Assembly: GCA_964016885.1 (NCBI GenBank)
Contig: OZ024752.1
Location: 36,456,001 to 36,520,000, forward strand
Length of the DNA: 64,000 nt
Reading direction: 5' to 3'
Origin: Eledone cirrhosa
Lineage: Eukaryota
Positions 1 to 64,000 of the stretch are shown piece after piece; the stretch's first letter is position 1; the number at the start of each line of letters is the position of its first letter. Under the pieces are notes generated by a model, which saw only the letters and a program-made list of their open reading frames with translations, was not told where the DNA came from and searched no databases. Made by a program: the position numbers and the translations under genes.

Positions 1-2780
1 ATCGCTTTTGAAATTCAAATTTGATTTGGTTTCTGCAGGGGGAAAAAAAACAAAAAAAAAAACAAACTAAGAAATTCTTCAGTCAGGACCTTATTCTCAC
101 TTTAATATTTTTATTCCTCTGTTCTTCCATTCGCTACTTAAAAAAAAAAAATTAAATGGTAGGCTGCATTACTAGAAGTTAGTCTGTTATAGAGACCTTG
201 TATTGTTATATTGACTGTATACTCGAATATAAGCTGATCCCTCTATTTTATGGCATGTTACAAATGAAATTTACCCAAGATAACAACTACAATTACTCAG
301 ACGATTACGATTTTCAGGACCTTGCTGGAGAAGTAAGCAGGAAGTTATACACAAGCTACTATTGTGGGAACCAACTCATGGGTGAAGCAGTACCTGCTTG
401 AACATTCATTGATCAACTCTCAGGTGATACAACCTCAGTAGGGAGCAGTTGGTAGGAGCAATGGAAAATTGTGAAGAGACTTTGTCAGGAATGTTTGGTT
501 GTGGTTGCAATGATGATGAAAATATACAAACCGCCTCTAAATCAAACAGAACAGTCAACATACTCTTACAACATTACATGTATGTAAGGTTCTAAGAGAA
601 ATTCAACCAGTCCTGTGTGTACAATTTTACACATAGCAGGGTGCTCAAAGTCAACAAAAACTATGGAAGAGGAAGACCTAGGAAACCTTGAGATGAAGTG
701 ATAAAAGCTGACCTTGCACATTTAAACCTTTCAGAGATAGCACAGGATTGAGGTCTCTGGTGTTATGCTGTACTGCAGAAGACCCACCACCTCCCCATGT
801 ACACAGGATGAAACAAATGTAGAGGACACTAGTCTGCACCAATCTTCTCACTCCCCCCGCTTATCAGCTACATATTTCATTTGCTTCCCCATTATGCTGC
901 TGCTTTGACAAAAAAACTAAGTCCACTCTAAGGTGGTTGTTGTTTTGGTGCCACAATAAAAAGGACCCACTTCATACTGCAACATAGGAAGGGCATCCAA
1001 CTATAGAAACGAAGCCAAAATACAGATTTGTATGAGCAAGACATGGTTACCAGACCAGACTAGTCTCATAATATGACAACCCATCAAACCCATGCAAGTG
1101 AGGGAAAGTGGATGTTAAACGATGAGGATGATGGTGCTGATGATAAAATTGTACTTAAATCTAACAATGGTGCATAAAAATAAAAGCAATTAAAAGAAAC
1201 TGCTTTATAAAGTGCAAGAAGTGTCAATATTTTATTTAAAACCTTACCGTGCATGCTTTAACTCAGTTTCCAAAGTAGCTTTCTGTTGATTAGTTTTACG
1301 GAGTTCCTCTCGTAATTTTACTATTTCTTTCTCAGCAGCAAACCATTTTGTAAAAGCTTTTTCAACATTACTAACAAAAGTTTGGAATTCTAAGTTAAAA
1401 TACAGAGGTAAAAAAAAAAAAAGATTTTTTTTAACATGCCAAGTAAAAAACGGTTTTAATATTTTGAAAGAAATAACTGGGTTGTTACAAAACAATGTGG
1501 GAATTAATATTCATCTCTGCTATATTAATCTCTAATCGTCCTATGGACGTGTTGGTATAAATGTTATTTAATAGATTCTGAAGAGCACAGCAATAATGGT
1601 AAAGTGGTTATGTATCATGACAAAAAACACCCAGCCTACACTGTATCTCCTGCTGGTTGGTTTTGCCCATAAAACCTACCTAGTGATTCTTTCCTGAGAT
1701 ATTCTAACCACATGTCTATAATATCTGAGCTGTGATCTTACAAATCAGAGAAGTAGCTGCTCTACTTGGAGTGACTACAAGCTACGCACTGATTGAGTAA
1801 AGTTACTCCAAAGACCCTTCGGAGGAACCCCCATTTCGGCTGCTTGTATTCTTTGAGTTATTACCCAAGATTCATGACTATAGGTAAGGGTTTGCACAAA
1901 TACCGAATTGAAGCTGATGCTAAAGTGAGCACTTCTAGAATAAAGGTTATAGTGTATCCAAGAGTTAATAAAATACTTTTATTTGAAAATCTGTACAACC
2001 CTTTTGTGACCTATTTTTTTTATTTTTTACTATGTCACATGTGAGGTAAGGATCACAGAATGTGTTTTATCTAAGACTCACCAGTTGATTCTTTGGTACC
2101 AAATATCAAAGACTTTTAACAGACTAAATAATTATTTTCACAGCCCTTTCTAAATCAAGTTCCACTGCACTCAGTACGCAAATAAATTCTGGGATCTTTT
2201 CGATCGATGCTCTAAAACAGAAATAGTTGTGTCGGCGACATGACAAAAAGTGTTCAGTCCACGCTGTAAAGTGGTCATGTAGGTGTCATGACAAAAAGCA
2301 CCCAGCTCTAGAAACCAAGTCCAAACCAGCCCCGTGTGAGTGAAATATGCTCCTCCGACCTGATCTCTCCCAAAGGGACAGCTCGTCCTACCCAAGCTAA
2401 CGTGGAAAATGGAAGTTAAGCGATGATGATTATTTGTTTTACATTATTACTGTTATGTTTTAGATGTAGCAAAGCAGACTTTAGAAAATAAGATTCAGAA
2501 AAAATTAATTTTAACTGAACTTGAAAAAGTGAGGAAATGAAAAATTAAGTATTTAACCAAACATATGATAAAATGTAAGTGAAGCTACGAGGAGTTTCGG
2601 TTAATTTAGATAATATAGATTATTATATTAGTATTGTAAATACTATAAGAAGTTAGTTTTAAACAATTGAGAAAGTAAATAATTCTTTTAAATGTACATA
2701 CCAGCTTCATTTCCATTATATAGCGTAAATTGGTTGGATACTAAAGCATCAAAATGGGCTAGAAGTGAGGAAGACTTCAT
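1..2780 (-). CDS. RACGAP1: Rac GTPase-activating protein 1 (MgcRacGAP/CYK-4/Tumbleweed), 5' part; gene runs off the left edge
   Basis: Three exons with canonical AG/GT sites and consistent phases. 2780-2702 encodes MKSSSLLAHFDALVSNQFTLYNGNEA plus G (79 nt). 1389-1248 encodes EFQTFVSNVEKAFTKWFAAEKEIVKLREELRKTNQQKATLETELKHAR (142 nt). 32-1 encodes RNQIKFEFQKR. The spliced peptide matches the RacGAP1 N-terminal coiled coil as I recall it (human ...LSEGNEVQF...KW...LDVKLKHARNQVDVEIKRR). Confidence 0.85.
295..480 (+). mobile_element. Degenerate RTE-like LINE C-terminal fragment; second copy at about 40165-40460
   Basis: Translates as RLRFSGPCWRSKQEVIHKLLLWEPTHG...TFIDQL, typical of the RTE-clade ORF C-terminus. 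Homologous sequence occurs near 40.2-40.45 kb. Confidence 0.55.
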
Positions 2781-2914
2781 CTGGAAGAGTGATTCAAAAG
2801 GTCTTTTGTCATAATATTGAATAAGGATGGACGTTAAATGATGATGATGACAATTAGTATTAAAAAAAAAAAAAGCAGGTTAATTTTTTTCTTCTTATCA
2901 ATTGATGACCAAAA

Positions 2915-3325
2915 GGATATGATCACGAATACAAGCAGCCGAAATGTGATTCCTACAAAGGGTTCTTAGAGTAATGTTGCTTGATAGAGTGCGTAGCTTG
3001 GAGATCAGAAAGTTGCTCCATCTAGAGCCACTACTTCTCCGAATTGAGAGATCACAGTTCCGATGTTACAGACATGCGGTTAGAATGTCTCAGAAAAGAA
3101 TTGCTGGACACAATTTACGGGCAAAACGAACCAGCAGGAGACACTGGGGGGGGGGGGGGGGAATAGACCCTGAGCAAGATGGTTGGATAACATCCATGGG
3201 TCTCACTTGCAGATCCGCCAGATCAATTGAGAGACGGTTGCTTCTGACAGGACCGGCCCGGCTGGAAGGAGTGTTTGAGGACCCTGCTCCTACGACCCTT
3301 CCAGGATTAATTGGATGAAGACGAA
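2915..3325 (+). mobile_element. RTE-clade LINE 3' fragment; same family at about 1690-1920(-), 29590-29900(-), 43670-43890(+), 45125-45395(-), 56608-56843(+)
   Basis: Peptide ...RVRSLEIRKLLHLEPLLLRIERSQFRCYRHAVRMSQKRIA... Copy at 56609: QLRYYGHVVRMSQERIAGQILRAKPTSKRLRGRPRARWLDNI. These are typical RTE ORF C-termini and are frameshifted or degenerate. Confidence 0.75.
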
Positions 3326-4221
3326 GAAGGTTCCCAACCTTTTGTGTACCATGCCCCATCTCAACACCTCAAAAATTGTCATGCTCTCCTTCCCCTGATA
3401 TGAAAACAGCGATGATCAACTTCAGAGTGTAAACAAATTGGTGTAGTATGGGTGGTGCCAAATGCAAAATAATGTGTGGAAGTGAGACAAGAGTTTCCGA
3501 CAGTAATGTGTACCAAAGTTACCTCAGTGTAAAAGTAACAAGGTAAAATCTCAAACATACATGTGAGAGGCAATTCTAATTCCCCACCACCACCACCACC
3601 ACTACATTAAGTGCATCTCTTCTGCCACAGCTACATGAAAACAATTCTCAATATTACATTATAAAGTACCAGTAATGTACTGGGTATTTGCTGGCCTTGT
3701 GCCAAGAATTATATTAATTCTTATGTAAAGTAATCGTCACACAATTCAGTTAAGTCGGAGGTTCTCAAACTTTTGGGGCCACCTCACGGCCATGTAATAC
3801 CCTCAGCGCCCCCAAACCCTATTTCCAGAAACCTGCATACCCGCAAATTGTAAATAATATATATACTATGTATAAATAAATATATATATTTTATTTTACT
3901 ATATCTATATATATGTAGCAATTTGATATTTAATATACTATTATATCATCTCTACTGCCCCCCCCCCACCCCTCACGGGTCCTTAGATCCCAGTATCCCA
4001 CCCACCTCGGACCTTCTCGACACCCCCCCCCCGGCTCCCAGGGGGCGAGAGCACCAACTTTGAGTTAAATATTCGATAATTGGGAAAGTTATTGCCCGAC
4101 GGCTGAGCTCACACACGTGTGTGTTTTATATAGTTATATGGTCTTTTTAATATTTTCTGTAATTTTATTGCTGTTTTTCACGCTCAGTGTAACCTGTATG
4201 AATGTGTGTGTGTATATATAT

Positions 4222-4711
<490 letters not shown>

Positions 4712-4921
4712 CACCCAATAAAGTATAATGTGCTATACTAACTCCTACCATCTGCTAACTTGAGCAGTTGGTTTTAAAAAAAATGACATTCCACGGTTTT
4801 AACGAGGTATTTCAAATACTGTATAATGTACTTTATTGTATCCCCAGCATCCGTTGATACAGACCATCCGTTAAAAACAGCCCCAATAACATTAATTTAA
4901 TGAGGATTCCCTTTATTTACT

Positions 4922-5111
4922 TGTGGGTGTGTGTGTGTGTGTGCATGAGAGAGAGAATGTGTGTGTGTGCATGTGCGAGACAGAGTGTGTGTGTGTGCGC
5001 GAGACAGGGGGAAAGAGAGAGGAAGTGTGTGTGCATGAGAGAGAGAGTGTGTGTGTATGAGAGAGGAAGTGTGTGTGCATGAGAGAGAGAGTGTGTGTGT
5101 ATGAGAGAGGG

Positions 5112-5154
<43 letters not shown>

Positions 5155-5344
5155 ATGAGAGGGAGAGTGTGTGTGTGTGTGTGTGTGCATGAGAGAGGGA
5201 GAGAGTGTGTGTGTGTGTGTGTGTGTGCATGAGAGAGTGTGTGTATGAGAGAGAGAGAGAGAGAGAGAGAGTGTGTGTGTGTATGAGAGAGCGAGAGAGT
5301 GTGTGTGGTGTGTGATGTGTGTGTGTGTGTGATGTGTGTGTGTC
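4922..5344. repeat. Compound (GT)n/(GA)n microsatellite with higher-order 'gcatgagagag' units
   Basis: Directly visible. It produces the THTH/SLSL pseudo-ORFs. Confidence 0.9.
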
Positions 5345-6880
5345 AAATGTTATTTATACTTTAAAAAATGTCTGAAATGCAACGAAGTCAAGAAAGAGTA
5401 TATTTATTGCCATAAAAAGTAGAGGCGCCTTTTCTGGAATTAATTAAAAACAAGTGGCGAGACAAAGACAAACAAAATAGATAAAAAAACTCCATTTGCA
5501 TATCCTACTTCCCTTGTGTAAATCATAAATTATTTATCTATAAAATTAGCAATCGTGGCACAGAATTAATACATGTTAAATTTTAAATCAATTCAACACG
5601 TTTCTTTTAAAAAATTCCATATCCACAATTTAAAGAAAGAAGTGTCAAGTTTAAATCCCAAATGTCATCTGAGAAAAACTTTTTTTTTTTAAATATAACT
5701 ACCGCCAACTACACAACGGTTGCAGATAATGTGTTTGTTTGTTTGCAAAGTTTAAAAATACCGCATCATGATGAATTATATTAACGAATATTTATTTATA
5801 ATATAATATAATATAATATAATATATAATATAATATAATATATATACATCGCTGGGAATAATGCAGTTAGTTTTGTTACGTAAAGTTGAGAAGAAAAAAA
5901 TGGCTATAAAACAAATCACAGAATTAACAGGTAGCAGGTAACTGCAATGAATAGATATATAATTTCCTTACTATATATACAGGCCAGTAATTTTTTAGGG
6001 AAGAGAGGAAAGTTGATTATATTCAACCCAGTACGTTACTGGTATTTTATTTTATCGACTCCAGAAAGATGAAAGGCGAAGTTGACTTCGGTTTTATTTG
6101 AACTCAGAACGTAAAAAAACTAGAACAAATACCGCAAGGCATGAAGGTTCGCCAGGAATAAATAATGCAGTTATTTTTAATAAAAAAAAAAAAAAAAAAA
6201 CTTTAAAATCACTTAAAACCACAATAGACACAATCAGGAAATAGAATTAACAGGTTGCAGCAACAAATGAATAACTCTAACGGCTTCTAATCGGAAAGAC
6301 GGTGGCCGGCTTAAGGAAGGAACCCCCTGGGGTGGAGGTGGCTGAGGTAGTGAGTGTCTATGGTTATTCTCTGTGATAAGGCTTTTGCCGTTTTGTCCAC
6401 AGGGCACGACTGAGATGTAGTGCTCTCTGTCCCTTTCTTTTGTTGCTTCATCCTTTTTTTCTCCCCTCTTATCATTTCCCTATTTTTGATCCCTTTAATG
6501 GTGTGTATTGTTTTCATTAAATACAGTTCAATTATCTTTATGTAATTATATCATAGAAATAAATATTCGCCTTCTAATTTAAACATAAGGCCAGCAATTT
6601 TGAGCGAAAGGGGTAAAGTCCAATTATATCAGCTCCCCTACTTTATTTTACCAAACCCGGAAAATGAAAAGAAAAGAAAAGCTGACCTCAGCGTGATTTG
6701 AATTCAGAACAAAGACCCCGAACAGATAAATACTGCAGGGCCTTTAAAATAAACCGATAGAAAATAAAACTATTTTGTATTCTGAGTTCTAGAAATTTTC
6801 TAAACATCTTAACCTAATAAAGTACATTTTCTTCACATGTGTATAACTCATATATATATAGTATATATATAGTATATATA

Positions 6881-6914
<34 letters not shown>

Positions 6915-7546
6915 TTGTAGTTGTCCCAAATTGAAGGATGAGTATTTTAAACTTTATTTTATCATGAGTTAAGGCTCTATTGATTTTTCCCTGGATTTCA
7001 CTAAATTCTGTTGGATAAATCTATATCCTGATTCTTTGTGAATTGAGTATGAATTATTTTTCCCACATCTTAAGTTAACTATTTTCCCATTTTGACGCTA
7101 TAGTCACATATATATTATGGAATACTGTTGGCTTCTTGCTACAATACTTTCTATATATAGTATATATATATATATATATATAGTATATACATATATATAT
7201 TTAGTAATACTGATAGCACAAGGAATATTACAAAAATATATTTAAATTTTTATTTCTAACTTACACAAAAACTAAATATTGAAAAACTAAGGTTAGGAGC
7301 AACAATATTAAGTATTTTAAGATACTGTAGTTTATACGAAATATTTCATATGAAGATAATAAAATAATTTCTAAGAAAATACAATAGTGTGTCATGTTGT
7401 GTTATTAAACCGTTAAAAATCAGAGTGGGGCGCTAGAAAATTTACAGTATATATTAGACTGTTATAAATATATCAAACTTTTAAATATAAAATATATTAA
7501 GAATATTTATATAGACTTTAGCAAATAAATTGCAATTACAACTCAC

Positions 7547-7670
7547 ATTGTTTTCCTTCGTTTTCTTAAATATAAACGAATCACTTCAAACAATAATCAC
7601 TCGACATTTGTAAATCCCGCATTTAAAACAAAGTGACGTCATCTAGCTCAGTCCCGCCACCGCCACCTGT
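7547..7670 (-). promoter_or_regulatory. Candidate RACGAP1 promoter and non-coding first exon
   Basis: Minus-strand donor GTGAGT at 7546-7541. Locally CpG-rich, with CHR-like TTTGAA (7590-7585) and TTTAAA (7622-7627), CRE TGACGTCA (7634-7641) and E2F-like TGGCGGGA (7659-7652). The RACGAP1 ATG at 2780 directly follows an acceptor, so an upstream 5'UTR exon is required. Confidence 0.5.
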
Positions 7671-8197
7671 CGGTCGCATCACAATGCTATCACACATAAC
7701 TCACTTGCTTTATTCACTAGAGAGTCAAAGCTTTATTAACAATTAGATGGGGAAAATTATTCCAACACTTTGGATTATCACTCGCGGCAATGCTGCGAGT
7801 TGGCTTTCCTAAAAATAATTAGAGGGAGTTTCCAGCACCCATTGTTGTGATGTGTGATCAGGTGTGCGAGTCTCCCCACTCACCGACTTTTTTTTTTTTG
7901 TACTGTATATATCTGCAAAGGCGTCAAATTGACAGAGTCGTTACAACGTTCGGTATTCGTTCCGGCTCCCTGCTCAAATCCCGATATCGACTTCGCCGTT
8001 CATCCATTCGAAGTCTATAAAAAAAAGTAACCGCCTAATACAAAGTTGAATTCTTCCTCTATATTTCTTTCTCACTTCCATACTTTCACTTTCTCTATCC
8101 TTCTCTGGAAGAAATCTGCTGTATTCAGCAGGGGCGGTGGAACTGGAAGGATCGCCAGTGTAGGTCTTAAGTAGTCAACTGTCGTCTGTTGAGTAGT

Positions 8198-8775
8198 CAT
8201 CGTCCGGCGGCCTCAGCCGAAATCGACTCAACAATTGATCTCCACGTAGGTCTGTCATTCATTGCCGCTGCCAAATCCTAGATTTCAAAACCAGAATCTC
8301 TGGAGATTACATCGGGTTAGGATTGCTTGCGCCCCCTGCTATTAGTGACTGCTTGTGGGTTCCAAAACACAAATGGGGACACAGACTCATAGTTGACACG
8401 ATGGCAATGGCCAGCAAATCTTACTCTCTTTTTACGTACAACGACAGATATGCGTGGGAGGCCAGCCTATATTTCTTTCAAAGTCAGATGTCGCCAGCTT
8501 ATGTTCTGAATGCGTTAAAGCAAGCGAGTGTAGGTGCCATCACAGCACTTTTATTGTTTGGATGAAAGCGTCCATGTTTCACTTTCATATAGCAAGATTG
8601 GTTGAATTGTTACTTGGAAGAGTCTGATTTTGGTGTGGTTGGAAAGATTTGAGCGCCAAACGACAATGCTTGGGTCTATCTGGTGGCAAAATCCTTCTCA
8701 GAGTCTATGATCCAGGACCCAAGATACTTGAAATCCTCGACTTGCTTGATATCACTGCCGTTGATTACTTTGATG
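8198..8775 (-). mobile_element. 5'-truncated RTE-like LINE (RT C-terminal part)
   Basis: Minus strand reads IKQVEDFKYLGSWIIDSEKDF...WRSNLSNHTKIRLFQVTIQPILLYESETWTL. It interrupts a locally duplicated block and has degenerate TSD-like flanks tgttgagtagt / tgttaagtggt. Confidence 0.75.
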
Positions 8776-9052
8776 TTGTTAAGTGGTACTGAACCAGATT
8801 AAACTCCTTAAAACAAATAATAACATACATCAGCAGCAATTTAGTGAATTTTTCCCACATCCGATATTAACCCAAATAAACTACTGAAATAAAATGTTTT
8901 ATAAAACTATCACAGAATTATAATTATTTTTACCTACATAAAATTACTTGATGTTGCCCAAAATGAGAAAAAATAAAGGTACTTCCACAATTACCCTTTT
9001 ATGACGAGTCACTCGATTGTACACCAGAGGTTGGCAATAGCATTGCACACAC

Positions 9053-9110
<58 letters not shown>

Positions 9111-9188
9111 ATAATAATAAATGTGAAGACTAAAATCAAAAGAGGGCTCGATAAGGATAAATATATATCAAATATATAAGAACCATAG

Positions 9189-9231
<43 letters not shown>

Positions 9232-9287
9232 ACTGTTTCTACTTTAGGCACAATAACAAATGGAAACTATATTTATAAAACCATATT

Positions 9288-9352
9288 TATTTCATTATAC
9301 ATATTTCAAGGACACCAAGTTAAATTATGGTGTGCTTTCATCAGATAAAATA
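9288..9352 (-). ncRNA. Minimal type-I hammerhead ribozyme (mirror copy on the left arm)
   Basis: Reverse complement of 9643-9707. Confidence 0.75.
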
Positions 9353-9642
9353 TAATATAGATAAGTTTTATAAATAAATATTGACATACCCTTAAAGAAT
9401 GCGACCATTTCTGTTGGAAGCTCCCGCGAGCTTCCAACAGAAATGGTCGCATTCTTTAAGGGTATGTCAATATTTATTTATAAAACTTATCTATATTATG
9501 AGTTTCCAACAGAAATGGTCGCATTCTTTAAGGGTATGTCAATATTTATTTATAAAACTTATCTATATTATGAGTTTCCAACAGAAATGGTCGCATTCTT
9601 TAAGGGTATGTCAATATTTATTTATAAAACTGATCTATATTA

Positions 9643-9707
9643 TATTTTATCTGATGAAAGCACACCATAATTTAACTTGGTGTCCTTGAAATATGTATAA
9701 TGAAATA
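9643..9707 (+). ncRNA. Minimal type-I hammerhead ribozyme
   Basis: Stem I tattttat, core CUGAUGA (9651-9657), stem II aagcacacc/ggtgtcctt, GAAA (9688-9691), mini stem III U-augu-A, UA cleavage site (after 9699), then stem I' atgaaata. Confidence 0.75.
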
Positions 9708-9896
9708 AATATGGTTTTATAAATATAGTTTCCATCTGTTAATATATCGTATTTTTACTCCAATAATTTGTTGAGTGCTTTATATCGGTTATAAAAATAT
9801 TTGCTTGTTGTATCCCAACAATTTAAATAGAACTTCTACACACATATATATATATATATAATATAAGATCAAAAGATGGTTAAAGGAGTTCCATAT

Positions 9897-9965
9897 ATTT
9901 TATTATGCGCATTTCAAAAACAAACATCATCAAACAATAATATTTGTGTTTTCATCAGATAAAAC
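9897..9965 (-). ncRNA. Minimal type-I hammerhead ribozyme (mirror copy)
   Basis: Reverse complement of 10086-10154. Confidence 0.8.
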
Positions 9966-10085
9966 AGGAGAACATGATATGAAGGCTAAAAAACACTTGT
10001 TGATAGTGCAGTTTTAAATCAACATATGTTGATTTAAAACTGCACTATCAACAAGTGTTTTTTAGCCTTCATATCATGTTCTCCT

Positions 10086-10154
10086 GTTTTATCTGATGAA
10101 AACACAAATATTATTGTTTGATGATGTTTGTTTTTGAAATGCGCATAATAAAAT
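10086..10154 (+). ncRNA. Minimal type-I hammerhead ribozyme
   Basis: Stem I gttttat, CUGAUGA (10093-10099), stem II aaacacaaata/tgtttgttttt, GAAA (10136-10139), self-complementary stem III UGCGCA, UA cleavage (after 10147), then stem I' ataaaat. Confidence 0.8.
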
Positions 10155-10276
10155 ATATGGAACTCCTTTAACCATCTTTTGATCTTATATTATGCATACT
10201 CCAGTCCCACAAACTGTAGAGTGCTTCTTATCCGATATCTGCATTGCTTTATTGTACTACAATAAAACTCACCTCC

Positions 10277-10343
<67 letters not shown>

Positions 10344-10744
10344 GTATGTGTATGTCTTGTGCGTATCTGTACGAATCGAACATATACCTCTGGATGTGTA
10401 ACGAACGAGTAATAGAACGACGAACACCGGATGATTTAAGAGAAAAACGGGGCACTGGAAAACAAATGCGTGTGTGCAGATATTTGGTGCAAATGTAGTC
10501 AAGGGGAGATAATCAAAATAAGTCTAACGTAGTCAACTGTCATCTGTTGAGTGGTTCTGAACCAGTTTGAAACTCCTTAAAACTAATAAAAACATACATT
10601 AGCAGCAATTGAATGAATTAGAAAAGCTGGAGTGTTAATAGAGGATTGTTAGAGACTCGAGGGTTTTAACATTTACCTTTGGGTGGACATATGAACCACT
10701 GCCAGAAGAAAAGATAACGATGTCTCGAGGAGCACTGGAAAACC

Positions 10745-10985
10745 TCTAATAATTTTTTAGGCTAGCCAGCACGCTTGCAGCGTTACCTCGGATGATAGTG
10801 AGGCTGATGCGAACATCCCCAATTACCTCGGTTAGGCGAGCCGCCAGTGATGACAAGAACCTCGCAGTTAGCGGCCCAACTCCCCCAAAACGTCTCGAAC
10901 GCCAGTTTCGTGACAAGTCTTAGTGAAGATACTTGGTTATTCGACGACTTAGCCTCACTATCACCGGCGGCTATCTTTTCAATAT
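10745..10985 (-). mobile_element. CRE-clade (RLE-type) non-LTR retrotransposon C-terminal fragment
   Basis: Minus strand reads LAFET, then after a frameshift GGVGPLTARFLSSLAARLTEVIGDVRISLTIIRGNAASVLAS. This matches the 'ET.G..G...RLS.AIQRGNA..VL' end of CRE restriction-like endonuclease domains. Confidence 0.65.
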
Positions 10986-11412
10986 GTTAGCTTACCTCAA
11001 GTCCCAACTGTCCTATACAAATCATCTTCTTCTATTTACCTTGGACATAATTTAATCCTTATCCAAAGATGCCACGTTTAGTAATGTACATTAGACATAA
11101 GAGATCCTTAGTGAAAGCGAGGCCTAGTTTTTGGAGGGAACTCCAAGGTGCTAATTTCATGTCGTTAGTGTTTAAAGGTGGAGAGATGCTGTGATGTTTT
11201 AGTACCATAGACAAACAAACACACAACCCCTTCCTTCTAGCGTGAATCTGATATGACTTTGTATTTTTGAATCCCTGTGTTTGTTTTGTTTAATCTATCA
11301 ACTATTTTTTCACGCTTACGCGGCCCAGCTAGCATTCGAACCTGGATAATTACCCTAATCACGGATTACCATGGATTAATCAGCCTCCGGATTGCCGGAG
11401 ATTTTGAACTGC

Positions 11413-11462
<50 letters not shown>

Positions 11463-11830
11463 CATATACATATATATACAGAGAGAGAGAGAGAGAGAGA
11501 GATTTATAAATGGAGAATACCTACTTACCTTTGACTATACAAGATGGTGGGAAGCTCAATGTATTGTTATGATGGAATACATCGAAGGTAAGTTCCATGA
11601 GTTAACTTTTATATGTATTTAAAGGCATTTGGGCGTTTAATTTTTTTTAGGAAGATTTGACTGCTATTTCTAGTTTATTGAGCGATCGCATAGGGACTTT
11701 CCCTGTTGAGATGTGCTAGAAATACCAGCTAAATCTTCCTTTAAAAATTGTTGGGTTAATCAAGGGTAGGCCGTCTTTCGCTCGAAGTCTGCTTCCGCAG
11801 AACTAATCCCTGGTTAAAAAACAAACCCTA

Positions 11831-11916
<86 letters not shown>

Positions 11917-12572
11917 TGTATGTATGTGTGTGTTTACGCGCGTGTGTATGTATGTGGGTGCTCCCAGTACAATCGAGTGTGACCCTTCATAAAGCAGGTA
12001 AATTTGAGGAGTGTATATATTCGTCACTGGATACCATCAAGTAATTTTATATAGGTAAAAATAATTATAATTCTGTTGTAGTTTTATAAAATATTTTATT
12101 TCAGAAGTTTATTCTGTCAATCTCGGATGTTGGAAGAGACAAGAGTCACTGACAGTGGTATGTTTTATGGGGTTTCTACCTCTAACACAAGGGTAAATGG
12201 TAAAATCATCGAGTCTTCAAAAATCGACTATTAACACTCCAGCTTTTCTAATTAATATTATTGCTGCAAAAGTATGTTAATATCAGTTTCAAGGAGCTTT
12301 AAACTGGTTCAGTACCACTCAACAGACGACAGTTCACGACATACGACTTATTTTGATTATCTCCCCTTGACTACATTTCAACCAAATATCTGCACACACG
12401 CATTTATCTTCTTGTGCCCAGTTTTTCTCACAAATCATCCGGTGTTCGTCGTTCAGTTCCTCGTACGTTATAAATCTGGTGAAGCATGTTCGATTCGTGT
12501 ACATACGTATATATTGTGCATAGTCGTGTACCCGCATATATGTATATTTTTATATTTATTTATATGTACATG

Positions 12573-13116
12573 CAATGGCGGACTGGGTCTAAAAATATCG
12601 GGTGTCTACCTACATATAGTATATTATCATTTAATTTTGATATTGAAAGTAGGTTTATAATTATTAATTTTCATTATACTTTTGTAGCTGTCCCTGGTGG
12701 CCTAGTTGGAGGGATTATAGACGGTGGTGATCCTGGTCGGGAGTAGGGATTTCCAGTAAACTTTTTCAGTCTTTTTTTCTATGGGATGTAAAATAAAAAC
12801 TGAAAGACATTACATGTTCCTCTTGACCAGGATTGAACCCAAGACCAGGACCTCCACCGTCTCTAGTACCTACCGCTAGGCCACTGATACAAGCTACGAG
12901 AGTCTATTGAAAATTCATACTTTCAAAATTTTCAAAACAAAATGATGTGATGTTGATCAAATGCTTTGCTTAATTGTTTTATTCATTTAAAAAAAAAATT
13001 TATTCTCTCTCTTAGACTTCAGGTATTTTTTGAAAGCTAAGCATTGGCCTCTGCAATGCTACTGTGGGCGCCATGGGGCCCACCTACCATTGGGTAACCT
13101 GGCCAGTCCGCCACTG
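12573..13116. mobile_element. hAT-like MITE (TIR CARTGGCGGACTGG) enclosing an inverted pair of tRNA-like heads
   Basis: Terminal inverted repeats caatggcggactgg (12573) and ccagtccgccactg (13116). Internal 12684-12740(+) and 12815-12897(-) are related tRNA-like sequences (A-box TGGCCTAG; B-box GGTTCAATCC in the minus copy). Confidence 0.55.
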
Positions 13117-13665
13117 TATATGTACCACAAAATACCCGTGTGTGGTAAAGAAATCAGTGTAAGTGCTGATATATTTTATATTTATGTTCATACCTTAGTT
13201 TTCAAGGTCCATTTATGGCCACCTCTCCATACCATGTACGGTCTGGGGAGATGATCCTTACTAGACATTGAAACCTCTTTCTTTGCAAACTGGCTGTAAG
13301 CGGTTGCTCATACTGATGTTAAGGTATTGTACTCAAAATGAATAATATCAAAATCTTATAGACTCGATATTATGTGAGGTAAATATTTGAAGTAAAGTCT
13401 TTACCACGAAAATAAAATAGTAAATATAGAATAATGTAAATGCTAAACAGTTATGGCCACCTCTCCATGCCATGTACGGTCTGGGGAGATGATCCTTACT
13501 AGACATTGAAACCGAAAGCGCTTTCCCATTCTGAGTATGAACATAGACAAAGAAAATGTATGCATATATAAATATACATATATATATATATACACACACA
13601 CATATATATATATATATACACACATATATATATATATACACACACACACACATATATATATATAT

Positions 13666-13705
<40 letters not shown>

Positions 13706-14450
13706 ATGAAGTAATTCCATCGGAAAAGTCCAGGAAAAATACATATATATAAATATATATACATATATATAAATATATATATATATATAGGGTGTCTCAA
13801 AAATTGTAAATATCCTGCAATTAGAATGCTGTCGAAATCCCACTTACATATATTTCAATTTCAGCAGAGTTTCTACAGCGTGATTCCCTTCTGAACACCA
13901 ATTGCTTTGCAGAGTGTACTGGGTGTATTTTATGTCCATGACAGAACTGAAGAGTCCTTTCAAACTTGTTTTTTTTTCATGGTTTCTATGGCTGGATGTC
14001 ATTCCTAATGATAACTACTTTACAGAGTGTACTAGGTGTATTTTATTAAGGCTCTGGCATAATGGAGGTCGCCATGTCCTTGACACAACTGAACAGTCCT
14101 TTCAACAATATTTTTTTGTCATGGTTTCTATGGCTGGATTCCATTTGTAATGATAATCAATTTACAGAATGAACTGGGTGCAATGAACACATTCTCAAAA
14201 TTTAATATTACAAATGTATATTTCATAAGTCTTTAGTTCCACTTTAATACGGATTCTTTCTGATATAGCCACTCACTAAGTTAACAGACAGCATGATGTC
14301 TGTAAGTATCCCCCACCAAGTAAAACACCCATTACTAAAAATTACTCAACATACAAAGTACTGAATGAACCAATGAGAGTTTCTATGGAGTCGATTGATC
14401 TGTTAGGAACAGCAGCTAAATCACCTATAAATCACAGCCAACCGTCTTAA

Positions 14451-14671
14451 TCCTTTAGTATTTAAACCGGCTGTATCCAGTCAGAATTCTCTCACCTCTT
14501 TCTTTGCAAACTGGCTGTAAGCGGTTGCTCATACTGATGTTAAGGTATTGTACTCAAAATTAATAATATCAAAATCTTATAGACTCGATATTATGTGAGG
14601 TAAATATTTGAAGTAAAGTCTTTACCACGAAAATAAAATAGTAAATATAGAATAATGTAAATGCTAAAGGG
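14451..14671. mobile_element. piggyBac-type MITE (about 200-220 bp); other copies 21775-21991, 23159-23366, 29043-29238, about 44115-44294, about 56847-57064; partial at 13273-13447 and 16650-16688
   Basis: Family structure is TTAA|CCCTTTAGCATTTA...TAAATGCTAAAGGG|TTAA. The paralogous empty site at about 21078 (catcttaaataagg) shows a single TTAA. Confidence 0.85.
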
Positions 14672-14794
14672 TTAAATAAGGAATTTGAATTTAAGGTTAC
14701 TTTTAAAAAAATGAGTACGCTGAAAGTATATATAAAAAAGATCCTTGAATTTTATTTTATTCTGTAAAAACTACTCAATAAGAATTTAATATAT

Positions 14795-16874
14795 TCATTT
14801 GTTAGAAGTTTTATGAATAAAGTGTTCTTTGAATGCTTTTACAGCTTTGCCTCGATGTGATATACTGTTTTTTAATTCTTTGGACATCTCAGCATATGTC
14901 TGATCATAACTATCAGGTTGAAAACAAGGATCCCATCCAAAATCTCTCGGTCCACGAGGTTCTACAATTTGACCATCTGTTTGACCTTTAAACAACAAAA
15001 CAGGGGCTTCTAGATTACCGGTAGAGAAAGCAAGTGTACATAGAGCATAAGCACTCTTGTCTTCAAATCCATGAAGTAGACGATGTAAACCTGAAAGGAA
15101 GAGATTAAAATAATACAGTTACATTAAACACTTTTGTGGTTGTATTTTTAATGGAATAAACTCTATTTTAAATAATGGTTTCTACTTTTGGCACAAGGCC
15201 AGTAATTACCTCAGTGCATTACTGGTACTTTTATTTTTATTGACCCCGTAAGGATGAAAGGCAAAATTAACCTCGGCAGGATTTGAACTCAGACCGTAAA
15301 GGGCCGTAACCCCATGCTGCAAATCATGGCGTCTGATCCTCAACCGATACTGCCAATCCATTAAATAATGAGAGCATGTTGGAGGTTATAGGGAGCAGAG
15401 TATTGAAAACTATTAATCGAGGATAAGGGTTAGTCTGTCTTGTGGTTCCGGTGGACAGGATGTAGAAGATATTGCCCTGGAGGATGGAGAAGACATGCTG
15501 GAAGCAGCCACTCCACTTCATGGGAGCTCATACTTGAAGGTAACCAACTCCACTCTGATTAATTAATTATACATATTAAGTAAATAGTCATGTAAGCATG
15601 TCAAATTTACTTATTTCCCTCATAAATGTTATCCAACAATCTTGCTTGGGTCTGCTACCTGTTGGTTTTGCTTGTAAAATCTATCCAGCTATTCTTTCCT
15701 GATACATTCTAACCACTAAATCATTTTTAACACTTATGTCGAACAGATACTAACGTGGAAAAATAGATCATAAACGGTGATGATGATGATGGTAGATATC
15801 TTACCTTCTGGTTTCAGTTTATCTAAAAACCATTTAATGTAAGGTCCTGGGAGACCCCCAAGAGCATTAAAACAAAGAGAGGTATCTTCAACGACAACTG
15901 GACCTTTTACAATTTTGGCAGCTTCAAGACATTTGGCACGGGAAATATCATCACTTTCCCCTTGATATTCAGGAAGGTCGATACTTTCGTTAACTAACTA
16001 AGGAAAATAATAACAAAACTCATGTAATGAGAACTTGAATGTGTAAAAATATTTTGGTTAATAAAGTTTACATGTTTTTAAGTATTAATTATGGTCCACC
16101 TGTGAGGTGGTTGTGCTGGTGACACAACAAAAAGCACCCAGCACACTCTGTAAGGTGGTTGTGCTGGTGACACAACAAAAAGCACCCATCACACACTGTA
16201 AGGTAGTTGTGCTGGTGACACAACAAAAAGCACCCAGCACACCCTGTAAGGTGGTTGTGCTGGTGACACAACAAAAAGCACCCATCACACACTGTAAGGT
16301 AGTTGTGCTGGTGACACAACAAAAAACAACCCAGCACACCCTGTAAGGTAGTTGTGTTGGTGACATGATCAAAAGCACTCAGTCCACTCTCTAAGGTGGT
16401 TGTGTTGGTGGCATGACAAAAAGCACCCAACACACACTGTAATGTGGTTGTGCTGGTGACACAACAAAAAGCACCCAGCACACCCTGTAAGGTGGTTGTG
16501 TTGGTGACATGATCAAAAGCACCCAGTCCACTCTCTAAGGTGGTTGCGTTGGTGACATGACAAAAAGCACCCAACACACCCTGTAAGGTGGTTGTGCTGG
16601 TGACACAACAAAAAACACCCAGGCCACCCTGTAAGGTGGCTGTGCTGGTGAATCCTGGATGGATACAGCCGGTTTAAATGCTAAAGGGTTAAAATGGGCG
16701 TCATTCATATGATTGAACCACAAACGGTCCTAGGTAGGTTGTTATCAAAAGAGATCAGTGATAAAAATATTTATATAAGCTATTACTTACTTTATAGGGA
16801 AAGTTTTTGCCAAGAATTTGGGTAAGTTCTTTTAACTTATTAACATTCCCTGTCACAAATGTAATTGTTGCCAT
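14795..16874 (-). CDS. ITPA: Inosine triphosphate pyrophosphatase (ITPase/HAM1 family), copy A, 190 aa
   Basis: Coding exons: 16874-16791 ([28 protein letters not shown]), 15997-15805 ([23 protein letters not shown]...[31 protein letters not shown]), 15090-14795 ([18 protein letters not shown]...[20 protein letters not shown]...SHRGKA...stop). Introns are GT-AG, phases 0 and 1. All HAM1 motifs are present (TGNxxK, EDT, PGPYIK, FGWDP, SHR). Confidence 0.96.
15178..15360 (-). mobile_element. tRNA-derived SINE (abundant family) with 10-bp TSD ttaaataatg
   Basis: Matches the family at 58692-58880. Direct repeats at 15168-15177 and 15361-15370. Absent from the paralogous intron of ITPA copy B. 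Confidence 0.85.
16106..16650. repeat. 48-bp minisatellite, about 11 copies, in ITPA-A first coding intron
   Basis: Unit ggtggttgtgctggtgacacaacaaaaagcacccagcacactctgtaa, derived from the RTE/SINE 3'UTR segment. Absent from ITPA-B. Confidence 0.9.
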
Positions 16875-16911
16875 GTTTATCTGAAAGAGATAGAATTTAT
16901 ACCATTGTCAG

Positions 16912-17630
16912 TCATCATCATCATCATCATCATCACTGTTTTACGTCTGTTCTTCCACGCTAGCATGGGTTAGACGGGTTGTCCTGTTGTGGGCAGTGTC
17001 TGGTCGGCTGACCATGCCTTGCTCATACAGGAACTGATTTGGCTTGATTTCTACAGCTGGATGCCCTTCCTAACACCAACCTCATTTACAGTGAGTGCTG
17101 GGTGCTTTTTCGTGGCGCCTACACGTCTACTTTACAGTGTGGGCTGGGTGCTTTTTTGCCGTGGCACCTCCACGACCACCTTGCGGTGGAAGGTGTGGGG
17201 GCATATTGTTTATATGCTTCAGCTTGTACCCATGGGAGGTCGGGTACTCTGTATTACTGCGTGACGCCAGAAGTCACGGTCGTGTCATTGTCTTTAAGAG
17301 GTGTAATTGGGTAAGGTCGGCTTTTATCACCTCATCCCAGGTCATCTTGGGTCTCCCCACTCCGCGGTTTCCATCAACTTCTAGTGCTCTGCACCTTTTT
17401 ATGCAGCTGTCATCCTTCATACGCATCACATGTCCATACCAGCGCAACCGCCTCTCCTGCACACAGCATTTGATTCCTCTTATGCTCAGTCTCTCTCTCA
17501 ATTCATTTATGCTTTGTCGTTCACGTATATTACTGTTACACATCCATCGGAGCATGCAGGCTTCGTTTCTCTCTAATCTACGTAAGTCTTCCACCTTCAG
17601 CGCCCAGGTCTCACTACCATGCAACATCAT
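16912..17630 (-). mobile_element. RTE-clade LINE 3' end (ORF C-terminus, 3'UTR and (TGA)n tail)
   Basis: ORF 17630-17274 reads MLHGSETW...RRLERNEACMLRWMC...ERRLRWYGHVMR...GRPKMTWDEVIKADL. The 3'UTR is nearly identical to 41753-42095. Confidence 0.85.
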
Positions 17631-17828
17631 ATAAAAATATTTCTCTATTTCATTGATTTCAATGGTTTAAAAAATATGGAGTCTGCATTAATACCGTGAT
17701 CGGACTCATTTAACTTATTTCATTATATTTTTAGTCATGCAAATCATACTGGCCAAAAATTATTTAAAACTATATTTCTATATCTAAAAATATATATCTT
17801 CTGGTTTGACATGCTTGGTTTGACTATA

Positions 17829-17869
17829 TTATGCTGATGAGATTTAATAGATCGAAACATATCCATTGT
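17829..17869 (+). ncRNA. Degenerate minimal hammerhead motif
   Basis: atg-CUGAUGA-gattt/aat/agatc-GAAA-cata-UC-cat. Core and stem II are intact, stem I is short and the stem III pair is mismatched. Confidence 0.4.
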
Positions 17870-18534
17870 TCTCCCTTGTCTTCAAACAAAGATAAGATTT
17901 CTCTTCTCCCGAGCATGAGAAATGAATTCGTAATTTCTTGAAATTATCTCCTCCTTTTCTTCGAGAGTCTATAATAATCACCGCTAGGTTTTTGTTTTCT
18001 TACTGGAAGAGGGAAATTTCAATTAATATTTTTACACACACCATTCACATCACACCTTATATTACTTTAATAGGTCCATGTCATTGGTCTAATTGAGTTA
18101 CTTCCCTTGAATCGTTTTATTTTATCCTTTATATTATTATTTTTTTCTTCTAAGCCGATATAATAAGGTAAAAATATCTAAAGGGCAAAGGATGACGAAT
18201 AAAACAAAAGCAATTTTTTTACCCAGTGTATTTCAACGTAATATTTTAGAGGTTTTTAAGTATTGTCATTTAGCTCCAGATCAGCCTTGATCAAACTGAC
18301 AGACTTAGGATCAAAGCCGTTCCAGTTATGACCACCCACCAGACAATGACAATATCCGTAAAGAAAACAATCTATATATATAAATATACAATAAAAGTAA
18401 TTGTTTCTACTTTTGGCACAAGGCCATCAATTACCCAGTGCATTACTGGTACTTTATTTTATCGACCCCGTAAGGATGAAAGGCAAAGTTAACCTCGGTG
18501 GGATTTGAACTCAGACCGCAAAGGGACGTAACTG

Positions 18535-19174
18535 GAAGCTGGAGCCCTAAAAGCGATGTTGTTGTTATTGTTGACGATTAGTCTTATTAAAATATTAGGG
18601 GATTGATGCTCGTGAGGGTGCTTGGCTATTCCAGCGCCTTAGCCACGCTTTTTCTGGATGTCTTGGCCAATAAAAGTAATATGTTGTGAAAGTAATTAGT
18701 ATTCAACTATTTCTGGGCTGTAGTGTTTGCCCCCCCCATTCTTTCGTTGCTTCATCCTTTTTTCTTTTTCTTTTTGTTCCTTTTAATAGCGTGTTTTGTT
18801 TTTGTATAAACAGCTTTGTAAAATAAAACGAACTTAGATATAAATAGATTAAAACTATTTCACCTTCTCGTGATTTAAATTCTAATAATAACCCGATCCA
18901 TAAATATAAATAAACAATTTGTATAATTAATACGATTTACAAAATCAATCAATAGAAATCGATAAGAAAAGAAGACCAGCTCACTCAATTACACGCTACA
19001 ATAGAGAATGCCTGTGTTGCTCCACCAAAAATCTATTAGGTTGGCCAAGACATCCAGAAAAAGCGTGGCTAAGGCGCTGGAATAGCCAAGCACCCTCACG
19101 AGCATCAATCCCCTGATATTTTAATGACTAATCGTCAACAATAACAACATCATCGCTGTTAGGGCTCCAGCTTC
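18535..19174. repeat. Inverted repeat, about 135-bp arms (18535-18670 and 19041-19174), 370-bp spacer
   Basis: The arms are reverse complements with only a few mismatches or indels. Confidence 0.9.
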
Positions 19175-19439
19175 CCTCGAATGTCACGGGCTAAAAACAC
19201 GTTGTTTATATATAAAATGACATTCTCGTTCTTTAAAAATCAAAGCATGATCATTTTTAAATTATACCGAAATATTTTCCCCGGTTTCTTAAAATTTGTG
19301 TAAAAAAAACAACTTTTTCTGGTTGTTTTAAATTGAAATGGTTGCGAGGTGAGGTGAATAAATATATTTTATTTATGTTTAATTTGTCGAAATTTTAGCT
19401 GGATTTTGTGACTCATAAAAATACCTGAAAAATATTTCA

Positions 19440-19900
19440 GTAAAGTGAGCCGCCGACAACGATAGAAGCCTCGTTGTTAACGGTACAGCTCCCACAAATG
19501 TCTCGAATGTTATAGATTGAAATGTGATTTATCGATAAATCACGGTATCTCGGTTCGATTATCGATGCAGTGACTGACCCTCGGTCTCTGTAGTAGCATC
19601 TAGAATTTGAAAAGGAGCGAAAGAGTCGCCGACTGAGGAGTCCCATATGAGACATCAACCCAAAGCAAGGGGTAAGACTATCGGGCTTCCTCAGAATGAC
19701 CCTGGACAACCCGGCGGGCTCCAACTTGGTATAGAGAGTGAAGTAGCCTACATTTATCGACATGACAATCCATGAAGACCCCATGGAATCAAGGGGCTTG
19801 TCACATGGACATTTTAATCCCGAGAGACATTGGCCTTGATATTTAGAGCTCATCCATACTATACTGAGTAGGGGCACCGATGTTTTTGCCACAGGCAAAC
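19440..19900 (-). mobile_element. Degenerate CRE-clade non-LTR retrotransposon fragment (zinc knuckle plus RLE)
   Basis: CPCDKPLDSMG...LEPAGLSRVILRKPDSLTP resembles the CRE motif 'CxCG..D..G.H...LEP.GL.R.DGKRPDG.T'. Confidence 0.55.
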
Positions 19901-19962
19901 CATCAAGCTAATTCGCAGAAATCAACACATCGAATATTGATAAAAAAAAAAGAATATTGAAA

Positions 19963-20001
<39 letters not shown>

Positions 20002-20659
20002 CACGCATATATATCTGTATACATACAGTGTATAACCAAGACTGCACCCACGTGTATAAATATATACTCATATGTAATATGTAGGCATTTAAACTGGCCA
20101 GAAAATACGAATTGTCCAGCAAATCGAAAAAAATGAGAAACACCTTTAATCGATTTTCGGATCTAATCGAACCCTTCCTAATATATATATATATATATAT
20201 ATATAGATCGTAGAAAGCTGGCATGGTCTCTTATAAAGACACCAGCATTTATATAATAAATTAGGCCGAACGGATGCACTGTGATAAAAGTGAAACTAAA
20301 ATGCTATAAAGTGAAGGATCGCCAATGATTTCATTACTGGATACACAACAGTTTCGTTATTTTGCTCAGGTATTCTGCGATCGAGTGTATTATTCAGTGG
20401 GAGGTGGGAGTTGAGAAATATTTGGCTGTTATTTCTAGTAGATCAAGCGACCAAGGTAAAGAAAGGTCCTCTCTCTCCCCCTTCTTTGCAAAGCGAAGTT
20501 AGTTGGTGAAGAGTGAAACTATACTAGCGCCAAAATTAAATAAAAAAATCTTACCCAAATATAATGACTTGTAAATAAACCAACACCAGCAGACAAACGT
20601 TGTGTGCGGTGTAGTATAAAAATGTTAACACTAAAACAGTGTTCCAACTAATATAGGTA

Positions 20660-20752
20660 GTACTCGCTCCTACAGTATATATAATAAAATTGGAACGATA
20701 CAGAGGAGATTAAGCATGGCCCCTATAAATTCGTGAAGTGTATCATACCTTT
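20660..20752 (+). pseudogene. RNU6: U6 snRNA pseudogene lacking most of the internal stem-loop
   Basis: GTACTCGCTCC...TAAAATTGGAACGATACAGAGGAGATTAAGCATGGCCCCT..AAATTCGTGAAGTG aligns to canonical U6. The GCGCAAGGATGACACGC segment is missing and the 5' stem and terminator are mutated. Confidence 0.9.
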
Positions 20753-21187
20753 GCTTTGTTTTTTGTACAAACAGATTTGTAAAATAAAATAACCCTAATC
20801 ATGAACAAAAAATGAGCAAGATATGGTCTCCAGACCTGACTGTTTCATAACATGATAACCCGCCTAACCCATGCAAAAGTGGAAAGATGGACGTTAAATG
20901 ATGATGATAGCCACTCACTAAGTTAACAGATACCATGATGTCTGCAAGTATCCCTTACTAAGTAAAACAATCATTTACTAAAAACTCTTAAACATTCAAA
21001 ATACTGAATGAACCAATGAGAGTCGCTTGACCTGTTAGAAATAGCAGCTAAATCACCTTTAAATCATAACCAACCATCTTAAATAAGGATATGAATTTAA
21101 GGTTATTTTAAAAAAATTGAGTTGGCTAAATAAAATATAGATGAAAAAAGATCGAATTTTATTTCTTCTGTAAAAACTATTTAATAA

Positions 21188-21349
21188 GAATTGAAATAAA
21201 AATAGAAGCTTTGCCATATAATTTTGACTAATATAGTCTAATAATGGGGCATATAAACCCACTGGACAGAAAAAGATGGTTTATACACCCCATTATTAGA
21301 CTATATTAGTCAAAATGTTACGACAAATCTTCTATTTCTATTTCAATTC
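21188..21349. repeat. Imperfect foldback (about 72-bp arms) in the ITPA-B 3'UTR
   Basis: gaattgaaata...ttttgactaatatagtctaataatgggg pairs with ccccattattagactatattagtcaaaa...tatttcaattc. Absent at the homologous ITPA-A position (about 14785). Confidence 0.85.
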
Positions 21350-21397
21350 CAAACATCGCTTGACACATTCCAGACATACTTCCTTTATTTAATATAT

Positions 21398-23552
21398 TCA
21401 GTTATTGGGAATTTTATGCATAAAGTGTTCTTCAAATGCCTTTACAGCTTTGCCTCGATGTGATATACTGTTTTTTAGTTCTTTGGACATCTCAGCATAT
21501 GTCTGATCATAACCATCATGTTGAAAACAAGGATCCCATCCAAAACCTCTCGGTCCACGAGGTTCTACAATTTGACCATCTGTTTGACCTTTAAACAACA
21601 AAACAGGGGCTTCTAGATTACCGGTAGAGAAAGCAAGTGTACATAGAGCATAAGCACTCTTGTCTTCAAATCCATGAAGTAGACGATGTAAACCTGAAAG
21701 GAAGAGATTAAAATAATACAGTTACTTTAAACACTTTTGTGGTTGTAGTTCTTATGAAATAAACTCTATTTTAACCCTTTAGCATTTACTTTACTCTATA
21801 TATACTATTGTATTTTCACGGTAAATGCTTTACCTCACATAAATATCTCACATATTGTCGAATCTATGAGATTTTGATATTATTTTGAGAACAATACCTT
21901 AACATCAGTATTAGTGGCCAGTTATGGCCGGATTGAGCAGAAAGAGGTGAGAGAATTCTGGCCGGATACAGCCGGTTTAAATGCTAAAGGGTTAAATATT
22001 GAGAGAACAAGGGAGCAGAGTATCTATCAATGCAGGATAAGGTCTGCCTTGTGGTCCTATTTATTTGTTTTGTAAGATTCTTGATGTGAAACACTGTTTT
22101 GAAACAGATATTGTTATATATAGAGGTGATGGTCATGTTGCTAATATTGCCAATAATTAATAATAAACATAAAATTAATAAAAGAAAACCATATGGCGCC
22201 TGTGTTCTTTTTTAATGGCAATATAGGAAACATGACCATCACCTCCAAATATTACAATATGATAGTTATATCTGTATAAATACAGAGTGTAACTGCTGAG
22301 AATGCAACAATGTGTATACAAATATATCAACCAGAAGAACCTTCTAAAGCCACACCAACTCTCTAAAATACCATCTCTAGATAATGTTTCTAATTTTGGC
22401 ACAAGGCCAGCAATTACCCCAGTGCATTACTGCTGCTTTATTTTTTCGAACCCCGTAAGGATGAAAGGAAAAGTTAACCTCGGCAGATTTGAACTCAGAA
22501 CGCAAAGGGCCATAACTCTATGCTGAAAATCATGGTGTTTGACGCTCTACCGATACTGCTGAATAATGTGATGAAAGTGTGCTCTATAGTGGTGGAGGAA
22601 TTACAATAATAATCTGCGCAAGACCTAAATTAATATCTTTCTAGACATTGCTAACTTAAGAGAATTGGATTCACAATTGTGAAGTTGCAAGTTCAATTCC
22701 CAGACTGGGCGATGCGTTTTGTCCTTGAGCAAGCCTCTTTATTTCATATTGCTCCTTCTGCCAGGAGTTTTAACCATTAGATAGTATCGGCAATGAAAAG
22801 ACCAATGGAAAATGGACATTAAATGTTGTTGATAATAGATATCTTACCTTCTGCTTGCAGTTTATCTAAAAACCATTTAATGTAAGGTCCTGGGAGACCC
22901 CCAAGAGCATTAAAACAAAGAGAGGTATCTTCAACGACAACTGGACCTTTTACAATTTTGGCAGCTTCAAGACATTTGGCACGGGAAATATCATCACTTT
23001 CCCCTTGATATTCAGGAAGATCGATACTTTTGTTAACTAACTAAGAAAAATAATAAAAATCATGTAATGAGAACTTGAATGTGTAAAATATTTTGCTTAA
23101 TAAAGTTCATTCATAAAAATCACGATGGAAGGTTTTGATATAAATAAGAACACTTTAACCCTTTAGCATTTAAACCGGCCATATCCGGCCAGAATTCTCT
23201 CACCGCTTTCTGTTCAAATCGACCGTAACTAGCTGCTCATACTGATGTTAAGGTATTGTTTTCAAAATAAATAATATCAAAATCTCATAGATATGATATT
23301 ATGTGAGATGAAGCCTTTACTATAAAAATACAATAGTAAATATAGAGTAATATAAATGCTAAAGGGTTAAAATGAGCGTCATTCATATGATAGAACCACA
23401 AACGGTTCTAGGTAGGTTGTTATCAAAAGAGATGAGAGATAACAATGTTTATATAAGCTATTACTTACTTTATAGGGAAAGTTTTTGTGAAGAATTTGGG
23501 TAACTTCTTTTAACTTATTAACATTCCCTGTCACAAATGTAATTGTTGCCAT
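21398..23552 (-). CDS. ITPA: Inosine triphosphate pyrophosphatase, copy B, 190 aa
   Basis: Coding exons 23552-23469 (84 nt), 23040-22848 (193 nt) and 21693-21398 (296 nt). Same exon sizes and splice sites as copy A. Open frame, catalytic motifs intact. Confidence 0.95.
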
Positions 23553-23660
23553 GTTTATCTGAAAGAGACAGAATTTATTGATACAAAACTATATTCTTGA
23601 ACTCTGTCAGACAGAAGGAACTTTATTTCAAAGCTAGGAACAATCGACAGTGTTGTAGTG

Positions 23661-23897
23661 CAGAGGTCCCCAATGACCGGCTGTCGACCGGTACCAGTCC
23701 ATGGATTATTTGCTACCGGGCCACAAAGAAATAATTAACTTGTTTAAAATTACAGAATTTGATAAATTGAATATTTGACTTCAATTTTAAAAGAGTCAAA
23801 AGATTATACACTTTTGAAATGCATTTAAGTAACATATGTGCAACTACCGGTCCGACATGAAGCCAGTCTGTGCTATAAAAAAGGTTGGAGACCACTG
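23661..23897. mobile_element. hAT-type MITE
   Basis: TIRs cagaggtccccaa / ttggagaccactg. 8-bp TSD ttgtagtg / ttctagtg. Confidence 0.7.
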
Positions 23898-24417
23898 TTC
23901 TAGTGGACAGTTGACTATTCCGAAAGAGAACTTATTGACAACTGAAGAAGAGGACAATAGAACTCTCCAGATCATACCTTATGGGAAATATTCTTGAAAA
24001 TAATCAAGAATTTAGTGGGATTTAGTAATATAACTGATTTTACCATTATTAAATGAGAGTTTGGTTCCATTGTGTTCAGACCTGATGTATATGCAGAGGT
24101 ATAATTAGAGTATGGCAAGCATGGCATGTGTTATGGGTGCCACTTGGACTAAGAGCATGTTCTTTTAAAGTCAAATAAGCCTCGTTGGTGAGTAAGAAAA
24201 GAAACTCCTTCAGATGTATGATCTGTCTCTATCATGGGTGAGAACACTATGGTGGCTGGAATATTAAACCATTAAACTATAGGTAAAAATACACTGATGG
24301 GCAGTGGCGCAATTTCACTGCTTGCCATAGGCACTATTTTCCTTAGTTATGCATCTGTGTATATGTATATATTTATTTACCACATCACATTAAATGTATT
24401 TTTGAAAGTGTTTTTAG

Positions 24418-24815
24418 AAAACAACCCTGAGTACCTTTTTGATTTCCATGTGTCTAACACACGTGGACATGCCCACAAAGTCAGAAAACAGCACAGTTCC
24501 CATGACTTTCGGAAACATTTTTTCACGCTCAGAGTTGCTGAAGCATGGAACAAACTACCTGCATCAGTTGTTAGCTGTCGAGACACTGCATCCTTTAAGG
24601 CCTCCATGCTTCCCGAGATTCGCCAACACTACACCTAATGTTCCCCCTTCATACACACATGTATTCCATGACTCATACACTATTCACTTCCCTGACATTT
24701 GTGTATTATTCTATGTTCTATACATGCACCTTTGACGAGTTGTAGTGCACCTGAGCACTTTACACAATAATTTCATATAAATAAATAAATAAATCATTAT
24801 TATTATTATTATTAT
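24418..24815 (+). mobile_element. CR1/L2-group LINE 3' end
   Basis: SNTRGHAHKVRKQHSSHDFRKHFFTLRVAEAWNKLPASVV...ASFK motif, followed by a 3'UTR and a (TAAA)n(ATT)n tail. Confidence 0.85.
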
Positions 24816-26628
24816 TTAAATGAATCAAAGTAAAGTTTTAAAAAGTAATTCCTTTTTTAGTTCTCTCACTATTAATATATTGTTATAATTTTTGCTGAGT
24901 TAGTAAATAGGTCGTTTGGTATGTTTATTGCTACCACCACTCAATTTGATATTTTTAAACCCTTCCACCACCACTCAATTTGATATTTTAAAACCCTTCC
25001 ATCACCACATTTATGATAAAACATTGCTTAAGATTTTCAAATTATTTGTAAATTATCTCCCTCTTTTCTTTGAGAGTCTATACCGATGACCGCTAGGTTT
25101 TTGTTTTCTTACTTAAAGCGGGGAATTTCGATTTAGATATTTTTACACACACCATTCACTACATCACATCTTAAATTACTTTAATAGATCCATGTCATTG
25201 GTCCAATTGAGTTACTTCCCTTAATTTATCTTTTGTTAAATTAAAATTGTTTTTGTTTTGTTATTATAAGTTTCAGAAAACCGATATAATTCGGTAAAAA
25301 TATATAAAGGATAATAAATAAAACAAAACAAAGTAATATTTTTACCCAATATATTTCAGGGGTTTTTAAGTATTGTCATTTAGCTTCAGATCAGCCTTGA
25401 TCGAACCGACAGACTTAGGGATCAAAGCGGTCTCAGTTATGATCACCCAGTTTTTTTTTTACATATATTCTTGCCAATGACAGAATATCTGTAAAGAAAA
25501 TAATTGTTTCTACTATTGGCACAAGGCCAGAAATTACCTAGTACATTACTGGTACTTTATTTTATCGACCCCGTAAGGATGAAAGGCATGTAAAGAAAAT
25601 AATGTATATTCAAACTATTCGTAAAAGTTTTTTTTTTAGTTTCTACAATGTAAGTTGTGAAAGTATTTAGTATTTAACTATTTCTGGGCTGTAAGTGTCT
25701 CTCCCTTTCTTTCGTTGCTTGATTCCTTTTTCTTTTGTTCCGTTTATACTAGCACTAAAATCAAAGAACATAAATCTTACCCAAATACAATGATGGCCCG
25801 TAACTTATAAAACACCACTAGCATGCAAACGTGTTTTGTTCGGTGTAGTATAAAAATGTTCACACTAAACCATTGTTCCGACTAATATAGGCAGTTCATC
25901 AGCATGTGAATGGAATGGCACGGTACAGTAACTCCCGATGGAGTAGTAGGGACGCTGTAATGATGGAGTTTCTTGGGCATTTTAAGCCCGGCTGAACCCA
26001 TCCCTCTCCATGTGAATGTATGTATGGTATGGTCCCGTAACTCCTGATCGAGTCGTAGGGACGCCGTATTGACATACGGCATCTCTTGGGCATTTTAAGC
26101 CTGACAGAGCCCGCCGTCCCTCTAGAGGCCTGAGTACAGCAGATTTCTTCCAGAGAAAGATAGAAAGTGATAGAAAGTGAGAGAGAGAGAGGAAATGAGA
26201 AAGAGATATAAAGGAAGAATTGACTCTAGTACTAGACTGGTACTTTTTTTAATCGACCTCGAAAGGATGAAAGACAAAGTTGACCTTGGCCGGATTTGAA
26301 CTCAGAGAGTAGAGAAGCAGAACGAATACAATAACGCATTCTATCCGACGTTCTAACGACTCTGCTAATCCGTCGCCTATCTCCGTGGAGTTGTAAGGGC
26401 GCTGTAGTGACATATGACGTTTCTTTGACATTTTAAGTACGGCTTAGCCCATCCCTCTCCGTGTGAATAACATTCCTTTACTAATTGTTGTTGACAAAGA
26501 CGATACGGATGGTGATAATGGCAAAACGAATTGTTCTATCGGTTTTCTGCAAGCAGATAACCGGTAGAAGGGAGTCTTACTGGGTTGATTGATCTGCTAA
26601 AAGAAGCAGCCAAATCAACAACAATCAC

Positions 26629-26821
26629 TAGACCTGCCAACCTCTAAAAACAGCAAACGGGGAGTACCATGAAAAAAAAGTGCCCCCAAAACGGGAAGAA
26701 ATGAAGCAAAATCGGGAGATTTTACATAATGAAAGCTATACCCATTTTCACAAGAGAAGATATCTCTCACCCACCCCAAATTGGGTGGGAGATCTCCCTG
26801 CCCGGAGAGTTGACAGGTCTG
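26629..26821. mobile_element. Short TIR element (hAT-like MITE)
   Basis: Ends tagacctgccaac and gttgacaggtctg. Confidence 0.55.
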
Positions 26822-26837
26822 TTTAAAGGGACTAAGA

Positions 26838-27133
26838 CAGTGGCTCCCTACCTTTTGGGTCCTGTGCCACACTTCAACATCTTAAACATTTTTATGCCCC
26901 ACTTTGATATAAAAACAGCAATTATCATCTACAAAGTGTAAACAAATTGGCATATGGGTGATGTCAGATGCACAATAACATGTGGAGGAGGTGAGACAGG
27001 AGTTTCCGACAGTAATTTGTTCCAAAGTTGCCTTGGTGTAAAAGTAATAAAGTAAAACCTGAAGTTTGATCTCATGAACTTAATTTTCAAATTGCTTCCC
27101 TATGGGGCGTGCACCCCATGTTAGGAATCACTG
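26838..27133. mobile_element. hAT-type MITE; related partial copy at about 3328-3570
   Basis: TIRs cagtggctccctac / gttaggaatcactg. Perfect 8-bp TSD gactaaga at 26830-26837 and 27134-27141. Confidence 0.8.
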
Positions 27134-27232
27134 GACTAAGATCAACTAGTAGACTGAGCGACTTTTGTTAACTGTAAACAAAAGACATGATTGTCTAATA
27201 TTTCTTTGATGTAGCGTTTTATATGGTCTACA

Positions 27233-27574
27233 ACATATTCCATTGGTGGGCCACTTATGAACATTGGAACAACTATTAGGGCCTGTCACTGTCAAAAATA
27301 TGTAATCTAATGAAAACCAGTGAATTGAGTCATAAATACATTGTAAAACATATTCCATTGGTGGGCCACTTTTGAACATTGGAACAACTATTAGGGCCAC
27401 TCACTGTCAAAAATATGTAATCTAATGAAAACCAGCGAATTGAGTCATAAATACATTGTAAAACATATTCCATTGGTGGGCCACTTATGAACATTGGAAC
27501 AACTATTAGGGCCTGTCACTGTCAAAAATATGTAATCTAATGAAAACCAGTGAATTGAGTCATAAATACATTGT
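27233..27574. repeat. 115-bp tandem repeat, 3 copies
   Basis: Units start acatattccattggtgggccac at 27233, 27348 and 27463. Confidence 0.9.
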
Positions 27575-30500
27575 GAATACATTATTAAACAATAAAGACA
27601 AATAAAATATAATTTAGTTTTATTAATGTGAGACTTGGTATTTAGCATAGGTCAAATAACAGAAAATTGTATTACAGTTACGAAAAAAATTCTAAATAAG
27701 CCCACAAGGTAAAAATTACAAACGGTCATCACAGAGCACTCTCACTTGTCTGGCGGGCTGGATTGTGGCCCGCAGGCCACCTGTTGCATGCCCCTGGTCT
27801 ACAGCAATTCTAAAATTCTAAAGTTTGGAGATTCATCAGGCTGGCGCTTATCCTAGTTTACACGCCATTAAGCAACTGAGAGTATAAGACTTGCCCCTGG
27901 CACTCATTTTCTGTTGGATATATCTATGGAGAAACATGAAATGAAGTGTTGATTTTGTTGGCAGCCATTGACCCCCCCCCCCCCTCCATCTTCAGGATAT
28001 TTTACCTGAATTTCTATGCTATAATTATTTAGAGCAACTGGATAGTTTATAGTTATTTTTGTGTTTGAGCTCCTTGCATTTCTAATTCAAATTCAATTTT
28101 AACCCTCTCATTACCATATTTTTAATGAAATACACTGTATTTAACTTAATTAATGAAGAATTTAGAAGGTTTTTCTAAAATAATTATTTATTCTGTTATT
28201 AAGATGATATTTGCAATATAATTTAACAAAACATTTAATATAATTTAACAAAACATTTTTTTAGAGCGGACATAAAATGATGATGATGATGAAAAGGTTC
28301 TTATATTTAATTATGATGGAATATTTCAATTTAAATTGGAATCTTTTAAAATGAGTGGCTTTGTTTCATAGAACCTGAGGCACTCTTGGATGGTTGTTTG
28401 GCATCAAAAGAGTTAATCATTATAAATAAAAGATGAAATGATTAGCATTGGTATTGTTCTTGAGTTTAGGCTACACACAGTATTGCTAATTAAATATTCA
28501 TGAGGCCTTAAGATCTTTAGATAATTGGAAATTCAGATAACTGAGGTTTAACTGTAGTAAGCTTTCTTCTATTAAAGGATTTGCTAACCTCTAACTTTTG
28601 ATGTCATTGATTTTCTAACATCAGATATGATAAAGAAATTTGCTTAGGTTGGCTTACTTTATACTCAACCCTTTTATTACGATATTTCCGATGAATTGCA
28701 CTGCCAATGTGTTTCAATTTTAGAAAAAAGCAAAACTTTGAAACTCACATTAAGTTTGTGTTTGGAACATTATTTAACAAAAGTTTCTTACATAGAATTA
28801 TGCCAAAACGTTATAATATAAAAGTAAATATGTACACTTAAAAATGGTCAGTTTTGTATCATAGAACCAGGGACAAATCTGTGCTGCTGTATTTGGAGAT
28901 GGGATACAGCAGCACCCTCAGTACAGATCTGTGTTGACCAAGAATTGAACACTTTAAAACGGGCAGCTTTGTATCGTAGAACCAGAGGATGGTGCTGTAT
29001 TCAGAGAGAGTTCAGCAGCACAGATCTGTGTTTACCCTTTAACCCTTTAGTATTTAAACCAGCCATATCTGGCCAGAATTCTCTTACCTCTTTCTGTTCA
29101 AACCAGCCACTCATACTAAAGTTAAAGTATTGTTCTCAAAATCTCGTAGATTCAATATTATGTGAGATAATTATGTAAAATAAAGCCTTTACCACAAAAA
29201 TACAATAGTATATATAGAGTAATGTAAATGCTAAAGGGTTAAAATGGAGAGTTTTGTATCATAGAACCAGGGACTGTTTCAATGGGGGTCGGTATGAAAG
29301 AAGTTTAAAAGTCAGAATTATTGTTGTCACAAATCAACGTAAAAAAAGGGGAAATGACGTTATTGAGTCTAACAAAGTGCACAATACTGAAGCCCTTAAA
29401 ATATTCCATGTCTTTCTCCAGTAGCAGAGGAAATGAGCAAATTTGTTTTAATGTAATTACTTGGATAAACTCTTAGATAATCATAAAAGGTCACCTATTA
29501 AATTTGTTGTATTTTTAACATTTCGACTAGTAATTAATTTGGGGAGACCAAATAGTTATTCTTTGCCCACTTATCCCTGAGAGGGTTGTGGGGGCAGTGT
29601 TCTCAAACATTCCTTCCAGCGGGTCCTGTCAGCAGCAACTGTCTCCAACTGATCTGATTGGATCCCCAAACAAGATCAGCCGAACTCATGGATGCTATCC
29701 ATCAATCTTGCTCAGGGTCTACCCCTGGGTCTCCTACCATTTGGTTTAGCCTGTAAAATCAGTCCAGTGAATCTTTTCTGAAACATCCTAACTACATGCC
29801 CATAATATTAGAGGTGTGATCTCTCAATTTAGAGAAGTCGTGGTTCTACCTGGAGTGACACTCTATCGAGTACTTCTGAAGACTGTTCGGAGGGATCCCA
29901 TTTAATCACATACCAATGTGATTATACTTATCATGAGGTTAACTTTGCCTTTCAACCTTACGGGGTCGATAAAATAAAGTACCAGTAATACACTAGAATA
30001 ATTGCTGGCCTTGTCCCAAAAGTAGAAACATTTATACTTATACACCTACAACCTGGTCATTGACATAATTTCACTATAGTGGAATTATGTCTGATAATAT
30101 TATCACTATATAAATAAAATAGAACAGAAGTGAATATGATATCATCATCATCACCAGACGAAACTATAACATCTCTCACTCTTATGCCTCCATCTGTCTT
30201 TGACCCCCTTCAAGACTTTGATTTCAGAAACAGAGTTCAAACCAGTAATCCTCTCTCAGGATTTTTGGAAAGATCTTCATACATTATATATATATATATA
30301 TGATTAAATGGTTCTGCCATGATGTAATTATGTCACAAAATTATAATTATGATTAGCTTTTGATATCTTCTAAATCCTATCCAAAGCAATTGAACTAATG
30401 AGGGAACTCCTACACGGTCACTCCACCTGCTAGAAATAACAGCCAAACCTCCTCAAACTACACTAGTCTAAAGTCTGTCTTGAGCCCAGTGCTTATCTTA

Positions 30501-31034
30501 GTTTCTGTGGCATGAAACTAACTGAGAGTACATGACTCCTATGGACAGGACACCAGTCCATCATTACAAATATCCCACAGTTATTGCTGGTACTCATTTT
30601 TAGCTGAGTATACTGGAGCAGTGTGAAATGAAGTGTTTTGCTCATGAACAAAATACACAACCCAGACCAGGAATTGAACTCACGACATCACATTATATAA
30701 GAAACTTTGTTAAATTGTGTTCCAAACACCTGCATAATAATAGTTTCTGATTCAGGCACAAGGTCAAGAATTTTGGGACAAGAGGAAAGTTCATTAGATC
30801 GACACCAGTGCATTACTGGTGCCATATTTTATCAATTCCTGGAAGGATGAAAGGGAAAGAGATTTGTTAATAATTGTTTCTACTTTAGGCACAAAGCCAG
30901 CAATTACCCAGTGCATTACTGGTACTTTATTTTATCGAAGAGATTTGTTAATAATGAAAGAAATTTAGTTTATATTACGAAATCCATTCAAGTTCTTGAT
31001 TTAAAAGAAAAAATTATTTGAAAATTTCAGGCAG

Positions 31035-31310
31035 TGACTTTCATTAGAAATATGATAATGAAAGTGTTAATGACATAGGTAGTGTCTTTCATTAGGAATA
31101 TGGTAATGAAAGAGTTAATGACAAGCAGTCTCTTTCATTAGAAATATGGTAATGAAAGGGTTAATGACATAGACAGTGTCTTTCATTAGGAATATGGTAA
31201 CGAAAGGGTTAATGAAATAGGTAGTGTCTTTCATTAGGAATATAGTAACAAAAGCGTTAAAGACATAGGCAATGTCTTTAATTAAAAATATAGTAAATAA
31301 AGGGTTAATT
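31035..31310. repeat. About 48-bp minisatellite, 6 copies
   Basis: Unit tttcattaggaatatggtaatgaaagggttaatgacataggtagtgtc. Confidence 0.85.
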
Positions 31311-33504
31311 TTAGAAAAGACAATTTGAAATAATATATCAAAGAGAATATTTGATGATCAAGTGTTATCTGATAAAATTTATTCAATAAAATGTAATTGA
31401 AGAAGTTCTTTTCTGATGGTTCTGAAGAATGTGGTGAATCTTTTGCAGTAAAATCATACATATAGAGTCAAAAGATGTAGAAAGTAATTTCAATTGTGCA
31501 AATAAATACATGGAAGTAATAGTAGTAGTAGTAGTAGTAATACTAATAATAAAATAATGATGATGATGATGATGATGAATATTGTTTGTTTATTAGTAAT
31601 AATTTCTTACATTGTTATAAAGCCTGAGAATTTTAGGGAGTGGAAAGATTGTAACATTTTTGTCTTTCCACAAAAGCATTAGCAATGGAAATGAATTGAA
31701 ATAAAATGGCTGACTAGGAACCAAAACATGGCTGTGGATTAATCTTGGGGAGCTTAATCTCTATGCTATGCCATTCTGGTAACCAGATTTCTCTCTCTCT
31801 CTCTCTAGATATATATATATATACTGTGAGTTACTGCTTGATGACTGAGCTCTTATTGTTTTGACTGTGAGCAGTAACTCCTTATAATATCTACAGCCTA
31901 CTTATTTAAGTATCTAATTCTAAGCTGAATGGTTTTATAATTCTAAACTGATAACTCCCAATCTACGTGCCTATATATATTAGTCCAACCCATTTTACCA
32001 TTGATATTTTTTGGTCACATTCCTCAACTTATATTCGAGTATATACAGTATATATATACATATATATATCTAATTTACTCCAGGGATAAAAGGCAAAGTT
32101 GACCTTGGTGGAATCTTAATATAGAAACAATCACGGGATACTGAACTAAATTATGCAAAGCATATAAGTTGACCCCCCACCCCCAAGTCTCTTGGCTATC
32201 TCCATTTCTACTAGTAATAATAGTTTGAACCCATTGATATATGAACTCAGAACTTAAAGGGACCTAACAGAACACCACAAGGCATTTTGTCCAGCACTCC
32301 CAACCAATTCTGCCAATCCACTGCCTTTAATAAATTTTTCTAGCATAGACAGGGCCAGCAATTTAGGGGAAGAGGAAAGTCGGTTATATATCAACCCCAG
32401 CCTTTAACTAGCTTAACTTGTTTTATGAACTGCAGAAGGATGAAAAGCAAAGTTGACCTTGATGGGATTTGAACTTACAATCTGCCAATCCCTTAATAAT
32501 GATATCAATATATTTTTCAAATAGAGGGCAGGGAAAGGTTTACAGTAGAAGGAGTACAGTCAAATGAAGATATTCTTAGTATCAACTAAAGACATTTATT
32601 TAGTCAAGTGCTGAACCCATTTCTGCCTTCTTGAAATATAATAATAATAATAATAGCATTATCTTTTGACTGAATAACAGGACTAATTATTTGCAAGGGT
32701 AAACTGTTCACTCAGTTGATTAAATTGACCCTAGTATATTACTGGTTACTTATTGAATCAACTCAGTAGGATTGAAAAGCACAATCCTAGTATACTACTG
32801 GTTTCTTATTGAATCAACTCAAGAGGATTGAACAGCAAAGTTAAACCTGGTAGCATTTGAGTTAAGAACTGGAAGAAAACACAACTACATATTATAACAC
32901 GTGTTGACTAACATTCTAGAGTCACTGCTACCTCCACCATTGCTAATGATAATGGTTTTTAATTTAGGCACAGAGCCAAAATATTTTGGGGATGAAGAGA
33001 AAAATCAATCATACCGACCACAGCACATGACTGGAATTTTATCTTATTGACCCCGAAAGGATGAAAGGCAAAGCTAACCTCAGCTGGATTTGTAAACTCA
33101 GAATGTAGAGCTGGAAGAAACACCTCAAGACATTTTCACTAATAATTTAATTATTCTGTCAATCTACCGCTCTTTGCTAATAATAATGATGATGATGATA
33201 ATAATGGTTTCTAGTTTAGGCACAAGGCCAGTAATTTGGGGGGGGGGGGGGGAGGAGGAGGAAAAAGTCAATTAAATCAACCCCAGTGGATTACTGGTAC
33301 TTTATTTTCCTGACCCCGTAAGGATGAAAGGCAAAGCTAACCTCGACGGGATTTGAACTTGGAACACAAAGGGCCATAACTATATGCCACAAAGTATGTT
33401 GTCCATCGCTCAACCGATTACTGCGAATCCACTGCACTTAATAACAATAATGATGATGATGATGATGATGATGATTTCTTTGGCCCAAGGTCACAAATTT
33501 GTAA

Positions 33505-34290
33505 AGGGAGGGTATATAGTCAATTGAATCAACCCCTAGGATATACATAACCAGGAAGGGTATATAGTGCACTGAATCCACCTCTAATATATAACCAGTA
33601 AGGGTGTATATAGTCACCTGAATCAACCCTAGTATATAACCAGGAAGGGTGTATATAGTCAACTGAATATACCCTAATATATAACTAATAAGGGTGTATA
33701 TAGTCACCTGAATCAACCCTAATATATAATCAGGAAGGGTGAATATAGTCAACTGAACCAACCCCTAATATATAACCAGAAAGGGTGTATATAGTCAACT
33801 GAATCAACCCCTAATATATAACCAAGAAGGGTGTATATAATCAACTGAATCTGCCCTAATATAGACATGACCTGGGTGTATATATTCAACTGAATCAACT
33901 CCTAGTATATACATAACCAGTAAGGGTGTATAGTCAACTGAATCTGCCCTAATATATACATGACCTGGGTGTATATAATCAACTGAATTAACCCCTAGTA
34001 TATAACCAGTAAGGGTGTATTATATAGTCAACTGAATCTAACCCTAATATATACATGACCAGGAAGGGTGTATATAGTCAACTGAATCAACCCCTAATAT
34101 ATAACAAGGATGGGTGTATATAGTCAACTGAATCGACCCTTAATATATACATGACCAGGATGTATATAGTTAACTGAATCTACCCCTAATATATAACAAG
34201 GAAGGGTGTATATAATCAACTGAATTAACCCCTAATATATAAACAGGAAGGGTGTATATAGTCAATTGAATCAACCCTAATACATGACCA
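33505..34290. repeat. About 45-50-bp minisatellite, about 17 copies, expanded inside a SINE
   Basis: Unit aagggtgtatatagtcaactgaatcaacccctaatatataaccagg. SINE sequence flanks it on both sides (33475-33505 and 34300-34410). Confidence 0.9.
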
Positions 34291-34658
34291 AAAAAAAATG
34301 TATTTTATTCCATAAATTTTAGAATCATTGAAAGGCAAGGTCGACTTGGCGGCTTTGAACTCAGAATGCAGAGGGACGAACTAAACACTGAAAGCTATTT
34401 AGTTCGGTATGCCAAATAATAACAACAACAGCAATAAAATAGAAAAAAAATAAAATAAAAGAAAACATGAAGGTGACAAGAAAGCAAATAATTACCTTTA
34501 AACCTTTGTCAAAAAAACGAAAAAGAAAAGCTAAATTTATTATTATTCATGGTTTTATATAAACCATTATTATTATTACATAAATGATTGTTGCATTGTT
34601 ATTTTTCTTTTGTGATTTGAGAAACAAGAAACATTTATGAATATTGTTTTTATATATT

Positions 34659-37600
34659 TTAACTTAATTTCTGTTTCACTATAGCTATTGTTCTTTTCTG
34701 TTGCTCCAGCATTTCTTTCAGACGCTGTATTCGTGCTAATTCCGGGGTGAGTCCCACATTAAACTTGTTCAGTAAGGCACTATGGTGTGTAGGAGTAGAT
34801 GAGCTAATATTTCTTTCTTGATCAGTTGTGGAATATTGAAGTTGTGTTGGGAATGAACTCACATTTAATGATGGATTTACAGAAGAAAAAGGCTGTCTTT
34901 CAGCCGAGAAAAGATAAGAAGAGCTTTGGGGATAACTTGCAGTATTATCAGTGGAATTTTCATAACAGTGACAAGCTTCTGGTGTACCACCATAAGCATA
35001 AGTTTGTTCAGAGTCATCATGAGAACACAGAGAAGCAAGGGGGCTGGTTTTAGAAATAGGGGATGTATTTGATTTAGAAAAATTATCACATTCTGTAAAG
35101 TCTAAGGATTGTGAAACTTGTTGCAACGATGTGGATTTTGAAGGGATTGATTTTATTGTATTTGAACTATTACTATCTAAAAAGGGTGCAGGTGATTTTG
35201 GTGTGAGTTCTGTTGTATTATTATCAAATGTCTTTTCATTATTAGGTTTCATAAATATATTATTTTCTGAGAGAACATCATCATAATTTCCCGAAGGTTC
35301 ACTTTTAATTTTGCCATCGTTTATATAATTTGTGATGTATCCCTTAGTTGTATTATTGCATGAAAGTAGAGAACCTGTCATAAGAGGTAATTTAGTTTCA
35401 TGGGCAATATTTTCTCCAGCTAGGCCGCCTGGACACTTTACAATTTTATGTGGATCAAGAACATCTTTTGAGTATTTAGAACGGATTTTAGAAGCCCTCT
35501 TTCTTTGTTTCCATGCTTTATCATTAGTTATTAATATTTTTTTTCGCCGTCTTCCACGCCTTTTGAGTCTCTTTTCTCTCGTCGCTTCTACATCTGCCTC
35601 TAAATTACTAGAAAGATCTTCCAAGAGCGATACAGAACTATGAGATGTGGCTTTAGTACACTGTCTGGGCTGTCTGGCTGCTCGTGGAGGCAAACTGCTT
35701 CTACGTCGCTGGGGAGGTTTTCTTCTTTTTCTTCTTCTCTTCATGGGCTTTTTTGATGCTTGCAAAATGCTGCGTCTGGCAACTGCAGAAGAGTTTTTCA
35801 TGAGACTATTATCACAGGGAGATACTCCAATCTGATAAGTATGATCATAGTTTGGAGTCTCAGAAACTCGTTGCATTTTTAAGGTTTTTAATTTGGCTGG
35901 ACGCCCTCTTTTACGAGGAGGAGGAGGAGGAGGAAGAGGAGGAGGATAAGGATAAGGATAAGGAACTATAGTTGAAGAATTGTTCACCATAGCAGTGCCA
36001 GTTAAAGTAGTTTGGTATTCATTTCTATTTTGATTATTAAGTGAATCAATTACATTTGGCATATCATTCAATTCAGTTTTAAAAGTTACAGCCAATGGAT
36101 TTGGCGTATAACTGATTACAGTTGATATCCATTTTCTCGCAGTCCTTATAGATTTCAGAGCAAATTCCTTTTCAGTAATTGCATGAGTTTTCAAAGGCTG
36201 CCTTGCTATCTTTTTCCAATTGATAGGTTTCTTACGAATACTTTTTAACTTTGAAGCACTCAAACGTAGCCGATGTTTCTTCTTACGTAATGGTACCATG
36301 TAAATATTATGAATAACATTTTCAATATTAGATTTCTTCACACACTGATGAACTGATTTCACATCTTTTGATACACTTCCTTGATTTCTAGTTAATCTGT
36401 TTTGGATTTCAAAGACCAATGATTTCATTGAACCAGACGACTTTACTTTCTGGAGTTTCGCCTTTTTGCTAGTCCTTTTTGACGGAGTCTTATTAGGATG
36501 AGTATTTACAGATGGGCTTTTCGAAAACTTGGAAGAACTGTCTTTACGAGGGCGGCCCCTTTTCTTCGGGATCTTTGGCTGTTTCTCTAATTTTTTTTGT
36601 AAGAGTAGCTTGTCATTGGCATCAAGCATAACAACCCGATCAGTGGTAGTTGGTTCGTTATAAAATGACTGGACTTCCTCTAAAGAGGGAGCATGTTCAT
36701 ATTTAGGCTGTTTCTTAATATTTTTAATGGGTAATTTCTCCATTACATTGTTATTAGTTAAAGCTGAATTAATGGTGTTGTTCATAAAACACTCATTTTC
36801 CTTTAAAAGCTGCATTTTCTCATCAAAAGTTTTACGCTTTATTTTCTCATTTTTATTTTTCACAACTTTTTTCTTTTTTACAATCATTTCACTCTTCGGT
36901 GTTTTCGGCAACTTTTCAGGAGGTTTTTTAAGTCCAGAAATGTTTGTTTTGTTTGAAGTAGTAGTAGTAGCTTTCTCTAAGCTTTTTACATTTTTATAGC
37001 CCAAAGTCTTTGGTATTGGAACCAACTGATTATTGGAATTACCTTTAAGAATTCCATTTCTATAAGCATCATTCTGATTTTTCATCAGTGGAATCATATT
37101 AGAACTGCTATTCATAGAGAACAGCTTTTCTTTAGGAACTATCTCATATTTCAACTTACCAATAATGCTGTTTTCCGTAGAAAACGGCAGTGGTGGTGCT
37201 AGTTGTTGTTGTAGTGGTAGTGGTAGTGGTGTTCTCAAGGCACCAGTATTTGATATTGCTGTTCTGCAACTTAAAGCAGCATTATTTGGTACTTTATAAA
37301 ATGTATTCACAGTATTTGGCATGACCACACTCTCATGACCACAATTATTACCGAAAATTGGCAAGTTTCCTTTGTTTATGGAATCACTGTTTAGATCTGC
37401 ATGAGATTTCGTATAATTTGCAGTTATTCTTTCATTAGATAATTTATAATAATTATGTTCAGTATCTGGAGTCTGAAAATGAGTATTTGATAACGTCCGA
37501 GGAGTATACAGCATATCTGGATTGCCATGAAATTGTGGTTTCATCACAGGGGTAGGATTATGAACAAAACTGTCTTTTTTAAATTCTATTTGCTGCTTTA

Positions 37601-40049
37601 TCAAAGGAACAGGATTCACTGAAGTATATTGTAGTTGAGGACTACCTAATGGTGTGATATTTCTGTTAGTAAATTCCATTGGGTAAATTGAGCTGCTTGT
37701 AAGTGGTGGAGAAGCAGGGTTTTGGTCTCTGATCATTTGCCTCTCGCATTTTATTAAGGGTACGTTAGGATGACGTCTAAACAAAGGCAAAGATCCTACA
37801 TTTGCTGCTGTTTTCATGAAATGCTGCCTGCATCTTCTTGAACATTTTAAAGACCTGACAAGGTGACTCGGAAGATCATTTAAATCGACGGAGCCAAAAT
37901 AACCAAGTTCTGATAATACAACACAACAGTGAATACTTCGAGCTATTTCAAATAAAATAGTATAGTGGGTTAAGGATTTTTTATATTTAGATGATTTAGC
38001 CAACATAGAGCTAAATAATTTACCAAAAGACAATTTTCGATTCTTTTTAAGCCCTGCTGCATATTTTGTACGGTCTGGCAATGATGGTGCCAGATTTTCT
38101 GTATGATTTTGAAGCAATGTCGGTGATAACTGTGTGTTTGGATTTTGAAGTAATGGAGATGATAATTGTGTGTTTGTTTGATATTGAGGTTGTAACTGGG
38201 GTGGAAAGGAACTGTTTGGTAAGTCTTCTCGTTCCAGTTTAGGTGGACTCATATCCCCAGAAACATTTGTTACTGTACAATCATCATCATCAAAGAATTC
38301 TTCTCGTTCTTTTATAACCAAAAGGTCCGCGGCGGATTTTTTCTTTTTATTAACGCTTTTTTGTTTTGATTTAACAGAGGAAAAACCTGGTGCAATTGTT
38401 AGCTTTGGAGGAGAAGAATATATCTGACGTTTAAAAGTTAAAGGTGTTGTCAAGTCCTGAGAATTCATTGGATCTCTATTAGAATCATTGCAAATTTCTA
38501 AGTTGTTTTGGCTAATATTTATATTTCTGTCAGGTAAAACATTTGTTAAAGTTTGTTTAAAATCTATAATAGAAGAAGCATGAACTGGAGGGTGGTCTGA
38601 TAGAAAACTGGTCTGTGAAATAAACTCTTGGGATGGGGAATGGAAAGAACAGAGTGGGATGGAACTGGAGTTAACTGTGGAATAGGAGGGTGCCATACAC
38701 CATGACTGTGATGTGTTCATTAATTGCATTGAGGAGAAAGGAACATTAGGTTTTATAGGAGGAGGAGCAGGAGGAGGTATATTATATACTTTTGGAAAAG
38801 ATTTCCTGGCTCGTGGACCATAAGGTCGTTTAGCAGTAATCTTTTTATCAGAAATGGAATTAGTTTGACAAACTGAATCACTCTTACGAGAAGAACTTAA
38901 CCCAGAAGACATATGAGGCACTGTTGGTGAATTTAAGGAGGTTTTAGCAATGTTCATGGAGGAAAAGTTATATTTTTGCTGATTTGAACCATTGTTTTCA
39001 CACGAAGAACAATTCACACCATTCTTTTCAAGAGATGAAGGAGTAGCAGGAGGATATTTCTGTGTTAAACAAACAGTTTTTAGATTAGCACTGCCTTTGA
39101 CAATTTTGGAATTTTCTGATGTCCCGGTTACATCTTTATTTCCTCTGATAATCTCGACAGATTCTTTCAATTTAGCACATTTTGTAGCGTAGTCACTAAT
39201 ATTCTTTATAGGTTTAGGTAAAATAGAAACATGCTTTCTAACATTCACTTTATTTGGTACTGTTATCACGGCAGCTGTTGGTGAATCAGAGTTATTCCCA
39301 CTGTTGGAAGAACTTGGTTTGACTAGTACCTCATCGTGAAGAGAAGGTGATGAATTAGATGTCACTGACCGATTGATTCGATCAGCCGGGATAACGGACT
39401 TTGAAGTAATTAGTCTACTTTGACTTGATGAAACAGCTGTCAAAGGGGGATTTAAAAGTGCTAAATCTGTTGTACCAGATGTAGGAATGAGTAAAAATTG
39501 TTTGGGTGGCATGTTAGCTTGTGTTTGTGAACCAGTAGTTAGTATAACCATTCCAGGTTTTTTGTTATTCGGAAGCTGATATAAAAATTGATTGTTGTTA
39601 TCTGCAACTGATGTTGTTGTTGATGTTGTTGTTATACTAGTAGCTGTGACATTAGATGTTTTGCAGTTAATTTTCATAGAATGGAAGTCAGCCGGGTAAG
39701 ATTTGTCCGTCACCAAAAGTAACTTTTTTGTACCGTTAGTTGGGGAGGTGATAGTAATTAGGGAATGGATATTTGATTTAATAGCTGCTGGTGTATGGGG
39801 CTCAACTGGAGATGAAAGAGATAAGCCTGTTTGTGTAGCATCTGACTGAGATTTCAGATTGGTCTTTGTGATGGCTGATGTTTTCTTAACACGAATAGCA
39901 GGATCTACTGGTGCTATAACCTTTACTGCTCTTGGTTTTGACTTCCTAAGGCGAATATGGTGAAGTTTGTTCTTGTCATTTTCGCTTTTCCTTGGTCTCC
40001 CACGCCGCGGCTTCGCATTTGTGGCAGGATCACTGGAATTTTGCTCCAT
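34659..40049 (-). CDS. 1796-aa AT-hook-containing, largely low-complexity nuclear protein encoded by one coding exon
   Basis: Uninterrupted 5391-nt ORF in AT-rich DNA. A splice acceptor (tttcag) lies 24 nt before the ATG, so the exon starts at 40073. Three AT-hooks (PRRGRPRK, KKRGRPRK, RKRGRPAK), basic NLS-like tracts and a C-terminal amphipathic helix. No transposon motifs. Confidence 0.9.
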   Translation of the reverse strand: MEQNSSDPATNAKPRRGRPRKSENDKNKLHHIRLRKSKPRAVKVIAPVDPAIRVKKTSAITKTNLKSQSDATQTGLSLSSPVEPHTPAAIKSNIHSLITITSPTNGTKKLLLVTDKSYPADFHSMKINCKTSNVTATSITTTSTTTSVADNNNQFLYQLPNNKKPGMVILTTGSQTQANMPPKQFLLIPTSGTTDLALLNPPLTAVSSSQSRLITSKSVIPADRINRSVTSNSSPSLHDEVLVKPSSSNSGNNSDSPTAAVITVPNKVNVRKHVSILPKPIKNISDYATKCAKLKESVEIIRGNKDVTGTSENSKIVKGSANLKTVCLTQKYPPATPSSLEKNGVNCSSCENNGSNQQKYNFSSMNIAKTSLNSPTVPHMSSGLSSSRKSDSVCQTNSISDKKITAKRPYGPRARKSFPKVYNIPPPAPPPIKPNVPFSSMQLMNTSQSWCMAPSYSTVNSSSIPLCSFHSPSQEFISQTSFLSDHPPVHASSIIDFKQTLTNVLPDRNINISQNNLEICNDSNRDPMNSQDLTTPLTFKRQIYSSPPKLTIAPGFSSVKSKQKSVNKKKKSAADLLVIKEREEFFDDDDCTVTNVSGDMSPPKLEREDLPNSSFPPQLQPQYQTNTQLSSPLLQNPNTQLSPTLLQNHTENLAPSLPDRTKYAAGLKKNRKLSFGKLFSSMLAKSSKYKKSLTHYTILFEIARSIHCCVVLSELGYFGSVDLNDLPSHLVRSLKCSRRCRQHFMKTAANVGSLPLFRRHPNVPLIKCERQMIRDQNPASPPLTSSSIYPMEFTNRNITPLGSPQLQYTSVNPVPLIKQQIEFKKDSFVHNPTPVMKPQFHGNPDMLYTPRTLSNTHFQTPDTEHNYYKLSNERITANYTKSHADLNSDSINKGNLPIFGNNCGHESVVMPNTVNTFYKVPNNAALSCRTAISNTGALRTPLPLPLQQQLAPPLPFSTENSIIGKLKYEIVPKEKLFSMNSSSNMIPLMKNQNDAYRNGILKGNSNNQLVPIPKTLGYKNVKSLEKATTTTSNKTNISGLKKPPEKLPKTPKSEMIVKKKKVVKNKNEKIKRKTFDEKMQLLKENECFMNNTINSALTNNNVMEKLPIKNIKKQPKYEHAPSLEEVQSFYNEPTTTDRVVMLDANDKLLLQKKLEKQPKIPKKRGRPRKDSSSKFSKSPSVNTHPNKTPSKRTSKKAKLQKVKSSGSMKSLVFEIQNRLTRNQGSVSKDVKSVHQCVKKSNIENVIHNIYMVPLRKKKHRLRLSASKLKSIRKKPINWKKIARQPLKTHAITEKEFALKSIRTARKWISTVISYTPNPLAVTFKTELNDMPNVIDSLNNQNRNEYQTTLTGTAMVNNSSTIVPYPYPYPPPLPPPPPPRKRGRPAKLKTLKMQRVSETPNYDHTYQIGVSPCDNSLMKNSSAVARRSILQASKKPMKRRRKRRKPPQRRRSSLPPRAARQPRQCTKATSHSSVSLLEDLSSNLEADVEATREKRLKRRGRRRKKILITNDKAWKQRKRASKIRSKYSKDVLDPHKIVKCPGGLAGENIAHETKLPLMTGSLLSCNNTTKGYITNYINDGKIKSEPSGNYDDVLSENNIFMKPNNEKTFDNNTTELTPKSPAPFLDSNSSNTIKSIPSKSTSLQQVSQSLDFTECDNFSKSNTSPISKTSPLASLCSHDDSEQTYAYGGTPEACHCYENSTDNTASYPQSSSYLFSAERQPFSSVNPSLNVSSFPTQLQYSTTDQERNISSSTPTHHSALLNKFNVGLTPELARIQRLKEMLEQQKRTIAIVKQKLS

Positions 40050-41752
40050 TTTAGCTTATAACATCACAAAAATCTGAAAGAAAAAAGAAAAATAATTCAA
40101 TAATTTACACATTTGTATTCATAAATTGACTTTAAAAAGCTTTAACAACTACAACTGCTCAAAGGTACGATTTGTAGGACATTGCTGCAGAAGTAAGCAA
40201 GAAGTTATACACAAACCACTATATATATAAGCTTCAAACTAAATGTACGAATACTGAAAGAATACGAATACATTATATATATACCCTATATACTTAAACT
40301 GGTGTCAAATGTGGAAACTGGCATTGGAGAAAAAAGCAGGAAGTTATATACAAGTTACTATTGTGGGAACCAACTCATGGGAGACGCAGTAGAGGAAGAC
40401 CTGCTTGAACATTCATTGATCAACTCTCAGTAGGGAGCAATTGAAAATTGTGAATTGTTGAGATGCTTTGTTACTTTATAATGGCTTTTCTATACAATGA
40501 GGTCCTTCCCAGCATAACCAGTCTCCATTTGTGTTCCTTTGTCATCTCCTCTGCGAGGTTCAGCATTTTGAAATTCGTTCTAATTACTTCTGCTCAGGTT
40601 TTTCTTGGCCTTCCTCTACTGCAGCTTTCTTCTACTTCTTCCTATGTCCATACCAGAACAGTCTTCTATCTTGCACATTACACCAGATTCTCTCAGTTCA
40701 TCCATGCCCTGTTGATCATACACACTAACATTACACATCCAACAAAATGCTCATTTCATTTCTCTCCAGCCACAAAATAAAATCTTATTTTGCATTCTAA
40801 AATAGATCAATAATCATTATGTTGTCATTTTGTTTTGTTCTAGAACACTCATCATTAACTGTTCCACTCCCATTCAATTAGCCCTAAAGTCTTTATCTCC
40901 TTTCTGCAATGAATTTGGGCCACTGTGCTAAATTTTGTGATGATTTGTTGATAAATTATGACATTGTTTCAAGACAAACCCGATAGTTTATTATATATAT
41001 ATAATTGTTTCTACTTTTGGCACAAGGCCAGCAATTACCCAGTGCATTACTGGTACTTTATTTTATCGACCCCATAAGGATGAAAGGCAAAGTTAACCTC
41101 GGCAGGATTTGAACTCAGAATGGCAAGGGCCGTAACTGTGCATCAAAACATAGCGTCCGACCCTCTACCGATACTGCCAATCCACTGCCCTTATATATAA
41201 CATACATATGTATTATTATAATATATATAAGTAATTTATCAGTAATTGTGAGTGTTATCAAGACTAAGTGTAAGTAACAAACAAAAAAAGTACAAGTTAT
41301 TTAATATTAACAAAAAAGAAACAAATCTTTCTCCATATATGGCATCTGAGGAAAGAAATAGGTTGATCAGTTCACTTTATTCACAATACACTTAACTAGT
41401 CAATAATAACGGATTGTTTTGAAATGCTAGACAGAGACAACAACAACAACACAAATATCCTAAAAAACATATACCATTTGAATATACAATAGAAATACTG
41501 CCATTATCTACAACTATTCATTTGTAATAGGAAGATCTGATGACGAAAGTTTTGCCATTTTTGTCATTATTAATAATTAACTTTTACTTTGTAAAGTGGC
41601 TGGCATGACTGAAGAGAGACAATATAGCGTAGAGAAAACTCTTCAGTAATTCCTGAGCACATGACAACTTCCCTGGTCCTAGTGCCTCAATAAAATGCAT
41701 TCAGTACACTCTGTAAAATGGTAGTACTGGTGCCACAATAAAATACACCCAG

Positions 41753-42095
41753 TATCATCATCATCACCGTTTTACGTCCGTTCTTCCACGCTAGCATGGG
41801 TTAGACGGGTTGTCCTGTTGTGGGCAGTGTCTGGTCGGCTGACCATGCCTTGCTCATACAGGAACTGATTTGGCTTAATTTCTACAGCTGGATGCCCTTC
41901 CTAACACCAACCTCATTTACAGTGAGTGCTGGGTGCTTTTTTGTGGCGCCTACACGTCCACTTTACAGTGTGGGCTGAGTGCTTTTTTTGCCGTGGCACC
42001 TCTACGACCACCTTGCAGTGGGGTGTGGGGGGGCATATTGTCTATATGCTTCAGCTTGTACCCATGGGAGGTTGGGTACTCTGTATTACTGTATA
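41753..42095 (-). mobile_element. RTE 3'UTR fragment nearly identical to 16912-17258
   Basis: Direct sequence match by eye; (TGA)n tail. Confidence 0.8.
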
Positions 42096-45000
42096 CTCTG
42101 TAAAATGTTAATGGTGGTGCCACGATAAAATGCACCCAGTACACTCTGTAAAATGGTAATGCTGGTGCCATAATAAAATTAATTCAGTATACACTGTAAA
42201 GAAGCAGTGGTGGTGCTATGATAAAATGCACCTAATACACATTGCAAAGTAGTTGGTATTAGGAAGGACATCCAGCTACAATACAGAACATATGAGTAAG
42301 ATGTGGTTCTCTGACCAATATAGTCTCAGACTGTGATGATCCTTCCAACCCATGCCATTATGTTGATCTATATATAGGAAGAATAATTTCAGAAACTAGC
42401 AATAAGAGTTGAAAAACTAAAACTCAGTTTGATTTAGAAACTCTCAATCTCTGGAAGTATCAGGAAGAAGTTTTGGCTCTTCTGAACAATGTAGACTATA
42501 TGTGAACTCCATACAATTCAATATGGCCATATTTGGGACAGTGTAGTCAGAAGTAAATCATATTTACCATGCAAGTTAACTGATGTATAAGAGAATCTAT
42601 AATGATACATTTATATAATGATATTATGTTCAGGTCAGACTATGTAACCAAGTGCAAACTGCTTCATGGTTGAGTGGTTGTCGATTTGAAATTAGAAGGC
42701 AACACGCTGTAATTCAAAACTGTTAAGCACAGTGTCCGATACTTTACTGCACTAAACACCAACTTAATAATGAAAGAGTTACTTCACTAAATTTTTCTAC
42801 TACTTGAATATTTTCAAAATATAGTGAAACATGTAGGTGGTCTATTTAAAAAAAAAATTATTGTACAAAATCTGTAAACAATACATTAGAACAATGAAAC
42901 ATTCAAAAGATACTTCACCAAAGTAATTCATTTATAGTACTTAATACATTTGTAGAAAAGGTTGAAAAAGTGTGTGTGGGTTACAACTCGCTAAACTCTC
43001 AACAGGACATTAGATTGGAAGAAAAAAACATCTAGACCCTTTCATTAGTATTTTTCTTATGAAATACACTGCGTAAAATTTTCAAATAATTTTGAAAATA
43101 ATCAAGAATTTAGAGGGAATTAGTAACTTAACTAACTGCTTCATCGGAACATAACTTAGAGATTCTTACATGAAATTCTGAAAGGAGAAATTTTTAGATC
43201 TGAAAGTTTTCTTTATAGATAAAGAATTACAAGTAGAAACTATATAAAAAAAAACATCAACAATAACATATATCACTTAGTGAGAACCTAGATTTCAGCA
43301 CATATTGAAATGTGTTAAAATATCCTCAATTTTGACAAGTAGAATGAAACATTCTGTTTTGAATTGTTAAAATATTTCATAATATGAAGAGGGAAAAACT
43401 GAGAATGTAGTTTTGAATAATATTAATCCAAATTTCAATTCCTCACAATGTATACCATTTTACTGGTTTCAGTCATTGGACTGGAGACAGTGTTGAACTT
43501 ACCTACGAACTAAATAAGCTTTAGCTTAGGGCCACACACCCTCAGGGGCTTCGTTTTTTTTAAATATAAGAGCTGATATAGTAAGGTGCCAGTTTAAGGC
43601 ATTTGGTCATCAGAAGAGGTAGAAAACTCGCTTCAATTCAGTATTCGTGCTAACCCTTATCTATGGTCATGACTGAAAGAATACAATCACGAATACATGC
43701 AGCAGAAATGGAGTTCCTCCGAAGCGTCTTTGGAGTAATGTTACTTGATAGAGTGCATAGTTCGGAGATCAGAGCTCTGCTATTATGGACATGTGGTTAG
43801 AATGCCCCAGGAAATATATATATATTTAGATGTTGAGTGCATAGTTCAGAGATCAGAGCTCTGATATTATGGACATGTGGTTAGAATGCCCCAGGAAATA
43901 TATATATATTTAGATGTTGAAGTCAACAAATGAAGATATCATAAGCACAGCTAGGATATTATATTAATCGTCATCTGGATTATATAGTATTATCATATAT
44001 TGACACACATCATGAGTTATTTACTTAATCTATATTTATCTTCTTATTTAAGTCGATTAAAGTTAGCTATGGACAAGTCCTTAACTATTTTTCTTCATAG
44101 GAAATACAGCATTTAACCTGGCCAGAATTTTCTCACCTCTTTCTGTTCAAACCAGCTGTAACTGGCTGATCATACTGATGTTAAGGTATTGTTCTTAAAA
44201 TAAATAATATCAAAATCTCATAGATTCAATATTATGTGAGATAAAACCCATGAAAATATAATAGTAAATATAGAGTAATGTAAATGCTAAAGGGTTAAGG
44301 CAGGGCTTCTTCTTAAAGTGATCTAAGGGACAACCCTGACAGTCAACTGAATTTTGGAACAAAAAAAAACAAACAAACAAACAAACTGATATTAAAATAA
44401 TACAATAAAACACAATTTGCTTATGCAGGTTTCTGATTTATATATAATATATTTGACGGTTTATAAGACGCACCACAATTTGGGCAGGCATTTAAAAAAA
44501 ATAAACAGGTTTAAACTACGGATGTCAAAGTGAAGGGTATAGAGTTTGTACATGGTATTTTTTTAATTATAATTCTACATTGTAATTCTAGTTGTAATAT
44601 TTTAGCACATTTTTAAAACAAAGAAGTGTGAAACTTTAATTTAAGGACCACTGCAGCATTAGAACTCCACTTGCCAGTAACCTGAACTGATCCTTGACCT
44701 TATAAGATGGAGAATTACTTTCTGGGACATTTTTTTGAAAACAAAGTGTGTCTTATAAAATGTCAAATATGATAATTAGACTTTATTTACTATTTTATTT
44801 ACATTCCTTGGTCAAGGATTTCATGAAGGAGGAAATGGTCTAAAAAGTTTTGGGATCTCTAATTTAAAGGATCCTTTCCACATGTACAGATTCTAATTAT
44901 ATTTTCATCTAACTGCTTTCAGTACTTATATTAATCATCAATATTGATGGTTCTTCAATAATATTGATTTCATTAGGATTATGATAATTGCTTGTTCTAC

Positions 45001-45789
45001 ATCTGCTGGCTATTGTTGTAGGCTTAGATTTCAAACACATCGCCATATTCTCCGATCCTGTGATGCTCTCTACAGTAAAAAGTACTATCTTTTTTCTACT
45101 TTGCCCACTTATTTCTGGGGTCATGAGGGCACAGTCCTCAAACAACCCTTCCGTGGGTCCTGTCTGAAGCAACCGTCTCCAATTGATTGGGTTAGATCCC
45201 CAAGTGAGCCCAGCTGAGCTCATGGATGTTATCCAACCATCTTGCTCAGGGTCTAGCTTGGGTCTCCTGTCAGTTGGTTTTTGCCCTTAAAATCTGTGCA
45301 GTAACATTCTAACCTGTAGTATCAGAGCTGTGATCCCTCAATTTGGTGAACTAGCAACTCTACCTGGAGTGAATCTCTGATCTTTGAGCTACGATAGTTT
45401 TCTCACCCTAAAATTTCATGTATCTATTAAACCAAGGAACAGCAACATTTTTTTGTAATGGTCCACATGTTTATATCATATCATGCACACATGGTCCTGT
45501 AACTCCCGGTGGACTCGTAGGAGAGCCTTAGTGGTATAAGGCGTCTTTAGGGCATTTTATGCCTGACGGAGACCACCCCTCTCATATCATACAGACAGGA
45601 ATTTAAAAAGGCCTGAAGCCTGCAGAGAATACTTCCATGGGTCACCTATTGCTGATCCCTATGTTAAACCTTTAGATAGCAACCCACCCAAGCCATTATT
45701 TGGTCTCTATAAGACAAAATCACTCGTTTTAAAAGTCTTCCAATCTAAATTAAAACACCTATCATAATTTTATGTGACTCTTTTTGTTA

Positions 45790-46455
45790 AATAATTGTTT
45801 CTACCTTTGGCACAAGGCCAGCAATTACCCCTGTGCATTACTGCTACTTTATTTTATCGACTCCGTAAGGATGAAAGGCAACATTAACCATGGCGGGATT
45901 TGAACTCAGACCGTAAAGGGACGTAATTCTTGCTGCAAAACATGGCGTCCGACCTTCTACCGATACTGCCAATCCACCGCCTTTTTTGTTAAATAATTGT
46001 TTCTACTTTAGGCACAAGGCCAGCAATTACCCAGTGCATTACTGGTACTTTATTTTATCGACCCCCTAAGGATGAAAGGCAAAGTCAACCTCGGCGGGAT
46101 TTGAACTCAGATCATAAAGGGACGTTTTTTGTTAAATAATGTTCCACAAACACCAGCTTGGCGAATGGGAGAAGTTAGTTAAATTTGATAAACCTTTACA
46201 AATTACTGCACAACGTGGGCTCATCGATATTATCTAAATGATGGATTGGCAGAATCGTTAAAGCGCCGAACAATATTTGTGGAATATGGTTACGTCCCTT
46301 TTTACGTTCTGAGTTCAAATCCCGCCGAGGTTAGTTTTGCATTTCATCCTTACGTGGTCGATAAAATAAAGTACCAGTAATGCACCGGGATCGATTCAAT
46401 CAACTTCCCCCATTCCCCAAATCGTTGGCCTTGTGCCTAAATCAGAAATCATTAT
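45790..46455. mobile_element. Cluster of three SINEs: two tandem (-) copies and one (+) copy
   Basis: Family core at 45790-45980 and 45991-46125 (minus) and at 46220-46455 (plus). Confidence 0.8.
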
Positions 46456-47198
46456 TTAAATACTTTAAAATCAACCGGTATCATCGTTTGTTGACAGTTA
46501 ATTCTTTTTTTTTTTAAATGAGAGAGAATTGAGTATGTATATAAAATAGCAAGTATGCACTAAAATAGTTAATGAAAAAGCCTCTATGTAGTACTCGATA
46601 TTCTAGAAATAACAGCCAACAAACCTCACCCCGCTGTCTTAAATAAGAAAGGTCAAACTAGATAAGGTAGTCATAGAGACATGTCAAAATAAAATATGGT
46701 ATGTTTCATGGTTGGAACGCTTTTGATTATAGGCCTGCTGTGTCTGAGATCAAAAAACGACCACGAACAGCAAATAATACAAATGTAATATAAGCCTTAT
46801 ATATGTAACCAACATTTCGATAGATTTCGATGACGAGTGTTTTAAATAAACGTTCGATCAACGGAACGGCCTATTTACTTATTATTGAATTAACGTACGA
46901 GAGGTTTACTTTCACAGACACGTGTACGCTTAACGTAGGGTATCAATGATGGCAAGGCTAGATCTTTGAATTGCAAAGTAGTCAGTCATTTCATTCGACG
47001 GACTTTCGAGTAGTCTCCGTCTACCAAATTTCACATACAAGGCTTGGACTGACCGGCAATTTATAGTCTAAGATTAACACTTACCGAAGATGACATCAAG
47101 CGTGATCGGTCCTGGCCGCTTATGAACTCAACGAACTTTTTAACCAGGCCTGCGTCCATAATATAATACAGAAAGTACGCACTAAACCACAAATACAC

Positions 47199-47259
<61 letters not shown>

Positions 47260-47827
47260 CTGCTAAAAAAATATATACACACTTATAAATATAAAAAATA
47301 TATACACACTTATAAATATATAATATATATATATATATATATTTAATTATTCAACAGTACATTTCTTGCATCAAGATATCTCAACACGGAAATTCATCTT
47401 TTATATGTATATATATACAGACGCATGTGTGTGTGTGTGTGTATGTATGTGTATGTATGTATGTGTGTAAGCGTGTGTGTATGCATGTATGTATGTATGT
47501 AATACGTATATTGCAAGAACGAAAGTATAAGACAAAGAAAAGATATCGATGGGTCCCGCGTTGTAAAATTAGAATCCTGGCAAAAAGTCACAGAAAAACT
47601 TCAATGACTGATTATATATTATATAAAATGTATTGGACATCAAATCTTTCTGCATCCGTGTATATAATTGTGTGTTATTATCTGTGTAATAAAATCATGT
47701 AATACCACTTAATGAGAGACTTATAAAATATTTGTTTACTCGCTTTCACTATTATCCGTGGTATTTAAATGAAATGACATTTTTCGCCGTCTAACTTGGC
47801 GACATTTCTCCTGCCTTTAGTAGGAGT

Positions 47828-48058
47828 GAGTGCTCCCTGTTGCTAGTATTAGGGACCCAGGAGTGCTCCCTGTTGCTAGTATTAGGGGTCTAGAAATGCT
47901 TCCTGTTGCTTGTATTAGGGGCCTAGGAATGCTCCCTAATGCTAGTAATAGAGACCTATGAGTGCTCACTGTTGCAAATATCAGGACCCAAGAGCGCTCT
48001 CTGTCGCAAGTATTAGGGACCCAGGAGTACTATCTGTTGCAAGTATTAAGGTCCCAGG
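47828..48058. repeat. 33-bp minisatellite, 7 copies
   Basis: Unit gagtgctccctgttgctagtattagggacccag. Confidence 0.85.
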
Positions 48059-50961
48059 TCTCTCCACCTAAAGTTTTGGAAGCCCAGAAAAGGGTCATGG
48101 GCTTTCAAAACTTCTTTTGAATAAGCGATAAAAAAAAAAGGGGGAACTCTCTCGTGGGCCTCATCTAACGTACTTTCTGCTAGTATTTATATTTATTTTT
48201 CTTTGTAACCCCTACCCCTTTTCTTGTGCTAACTATTTCTGTCTTTCCCTACTAACATAAGAATGTGATACTAATATAAACAATAGATTTCTTTAAAACT
48301 AAAATTCTCCATACGAATTCAATGGAAATTCGTAAAAAAAAAAAGAAAAAAAAAAAGAAATATTACGGCTAAAATAAAAAGAAGAAAAAGGAATGAGGCT
48401 AAACTTCGTTACTTGTTTAAACATTTAAAGTAAGTCTATTCATTAAGCTCATCACCCTGTCCTCTCTGGTAAGTTGCATATCATCTGTCCATCTTTCCTC
48501 CACAGAGAATGGAAAGAGGCTAAACATAGTTACTTGTTCAAACATTTATAGTAAGTCCATTCGCCTATAGTAAGTTCATTCATCACGTTTCATAACAAAT
48601 TCATCCTCTCTGGAGAGTGCATATCTTCTGTCCATCTTTCTTTCATCCACAGATCATCGTTTAATCTATTTGTCGTCGTGCTAACGATATAGCGAGACCT
48701 GACAAAGCTGTTTGATTTGCTAAAAAATAACAACCAAATTCTTTCAAATCACACCCTACTAACTTACTGTCCTGACAAAAATAGTCCCTAAATATACAAA
48801 ATGACGAAATAACCACGACAAAACCAATATTAATTCATAGTTCTGTTCGACCAGGCTTGACTTAAGGCTAATAACCGACCTATTTATAGGTAAAAAAAAA
48901 AACACCACCAAACAACATACCAACAACCTGGAACCACTAAAAAGACAAACAGGCCTTCAGATGGGTGTACGTGAAATACCTAGATACGAACATATAAAGA
49001 ATGTACCATACCACTATGGAGAAAATTGTTGCAGAGTGCACTGAGTGTGGTCTGTGGTCCATGGAAAACACTGGAAACAAAACGCGTTGTATATATAATA
49101 AATACGAGACTAATGGTATATTAAAATCAAGGATTATATAGTAAATACCAAAAATAGGAAGAAAAAAAAATGTCCTTATACCCCAATCGTAAAAAAAGTG
49201 TAGAAAATAGCAACACATACACACACAAGTGGTGTTGAAATAATGAAAGATTGTACGTGACACGGACGGACCTATGGTATACGACATATTACGGACTACG
49301 ACCCCTCCCACAAAATATCTGAAGAATAGGGGGTGGACTACAAGCTGTCACACCACACAATCTAACATTTCCTATATCGTCATCGAAATATACAAACCGA
49401 ATTAAAGCAACACTAATATTTCCTACAGTAATATTTCCGCATCTCCAAAGATTCGAACCGAACTAAAGCATATATATATATATATATTATGGAATACTGT
49501 TGGCTTCTTGCTACAATAATTTCTACACTTTTCATTTATATATATATAATGACAAACAGAGACAATTAATATATATTACCGTTAAATTAACTGTTCAAAA
49601 GGTTTTTGCTAGTAAAATCGATCAATTTTTTTACATTTAAATAAAGTTAAATTCTTCTGTGCACCCACCAATATTTATTCCTATCTATCTCTATCTCTAT
49701 ATATATAACAGTGTACGTAACCCCTTCTTCTGTCTGAGAATTTTATGCCAGGTCGAGAGGCGTCTTAATTACTTTGTTATTTAGTTTTAAAACTTGTATA
49801 ATTAATGACTTTGTTTTGATCCAGAAACTTGGGAGGGGGGGGGGGGGGTTAATAATCTTTATTACTTTTTATTGTAATATTTTTGTATAACAATGTTAAA
49901 TTGAAATTTAACGAAATGATGTCCTTATTTATTATATATATATATAAATATTTGCTTATTATTTATTTATGTAGGCAACTGGAGCATTCAGGAACCTGTT
50001 TTGTGGTGGCTTGACGTTCTAGAAATAGCAGCCAAATCACTATAAGAGAACACTACCGTCTTAGAAAAAAAAAAAAGAGATGATACATTCGAGAATGTAA
50101 GTCTCAGAATGTATAAAAATACGGGGATGGTCAGCACTGGAACTACGTTTGTTCATAGGACTGACCTTAGGCTAAACAACAATAATGGTTTCTGATTTAG
50201 GTACAAGGATAACAATTTTTGTGGGAGGAGAAAGTCGGATAAATCGACCCCAGTTTGTTACTGGTACTTTATTTTATCGACTCAGTAAGGATGAAAGGCA
50301 AAGCTAATCTCGGTGGGATTTGAACTCAAAACAACTAGAGCAGAGTCCAAGTTTTTCTCAAGATAATAAATCTAGTAGTAATTTTCTAAGGACAGACCAG
50401 ATACAATAATATACTTTTAAAGACAAAACTGGGAACTGGTGACTTAATAGTTCAAACTAAAATATCACAAAATTTGAAGATCAAAACTCCATAAATTTGT
50501 TGTTATTGGTTATGAAAAGTTGAATGAAAGAAGAAAATAGTAAAGAGAGAGAGAGAAGAGAAAATATTTCTGAGAGTGAGTGCTGTAGCAGAATGTAAAT
50601 AATAATAGTTTTATAGAGAAATAAAAGATTTTGGATTTCGCTGGTCAGACAGAAGAATTGTGATTCGACATTACTTTTAAAACAATGCCATATATATATA
50701 TTTATATGTATATACAGGGTGTATAAAAAAGAATTCTGAAATCGGATGATTATTTTTAATACAGCATAGATATATATTAATAATAAATAAAAGTGTATAT
50801 TTATATACAGCATTAATTTTTATATATAAAACTATTTATATGAAAATATTTTACATATGCACGGACCAGCTAGTGACCGTTTGTTTGTTAAGATATAAAT
50901 TAGTTTTAGTTTCTGAACTAGATTTCATATTTTACTTGCAACAGCAATAATATCATAAATA

Positions 50962-51164
50962 TACGAGGGTGGGCTGAAAAGTTTATAGATTGATTATGAA
51001 GGAGTGATGCTAAAGCATTGAAATCTTGCTTGCATTAATTTAAACTCTTTTTCTTAATAACCGCATTGTTTCTTCCCAGGGACTATGTTAAAAAATAAAC
51101 CTCATTTGGTCATTCCATGAGAGTATTTTGGTCAGCCTAAGAACTTTTCAGCCGACTGTCGTAT
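50962..51164. mobile_element. Tc1/mariner-type MITE
   Basis: ta-cgagggtgggctgaaaagtt ... aacttttcagccgactgtcg-ta, TA flanks. Confidence 0.65.
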
Positions 51165-51558
51165 ATCATTCATTGAACGAATTTTCATTATGTCGTCGGA
51201 AATAAATTTACACAAAATTTCTCTAATATATATATATACATACATATATATAGATATATTCTAAACAAAAGATAAGTTTTTTTTTTTTGTGCGATGTTTA
51301 TTATCATTATTATATTTCTATATAGTGTTTATATTAATTGTTGACATTGAAGAGAAAAGAGAAAGAGAAAAGGAGAAAGAATGCAGCCCGTTCGTGAGTT
51401 TTGTAAAGCTATCCCCGCCATATTGGCCATGTCGAATCAACATCAAACATCTGTACTAAGACAAACAACGTAGTGTATATATATATATATATATATAAAT
51501 ATATATATAAATGAAGTAATTCCGTCGGAAAGGTCCAGGAAAAAAATTGTTCTCTGTG

Positions 51559-51592
<34 letters not shown>

Positions 51593-51615
51593 TGATCATA
51601 TAATATATACAAAAA

Positions 51616-51649
<34 letters not shown>

Positions 51650-51788
51650 CTTATTCATACTGATAAAATAATGATCGAATTAAATTTACAATGATAAATT
51701 CAACCATGAAATGAAAAATGTCTTTTAAAAAATAAAATTTCTGTAGTAAAATAATATTCGATAAAAAGTATATACATATATACACACA

Positions 51789-51842
<54 letters not shown>

Positions 51843-52299
51843 CATACACATGCAGTAATAAACTTTTGGAATCGAATCGTGTTATTAAGAATGAAAATAT
51901 AGAAAAACGGGGAACAAAAAATAGGAGTAAATTAATAAATATGTATGTATGTATGTATATATATATATATAATATATTATATACACTGCTTCCAACTTTA
52001 ACGGCACTGACACACAAAAACAAAAGGTAAAGATAATCTTTAACGATGTTTCTTGTAGAATATATAGTTAATATTTAAAAAAAAAAGATTTTTCTTTCAA
52101 AAATAACATAACATAAACGTTATTTATTGTTGAATTCTCATTTAAATATAAACTATAAATAAATATATTGATTACTTTTGAGGTGAACCGAGAAGATACT
52201 TACGATTTAGTCATCAAAAGGTGTCATTATTTATTTTTTCGATATATTAATTAGTGTGAAATAGACAACATAAAAGAGATGTCACTTTCATGCTTTGTG

Positions 52300-53370
52300 T
52301 GTGTGCGGGTGTTTGTTTGGTATCATTGACGACAAAATAAAGCACATTGTTATTTATAGTTATATTATATTATAACTGCTAATAATAATAGTAGAAGTAG
52401 AACTAAAATGAAAATTGAACACACATTAGGGTAGAATTATTTGTTGAAACTGTTAATAAATTGTGTTTGTTTGGTGTCTACCATCGACGACAAAACTAAA
52501 AGCACATTGTTATTTATAATTACTACTGTTGACTGGTAATAGTAGAAGTAGAACTATGAGGAAAATTGAACACATTAGGGGAGAAATATTTGTAGGAACT
52601 GTTAATAAATTCTGTGTTTGTTATCGACAAGAAAAAAAAAAAAAAAAATAAAGCACGTTGTTTAATTATGTATATTATGAATGTTAATAAAAAATATTAG
52701 AACTAAAAGGAAAATTTGACACACATCATGGTAGAATTACTTGTTGGAACTGTTAATAAATTGTGTGGTTGTTTGTTATCATCGATGAGAAAAAAAAGCA
52801 CATTGTTATTTATATTTATGACTGGCGATAATTGTAATAGTAGTAGAAGTAGAGGTAAAAGTGAAGAAAAAGTGAACACATATTAGCAGGGAATTATTTG
52901 TAGCAAGTGCTAGCTAATAAATTGTGTGGTATCTATCACCGACAACCAAAAATAAAGCACATTGTTATTTATATTATAACTGGTGGGAATAATAGAAGTA
53001 GAACGAAGAGGAAAACTGAACACACAGGGTAGAAGTATTTGTATGAACTGTTAATAAATTGTGTGTGTGTGTTTGTTATTATCGACGACCAAAAGAAAGC
53101 TCAAGTACGTTATTATTTATATTATAATTGGTAATAATAATAATAGAAGAACTATAAGAAAAATTGAACACACATTAGGGTAGAAATATTTGTTAGAACT
53201 GTTAATAAATTGTATTTGTTTGGTATCTAACATCGACGACCAAAAAATAAAGCACATTGTTATTTATAATTACGACTGTTGATAATAATAATAGAAGTAG
53301 AACTAAAAGGAAAATTAAATATACATCAGAGTAGAATTATTTGTAGGAAGTGTTAATACATAGTGTGTCA
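52300..53370. repeat. Diverged satellite, about 150-160-bp unit, 7 copies
   Basis: Anchor motif aaagcacattgttatttat recurs at about 52339, 52499, 52650, 52795, 52955, 53096 and 53249. Confidence 0.9.
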
Positions 53371-53439
53371 TCTGTTATATAGTCCTATATAAGAGAAGAA
53401 GAGAGAAGCGTAAAATATGTATCATCGGCTTAAATAAAA

Positions 53440-53785
53440 ACACGATGGCGCCGGTAGTCAAGAAACGTACACTAACTAAACACGTACACAGCACAGCTTT
53501 AACATTCTTTTTATATTTTCTGCTATTATATTAACGTATTTTAATTAAACAATTTATACAAATTACAGGCAAATTAATATCTTGTTATATTTCCTTACCT
53601 TAATGATCACTTAGTTTAAAGGAATATATATATTTATATATATATATGTGTGTGTATGTATAGCATTGAATCTTATATGAATAATAATAGTCCAATAGTG
53701 ATAATACTGTAGTAAAACTGCTACGTTGATAAAAGTGTGTGTCAAGTAGAGGTCACGTTATCATTTTAGCTTCCGGTCTCACCAC
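53440..53785 (-). promoter_or_regulatory. Candidate promoter / first non-coding exon of the AT-hook gene
   Basis: Strong minus-strand donor AAG|GTAAGG at about 53598, ETS-like CCGGAAG at about 53770-53776 and YY1-like GATGGCG at about 53444, in a locally CpG-enriched unique stretch. The link to the 40073 acceptor is inference. Confidence 0.35.
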
Positions 53786-53952
53786 ACATCACACATATTT
53801 ACAGAGATGTATAATAAATAAATATAAAATAATATATATTTATATATATTATATATACATAATACATATATGCATTTATATACGAATATATACATATATA
53901 TATATATATTTGTATGTGTACACACACACACTCACACACATATATATATATA

Positions 53953-54049
53953 CAGGGCGTCCACCAAAAATGTATACACACATCAACAGCATTCTAATCG
54001 ATATTGCCTGCACAGGTAATCAAAGTGTGTATACATTTTTTGGGGGACA

Positions 54050-54052
<3 letters not shown>
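53953..54052. mobile_element. About 100-bp Tc1/mariner MITE in (TA)n
   Basis: TIRs cagggcgtccaccaaaaatgtatacaca / tgtgtatacattttttgggggacacc. Confidence 0.65.
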
Positions 54053-54120
<68 letters not shown>

Positions 54121-54146
54121 TATGCATGTATATATGTATATATATA

Positions 54147-54207
<61 letters not shown>

Positions 54208-54750
54208 GTTGAAGAAAACGAGATTTCACATTTATTGAAACATTGAAATGTATATATTCAAAACGTCCCCCTCTCCACCTCCACAAATACAGAAACATGC
54301 ATAAAAAACAAACAAAAAGCCCCCAAACGATATATATGCATATATACACAAAAACATATATACATGCACACACACATATACATATATATATATATATATA
54401 TACACATAAACGTACATATATACACATACATATATACTTATACACATACAGACATACATACACCCACATACATAAATACATTCATAACATGCACACACAC
54501 ATACACACACACATACATACATACATACATACATACATACATAAACACATACATAAAAACGTACATACATAAATACATACATAACATATAGACACACACA
54601 CACACATACATACATACATACATACATACATACATACCACACACATAAAAACGTACATACATAAATACATGCATACATTCATAACATAAAAACGTACATA
54701 CATAAGTACATGCATACATTCATAACATATACACATATATACATTCACAT
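54053..54750. repeat. Compound (TA)n/(CA)n/(CATA)n microsatellite region
   Basis: Directly visible. Confidence 0.9.
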
Positions 54751-55105
54751 ATCGATTGAGTATGACACAATTTGGTGTGCCCATTGCACTGAGATGCCCT
54801 TCTAAACGCCAATTTCTTCGAGGAAGGAACTACATAGACATATATTTTTTATCATACACCCACAAGCTACATTTAAAGTCGTTATATTAATCTTAATTTG
54901 GACGGTCGCTAAGATAAATTATTTACAATGGAGTCGACGGGAAATGAAAAAAAAACAAAACAGTCTAAACAAAATGGCAAAAGCTGCAAATTTGTTTACG
55001 TACCAGAAGATACACAGTAGAGAAAAGAGCTGTGATGGTAGATTGGTAATAAAGAGTCGTAGTGTAGTGTGTTTATATATATATATATATATATATATAC
55101 GTGTG

Positions 55106-55138
<33 letters not shown>

Positions 55139-55381
55139 GAGTGTGTGTACACACACATATATATATATATTTTTATATATATGTATTGGGCCGTCAAGTA
55201 TGGAATTTGTAGAAGTTTGTACAAATTTTCTACAAATTTCTACAAATTTCATACTTGACCCAATATATGTATGTATGTATGTATGTGTATGTATATGTAT
55301 GTATATATATATATACGTCTATGTATATATATCAAGCTGTCGAAACGGCCGGAGCTCAGTCGTCGGGGTCCTGACTCTTTT

Positions 55382-55440
<59 letters not shown>

Positions 55441-55522
55441 TAAAATAACAGATTAAAGTTTAAGCAAAGAATCGCTGCTTTCACCCTCTTTGGATTTTAG
55501 TCTTCAATTTTATTATTATTAC

Positions 55523-55581
<59 letters not shown>

Positions 55582-55703
55582 GAAATGTAGAAAAGTGACA
55601 CACGAGTTGATTTATATAAACAAATAGTAAAAAGGAAAAAAATACAGTAGAAAATGCTGGAGGGATTTTTTCAGTATAATATCATTTATATAATATATAT
55701 ATA

Positions 55704-55741
<38 letters not shown>

Positions 55742-55908
55742 TTGAAATGAACGAACAAGACACAGGAGGGGCAATTGTACAGTTATATTAGGTTCACGCT
55801 TGCTAAAAGGGAAAAATAAATAATGTATACACTTCCTTCGTATTTCGAATTAGAAAAATAACAACAAAGCTAAATATTTTAAAAACATTTATTTACTACT
55901 AACCTCGT

Positions 55909-56049
<141 letters not shown>

Positions 56050-56313
56050 CACACACACATACACACACACACATACGTATATATATATATATATATGTGT
56101 GAGGGGTGTGTGTGTATGTGCGCATGCGTGCGAGTGTATCTATGTGTGTATGTAGTATGTATATATATATATATACACACACATATATATATATATATAT
56201 ATGTATACCTATGTATCGGTCTGTGGCAAATAAAGAAACATCTATCTATCTATATATCTATTTATCAATTTAAATATATATATATATCAGTTTATGTCTC
56301 TCTCTCTGTCTCT

Positions 56314-56375
<62 letters not shown>

Positions 56376-56932
56376 TAAGGTTAACCAAACGGGGATGTGC
56401 AGACCACATTATGGTCTGTTGGTTGTGAAACAGATAAAAAGAAGCGCTTAACGGTTGGCGGAGGTCATACTGGACACCGCCATTATCGTTACACTTTCCA
56501 CCGCTTGCCTTCCTATAGAACTATAGTACAGTCGGCCGGGGAGCTTGCCTTCCTATAGAACTATAGTACAGTCGGCCGGGGACAAGTATTCTCAAGATAT
56601 CTTGCATATTGAGAGAAGAGCTACGTCAATTACAGCTCCGATACTACGGACATGTGGTTAGAATGTCTCAGGAAAGAATCGCTGGACAGATTTTAAGGGC
56701 AAAACCAACCAGCAAGAGACTCAGGGGTAGACCCCGAGCAAGATGGTTGGATAACATCCATGATCTTGGCTGGTCTCGTTTGGGGATCCAGCTGGATCAG
56801 TTGTTGATGGTTGCTTCTGACAGGATCTGCTGGAAGGAGTGTTCAACCCTTTAGAATTTACATTACTCTATTTACTATTGCATTTTCACGGTAAAGGCTT
56901 TACCTCACGTAATATCTCGCATAATATCGAAT

Positions 56933-57406
56933 CTATGAGATTTTGATATTATTTATTTTGAGAACAACACCTTAGCATCAGTATGAGTGTCCAGTTAAGG
57001 CCGGTTTGAACAGAAAGAGATGAGAAAGTTCTGGCCAGATATGGCCGGTTTAAATGCTAAAGGGTTAAGGGCTCGTCTCCCACGACCCTCTCCTATGAGA
57101 TTTTGATATTATTTATTTTGAGGACACCTTAACATCAGTATGAGTGTCCAGTTAAGGCCGGTTTGAACAGAAAGAGATGAGAAAGTTGTGGCCAGATATG
57201 GCCGGTTTAAATGCTAAAGGGTTAAGGGCTCGTCTCCCACGACCCTTTCCTATGAGATTTTGATATTATTTATTTTGAGGACACCTTAACACCAGTATGA
57301 GTGTCCAGTTAAGGCCGGTTTGAACAGAAAGAGATGAGAAAGTTGTGGCCAAATATGGCCGGTTTAAATGCTAAAGGGTTAAGGGCTCGTCTCCCACGAC
57401 CCTCTC
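56933..57406. repeat. About 158-bp tandem triplication of a piggyBac-MITE end plus flanking RTE sequence
   Basis: ctatgagattttgatatt...gggttaagggctcgtctcccacgaccc repeated three times. Confidence 0.9.
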
Positions 57407-57701
57407 AACAATATGTAGGCGCAAAAGAAGAAGGGCAAAGTTGATTTTACTCCCCCAAGTACTTAACTGAGAGGCAAAGTTGACCTCGGCGAGATTTGAA
57501 CTCAGAACGTAGAAAGTTGTAACTAAATACTTCAGAGCATTTTGTCCAGCGCTCTACCGATTATTGCAAATCTACCATCTTAATTAGCTGACAAATAAAA
57601 TAGAAATGAAACTCAACTGACACGTGTAATTTTTATATTGGGAGCATGACTTTCCAAGAATATAACACCACAGTCACACACACACAGTCACACACACACA
57701 G

Positions 57702-57816
<115 letters not shown>

Positions 57817-57844
57817 CTTATACATATATATATATATATCTATG

Positions 57845-57877
<33 letters not shown>

Positions 57878-58691
57878 CACATATACACATATATCACCTG
57901 GTAATTGGATTGGCGATGTTTGATGTATCGTCAGGTTAAATAAATAAAAACCCAAAATAAAAATCCAAAAGAAATCCAAGCAAGTTATATGAAGTATTCC
58001 GCTGCGCCATTCCCATTAAAGGGTTCTTTACATTTTCATTGCCGCCTTCGCCATTTGTAATTTTTATGGATCATGGATTTATATTTCTTTCTTGACAATT
58101 CCAACTTAGTCAGGAGAGTTGACAGCTTAATAATTGTTTCTACTTTTGGCCAGCAAATTACCCAGTGCATTACTGGTACTTTATTTTTATCGACCCCGTA
58201 AGGATGAAAGGCAAAGATAACCTCGGCGGGATTTGAACTCAGAATGGCAAGGGCCGTAACTCTATGCGTCAAAGCATGGCGTCCGACCCTCTCCCGATAC
58301 TGCCAATAATGTTTTCTAATTTAGGTACAAAAGCTAGCAATTTTGGAGGAGGAGAAAATTGATTATATCGAGACCCCTAGTGTGTTACTGGTACTTTATT
58401 TTATCGAACCCCTCCCCCAATAACTATGAAGGACAAAGCTAACCGCGGCCGGAATTGAAATAATAATGATTTCTACGATAGGCACCAGGCCAGCAGTTTT
58501 GGGGAAGGGGAAAGTAAGTTAAATCGACACCAGTGCGTTACTGGTACTTTATTTTATAGACCCCGTAAGGATGAAGGGCAAAGCTAACCTATCAAAACAA
58601 ACTCTATCTGTAGTCTGTCCAGGAGTTTAATAGTTATTGAAATGGTTAGTACATTTTAATTCCTTTTTTCCGGTTATTATGTATTTTCCGA

Positions 58692-58880
58692 GGGCGGTGG
58701 ATTGGCAGTACCGGTAGAGGGTCGGACGCCATGCTTTCCAGCATAGTTACGTCCCTTTACGATCTGAGTTCAAATCCCGCCGAGGTTGACTTTGCCTTTC
58801 ATCCTTACGGGGTCGATAAAATAAAGTACCAGTAATGCACTGGGTAATTGCTGGCCTTGTGCCTAAAGTAGAAACAATTA
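58692..58880 (+). mobile_element. Full-length tRNA-derived SINE, representative of more than 20 copies in the window (e.g. 18398, 22381, 25501, 29936, 33203, 41001, 50183, 58129, 60895, 62384, 63106)
   Basis: A-box TGGCAGTACCGG, B-box GAGTTCAAATCC and core gcctttcatccttacggggtcgataaaataaagtaccagt. TSD tattttccg at 58682-58690 and 58883-58891. Confidence 0.9.
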
Positions 58881-59060
58881 TATATTTTCCGTTTGTTCAT
58901 AGATTATACGCATTGCACCAAAGCGGTTTTCAACCCATGTAATTCAAAACACACTTCTTTGTGTGTTTATTTTTATATATTATACTATAAAGAGTCTAGT
59001 TTTTATAGTTTGAGCTCATTAATTACAGGGAATTAACGCAAGTTTTTAACCCCGGTTTTC

Positions 59061-59096
<36 letters not shown>

Positions 59097-59098
<2 letters not shown>

Positions 59099-59284
59099 GA
59101 TATTAAACAAATGGAAACTATATTTATAATATCCCAGAAATATATATAACGAAATAAATATGGTTTTATAAATATAGTTTCCATTTGTTTAATATCGTAA
59201 ACCTACTCCAAAAACTGTTGAGTGCTTTTATATCAGTTATAAAATATTTACTCGTTGTAACCCAACAATTTTAAATAAAACTTT

Positions 59285-59320
<36 letters not shown>

Positions 59321-59514
59321 CAAAAGGGATAATTAATTTGTTGGTAATTCAACAAATATAAATGTTTATAACTGATTCGAAGCACTCGACAAGTTTTCTG
59401 GAGTATAATATTCAATGATATTAAATAAATGGAAACTATATTTATAAAACCATATTTATTCTATTATATATATTTCATGGGTACCAAAACTTTGGTACGC
59501 TCTCATCAGATAAA

Positions 59515-59545
<31 letters not shown>

Positions 59546-59600
59546 GGAGGTATATTTCAAGGGTACCAAAACGTTGGTACGCTCTCATCAGATAAAATAT
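59097..59600. mobile_element. Cluster of fragments of the same hammerhead-bearing (Penelope-like) family as palindrome 1
   Basis: Shares gaaataaatatggttttataaatatagtttccat and the downstream tail with 9702-9840. Fragments occur in both orientations, separated by (TA)n. Confidence 0.75.
59459..59515 (-). ncRNA. Minimal hammerhead ribozyme motif; partial second copy at 59551-59598
   Basis: ttttat-CUGAUGA-gagcgtaccaaa/tttggtacccat-GAAA-UAUAUA-UA-atagaa. The second copy has stem II gagcgtaccaa/ttggtaccctt but lacks stem I'. Confidence 0.6.
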
Positions 59601-59680
59601 ATATATATATATATATATGGAGGTGTATTTATGTGTGTATGTGTGTGTGTATATCAGTGTATGTATGTGTAAGTGTGTAT

Positions 59681-59740
<60 letters not shown>

Positions 59741-59743
<3 letters not shown>

Positions 59744-60199
59744 CATACGTCAAAACGGCCGGTCTCAAAAGTGAAACTAATTTTTGACAGTTACGTACAC
59801 GTTATAAGAGTTATTTAAATTTATATATATAAAATAAAGGAGCAAATAAGCGCATATGAAGTCAGTCATGTGTGTGTGTGTGTGTGTAAACGAATGTAAA
59901 AGTACACACACATATACACTTATATATGCACACATACACACTATAATATATACACGTGTGTGTGTATATATGTGTGTGTGTGTGTAAAATTCTAGGAAAC
60001 CTTATCTATGCCCTACATATATTCTTTTAGATTCGTTTACACACACACACACATATATATACACACACACATGACTGACTTCATATGCGCTTATTTGCTC
60101 CTTTATTTTATATATATAAATTTAAATAACTCTTATAACGTGTACGTAACTGTCAAAAATTAGTTTCACTTTTGAGACCGGCCGTTTTGACGTATGCCT
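59741..60199. mobile_element. Foldback/MITE-like element with about 135-bp perfect TIRs, inserted in (TA)n
   Basis: aggcatacgtcaaaacggccgg...gtcagtcatgtgtg is the reverse complement of 60062-60199. A further imperfect inner IR follows (gtaaacgaatgtaaaag / cttttagattcgtttac). Confidence 0.8.
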
Positions 60200-60473
60200 A
60201 TATATATATATATATCTCCCTCTCCCCACTCCACCCGCCACCACCTCTACTCACCCCACACCCTTCCACCACCTGTTTGCCCCCCTTTTAATTTCAGTTT
60301 ATTTTGATCATGCCTTTATTTTTAAATTTTCTCATTCCTTGTATTTTGATCATGCTTTATTTTTATTTATTATTTATTATATTTTTGTCTTTATTTGTTA
60401 ATTTTTCATTCGCACCGTTTCCTTTCGCTATATGTCTCTCCACCACTCCCCTACACACCTTTTGAACTCTTAC

Positions 60474-60504
60474 CTGAAGAAGGGCTTATGCCCGAAACGT
60501 CGTC
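60474..60504 (+). ncRNA. Hammerhead-core motif of a second Penelope-like family, stem I not intact
   Basis: CUGAAGA-a-gggc/ttat/gccc-GAAAC-gtc-GUC followed by aataaa at about 60540. No stem I pairing is visible. Confidence 0.45.
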
Positions 60505-61123
60505 CCCCACCTACCCCCCACTCTCCTGAGCGTGAATTTAATAAACATTTATCGTACTGCCTCTCTGTTCTGTCCCTGTTCAATTTTTCATTATATATAT
60601 ATATATGTATATGTGTGTGTGTGTGGTGTTTCCAGCCATGAAATGTACATTACAACACTAGTCAGTGAGTGACCTTGAAGAGAAATATGACAGACACTCC
60701 AAATTAGGTTATCAACACTATACTATATATTATCACACACTGAAAGAGTTAGTTGCAGAAGTAAATCAATTTAGAAAATAAAAAGATCTTAAACGAATAA
60801 CTAAGTTGAAAAACCTGGCATCGATCCCTATTTCCATAATATTTCCCCCCACCCCCCACCCTCGGCCCAACGGTCACTAGATTATTTCAATATATAGTTG
60901 TTTCTACTTTTGGCACAAGGCCAGCAATTAACCAGTACATTACTGGTACTTTATTTTATCGACCCCGTAAGGATGAAAGGCAAAGTTAACCTCGACGGGA
61001 TTTGAACTCAGACCCGTAAAGGGACGTAACTATGCTAGAAAGCAAATGTGTATATATATACTCTTTTACTCTTTTACCTGTTTCAGCCATCCGGCTGAGG
61101 CCATGCTGGGGCACCGCCCTTGA

Positions 61124-61868
<745 letters not shown>

Positions 61869-61954
61869 TATCTGTGAATTGACAAGTTACCAGAAGTTGA
61901 GCTACTCAAAATATTTATAATATCAAACACAGCAGGCTGTTCCATTGTTCAAAT

Positions 61955-62340
61955 ATTTGTAACTCATATTCTGAGCAACCGGAAGTTCAGTGCATACATG
62001 ATTGTAACTCTCTACTTGGGAATTAACGGAAGTCCAATGTTCACGCATATTTGTAACTCTCGTTTTCAGAACTAATGGAAGTACAATACATACACATGAT
62101 TGTAACTCTCATTTTCGGAACTACCGGAAGTACAATACATACACATGATTGTAACTCTCATTTTCGGAACTACCGGAAGTACAATACATACACATGATTG
62201 TAACTCTCATTTTCGGAACTACCGGAAGTACAATACATACATATAATTGTAACTCTCGTCTTCGGAACTACCGGAAGTACAATGTTTAAACAGAATTGTA
62301 ATTCTTCTCTTTGGAATTAACGGAAGTACAATGCATACGC
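61955..62340. repeat. 49-bp minisatellite, 8 copies, carrying ETS consensus sites
   Basis: Unit attgtaactctcattttcggaactaccggaagtacaatacatacacatg. Confidence 0.9.
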
Positions 62341-63270
62341 ACACTCGTGTGAGATTCTCCTCTTGTTCCTTTGAATAGAAATTATCGGTAGAGGGTCGGG
62401 CGCCATGCTTTGCAGCATAGAGTTATGGCCCTTTATGGTCTGAGTTCTAATTCCGCCGAGGTTAACTTTGCCTTTCATCCTTACAGGGTCGATAAAATAA
62501 AGTACCAGTAATGCACTGGGGGTAAATGCTGGTCTCGTGCCAAAAGTAGAAACAATTATTACGTGTATTTCGTCTGACTGTGGTAACTGGAAGAATGCCG
62601 TATGTAAGTATTGTTCCGTAACACCTGATGTGGTCGTAGCGACGCCGTATTAACATATGGCGTTTCTTGGTCATTTTAAGCCTGCCAGACCCCATCTCCT
62701 CTTCAAGCTTGAGCGCAGTAGATTTCTCCCAGAAAAGGACAAAAAGAAAGTGAGAAAGAGTTATGGAGGAAGAATCGACCCCAGGACTAGGCTTGCACTT
62801 TTTATTTTTATCGACCTTGAAAGGATGAAAGGCAAAGTTGACCTCGGCGGGTTTTGAGCTCAGAGAGTAGAGAGCCGAAAGCATTCTACCTGACGTTCTA
62901 ATGACTCTACCACTTCCCTACTTTGGAAGAATGCCACTGTGTAATAAATACAGGCTAAAATATACGTGTTATCATATAATGTGGGAAACAGAGAATTATG
63001 AGAGGAGAAAAACAGTCTTAAAACTAAAGCGTTCTCCTATAATACATATTTTTCATTTTCATAATGCTAATACAGAAATGAGTCAAACTGTTAATATATA
63101 TATATGCGGTGGATTGGCAGTATCGGTAGAGGGTCGGACGCCATGCTTTGCAGCATAGTTACGTCCCTTTACGATCTGAGTTCAAATCCCGTCGATAAAA
63201 TAAAGTACCAGTAATGAACTGGGTAATTTGCTGGCCTTGTGCCTAAAGTAGAAACAAATATATATATATA

Positions 63271-63623
63271 CAGTGGGATCTCAGTTCACGTACTTATTTC
63301 GTTCCTGAAGGCAGTTCGTCATCCAAAATGTTCGCAAACCGAAACTTTTTTTTTTTCCCCAAACAAAATGTTGAGTGAGAAATACAGTGAAAGAGAGAGA
63401 TTGTTTGTAAAAGACAGATAGATATCATCATTGTAACTAACCACACAGCAGGTGACTCGCTCTCGCCGATACTCCCAGCTTGTCACTAACTGTTGTTGCT
63501 GGCTTGCGCGTGTACGTTACTCGAGACACCGTTCGACAACCGAGACGTTTTATGTTCGGAAAAAATTGTTCGCGAACTGATCTGTTCGTGATGCGAGGCT
63601 TTCGTGGACCGAGGTTCCACTGT
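63271..63623. mobile_element. pogo/Tigger-like non-autonomous DNA transposon
   Basis: ta-cagtgggatctcagttcacg ... cgtggaccgaggttccactg-ta, TA TSD. Confidence 0.7.
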
Positions 63624-63944
63624 ACTTGCAACTTCCAAATTATGTGTTCATTGCTCCCTTCTTTCGTTTGTATCCACACCTGTATATAACATTTTCCAGA
63701 TATGTGAAGAATGTTATATTCTTGCAGTGTACTTCGTCATTTTTGGGAGATTCTTGAGAAACGGAGAAGGGTTGAACGAGCAGCTAGAAACCTTTCCTCA
63801 TAGACAACATTACTAGGCTATTGGAATTGTCCAATGGCAGCCGGATATACAACATGGTGGGTGGGGTGAATGAATAATAACTTCTTATTTATTTATTTGA
63901 TTAATCATTTATTTATTCAGTCATGGAGTAAAATTAATAATAAT

Positions 63945-63945
63945 T

Positions 63946-64000
<55 letters not shown>
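63945..64000. repeat. (TTTC)n microsatellite
   Basis: Directly visible. Confidence 0.95.

What the first reader, a model, noticed from the sequence alone, without database searches (positions are those of the whole stretch)
9254..10193. Two back-to-back long palindromes, each with an outward-facing hammerhead ribozyme on both strands
Seen in sequence: within 940 bp there are two palindromes of largely unrelated sequence. Each arm holds a full minimal type-I hammerhead (stem I, CUGAUGA, stem II, GAAA, tiny stem III, UA, stem I'), giving four ribozyme motifs: 9288-9352(-), 9643-9707(+), 9897-9965(-) and 10086-10154(+). The two families share only core and architecture; their stem II sequences differ completely yet both pair. 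No ORF or RT is present. Established knowledge: minimal hammerheads with a palindromic stem III occur in Penelope-like element pLTRs and retrozymes and are thought to cleave as dimers; PLE insertions often carry inverted pLTRs. Inference: these are non-autonomous, ribozyme-bearing foldback retroelements targeted to (TA)n tracts. Read-through from either direction gives the same RNA, which can either form long dsRNA (ribozyme masked, ADAR/Dicer substrate) or self-cleave.
Basis: partly seen in the sequence, partly recalled or inferred. Interest (0 to 1): 0.8.

Follow-up and report, generated by a model that had tools for sequence, protein, structure and literature searches.

The report
Mirror-image stumps of Penelope retrotransposons
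The two palindromes are short head-to-head insertions of two related, ribozyme-bearing Penelope-like jumping genes, a known arrangement, but their copies almost always pair one short with one long end, which likely means that both ends of the cut DNA copy the start of the element's RNA and so offers a test of how such mirror images form.

Summary
In detail: two palindromes and four minimal type I hammerhead motifs at the stated places. They are not a new non-autonomous foldback family. Each is the pLTR end of a Hydra-clade Penelope-like element (PLE). The right one (F2) is 99% identical to a 3.9-kb tandem unit with an intact 800-aa RT plus GIY-YIG frame; the left (F1) belongs to a paralogue, 53% identical in protein. 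The ribozyme motifs have 1,720 and 3,142 exact copies. Inverted pLTRs, tails, ribozymes on both strands and (TA)n targets are all published for PLEs. What the copies add is mechanism. In 76 of 77 F2 pairs one arm ends at +100 and the other at +188. About half of all arms begin at one base, 70 nt before the core, often with an extra G. The short arm often reaches further upstream than the long arm, and the ribozyme cut site shows no peak of copy ends. Best reading: two target-primed reverse transcriptions from two internal sites run to the capped 5' end and are joined head to head. This is inferred from DNA; no RNA or cleavage data were available.

The parts
9192..9228 (.). (TA)n tract, left target
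9229..9253 (-). 25-nt end of an unrelated common dispersed repeat; it replaces the last ~9 nt of the F1 short arm
   Evidence: 33 short matches in window and loci
9254..9426 (-). F1 short arm (parent positions about -82 to +90; 0 = C of CUGAUGA)
9288..9352 (-). F1 minimal type I hammerhead, predicted cut after 9296
9424..9571 (+). two extra 72-bp copies of the F1 leader (-79 to -8); by two marker bases the first matches the left arm, the second looks like a recombinant of first and third
9572..9839 (+). F1 long arm (-79 to about +190), with tail 9750-9839
9643..9707 (+). F1 minimal type I hammerhead, predicted cut after 9699
9840..9859 (.). short CA/TA tract between the elements: target at the F1 long end and at the F2 short end
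9858..10028 (-). F2 short arm (-71 to +100)
9896..9966 (-). F2 minimal type I hammerhead, predicted cut after 9904
10023..10028 (.). palindrome centre; the four self-complementary bases 10024-10027 are the inferred first four bases of the RNA, shared by both arms
   Evidence: 306 hits, about 153 loci, share this centre
10023..10281 (+). F2 long arm (-71 to +188), with 88-nt tail 10194-10281
   Evidence: 99% to parent L131
10085..10155 (+). F2 minimal type I hammerhead, predicted cut after 10147
10280..10317 (.). (TA)n tract, right target

Best explanation
The two palindromes are separate head-to-head insertions of the ribozyme-bearing ends of two paralogous Hydra-clade Penelope-like retrotransposons, each likely made by two reverse transcriptions that start from the two ends of a cut (TA)n target and copy the front of the element's RNA. 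Shown: family identity, intact F2 parent, one short (+100) plus one long (+188) end per pair, both flush with (TA)n, a sharp 5' boundary at -70 (F2) or -88 (F1), an intact ribozyme in the copies. Inferred steps: (1) the parent RNA starts, capped, at -70/-88 in the pLTR; (2) the RT-endonuclease cuts both strands of (TA)n; (3) one DNA end primes at the short site and the other at the long site of the same uncut RNA; (4) on the 5' pLTR both copies run off at the cap and often gain an extra base opposite it (short palindromes like these), on the downstream pLTR they run into the 3' UTR and ORF (long palindromes); (5) the two cDNA 3' ends are joined by microhomology or host end-joining. The ribozyme here is a passenger of the pLTR; it is predicted to cleave only as a dimer or with help. 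F2, the less diverged family, probably landed later in the TA tract at the F1 long end. Confidence in the identity is about 0.97, in the double-priming mechanism about 0.6.
For: Parent: 821-codon open frame in a 3,896-bp tandem unit, many copies 100% identical over 312 aa; model's best solved match is telomerase TERT, E 2e-7; weak GIY-YIG hit; F1 parent 53% identical over its 436-aa fragment. Ends: 39 of 39 F2 pairs short+long, plus L050/L051, plus 36 of 37 pairs in a second sample of 40 loci; F1 21 of 26. Beyond the ends, 106 of 113 long and 107 of 111 short non-continuing ends run into TA repeats (overlapping loci counted more than once). 5' boundary: arms with a non-parent base just before -70 number 742 (418 G, 324 A/T), plus 306 perfect-centre hits, against 1,065 read-through arms and only 55 with a non-parent base one position later, 6 of them G. 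Of 40 G junctions read, 13 have a G with no local template. F1: 504 such arms, 38 G among the first 100 listed. The short arm reaches further upstream than the long arm in 11 of 31 short pairs, the reverse in 3, equal in 17. Arms of a pair share subfamily markers: 17 GG, 46 TT, 1 GT at F2 +66. Published support: the Anolis Poseidon protein cleaves and extends both strands, starts at two internal sites that bound the tail, and uses uncut RNA (PMC11167929); D. virilis Penelope starts transcription inside its pLTR (PMC2377424).
Against: No RNA, cap or cleavage data. 27 of 40 G junctions can be explained by the partner arm or a local duplication; in F1 the G is also ambiguous. Trimming during end-joining could blur which arm reached further. 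Marker concordance would also follow if one master copy was active at a time, and one F1 site (-76) differs between arms in 3 of 11 pairs with 0 shared; the window's F1 arms differ at three places. F1 has 3 short+short and 1 long+long pairs of 26, three of these four in complex loci. The in vitro paper saw no difference of start site between the two strands and does not treat inverted copies. A looser BLAST count gave 7 short-further, 14 long-further, 18 equal over all 39 pairs, long ones included.
Confidence: 0.62

Rival explanations
1. Same outcome, but two RNA molecules are used, one per DNA end, perhaps held together as a hammerhead dimer through the palindromic stem III.
For: Stem III is fully self-complementary in both families and stays so across relatives; F2 stem III duplex -10.5 kcal/mol. 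F1 site -76 differs between arms. Some pairs carry the extra G on both arms (listing).
Against: Arms agree at subfamily markers in 63 of 64 F2 pairs; in 5 long pairs the two arms differ by 0-2 substitutions against 4-18 between loci; short pairs with short and long with long in most cases. The F1 stem III duplex is weak (-2.2 kcal/mol).
Confidence: 0.17
2. The second arm arises by self-priming (fold-back), on the first cDNA or on an antisense template, as proposed for PLEs by Arkhipova et al. 2013.
For: Perfect palindromic centres are the commonest class (about 153 loci); a 7-bp hairpin lies at the F2 5' boundary; arms share markers; published proposal (PMC3846280).
Against: A fold-back copy cannot be longer than its template at both ends, yet in 11 of 31 pairs each arm has sequence that the other lacks. 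Both outer ends sit at fixed sites flush with (TA)n. The extra G and the one-base 5' peak fit a sense, capped RNA.
Confidence: 0.15
3. The short palindrome is itself a non-autonomous foldback element that amplifies as a unit and is controlled by dsRNA formation or self-cleavage.
For: One centre type recurs about 153 times; 9 of 10 perfect-centre loci read share one haplotype; the short form has no ORF.
Against: 41 distinct centres in 57 short pairs; the perfect centre occurs on two haplotypes; a continuum of arm lengths up to 3 kb leads into the parent ORF; the long end is left or right at random.
Confidence: 0.05
4. Assembly fold-back artefact.
For: Long perfect inverted repeats are a known artefact class (own knowledge); no contig of the four runs spans this locus.
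Against: Arms have different, fixed outer ends; private changes lie in one arm only (F2 15 against 0 in both; F1 60 against 9); hundreds of loci share the anatomy.
Confidence: 0.01

Closest known systems
Hydra-clade PLEs (Craig et al. 2021, PMC8557442), e.g. Penelope-13_HM and Hydra-1_Obim
   Same: DKT, CxCX5C linker, CxxC and CxH in a C-terminal endonuclease, no GxKF/Y, hammerhead in the pLTR, (TA)n target. Penelope-13_HM is listed with a 5'-truncated inverted copy and the ribozyme on both strands (supplement).
   Different: Unit 3.9 kb against 'generally <3 kb'; RWT/RWL in place of RWK; tail about 90 nt against 30-40 nt; ribozyme sequence unlike the listed Hydra-1_oBim motif (read by eye).
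Poseidon of Anolis (PAc; Frangieh et al. 2024, PMC11167929)
   Same: Two ends downstream of the ribozyme that bound a tail; AT-rich target; uncut RNA as template.
   Different: Other clade; there the start sites lie 111-118 nt inside the ORF, here both lie in the 5' UTR (ATG at +267 in F2, +234 in F1). That paper gives no account of inverted pairs or of a capped run-off end in the parts read.
Minimal PLE hammerheads (Cervera and De la Pena 2014, PMC4209133)
   Same: Type I, palindromic stem III, dual motifs 100-700 bp apart on opposite strands, ascribed to truncated PLEs.
   Different: Longer stem I (8 bp) and stem II here; A at the cut site; activity untested.
Non-LTR retrozymes (definition as in bioRxiv 10.64898/2026.07.22.740005)
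   Same: Type I hammerhead, no ORF, PLE-derived.
   Different: Retrozymes are head-to-tail tandem units each with a ribozyme; these are head-to-head pairs, and the 72-bp tandem units stop short of the ribozyme.
LINE-1 twin priming (recalled, not read)
   Same: Both target strands prime on one RNA and give an inversion.
   Different: There the second primer copies a different, upstream part of the RNA; here both arms copy the same part, hence a palindrome.

Membership tests
EN+ Penelope-like elements | single ORF with telomerase-like RT and C-terminal GIY-YIG endonuclease | tested here: met
   F2 parent: 800 aa from ATG, YRDD, best fold match TERT, GIY-YIG E 0.003 below Pfam cut-off. F1 parent: same domains; the longest frame found is 436 aa, other copies are broken.
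EN+ Penelope-like elements | tandem or inverted copies forming pLTRs, tail on one end | tested here: met
   3,896-bp tandems; inverted pairs, tail on one arm in 76 of 77
EN+ Penelope-like elements | hammerhead motif in the pLTR | tested here: met
Hydra clade | DKT for DKG; GxKF/Y absent; CxCX5C linker; CxxC and CxH in the endonuclease | tested here: met
   against the description
Hydra clade | RWK motif near the N terminus | tested here: inconclusive
   RLRWT (F2) and RFRWL (F1) at the matching place; published members show RMRWK
Hydra clade | (TA)n target | tested here: met
Hydra clade | generally shorter than 3 kb (a tendency in the paper, not a strict rule) | tested here: not met
   F2 unit 3,896 bp with a 1.2-kb 3' UTR
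Hydra clade | placement in the RT tree with published members | not tested
   published proteins were only read by eye in the supplement; no tree was built
Type I hammerhead ribozyme (minimal, dimer-type) | core, stems I-III, covariation | tested here: met
   in 8 related motifs 4 of 5 stem II pairs and 1 of 4 stem III pairs change on both sides, stem I on one side only (structure was derived from these sequences)
Type I hammerhead ribozyme (minimal, dimer-type) | self-cleavage | not testable with these tools
   needs an in vitro assay
Non-LTR retrozyme | head-to-tail tandem units, each with a ribozyme | tested here: not met
   head-to-head pairs; 72-bp units lack the ribozyme
Foldback or MITE-type DNA element | symmetric termini and a fixed unit | tested here: not met
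   asymmetric ends and variable centres

The most novel reading that the evidence does not exclude
Head-to-head palindromes are the primary product of PLE integration: one ribonucleoprotein primes twice, at the short and the long site of one capped, uncut RNA, from the two ends of a double-strand break, so that no second-strand synthesis of the usual kind is needed, and about half of all insertions are run-off copies of the RNA's first 170-260 bases rather than truncated 3' ends. The genome then maps the start site, both priming sites and a block at the long site to the base.
Probability: 0.5. Interest if true: 0.68.

Novelty: new member of a known kind. Interest (0 to 1): 0.42.

Why it matters
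As an object the locus is ordinary PLE debris. As a data set it bears on an open question: Craig et al. 2021 name the formation of tandem/inverted structures as unexplained, and Arkhipova et al. 2013 proposed self-priming on an antisense template. This very young family, with over a thousand near-identical motif copies and intact ORFs, gives base-level predictions (start at -70, priming at +100 and +188, one of each per insertion) and a candidate enzyme for an in vitro test. It also indicates that the ribozyme does not define the ends of the inserted copies.

Tried and rejected
DNA search with the F2 arm returned no candidate because common words are skipped; an exact pattern was used instead. 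Rfam gave no hammerhead hit. Pfam did not recognise the parent RT, and sequence searches of solved structures gave only chance hits; the fold search did. No RNA holder was listed. The four contig runs (one study, possibly the source) do not span the locus. Copies that begin at the ribozyme cut site: 36 matches with a non-parent base there, 10 junctions and 2 point changes among 12 read; this is fewer than the 55 at an off-peak position beside the start, but no neutral control position was counted. Co-folding did not return a full dimeric hammerhead, and the F1 dimer did not use stem III. The short-end classifier failed for F2, so the F2 counts come. PMC13000458 (passages) had nothing on cap copying. 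Rejected: retrozyme, DNA foldback element, assembly artefact.

Full report
Observation. Both palindromes and all four hammerhead motifs are present as described. A descriptor search gives these four motifs only, and none in 100 shuffles. I call the left family F1 and the right F2, and number positions from the C of CUGAUGA.

Families and parents. The window lies in a 3.0-Gb assembly; the organism was not determined. The F2 ribozyme occurs 1,720 times exactly, the F1 ribozyme 3,142 times. Of the first 100 F2 hits listed, 78 form 39 outward-facing pairs, 78 bp to 6 kb apart. The long pairs lead into a 3' UTR and an ORF. The full F2 unit is a 3,896-bp tandem with an 821-codon open frame (800 aa from the ATG at +267); all 127 scored matches to its RT part are 99-100% identical and many frames are whole. 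Pfam misses the RT, but a confident model (pLDDT 82) has telomerase TERT as best solved match. F1 heads a paralogous ORF, 53% identical over the 436-aa fragment of L169 and broken in the other copies read. Both carry the Hydra-clade marks of Craig et al., apart from the last letter of RWK and the greater length. The window's F2 arms are 99% and the F1 arms 92-96% identical to parent copies.

Anatomy of the insertions. Each palindrome is asymmetric. In F2 one arm ends at +100 and the other at +188, both running into (TA)n. This holds in 39 of 39 pairs (38 of the listed pairs plus the window), in the remaining listed pair (L050/L051), and in 36 of 37 pairs with a partner among 40 loci from other contigs, chosen for the extra G: 76 of 77. 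The 22 unpaired hits of the first 100 were not counted; 19 were looked at, and several are pairs whose partner lacks the exact motif. In F1, 26 of 75 loci gave a pair: 21 short+long, 3 short+short, 1 long+long, and the window, whose short arm is clipped at +90. The extra part is the PLE tail, here about 90 nt.

The 5' boundary. In 31 short F2 pairs not chosen by junction, 43 of 62 arms begin at -72 to -69. Genome-wide, 742 arms have a non-parent base just before -70 (418 G, 324 A or T), 306 hits are perfect centres, 1,065 arms read through, and 55 have a non-parent base one position later, 6 of them G. Junctions that happen to match the parent base are invisible in these counts. Of 40 G junctions, 13 have no local template, 10 are ambiguous with the partner arm, 9 continue the partner, 8 continue a small duplication. 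F1 shows the same at -88: 504 arms, G 38, T 40, A 22 in the first 100. An extra G at a fixed pyrimidine-A start is what reverse transcription of a cap leaves (own knowledge; one search found no paper for it), and Penelope of D. virilis starts inside its pLTR. I infer that -70 and -88 are transcription starts. The window's F2 centre is then the join of two run-off cDNAs through their self-complementary last four bases.

How the mirror is made. A fold-back copy of the long cDNA cannot reach further upstream than its template. Yet the short arm does so in 11 of 31 pairs (long arm 3, equal 17), and in 7 of 26 in the G-selected sample; a looser BLAST count over all 39 pairs gave 7, 14 and 18. Centres vary: 41 distinct in 57 short pairs, point changes included. 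Arms of a pair share subfamily markers (F2 +66: 63 of 64 pairs agree; F1 -66, -59, -53: no disagreement), while private changes sit in one arm, which argues against artefact and against later homogenisation. Against one template: F1 -76 differs in 3 of 11 pairs and is never shared, and agreement could reflect one active master at a time. The Anolis protein cleaves and extends both strands, starts at two sites that bound the tail, and does not need ribozyme cleavage. Put together, double priming from the two ends of the cut target, followed by joining of the cDNA ends, explains the pairing, the boundary and the overlap best. Steps 1-5 of that model are inferred.

The ribozyme. Stem II and the stem III palindrome covary among 8 related motifs, so the fold is probably under selection, with the caveat of few, related sequences. 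The copies studied span the cut site, and copies that start at it are few (36 matches). The ribozyme therefore does not set the ends of these insertions. Whether it cleaves, and whether read-through RNA of this locus forms dsRNA, is untested.

What is known. Inverted 5'-truncated copies, one-sided tails and (TA)n targeting are described by Craig et al. (PMC8557442: passages, sections 11 and 15, supplement part 2 and supplement searches); opposite-strand ribozyme pairs by Cervera and De la Pena (PMC4209133: parts 1-2 of 4); head-to-head palindromes and the self-priming proposal by Arkhipova et al. (PMC3846280: passages); dual initiation by Frangieh et al. (PMC11167929: parts 1-2 of 4 and passages; its supplements were not read and may bear on inverted copies). 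Schostak et al. (PMC2377424) was seen in passages, the retrozyme preprint in part 1 of 5. I found no paper that proposes double priming with capped run-off for PLE palindromes in searches; the library lacks most subscription papers, so this is weak. Three earlier unchecked notes of this scan report similar stumps in other genomes; they are leads, not support.

Verdict. A real feature and a new member of a known kind. Interest 0.42, nearly all of it from the mechanistic signal in the family rather than from this locus.

Noticed in passing
L106, L107, L130, L121 (= L132): Four of the 30 ORF-bearing loci L101-L130 hold long F2 copies whose 5' ends fall at +180, +181, +184 and +188, the long priming site of the upstream pLTR; a bound protein or an RNA break may stop the cDNA there.
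   Followed up: partly
L199-L238: The arm with the extra G is the short arm in 27 and the long arm in 9 of 36 short+long pairs; partner long arms stop repeatedly at +136 (3 loci) and -48 (2 loci), where they share a few bases with the start of the other arm.
   Followed up: partly
L091:372-460; L037, L062, L083, L086, L088: Other, unrelated hammerhead families lie in the same TA-rich neighbourhoods, some with a long stem III.
   Followed up: no
window 20660-20752 (+): U6 snRNA copy that lacks about 15 internal bases, probably a pseudogene.
   Followed up: no
window 34662-40055 (-): Open frame of 1,798 codons that begins with an AT-hook-like motif (label from memory); no Pfam match.
   Followed up: partly
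L103:2890-3125 (protein residues 580-657): Asn-rich, low-confidence insert between RT and endonuclease in the F2 protein, absent from F1; N-rich inserts are described for rotifer Penelope.
   Followed up: no
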